Shown: positions 1 to 5,525 of the stretch, in pieces | Layout of the letters: each line of letters begins with the position of its first letter | How positions within the stretch are numbered: the stretch's first letter is position 1 | IMG/VR virus record: IMGVR_UViG_3300003155_000002 | Location: 1 to 5,525 of that record | Direction: 5' to 3' (one strand) | Source of the DNA: a virus | DNA: 5,525 nt | Notes under the pieces: generated by a model | Told to the model about the DNA's origin: nothing | Databases searched by the model: none | What the model saw: the letters and a program-made list of their open reading frames with translations, nothing else | Translations under genes and position numbers: made by a program

Positions 1-23
1 AAGAAGTCACAGATAAACTGGTG
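1..23. repeat. Terminal direct repeat, left copy; signature of a circular genome linearised by assembly
   Basis: aagaagtcacagataaactggtg at 1-23 is identical to 5503-5525. The capsid reading frame stays open and in frame across the join: 1589 + 64 nt = 1653 nt = 551 codons. Confidence 0.95.
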
Positions 24-1589
24 ACTGTTCTCGCTCTGTACGGCTAGAGTCCGGTCGATGTTCTCCGTTCCTTCCTGAATCCACGTGCTGGAGAGAGTGG
101 GCAGCTCCTCGTAGTAGTCCGCGTAGTGCCACGCGTCCAGACTCTGTGCGTACTGGCTGCGCATCTCGCCGGTTACGATGTTAGGATGGTAACGGTAATC
201 TGCCCACGCTTCCTGGTAGCCAAAGACTTCATCGTCTTTCTTGGTTCCTTGGCAGTAGATTTCCTTGTTTAGGACGGCCATCTCGCCCAAGTTGGCCAGC
301 ATGGGATGATAGAAGTCAAACCGGGTTTTGCGGCTCCACATCCGGGAAAGGCCCTGCTGGTAGCTGTGGTCGACACGGATGCACCCCAGAATCATAAGAT
401 AGCCATGCTCCACGCTGGAATAGTTGCACATCTTGTTACGGAGAGTGGTCATAGAATATGCCGCCGTGTTGCCCTGAGGACTTGCATCAGTTGTTGCACT
501 GTTCTGGATGACCTGATTGATGTTGATGGGCACGCGAGTACCGCCCAGATATTCCGAACGTTGCAAACGGCTGTCAGGAGAAGTAACCCCGAACTCATGC
601 GCCAGCAGTTCAGTATACCGGGTACCGCCCCGGGCATCAGCTTCGAGAATATGCTGAATGGCGATAGCCTGCCGCAGCTCGTTGATGTTGATAGCCGTGA
701 GCGTGCTCGCGTCTGCTGCGAGGAACCCTTCCTGATTGGGTGTGTACATGTTCGTTGCGTTTACCGGCATGTTCACATTCCCCGAACTGTTGCCTTTCCA
801 GTCTCCGGTTGCGTAGTTGCTTCCGAGTGGTACGTCTTCTTTCATGTTAGGCACAAAGGCCGGTGCATTGTATTTGGTGATGAAATTCTGGTTCTCGTCT
901 GCCCAGTATACAGGAAGTGCTCCCGCCGCGACAGGAATTGCCGCCCCCTCGCCCTTCTGAGGCTCCGGCAGACAGGAGGTGAAATAGTCGTGGTATTTGG
1001 CCACCTTCAGCGGCAAGCCGCCTCCTTCTGCATTGTAGATGCTGCCCCCTGCGTTGGTTCCAGTGGTGTTGCCGTCGTCTTCGTGTACGAATGATGGTTG
1101 CTGTAAGTTTTCGTCTCTGAACCACTCGTTCCAGATTCTCGCGTAGGCCCGGAAGGGCAGGCTGTTTACGCTGATGCCATTGATGCCCGTGGGAATGCCC
1201 ATATAGTCGGCGATGGTGCCCACGTTCCAGCCGTTGGATGGTGCTGTAGTCTGCGGTACGCTGTACTCCGTTTTCTCGGCCCAGTAAGAGCTATCGTTCT
1301 GGCCCATGAGGTTCTCCCAGTGCTCCCACAGCAGCCGACACGGCACGAAAAACGCGTACGTGTCCAGATAGCAGTTATCCATCACAGGATAGAGCGGCGT
1401 ACTCATACGAATAAGTCCGTTCAGGTCGCAACTGATGGTGTCGCCCGGTAATACCTCGTCAACGTACAGCGGTACGAGGTCGCCCTCATTGATGGTCGTG
1501 ATGTTGGAAAAGTCCCGTTTGAACCGTGCCCGCCGGATTTCCGCGCGCGGTACCTGTGCAAACCGGCTCTCTGCGTTACGATTCGCCAT
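1..1589 (-). CDS. VP1: Major capsid protein VP1 (Microviridae F/VP1 family), N-terminal ~529 codons; continues across the circular junction into 5439-5502
   Basis: ATG at 1589-1587 lies downstream of GGAGGT (complement of 1601-1606). My translation is MANRNAESRFAQVPRAEIRRARFKRDFSNITTINEGDLVPLYVDEVLPGDT...AKYHDYFTSCLPEPQKGE...ININELRQAIAIQHILEADARGGTRYTELLAHEFGVTSPDSRLQRSEYLGG...FYHPMLANLGEMAVLNKEIY... These are conserved blocks of gokushovirus VP1, with a variable loop between them. The frame is open to the window edge, which is why the ORF track omits it. Total length with the wrapped part is 550 aa. Confidence 0.95.
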   Translation of the reverse strand, partial: MANRNAESRFAQVPRAEIRRARFKRDFSNITTINEGDLVPLYVDEVLPGDTISCDLNGLIRMSTPLYPVMDNCYLDTYAFFVPCRLLWEHWENLMGQNDSSYWAEKTEYSVPQTTAPSNGWNVGTIADYMGIPTGINGISVNSLPFRAYARIWNEWFRDENLQQPSFVHEDDGNTTGTNAGGSIYNAEGGGLPLKVAKYHDYFTSCLPEPQKGEGAAIPVAAGALPVYWADENQNFITKYNAPAFVPNMKEDVPLGSNYATGDWKGNSSGNVNMPVNATNMYTPNQEGFLAADASTLTAININELRQAIAIQHILEADARGGTRYTELLAHEFGVTSPDSRLQRSEYLGGTRVPININQVIQNSATTDASPQGNTAAYSMTTLRNKMCNYSSVEHGYLMILGCIRVDHSYQQGLSRMWSRKTRFDFYHPMLANLGEMAVLNKEIYCQGTKKDDEVFGYQEAWADYRYHPNIVTGEMRSQYAQSLDAWHYADYYEELPTLSSTWIQEGTENIDRTLAVQSENSHQFICDF

Positions 1590-2049
1590 TTTCTGTGGTT
1601 ACCTCCTTCTTCTCCTCTTTGGGTTTCTGGTTGATGCCCATCTTCTCGGTCCATTCGCCAGTCCCGGCCATGGATGCCCAGACTTCGAAACTGTTATCGA
1701 ACTTCTGTTTGATTTCGATGGGCAGAGCGTCAAATTTCTCTCTCTGTGCTGCCATCAGGTTGAAGAACCCATGAATGGTAGTCGGGAGTTCCGATGTGTC
1801 GATATACTTCGCGTCGTTTCTCATGACACTGGTGTCACCTGCTGCATACCGTTGCAACATAAGGTTGATGTCGCACTCTTCCTTGTGGCTCTGGATGATG
1901 GCAACGATGTCGGTTTCACCATCCTTCACAAGATACGGATGCCCGGTCTCTGTGTAGCGTTCCACGTAGTGCGGTTCAGTCTTGTTTCCTGCACAGGAGC
2001 ACTTCCGCGGCCGCTTCGGCCCATAAGGCAGGAAAATTTTAATCTTCAT
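1576..2049 (-). CDS. VP3: Internal scaffolding protein VP3 (157 aa)
   Basis: This is the internal Met of track ORF 1576-2148: MKIKIFLPYGPKRP...SHKEECDINLMLQRYAAGD...YIDTSELPTTIHGFFNLMAAQREKFDALPIEIKQKFDNSFEVW... The pattern ECDIN..(I/L)..(R/K)Y..G followed by F..LP...(K/R).(K/R)F.N is the one I recall for Chlamydia-phage-type VP3. The start ATG (2049-2047) overlaps the VP5 stop by 11 nt, and the stop overlaps the VP1 start by 14 nt (ATGGCGAATCGTAA). Confidence 0.85.
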   Translation of the reverse strand: MKIKIFLPYGPKRPRKCSCAGNKTEPHYVERYTETGHPYLVKDGETDIVAIIQSHKEECDINLMLQRYAAGDTSVMRNDAKYIDTSELPTTIHGFFNLMAAQREKFDALPIEIKQKFDNSFEVWASMAGTGEWTEKMGINQKPKEEKKEVTTENGES

Positions 2050-2290
2050 GTTTCCGCTTCCACTCCTTTTCGAGGTCGTACACCTCCGTGATGACATCCG
2101 CGGGTACAATCGTCCCCGACTCGTCCTCGTACATACCCACGTAGACAATGCGCTGGTCTTTGCAGTCCTGCTCGTTGCGTTCCTTGGCCATGAAGTCGAA
2201 TGTCCGCTGCGCAGTCTTGGGATTCAGCGTGAAAGGTGCGCTGTAGATGTCGGCCAGTTTGTCGTGAATAGCATAGATATACTTAGTCAT
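2039..2290 (-). CDS. VP5: Non-structural protein VP5 (Chlamydia-phage ORF5 family; proposed role in ssDNA synthesis/packaging), 83 aa
   Basis: MTKYIYAIHDKLADIYSAPFTLNPKTAQRTFDFM...IVYVGMYEDESGTIVP. The N-terminal (I/V/F).D.K...Y..PF....A.R.F pattern and the later Y.(D/E).(S/T)G...P pattern match my recollection of gokushovirus VP5. SD AAGGAGGA sits 8 nt upstream and contains the stop codon of the preceding small ORF. The position immediately upstream of VP3 is canonical. Confidence 0.75.
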   Translation of the reverse strand: MTKYIYAIHDKLADIYSAPFTLNPKTAQRTFDFMAKERNEQDCKDQRIVYVGMYEDESGTIVPADVITEVYDLEKEWKRKHED

Positions 2291-2304
2291 GGTTTTTGTC
2301 CTCC

Positions 2305-2424
2305 TTAGAATCTGATTCCGCCCCGGCTGTTCTTCGGCTTCACGTTTACGGTTTTGGTTTTCTTTGCCGTGTTGGTGAAAATCTTTTTGTCGGTCTTAGG
2401 TTTGACAGTCATACGGTGTGCCAT
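2305..2424 (-). CDS. Small highly basic protein, 39 aa; candidate DNA-binding/condensing protein (phiX174 J / gokushovirus ORF8 analogue). Not in the ORF track because it is below the size cutoff
   Basis: My translation: MAHRMTVKPKTDKKIFTNTAKKTKTVNVKPKNSRGGIRF*. It has 10 Lys + 3 Arg against 1 acidic residue. The K.IFT.TA.KT.K...RGGIR(F/L) C-terminal pattern resembles small basic ORFs of other gokushoviruses. GGAGGA lies 7 nt upstream. The start overlaps the peptidase stop as TAATG, sharing the A at 2424. An alternative start is Met5 at 2412. Confidence 0.7.
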   Translation of the reverse strand: MAHRMTVKPKTDKKIFTNTAKKTKTVNVKPKNSRGGIRF

Positions 2425-2828
2425 TATTTCTTCCTCCATTCTTTCATTCTAACGTCTACGTGTACGAAGTTTTGATGAAGCTCTAATCCCCCCCATCCTT
2501 TCATCATCTCGTTCAGGAGCTTGTACAGCTCTGCTGGCGTCCTGGTCTTGGCCCGGATGTCTGCCGCCATGCCGTACTGATGGTACGACAGGTGCGCCCC
2601 GCCAACGGCTTTGTTATGACCAGGCGTTCGGAACCCGCTGTTGATGTAGATTTCCTCGTCGATCTTCTGCCGCAGGCCCTCCAGGACCTGCACTAGGATT
2701 TTGGAAATCAGGACGAATTCGCATCCATCCTTGCACGCGAATTCCTTCGCGCGAAAGTGTCTGCTGACTTGTTCGTCCATTCGACTGCAAATCAGAACGG
2801 TTTCTGTCTCATTTACTGTCTTCGGCAT
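2424..2828 (-). CDS. Zinc metallopeptidase, peptidase M15 family (M15A / Peptidase_M15_3-like peptidoglycan peptidase); putative lysis enzyme, 134 aa (143 aa if started at 2855)
   Basis: Track ORF 2424-2855 contains HFRAKEFACKDGC...YINSGFRTPGHNKAVGGAHLSYHQYGMAADI...GGLELHQNFVHVDVR. This gives the SG(Y/F)R...N..VGG...S.H..G.A.D plus H.D layout, i.e. H/D/H zinc ligands, characteristic of M15 cell-wall peptidases. I prefer the ATG at 2828 because GGAGAGGA lies 9 nt upstream, whereas the ATG at 2855 has no SD and falls inside the upstream small ORF. Confidence 0.88.
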   Translation of the reverse strand: MPKTVNETETVLICSRMDEQVSRHFRAKEFACKDGCEFVLISKILVQVLEGLRQKIDEEIYINSGFRTPGHNKAVGGAHLSYHQYGMAADIRAKTRTPAELYKLLNEMMKGWGGLELHQNFVHVDVRMKEWRKK

Positions 2829-2919
2829 TGTCGTTTTCCTCTCCAATCGTTGCATGATAGAGTTTGTCCAGGACTTCCAGAATATTCTTCAGAAGTTCCA
2901 CGATTTCGATCGTGGTCAT
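2809..2919 (-). CDS. Hypothetical 36-aa acidic protein; first cistron after the candidate promoter. Not in the ORF track
   Basis: AGGAGGTGAACCA precedes the ATG at 2919-2917. My translation: MTTIEIVELLKNILEVLDKLYHATIGEENDNAEDSK*. That gives 9 acidic vs 3 Lys, a predicted amphipathic helix followed by an acidic tail, and no TM segment. The 3' end overlaps the preferred peptidase start by 20 nt. Coding status is supported only by the SD, the position and the open frame. Confidence 0.4.
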   Translation of the reverse strand: MTTIEIVELLKNILEVLDKLYHATIGEENDNAEDSK

Positions 2920-2948
2920 TGGTTCACCTCCTTTCTGTCTTTGATCCT

Positions 2949-2976
2949 ATTATATCAGAAAATAATTAACAATCAA
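2949..2976 (-). promoter_or_regulatory. Sigma70-type promoter candidate with extended -10, reading towards lower coordinates
   Basis: The coding strand reads TTGATT (2976-2971), a 16-nt spacer, then TGATATAAT: an extended TGn plus a perfect TATAAT at 2954-2949. It lies in the only sizeable AT-rich non-coding stretch, about 30 nt upstream of the 36-aa ORF. Confidence 0.5.
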
Positions 2977-3038
2977 CGGTGAATTTCAGGAAACAATGTT
3001 GAAAACTTATTCGGTTCTCAAGGTGCGTATCGGTAGAG

Positions 3039-3125
3039 CAAGGCCGAATCCCGGCGATTCCTCAAAAGGCCGCGCCAGCGGCCCATTCTAATAAAAGAGC
3101 CGGTAGGCCGCCCAGCCTTTCGGCC
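3039..3125. other. GC-rich cluster of short inverted repeats in the main non-coding region; candidate structured ssDNA/RNA element
   Basis: Inverted repeats seen: GAATC-ccggc-GATTC (3047-3061); GGCCGC-gcca-GCGGCC (3068-3083); GGCCG-N10-CGGCC (3106-3125), with an inner GCC-tttc-GGC. The hexamer AGGCCG occurs at 3041, 3067 and 3105. Confidence 0.5.
3061..3084 (-). terminator. Candidate rho-independent terminator/attenuator downstream of VP4
   Basis: The coding strand reads GGCCGC-TGGC-GCGGCC: a 6-bp all-GC stem (3083-3078 / 3073-3068) with a 4-nt loop, followed directly by TTTT (complement of 3064-3067). Both the stem and the U-tract are short, so at best this is a leaky terminator. Confidence 0.4.
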
Positions 3126-3155
3126 ATCGTGCGTTTGCTCCCTTTATTCAGCATT

Positions 3156-4322
3156 TTAGACCTGCTCTTTACAAGGTCGCTGTGTGGTTATCTTGTGCTT
3201 CTCTTCGTATTTGGTTTTCTGCACGTCCATATACTCTAAGATTGTTAGTGTGGTCTTTTCTAGCTTTGCAAAGAGACTGTCCATTGCTTTCTGCCGTCTC
3301 TCCCTTTTGAGTTCCTGCATTGCAGAGGATTCCATCTTAGGAACGGCGATTTTCTCAGCGTCTCGTTTCTGCTGCCGATTGTATAACTGAATCCGGCGCT
3401 TCTCGCCCTTGAAGATGCCCATTTCTTCGTCAGAGAGTCCGAACTCCTTCATACATTGGTATTCGTCCTCTTTAATGTCGTAAAGTTTGCAGGGTTTCTG
3501 TTTGCGGCCTTCTTTAAGGTAAATCAGGTCTTTGCTGTAGATTTCGTCCCGGTGTTCCTCATAGTATCGTAGTCCTATAGCTGGTTTTAGGCTCATGTTG
3601 ATAAACTCTTTATTGAGTCCCTCCTCCTGATACCATTCATTGCCTGTCTTGCCTTTTTGTTTTTTGACGATGTAGCGTGCAACATACTGGCAAGACTTGT
3701 AGTCAACGCCTCCGATATCGTGAAATCCATTCGGCCACAGCTTGCTGATGGTCTCACTCAGGAAGTGATAGTAGCCCTTGCTCATGTAGTGGAACTTCAA
3801 ATCAGGCAGTTTCAGCCCGTAGATTATCATATGGTAGTGTGGCCTGTGAGTTCCTGTGCCGTATTCGCCACAGTAAAAGTAGCGGATGCCCTTCTCTTTA
3901 TCTTCTACCAAATCATGATGTTCTGCGTAGTCTCTTAATCTTTTCATGAAGTCTTGAACATCCTTTTTAAAAAGGTTAAGTCTTTCGTAGTGCTTGCCGT
4001 AATTATAGTAATCTACAGGGTTTTTTAAGCCTCTGTAAATTTCGCCGGTAATTTTGTTGATAACCGGCACGTGTTCGTCATCATAAGTTAGTGTGATGAA
4101 GTGGTTATTCTGGTAGTAGTAGCTCTCGACCTCACATCTTGCCGCCCAGTTCTTTGCATAGTTCAGCCGGCATTCGAGGCATTGGCCGCAAGGGATGATT
4201 TTCGCAAGGTCACTTTTCAGCATCTTGGTAAGTTGCATATTGTCGATATCGTTCTCCTTGCAATATTTCTTGAGGCCGCCCTTAAATTTGCGGCCTATAA
4301 GAACATTAGGTGCGTAGCACAT
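3156..4322 (-). CDS. VP4: Replication initiation protein VP4 (HUH rolling-circle endonuclease, phiX174 gpA superfamily), 388 aa
   Basis: MCYAPN...PCGQCLECRLNYAKNWAARC is the Cys-rich N-terminal motif typical of microvirus VP4. FITLTY is RCR motif 1. HRPHYHMIIYG is the HUH motif 2. YVARYIVKK is motif 3 with two Tyr three residues apart, as in phiX174 gpA. AGGAGGT lies 8 nt upstream of the ATG at 4322. Confidence 0.95.
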   Translation of the reverse strand: MCYAPNVLIGRKFKGGLKKYCKENDIDNMQLTKMLKSDLAKIIPCGQCLECRLNYAKNWAARCEVESYYYQNNHFITLTYDDEHVPVINKITGEIYRGLKNPVDYYNYGKHYERLNLFKKDVQDFMKRLRDYAEHHDLVEDKEKGIRYFYCGEYGTGTHRPHYHMIIYGLKLPDLKFHYMSKGYYHFLSETISKLWPNGFHDIGGVDYKSCQYVARYIVKKQKGKTGNEWYQEEGLNKEFINMSLKPAIGLRYYEEHRDEIYSKDLIYLKEGRKQKPCKLYDIKEDEYQCMKEFGLSDEEMGIFKGEKRRIQLYNRQQKRDAEKIAVPKMESSAMQELKRERRQKAMDSLFAKLEKTTLTILEYMDVQKTKYEEKHKITTQRPCKEQV

Positions 4323-4357
4323 AGTCGTTTACCTCCTTTACGCTGCTGACCTCTCGA

Positions 4358-4394
4358 TAGGCCAGTAGGACATACTTGTTGTCCTACTGGCCTA
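4358..4394. repeat. Perfect 15-bp inverted repeat (hairpin) with a 7-nt loop, between the VP2 stop and the VP4 SD
   Basis: taggccagtaggaca (4358-4372), tacttgt loop (4373-4379), tgtcctactggccta (4380-4394). There is no T-run after it on the coding strand, so it is not a canonical intrinsic terminator. Confidence 0.95.
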
Positions 4395-4413
4395 GGTGAC
4401 AGATCAGTAGCTG

Positions 4414-5379
4414 TTAATAACCTCTGTCATAAGTCTTAGTCCCACTCTTGGAAGTGCGAGATCCTCCGATACTGACCTCTCCTCCTGCATTCCAGCCGCT
4501 GCCCTTGCTGCCGCCGAAGCTGCTCTGGCCGTGTACACTGTCCGCAATCTGGCTCGTCTTGGCTACCTGCTTGCTCGTAGAGTCAGTAATCTGGCTCATT
4601 TGCTGCGAAAGCTGACTTGCCGTGTATTCCTGCCCGAGCTGTTTTGCTGTCATGATTGCCTGTCCGTAGTTCTGTACGACCTGTGCATTGTTGTTGCCGT
4701 AGTCGTACATCGCCGACATTGCTGCAGTCTTTGCAGACGGAATAGCCGCCGCCTGTGCGTGTGCGTAAGTTGTTCCTCCGATGGAAGCACCCGAGGAACT
4801 AGGCGTACTGGTTGCCCCGTTCTGTGCTGCAAGGATAGGATTGAGGCCCGCCTTCTTCATGTCCTTCACAGTGTCCTGATAGGCTGTCTGCCGCATGGCC
4901 CGCTGCCATTGTCTCGCAAGCTCTGCCTGCTTTGCGTTGTATGCCTTGGCGCTGGTCTGCGAAAGCATATTCATCAGGTTGGCCTGCCCTGTGCTGAGCA
5001 GGTTCAGGATATTTGCGTTGTTCCACTGGTTCGCCATCAGGTTGTTTGCCGTGGTCGCGCTCCCCTGGCTTGCATTGAAAGCTGCCTGTGCATTGTTGCC
5101 GGTCGGTGTCCCAAGTGCAGTTGAGAGGAAGTTCGCAAGGCCCGAAACACTGCCCTGCTGTACTGTGCTTGTGGAAGTTTGCCCGGACTGGCTCATTGCG
5201 GAGCTGCTGCTGCCGCTCTGCATGATGCTGCCAAGCTGGTTTCCGCTGCCGGTCTGATGGCTGCCGCCTCCGCCGGACGCCCATTCATTGACTTTGTTGC
5301 TTATGTACTGGCCCCCGGCCTGAATGCCGAGGTTAAGAACCGTTCCAAGGAGCTGTGTTGCCCATACCGGTAAAGGCAT
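4414..5379 (-). CDS. VP2: Minor capsid / DNA pilot protein VP2 (functional analogue of phiX174 H), 321 aa
   Basis: The protein has a hydrophobic N-terminus (MPLPVWATQLLGTVLNLGIQAGG) and long Gly/Ser/Gln/Asn/Ala low-complexity regions. Its central conserved block, ARQWQRAMRQTAYQDTVKDMKKAGLNPILA, matches the ...TAYQR.V.DMK.AGLNP.LA motif I associate with gokushovirus VP2. AGGAGGT lies 7 nt upstream, and the position directly after VP1 is canonical. Confidence 0.9.
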   Translation of the reverse strand: MPLPVWATQLLGTVLNLGIQAGGQYISNKVNEWASGGGGSHQTGSGNQLGSIMQSGSSSSAMSQSGQTSTSTVQQGSVSGLANFLSTALGTPTGNNAQAAFNASQGSATTANNLMANQWNNANILNLLSTGQANLMNMLSQTSAKAYNAKQAELARQWQRAMRQTAYQDTVKDMKKAGLNPILAAQNGATSTPSSSGASIGGTTYAHAQAAAIPSAKTAAMSAMYDYGNNNAQVVQNYGQAIMTAKQLGQEYTASQLSQQMSQITDSTSKQVAKTSQIADSVHGQSSFGGSKGSGWNAGGEVSIGGSRTSKSGTKTYDRGY

Positions 5380-5407
5380 TCTGTTTACCTCCTGTTGTAA
5401 TAAGATA

Positions 5408-5431
5408 GGCCCGGCCCGTCAAGGCCGAGCC
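5408..5431. repeat. GC-rich hairpin between the VP1 stop and the VP2 SD; possible leaky terminator or RNA/ssDNA structure
   Basis: ggcccggcc (5408-5416), cgtcaa loop, ggccgagcc (5423-5431): 8 of 9 positions pair, with one C/A mismatch. On the coding strand it is followed by a T-rich but interrupted tract (TATCTTATT). Confidence 0.65.
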
Positions 5432-5438
5432 GAAAATT

Positions 5439-5525
5439 TTAGATGCTGTTGATGCCGGGTACGCTATAGATAGGCATAGGCCGTGTCCAGGTCTGGTCAA
5501 AGAAGAAGTCACAGATAAACTGGTG
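5439..5525 (-). CDS. VP1: Major capsid protein VP1, C-terminal end (5503-5525 duplicates 1-23); stop TAA at 5441-5439
   Basis: Reverse-complement reading from 5525 gives HQFICDFFFDQTWTRPMPIYSVPGINSI*, in frame with the segment 1-1589 once the 23-nt redundancy is collapsed. Confidence 0.9.
   Translation of the reverse strand, partial: HQFICDFFFDQTWTRPMPIYSVPGINSI
5503..5525. repeat. Terminal direct repeat, right copy (duplicate of 1-23)
   Basis: Exact 23/23 match to the window start. The unique genome length is therefore 5502 nt. Confidence 0.95.

Follow-up and report, generated by a model that had tools for sequence, protein, structure and literature searches.

A family of small acidic proteins and an M15 peptidase in the variable VP4-VP5 interval of a chicken-gut gokushovirus

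The VP4-VP5 interval of a gokushovirus from chicken gut (IMG/VR record IMGVR_UViG_3300003155_000002) is a variable small-gene region, in which a horizontally acquired M15 peptidase, a candidate endolysin of a known kind by its sequence, stands between the core gene VP8 and the gene of a 36-amino-acid (aa) acidic protein, here called sm, that founds an unannotated and, as far as profile searches reach, microvirus-only protein family occurring in two gut gokushovirus clades. The genome is circular (5502 nt), and the stretch analysed, referred to as the window (5,525 nt), carries a 23-nt terminal repeat. Gokushoviruses are among the commonest phages of animal guts and, to our knowledge, their lysis mechanism is still undefined. 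Horizontally acquired M15 peptidases in microviruses are already known; what is new is a large unannotated family of small acidic helical proteins (29-79 aa) that tracks the peptidase across two clades, together with a complementary pattern in which sm-negative lineages often encode a small membrane protein instead.

Genes and control signals of the VP4-VP5 interval

The interval is bounded upstream by the VP4 replication initiator gene (3156..4322, minus strand; PF23343 and phrog_942, E = 3.7e-89) and downstream by VP5 (Phage_ORF5; 2039..2290, minus strand; PF20577, E = 5e-10), and contains, all on the minus strand, a promoter, the 36-aa ORF (sm), a 134-aa peptidase and a 39-aa ORF. A terminator-like hairpin with a T-run (3098..3117, minus strand), whose flanking GC-rich blocks are kept in relatives, lies 3' of VP4 and parts it from the promoter. 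The latter, of sigma-70 type (2949..2976, minus strand), combines the -35 element TTGATT, a 16-nt spacer and the extended -10 element TG-n-TATAAT, and the preliminary description was right to call it the best candidate of the genome, as it is the top sigma-70 match genome-wide (10/12 positions plus the upstream TG) with -35 TTGA and -10 TATAAT unvaried across this genome (WIN), L001, L002 and L110. The Shine-Dalgarno sequence AGGAGG of sm (2927..2932, minus strand) lies 7 nt 5' of its ATG, and AAAGGAGGTGAA at this site is unvaried across four relatives. The ORFs, their overlaps and the M15 signature are present on the minus strand where they had been placed, with sm and the peptidase overlapping by 20 nt (2828-2809) and the peptidase and the 39-aa ORF by 1 nt (TAATG). 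The statement that this interval holds little or nothing in minimal gokushoviruses does not apply to the present lineage, in which it normally holds VP8/J. An extra 53-aa ORF is inserted between promoter and sm in L001 and L002, and neither this ORF nor ORF60 and ORF75 of clade B nor the ORFs of L116-L120 gave a usable Pfam or PHROG match. IMG/VR is nearly devoid of this genome's own clade (VP4 retrieved two loci, the 36-aa type of sm one locus).

The peptidase gene (2424..2828, minus strand) encodes a predicted zinc peptidoglycan peptidase of the Peptidase_M15_3 family (MEROPS M15A-like, LAS fold), an endolysin candidate of 134 aa. The ORF ends at 2424 and opens with an ATG at 2855 (143 aa) or at 2828 (134 aa); the range of 134-143 aa given previously therefore covers two existing starts, of which the longer is not the real one, because homologues are nearly all 134 aa (among the 120 matches listed), gene callers choose the start at 2828 and the Shine-Dalgarno sequence GGAGAGGA lies ahead of it. 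The protein matches Pfam PF08291 (Peptidase_M15_3) with E = 3.4e-19 and 69.4 bits, where the curated gathering cutoff is 23.2, over positions 4-108 of the 108-position profile, and it also matches phrog_894, annotated as 'endolysin' (E = 6e-34). Residues R67, H71, S81-Y82-H83, D90, H118, H123 and D125 are unvaried in 35 homologues, and S81-Y-H83-QYGMAA-D90 lines up with SRHMYGHAAD of the DD-peptidase 1LBU and SEHQLGLAVD of VanY, giving the LAS metal-ligand motif SxHxxGxAxD plus a downstream His, whose zinc binding is assigned by motif alone. Among solved relatives 1LBU is the closest (28% identity, E = 7e-8, SxHxxGxAxD aligned), followed by VanY. The AlphaFold2 model, which is of moderate quality (pLDDT 68; residues 1-33 unreliable and the N-terminal third of low confidence), resembles the hedgehog/DD-peptidase, VanY, Ply500 and ChiX folds, and Foldseek matched it to hedgehog N-terminal domains, 1LBU, VanY, Ply500, ChiX and LysECD7 (probability 0.97-1.0, TM ~0.4-0.54). 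Profile score, ligand motif and hedgehog/DD-peptidase fold thus all place the protein in Peptidase_M15_3, and the profile and structure comparisons proposed in the preliminary description both came out in favor of an M15 enzyme.

The peptidase of GenBank relatives is already labelled 'peptidase M15', and the caveat that this domain already occurs in Microviridae proved correct (Roux 2012, PMC3394797; Kirchberger 2022, PMC9239249; PMC7062461). Copies with 46% identity are found in tailed-phage contigs (18-58 kb; IMG/VR L004-L011), where the very next genes encode an 84-aa protein with one TM segment and an 83-aa holin-like protein with two, which agrees with the capture of an M15 enzyme suggested earlier. 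Among sm-positive genomes the peptidases share only 30-50% identity with one another, and the gene appears to have been swapped or replaced repeatedly. The enzyme is very probably muralytic, as predicted from family and motif, and its use in lysis is likely.

The 39-aa ORF (2305..2424, minus strand; pI 11.8) encodes a predicted VP8/J-like basic DNA-binding protein ending in RGGIRF. It matches phrog_10695 over all 39 profile positions and has near-identical copies in L001 and L002, and a VP8 HMM found matches in 48 of 58 gokushovirus loci chosen by VP1 alone, almost all of them without a peptidase. Counterparts are labelled 'DNA binding protein' in Dulem virus records, and VP8 belongs to a conserved six-gene set (PMC7062461). 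The ORF is a core VP8/J-like gokushovirus gene rather than an accessory one, with DNA binding predicted from family membership: length (~37-40 aa), basic character, the C-terminal RGGIR(F/L), subfamily-wide presence and independence of accessory genes are all as found in that family. Set beside gokushovirus VP8 and phiX174 J, it is alike in small size, strong basicity, C-terminus and subfamily-wide presence, with no notable difference; only its adjacency to a peptidase varies between lineages.

The sm family and its association with the peptidase

The sm gene (2809..2919, minus strand) encodes an acidic amphipathic protein of 36 aa (MTTIEIVELLKNILEVLDKLYHATIGEENDNAEDSK) with the motif I-L-E-x-L-D-x-(I/L)-Y-H-A, a pI of 4.25, a net charge of -6.4 and a hydrophobic moment of 0.63. 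AlphaFold2 predicts a single helix over residues 2-33 (pLDDT ~90 over residues 1-20), one face of which, E15-D18-Y21-H22, is invariant. Relative to L001, third codon positions take most of the changes, with 9 synonymous against 3 non-synonymous substitutions, and the other frames contain stops; on this substitution pattern sm is a genuine conserved gene under purifying selection. Homologues were found in L001, L002, L110-L112 and about 100 further microvirus loci, and the family splits into at least 1145 clusters when grouped at 90% identity and into 52 when grouped at 50%, with lengths of 29-79 aa apart from one mis-called extension of 136 aa. Neither Pfam nor PHROG gave a match, and a profile search covering 1.84 billion representative sequences recovered sm neither as part of a longer protein nor in tailed phages. 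The anionic character of sm speaks against direct membrane disruption. Two further ideas were rejected. An export signal of the T7SS type (YxxxD/E) in sm fails on its spacing, which is not conserved, and a fusion of sm with the peptidase by programmed frameshifting fails because inspection showed no slippery heptamer and because clade B encodes sm after the enzyme.

The peptidase is adjacent to or near sm in 22 of the 25 sm-positive lineages sampled, and stands immediately upstream of it in 80/80 IMG/VR loci retrieved through sm; in the set selected by VP1, sm occurs in two of four peptidase-positive and none of 54 peptidase-negative loci. In several arrangements the pair overlaps or directly adjoins. 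Gene order is fluid, with four arrangements seen (sm-pep-J, J-sm-pep, pep-J-sm and pep-sm-ORF75-J), and the trio, whose synteny across relatives had been proposed as a check, does not keep one order; in L121 and L106 VP8 stands between peptidase and sm. Sm is a resident gene of its lineage rather than an appendage of the peptidase, because it is kept in three genomes without a peptidase (L118, L119 and L120) and missing from peptidase-positive genomes (L103, L104, L134 and L151, as also L179 and L180). Nor are the two strictly co-inherited, since peptidase identity is as low as stated above and in L121 a sm of clade A accompanies a peptidase resembling those of clade B. A recombinant pair cited by Kirchberger (2022), MG945328/MG945336, was considered as a case of peptidase and sm moving together and was rejected, as their shared 760-nt block lacks sm and includes a peptidase of another subtype along with a TM ORF. 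Adjacency is weak evidence in itself because every small gene is confined to one permissive interval, and all sm-positive genomes fall into only two clades of a rough NJ tree without branch support, so that the contrasts in peptidase and, below, in TM ORFs are phylogenetically non-independent and possibly also confounded by base composition. Some link between sm and the peptidase, or between sm and lysis, is accordingly put forward as a tentative suggestion, one that we would sooner doubt than assert.

Export route and candidate mechanisms of lysis

A scan of every coding-strand frame for TM segments (19-mers with a Kyte-Doolittle hydropathy of 1.6 or more and no more than one charged residue) detected no TM ORF in this genome apart from one non-conserved overprinted ORF within VP1, and no signal peptide or SAR segment in the peptidase, the N-terminus of which (MPKTVNETETVLICSRMDEQVSRHF) is polar. 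The pairing of a TM protein with the endolysin that defines a holin-endolysin cassette is therefore not seen here. The ORF within VP1 (449-637, minus strand, 62 aa) was considered as an overprinted lysis gene of the phiX174 E type and rejected, being a weak pass that is missing from L001, L002 and L110. Small intergenic TM ORFs were likewise found in 0/24 sm-positive genomes, which extends to relatives the earlier observation that an export signal and a holin-like ORF are lacking, and 79 of 83 sm-positive, peptidase-carrying genomes scanned had no TM ORF at all, the four exceptions being non-recurrent. About 25 of 41 sm-negative genomes had at least one small TM ORF, for example a conserved one after VP2 in L103, L104, L134 and L174, and in L179 and L180 a TM ORF overlaps the peptidase. 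The sm-bearing lineages and those with small TM ORFs are thus complementary in distribution.

Our data could be accommodated by a mechanism in which a swappable M15_3 endolysin, resident sm and core VP8 are expressed together and the enzyme is released independently of a holin with sm as its partner, an explanation that we adopt as a working one although it falls a little short of an even call. Transcription would start at the promoter (2976-2949) and proceed through sm, peptidase, VP8 and VP5. The peptidase, taken from the lysis cassettes of tailed phages or bacteria, would cut peptide bonds of peptidoglycan and serve as the endolysin of the phage, while VP8/J would condense DNA. Since no holin, signal or SAR sequence or E-like membrane protein is encoded, release would be holin-independent. 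Sm, translated just before the enzyme and coupled to it, would be the non-membrane partner for release, acting through its invariant helix face either to guide the enzyme towards an export pathway of the host or to restrain it until the membrane fails. A stronger version, that sm is a new soluble lysis factor replacing the small TM (holin/E-like) protein of sister lineages in the two gut gokushovirus clades and letting exchangeable M15 endolysins be released or activated without a holin in hosts that are Gram-positive (Clostridia), is speculative and on present evidence unlikely. Were sm to mediate holin-independent lysis, the two genes would make a minimal lysis module and a new way for an endolysin to cross the membrane, and were it to replace the TM protein, gokushoviruses would for the first time have a defined lysis system. 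The closest integrated relatives, with VP1 identities of 49-53%, reside in long contigs of Clostridia, among them those of the isolates Oscillibacter sp. PC13 and Muriventricola aceti, so the host is probably a member of the Clostridia, as judged from relatives about 50% identical in VP1, and cultured Oscillibacter and Muriventricola isolates as probable hosts of the group make experiments feasible.

It is also quite possible, if somewhat less so than this mechanism, that sm is unconnected with both peptidase and lysis and is a lineage-specific protein, such as an acidic chaperone for basic VP8/J or a replication or packaging factor, brought close to the peptidase only by confinement to the VP4-VP5 interval, with the peptidase reaching the wall by a host- or damage-dependent route. 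The peptidase-less genomes L118-L120 retain sm directly after or before VP8, VP8 and sm stop and start codons overlap or abut in L115, L116, L117 and L120, conservation is much higher in sm than in the adjoining peptidase, which seems to have been exchanged repeatedly, and the charges of the two small proteins are opposite (-6.4 for sm and +10.6 for VP8), all of which would fit such a role; yet VP8 is almost universal in gokushoviruses and sm is restricted to two clades, which argues against a general dependence of VP8 on sm, peptidase-negative genomes outside one subclade are nearly without sm, and the sm-positive clades are the only ones without small TM ORFs. The preliminary description had instead taken the three ORFs for one captured accessory cassette, and their joint movement and function as a single module (regulator, murein hydrolase and J-like protein) would account for the overlaps and common promoter, but is already contradicted by synteny and scarcely credible: VP8/J is a core gene independent of the peptidase (48/58 VP1-selected loci), sm occurs without peptidase in L118-L120, clades differ in gene order, the 53-aa ORF intervenes between promoter and sm in L001 and L002, and the histories of peptidase and sm are discordant.

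The peptidase itself might act without export, as a cytoplasmic M15 enzyme of the VanX/VanY type that trims D-Ala-D-Ala off soluble or lipid-linked precursors and so blocks cross-linking, an enzymatic counterpart of the starvation of wall synthesis by phiX174 E, Qbeta A2 and phage M Lys. The closest solved sequence relatives are DD-carboxypeptidases (1LBU, then VanY), no signal peptide, SAR segment or holin is present, and the single-gene lysis known from small phages generally hits precursor synthesis; we nevertheless judge this improbable, as the 46%-identical homologues reside in classical holin-endolysin cassettes of tailed phages, the PHROG class is endolysin, other microviruses with the same enzyme do encode small TM proteins, and the structural model is of low confidence in its N-terminal third. 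Even less probable is that the peptidase is an entry aid, virion-associated and opening the thick Gram-positive wall locally at infection, since a T=1 capsid with a 5.5-kb genome leaves hardly any space, there is neither a fusion to a structural protein nor a docking domain, and the enzyme is missing from most relatives with the same host group, although the hosts are probably Clostridia and trace Gp7 was found in Ebor virions (PMC11980548).

Comparison with known lysis systems

The enzyme of the tailed-phage cassettes (L004-L011) is alike, being of similar length and equally without a cell-wall-binding domain, whereas theirs is followed by the one-TM and two-TM holin-like proteins and the scan detected none on the coding strand here. 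Gp1 of mycobacteriophage Ms6 is a small chaperone-like protein that binds the N-terminus of the endolysin LysA and enables its holin-independent export. In both phages a small acidic protein is encoded directly upstream of, and overlapping, a signal-less endolysin, a layout that the window shares with most sm-positive genomes and which we offer as an analogy only: sm has no sequence similarity to Gp1, is about half its size and forms a single helix, and is sometimes encoded downstream of or apart from the enzyme (separated by VP8) or in genomes without it. The E protein of phiX174 is an overprinted protein with an N-terminal TM segment that inhibits MraY. The need to lyse with minimal coding capacity is common to E, other amurins and this phage, which by the scan has no such conserved ORF and instead encodes a predicted muralytic enzyme.

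Gp7 of Ebor, a microvirus of the Tainavirinae, is a peptidoglycan hydrolase that degrades peptidoglycan in vitro (PMC11980548). Both are peptidoglycan hydrolases encoded by microviruses, here by prediction, but Gp7 seemingly belongs to another enzyme family (best HHpred match 6SSC_A, with no M15 assignment reported), and Ebor, unlike this phage, encodes a 45-aa membrane protein, Gp1 (PMC11980548). Further parallels are the M15_3 peptidase genes that Gokushovirinae and Alpavirinae of the human gut carry, for which the available text of two surveys proposes a horizontal origin and an endolysin role (Roux 2012, PMC3394797; Kirchberger 2022, PMC9239249), the latter role being likewise proposed elsewhere (PMC7062461). 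In that text 5 of 11 peptidase genes adjoin an 'unknown' ORF (Roux 2012, PMC3394797), the small partner ORF is left undefined in both and the absence of a holin in microviral genomes is not addressed (PMC3394797, PMC9239249). As described in those portions, the microviral peptidases and the one reported here are alike in Pfam family, in their position in the variable region, and in proposed origin and role.

Genome organization and the small-gene interval

The 23-nt direct repeat at the window's termini (1-23 = 5503-5525) means that its 5525 bases close into a circle and represent a complete 5502-nt genome. The minus strand carries every gene, assigned from Pfam and PHROG matches, and in transcription order these are VP1 (start 1589, across the origin/window junction), VP2 (5379-4414), VP4 (4322-3156), an intergenic region of 236 nt, the 36-aa acidic ORF that we term sm (2919-2809), the M15 peptidase (2828-2424), a 39-aa basic ORF (2424-2305), VP5 (2290-2039) and VP3 (ending at 1576). 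The nearest GenBank records are Chicken microvirus mg7_10 and mg4_115, and identical genomes are present in chicken-gut metagenome assemblies, where independent gene callers predict products of exactly 36, 134 and 39 aa. All of the sequence features listed in the preliminary description (ORFs, M15 signature, overlaps and promoter) were found in the window, including the junction overlaps of 20 nt and 1 nt (TAATG), and the promoter that it placed ahead of these genes (TTGATT-16-TATAAT with an upstream TG) is the top match genome-wide and is conserved in four relatives.

A terminator-like hairpin lies downstream of VP4, and this intergenic region (2980-3155, minus) contains conserved GC-rich hairpins and conserved blocks, among them GCACCTTGAGAACCGAAT..AGTTTTCAACA. 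Among relatives, the pseudo-ORF 'MLNKG...' located there retains only its first codons, which points away from a gene and towards an element conserved at the DNA or RNA level (a terminator, origin or packaging signal). An additional conserved 53-aa ORF (MIKTEVTVKVYDSEEASYEIRNLKKLGYQRTQNAFW...) with its own RBS is present in mg7_10 (4188-4349) and mg4_115 (4218-4379), inserted precisely between the RBS of sm and the conserved promoter upstream of it; this ORF is absent from the window and had no match in Pfam and PHROG scans.

The 39-aa ORF matches phrog_10695 over its full length, is nearly identical in mg7_10 and mg4_115, shares an RGGIR(F/L) tail with all relatives and is annotated as 'DNA binding protein' in Dulem virus records. 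The ORF corresponds to VP8, a member of the conserved six-gene gokushovirus set (Kirchberger and Ochman, 2020; PMC7062461). Its earlier description as J-like holds, whereas its placement in an accessory cassette does not: an HMM of seven versions matched 48 of 58 gokushovirus loci taken from bacterial genomes through VP1 alone (the peptidase was present in only four), and the ORF is a core gene.

The M15 peptidase and its origin

The peptidase matches Pfam Peptidase_M15_3 with 69.4 bits (cutoff 23.2) and PHROG 894 'endolysin' with E=6e-34. Its closest solved structure by sequence is the Streptomyces albus zinc DD-peptidase (1LBU), followed by VanY; the SxHxxGxAxD metal motif aligns with that of 1LBU, in agreement with the predicted M15 match, and R67, H71, S81, Y82, H83, D90, H118, H123 and D125 are invariant among 35 homologues. 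An AlphaFold2 model (pLDDT 68; residues 1-33 unreliable) likewise resembles proteins of the LAS fold (hedgehog N-domains, 1LBU, VanY, Ply500 and ChiX). As nearly all of the 120 homologues listed are 134 aa long, the real start is the ATG at 2828; of the 134-143 aa protein originally proposed, the M15 ORF stands and the 143-aa start does not.

The microviral M15 peptidase itself is already known, as the preliminary description had cautioned and as three published accounts agree. Roux et al. (2012; PMC3394797) describe M15_3 peptidases in 11 human-associated Microviridae, argue for repeated horizontal transfer and propose an endolysin role, Kirchberger et al. (2022; PMC9239249) list peptidases among lysis-associated accessory genes and describe a peptidase block recombined between families, and gokushoviruses have been characterized as devoid of a phiX-type lysis gene, "although some appear to have acquired bacterial peptidases" (Kirchberger and Ochman, 2020; PMC7062461). 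Our tblastn analysis revealed 465 phage records matching the peptidase, many of them gut microviruses with an existing 'peptidase' annotation. Copies that are 46% identical occur in phage contigs of 18-58 kb, where the directly following genes code for an 84-aa one-TM protein and an 83-aa two-TM holin-like protein, supporting an endolysin origin of the peptidase. A 760-nt block, 76% identical, has recombined between the two distant microvirus families of MG945328 and MG945336; it comprises the peptidase and, overlapping the 3' end of the peptidase gene, a small ORF that ends in a TM segment (..ISNALCALISAVCAALSYFFS; 5353-5493 and 5679-5819, respectively), and this pair may travel as a module in these viruses.

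The sm gene and its relation to the peptidase

Our analysis shows that sm is a real, conserved and undescribed gene. Substitutions among the window, mg7_10 and a further relative (L110) fall mostly at codon position 3 (10 of 14 against mg7_10, with nine synonymous and three non-synonymous changes), and both other frames contain stops. Divergent versions share the core motif I-L-E-x-L-D-x-(I/L)-Y-H-A, beyond which lies an acidic tail that varies. A profile search returned at least 1145 clusters at 90% identity (32-73 aa, mostly from contigs of ~5.5-6 kb), in which no Pfam domain was found, and HMMER, run exhaustively over 1.84 billion representatives, gave 52 clusters at 50% identity, all of 29-79 aa bar one; this 136-aa member is a mis-called N-terminal extension, so no genuinely larger protein contains the motif. 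AlphaFold2 models sm as a single helix, and the protein's hydrophobic moment (0.63), pI (4.25) and charge (-6.4) mark it as strongly amphipathic and anionic.

All 80 IMG/VR loci retrieved through sm have the peptidase directly upstream, the reverse of the window's own clade, in which sm precedes and overlaps it. Within the VP1-selected set, sm occurs in two of the four peptidase-positive loci and in no peptidase-negative locus. Elsewhere, sm adjoins VP8 and the peptidase is absent (Dulem viruses 202 and 205 and MG945186), or the peptidase is found without sm (Dulem viruses 189 and 203, the Oscillibacter sp. PC13 prophage, a Melainabacteria MAG locus and MG945328/MG945336). The gene orders observed are sm-pep-VP8, VP8-sm-pep, pep-VP8-sm and pep-sm-ORF75-VP8. 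A rough VP1 neighbour-joining tree, without support values, contains two sm-positive clades, with the three peptidase-less members in one subclade. The peptidases of sm-positive genomes are 30-50% identical to one another, at a comparable distance to the tailed-phage enzyme, and one locus (L121) pairs a clade-A sm with a clade-B-like peptidase. With VP8 a core gene, gene order variable, and sm and the peptidase each occurring alone, the three ORFs do not form the coupled accessory cassette originally proposed; read most simply, sm is resident in the two clades and the peptidase is a repeatedly replaced cassette landing next to it.

In human-gut clade B (L003, L012-L102) two further conserved orphan ORFs flank the peptidase-sm pair, one of 60 aa (..YELRSWNDDDTMTTVLKI..) upstream and, separating sm from VP8, one coding for a 75-aa helical protein (..WNIRDQPEE..IWQTKSFANDIEMEL..); in L003, one lies at 1781-1963 and the other at 2526-2753.

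Membrane proteins, host and lysis

At a threshold of Kyte-Doolittle hydropathy >=1.6 with at most one charged residue, the coding strand of the window contains no hydrophobic 19-mer except in a 62-aa ORF overprinted in VP1 (449-637, minus; weakly hydrophobic LLLLTAVCNVRNIWAVLA), the sole candidate for a membrane segment, which was rejected as it is not conserved in mg7_10, mg4_115 or L110. Among 83 sm-positive genomes with peptidase, 79 had no hydrophobic ORF below 200 aa and the four exceptions were non-recurrent. The missing export signal and holin-like TM ORF of the preliminary description are thus confirmed, and the absence of an export route is real and general across sm-positive genomes. 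At least one small hydrophobic ORF outside the large genes was found in 0 of 24 sm-positive genomes versus ~25 of 41 sm-negative gokushovirus genomes or prophages, a contrast limited by the two sm-positive clades, crude hydropathy thresholds, prophage-flank false positives and spurious frames in T-rich genomes. Among the conserved examples is a TM protein of 42-58 aa common to Dulem viruses 189 and 203 (L103 2607-2783 and L104 2577-2786) and the Oscillibacter prophage, encoded right after VP2 (..YATYLVLKLLRYACAALKLWINIH..), which makes a candidate for a holin or an E-like lysis protein of gokushoviruses. Others are a 43-aa TM ORF in a similar place in the Muriventricola aceti prophage (L174 10776-10907), which has no peptidase, and the TM ORF over the peptidase 3' end in MG945328/MG945336. 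The reading of a 1702-aa 'NosD/Beta_helix + Phage_F' product (L109 2351-7459; ENA ERZ28615443 scaffold_3259) as a giant capsid protein was dropped; it is most likely an assembly chimera, in which the reading frame of a secreted beta-helix protein runs on into VP1 across a 62-nt repeat that is also present at the contig end.

The closest relatives found as integrated elements (VP1 49-53% identical) are located within Clostridia contigs of 15-317 kb, some of them from cultured isolates (Oscillibacter sp. PC13, Muriventricola aceti H5_61), and more distant ones in Phascolarctobacterium. The Oscillibacter element (NZ_FOXE01000003.1, 5762-10725; 44% GC vs 55% in the flanks) has the order VP4-VP8-peptidase-VP5-VP3-VP1-VP2-TM ORF, and its peptidase is 81% identical to that of Dulem virus 203. 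Many gokushovirus prophages (L122-L135, L164, L167, L174) were seen in long Clostridia contigs and also in Phascolarctobacterium faecium DSM 14760, so that this branch of the subfamily appears to be commonly lysogenic in Bacillota. The Clostridia-integrated relatives are consistent with the suggestion that some gokushoviruses infect Firmicutes (Roux et al., 2012; PMC3394797), in which case the cytoplasmic membrane would be the only barrier to cross.

The observation made in the preliminary description is confirmed and its interpretation partly supported. The peptidase is very probably muralytic, and we consider it likely to serve lysis. We favour lysis that is holin-independent and endolysin-based, with the peptidase as muralytic effector and sm as the best candidate for its missing partner, as escort or brake, a proposal that as a whole falls just short of an even prospect. 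The lack of small TM ORFs in sm-positive genomes versus their presence in many sm-negative ones is the main reason to suspect a role of sm in lysis; a functional tie between sm and the peptidase is a tentative possibility. The main rival explanation, that sm has an unrelated role such as neutralising the basic VP8 and adjoins the peptidase only through a shared permissive interval of small genes, strikes us as somewhat doubtful. A VanX/VanY-like cytoplasmic attack on peptidoglycan precursors would need no export; set beside the holin-like neighbours of the phage copies, we regard it as very unlikely.

New here are a conserved family of acidic proteins, candidate partners of the peptidase, and the consistent lack of membrane proteins, and the significance would be greater than at present if sm is a lysis factor. 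In mycobacteriophage Ms6 the small acidic Gp1 is encoded right upstream of LysA, and sm may be likened to it in gene arrangement and charge only.
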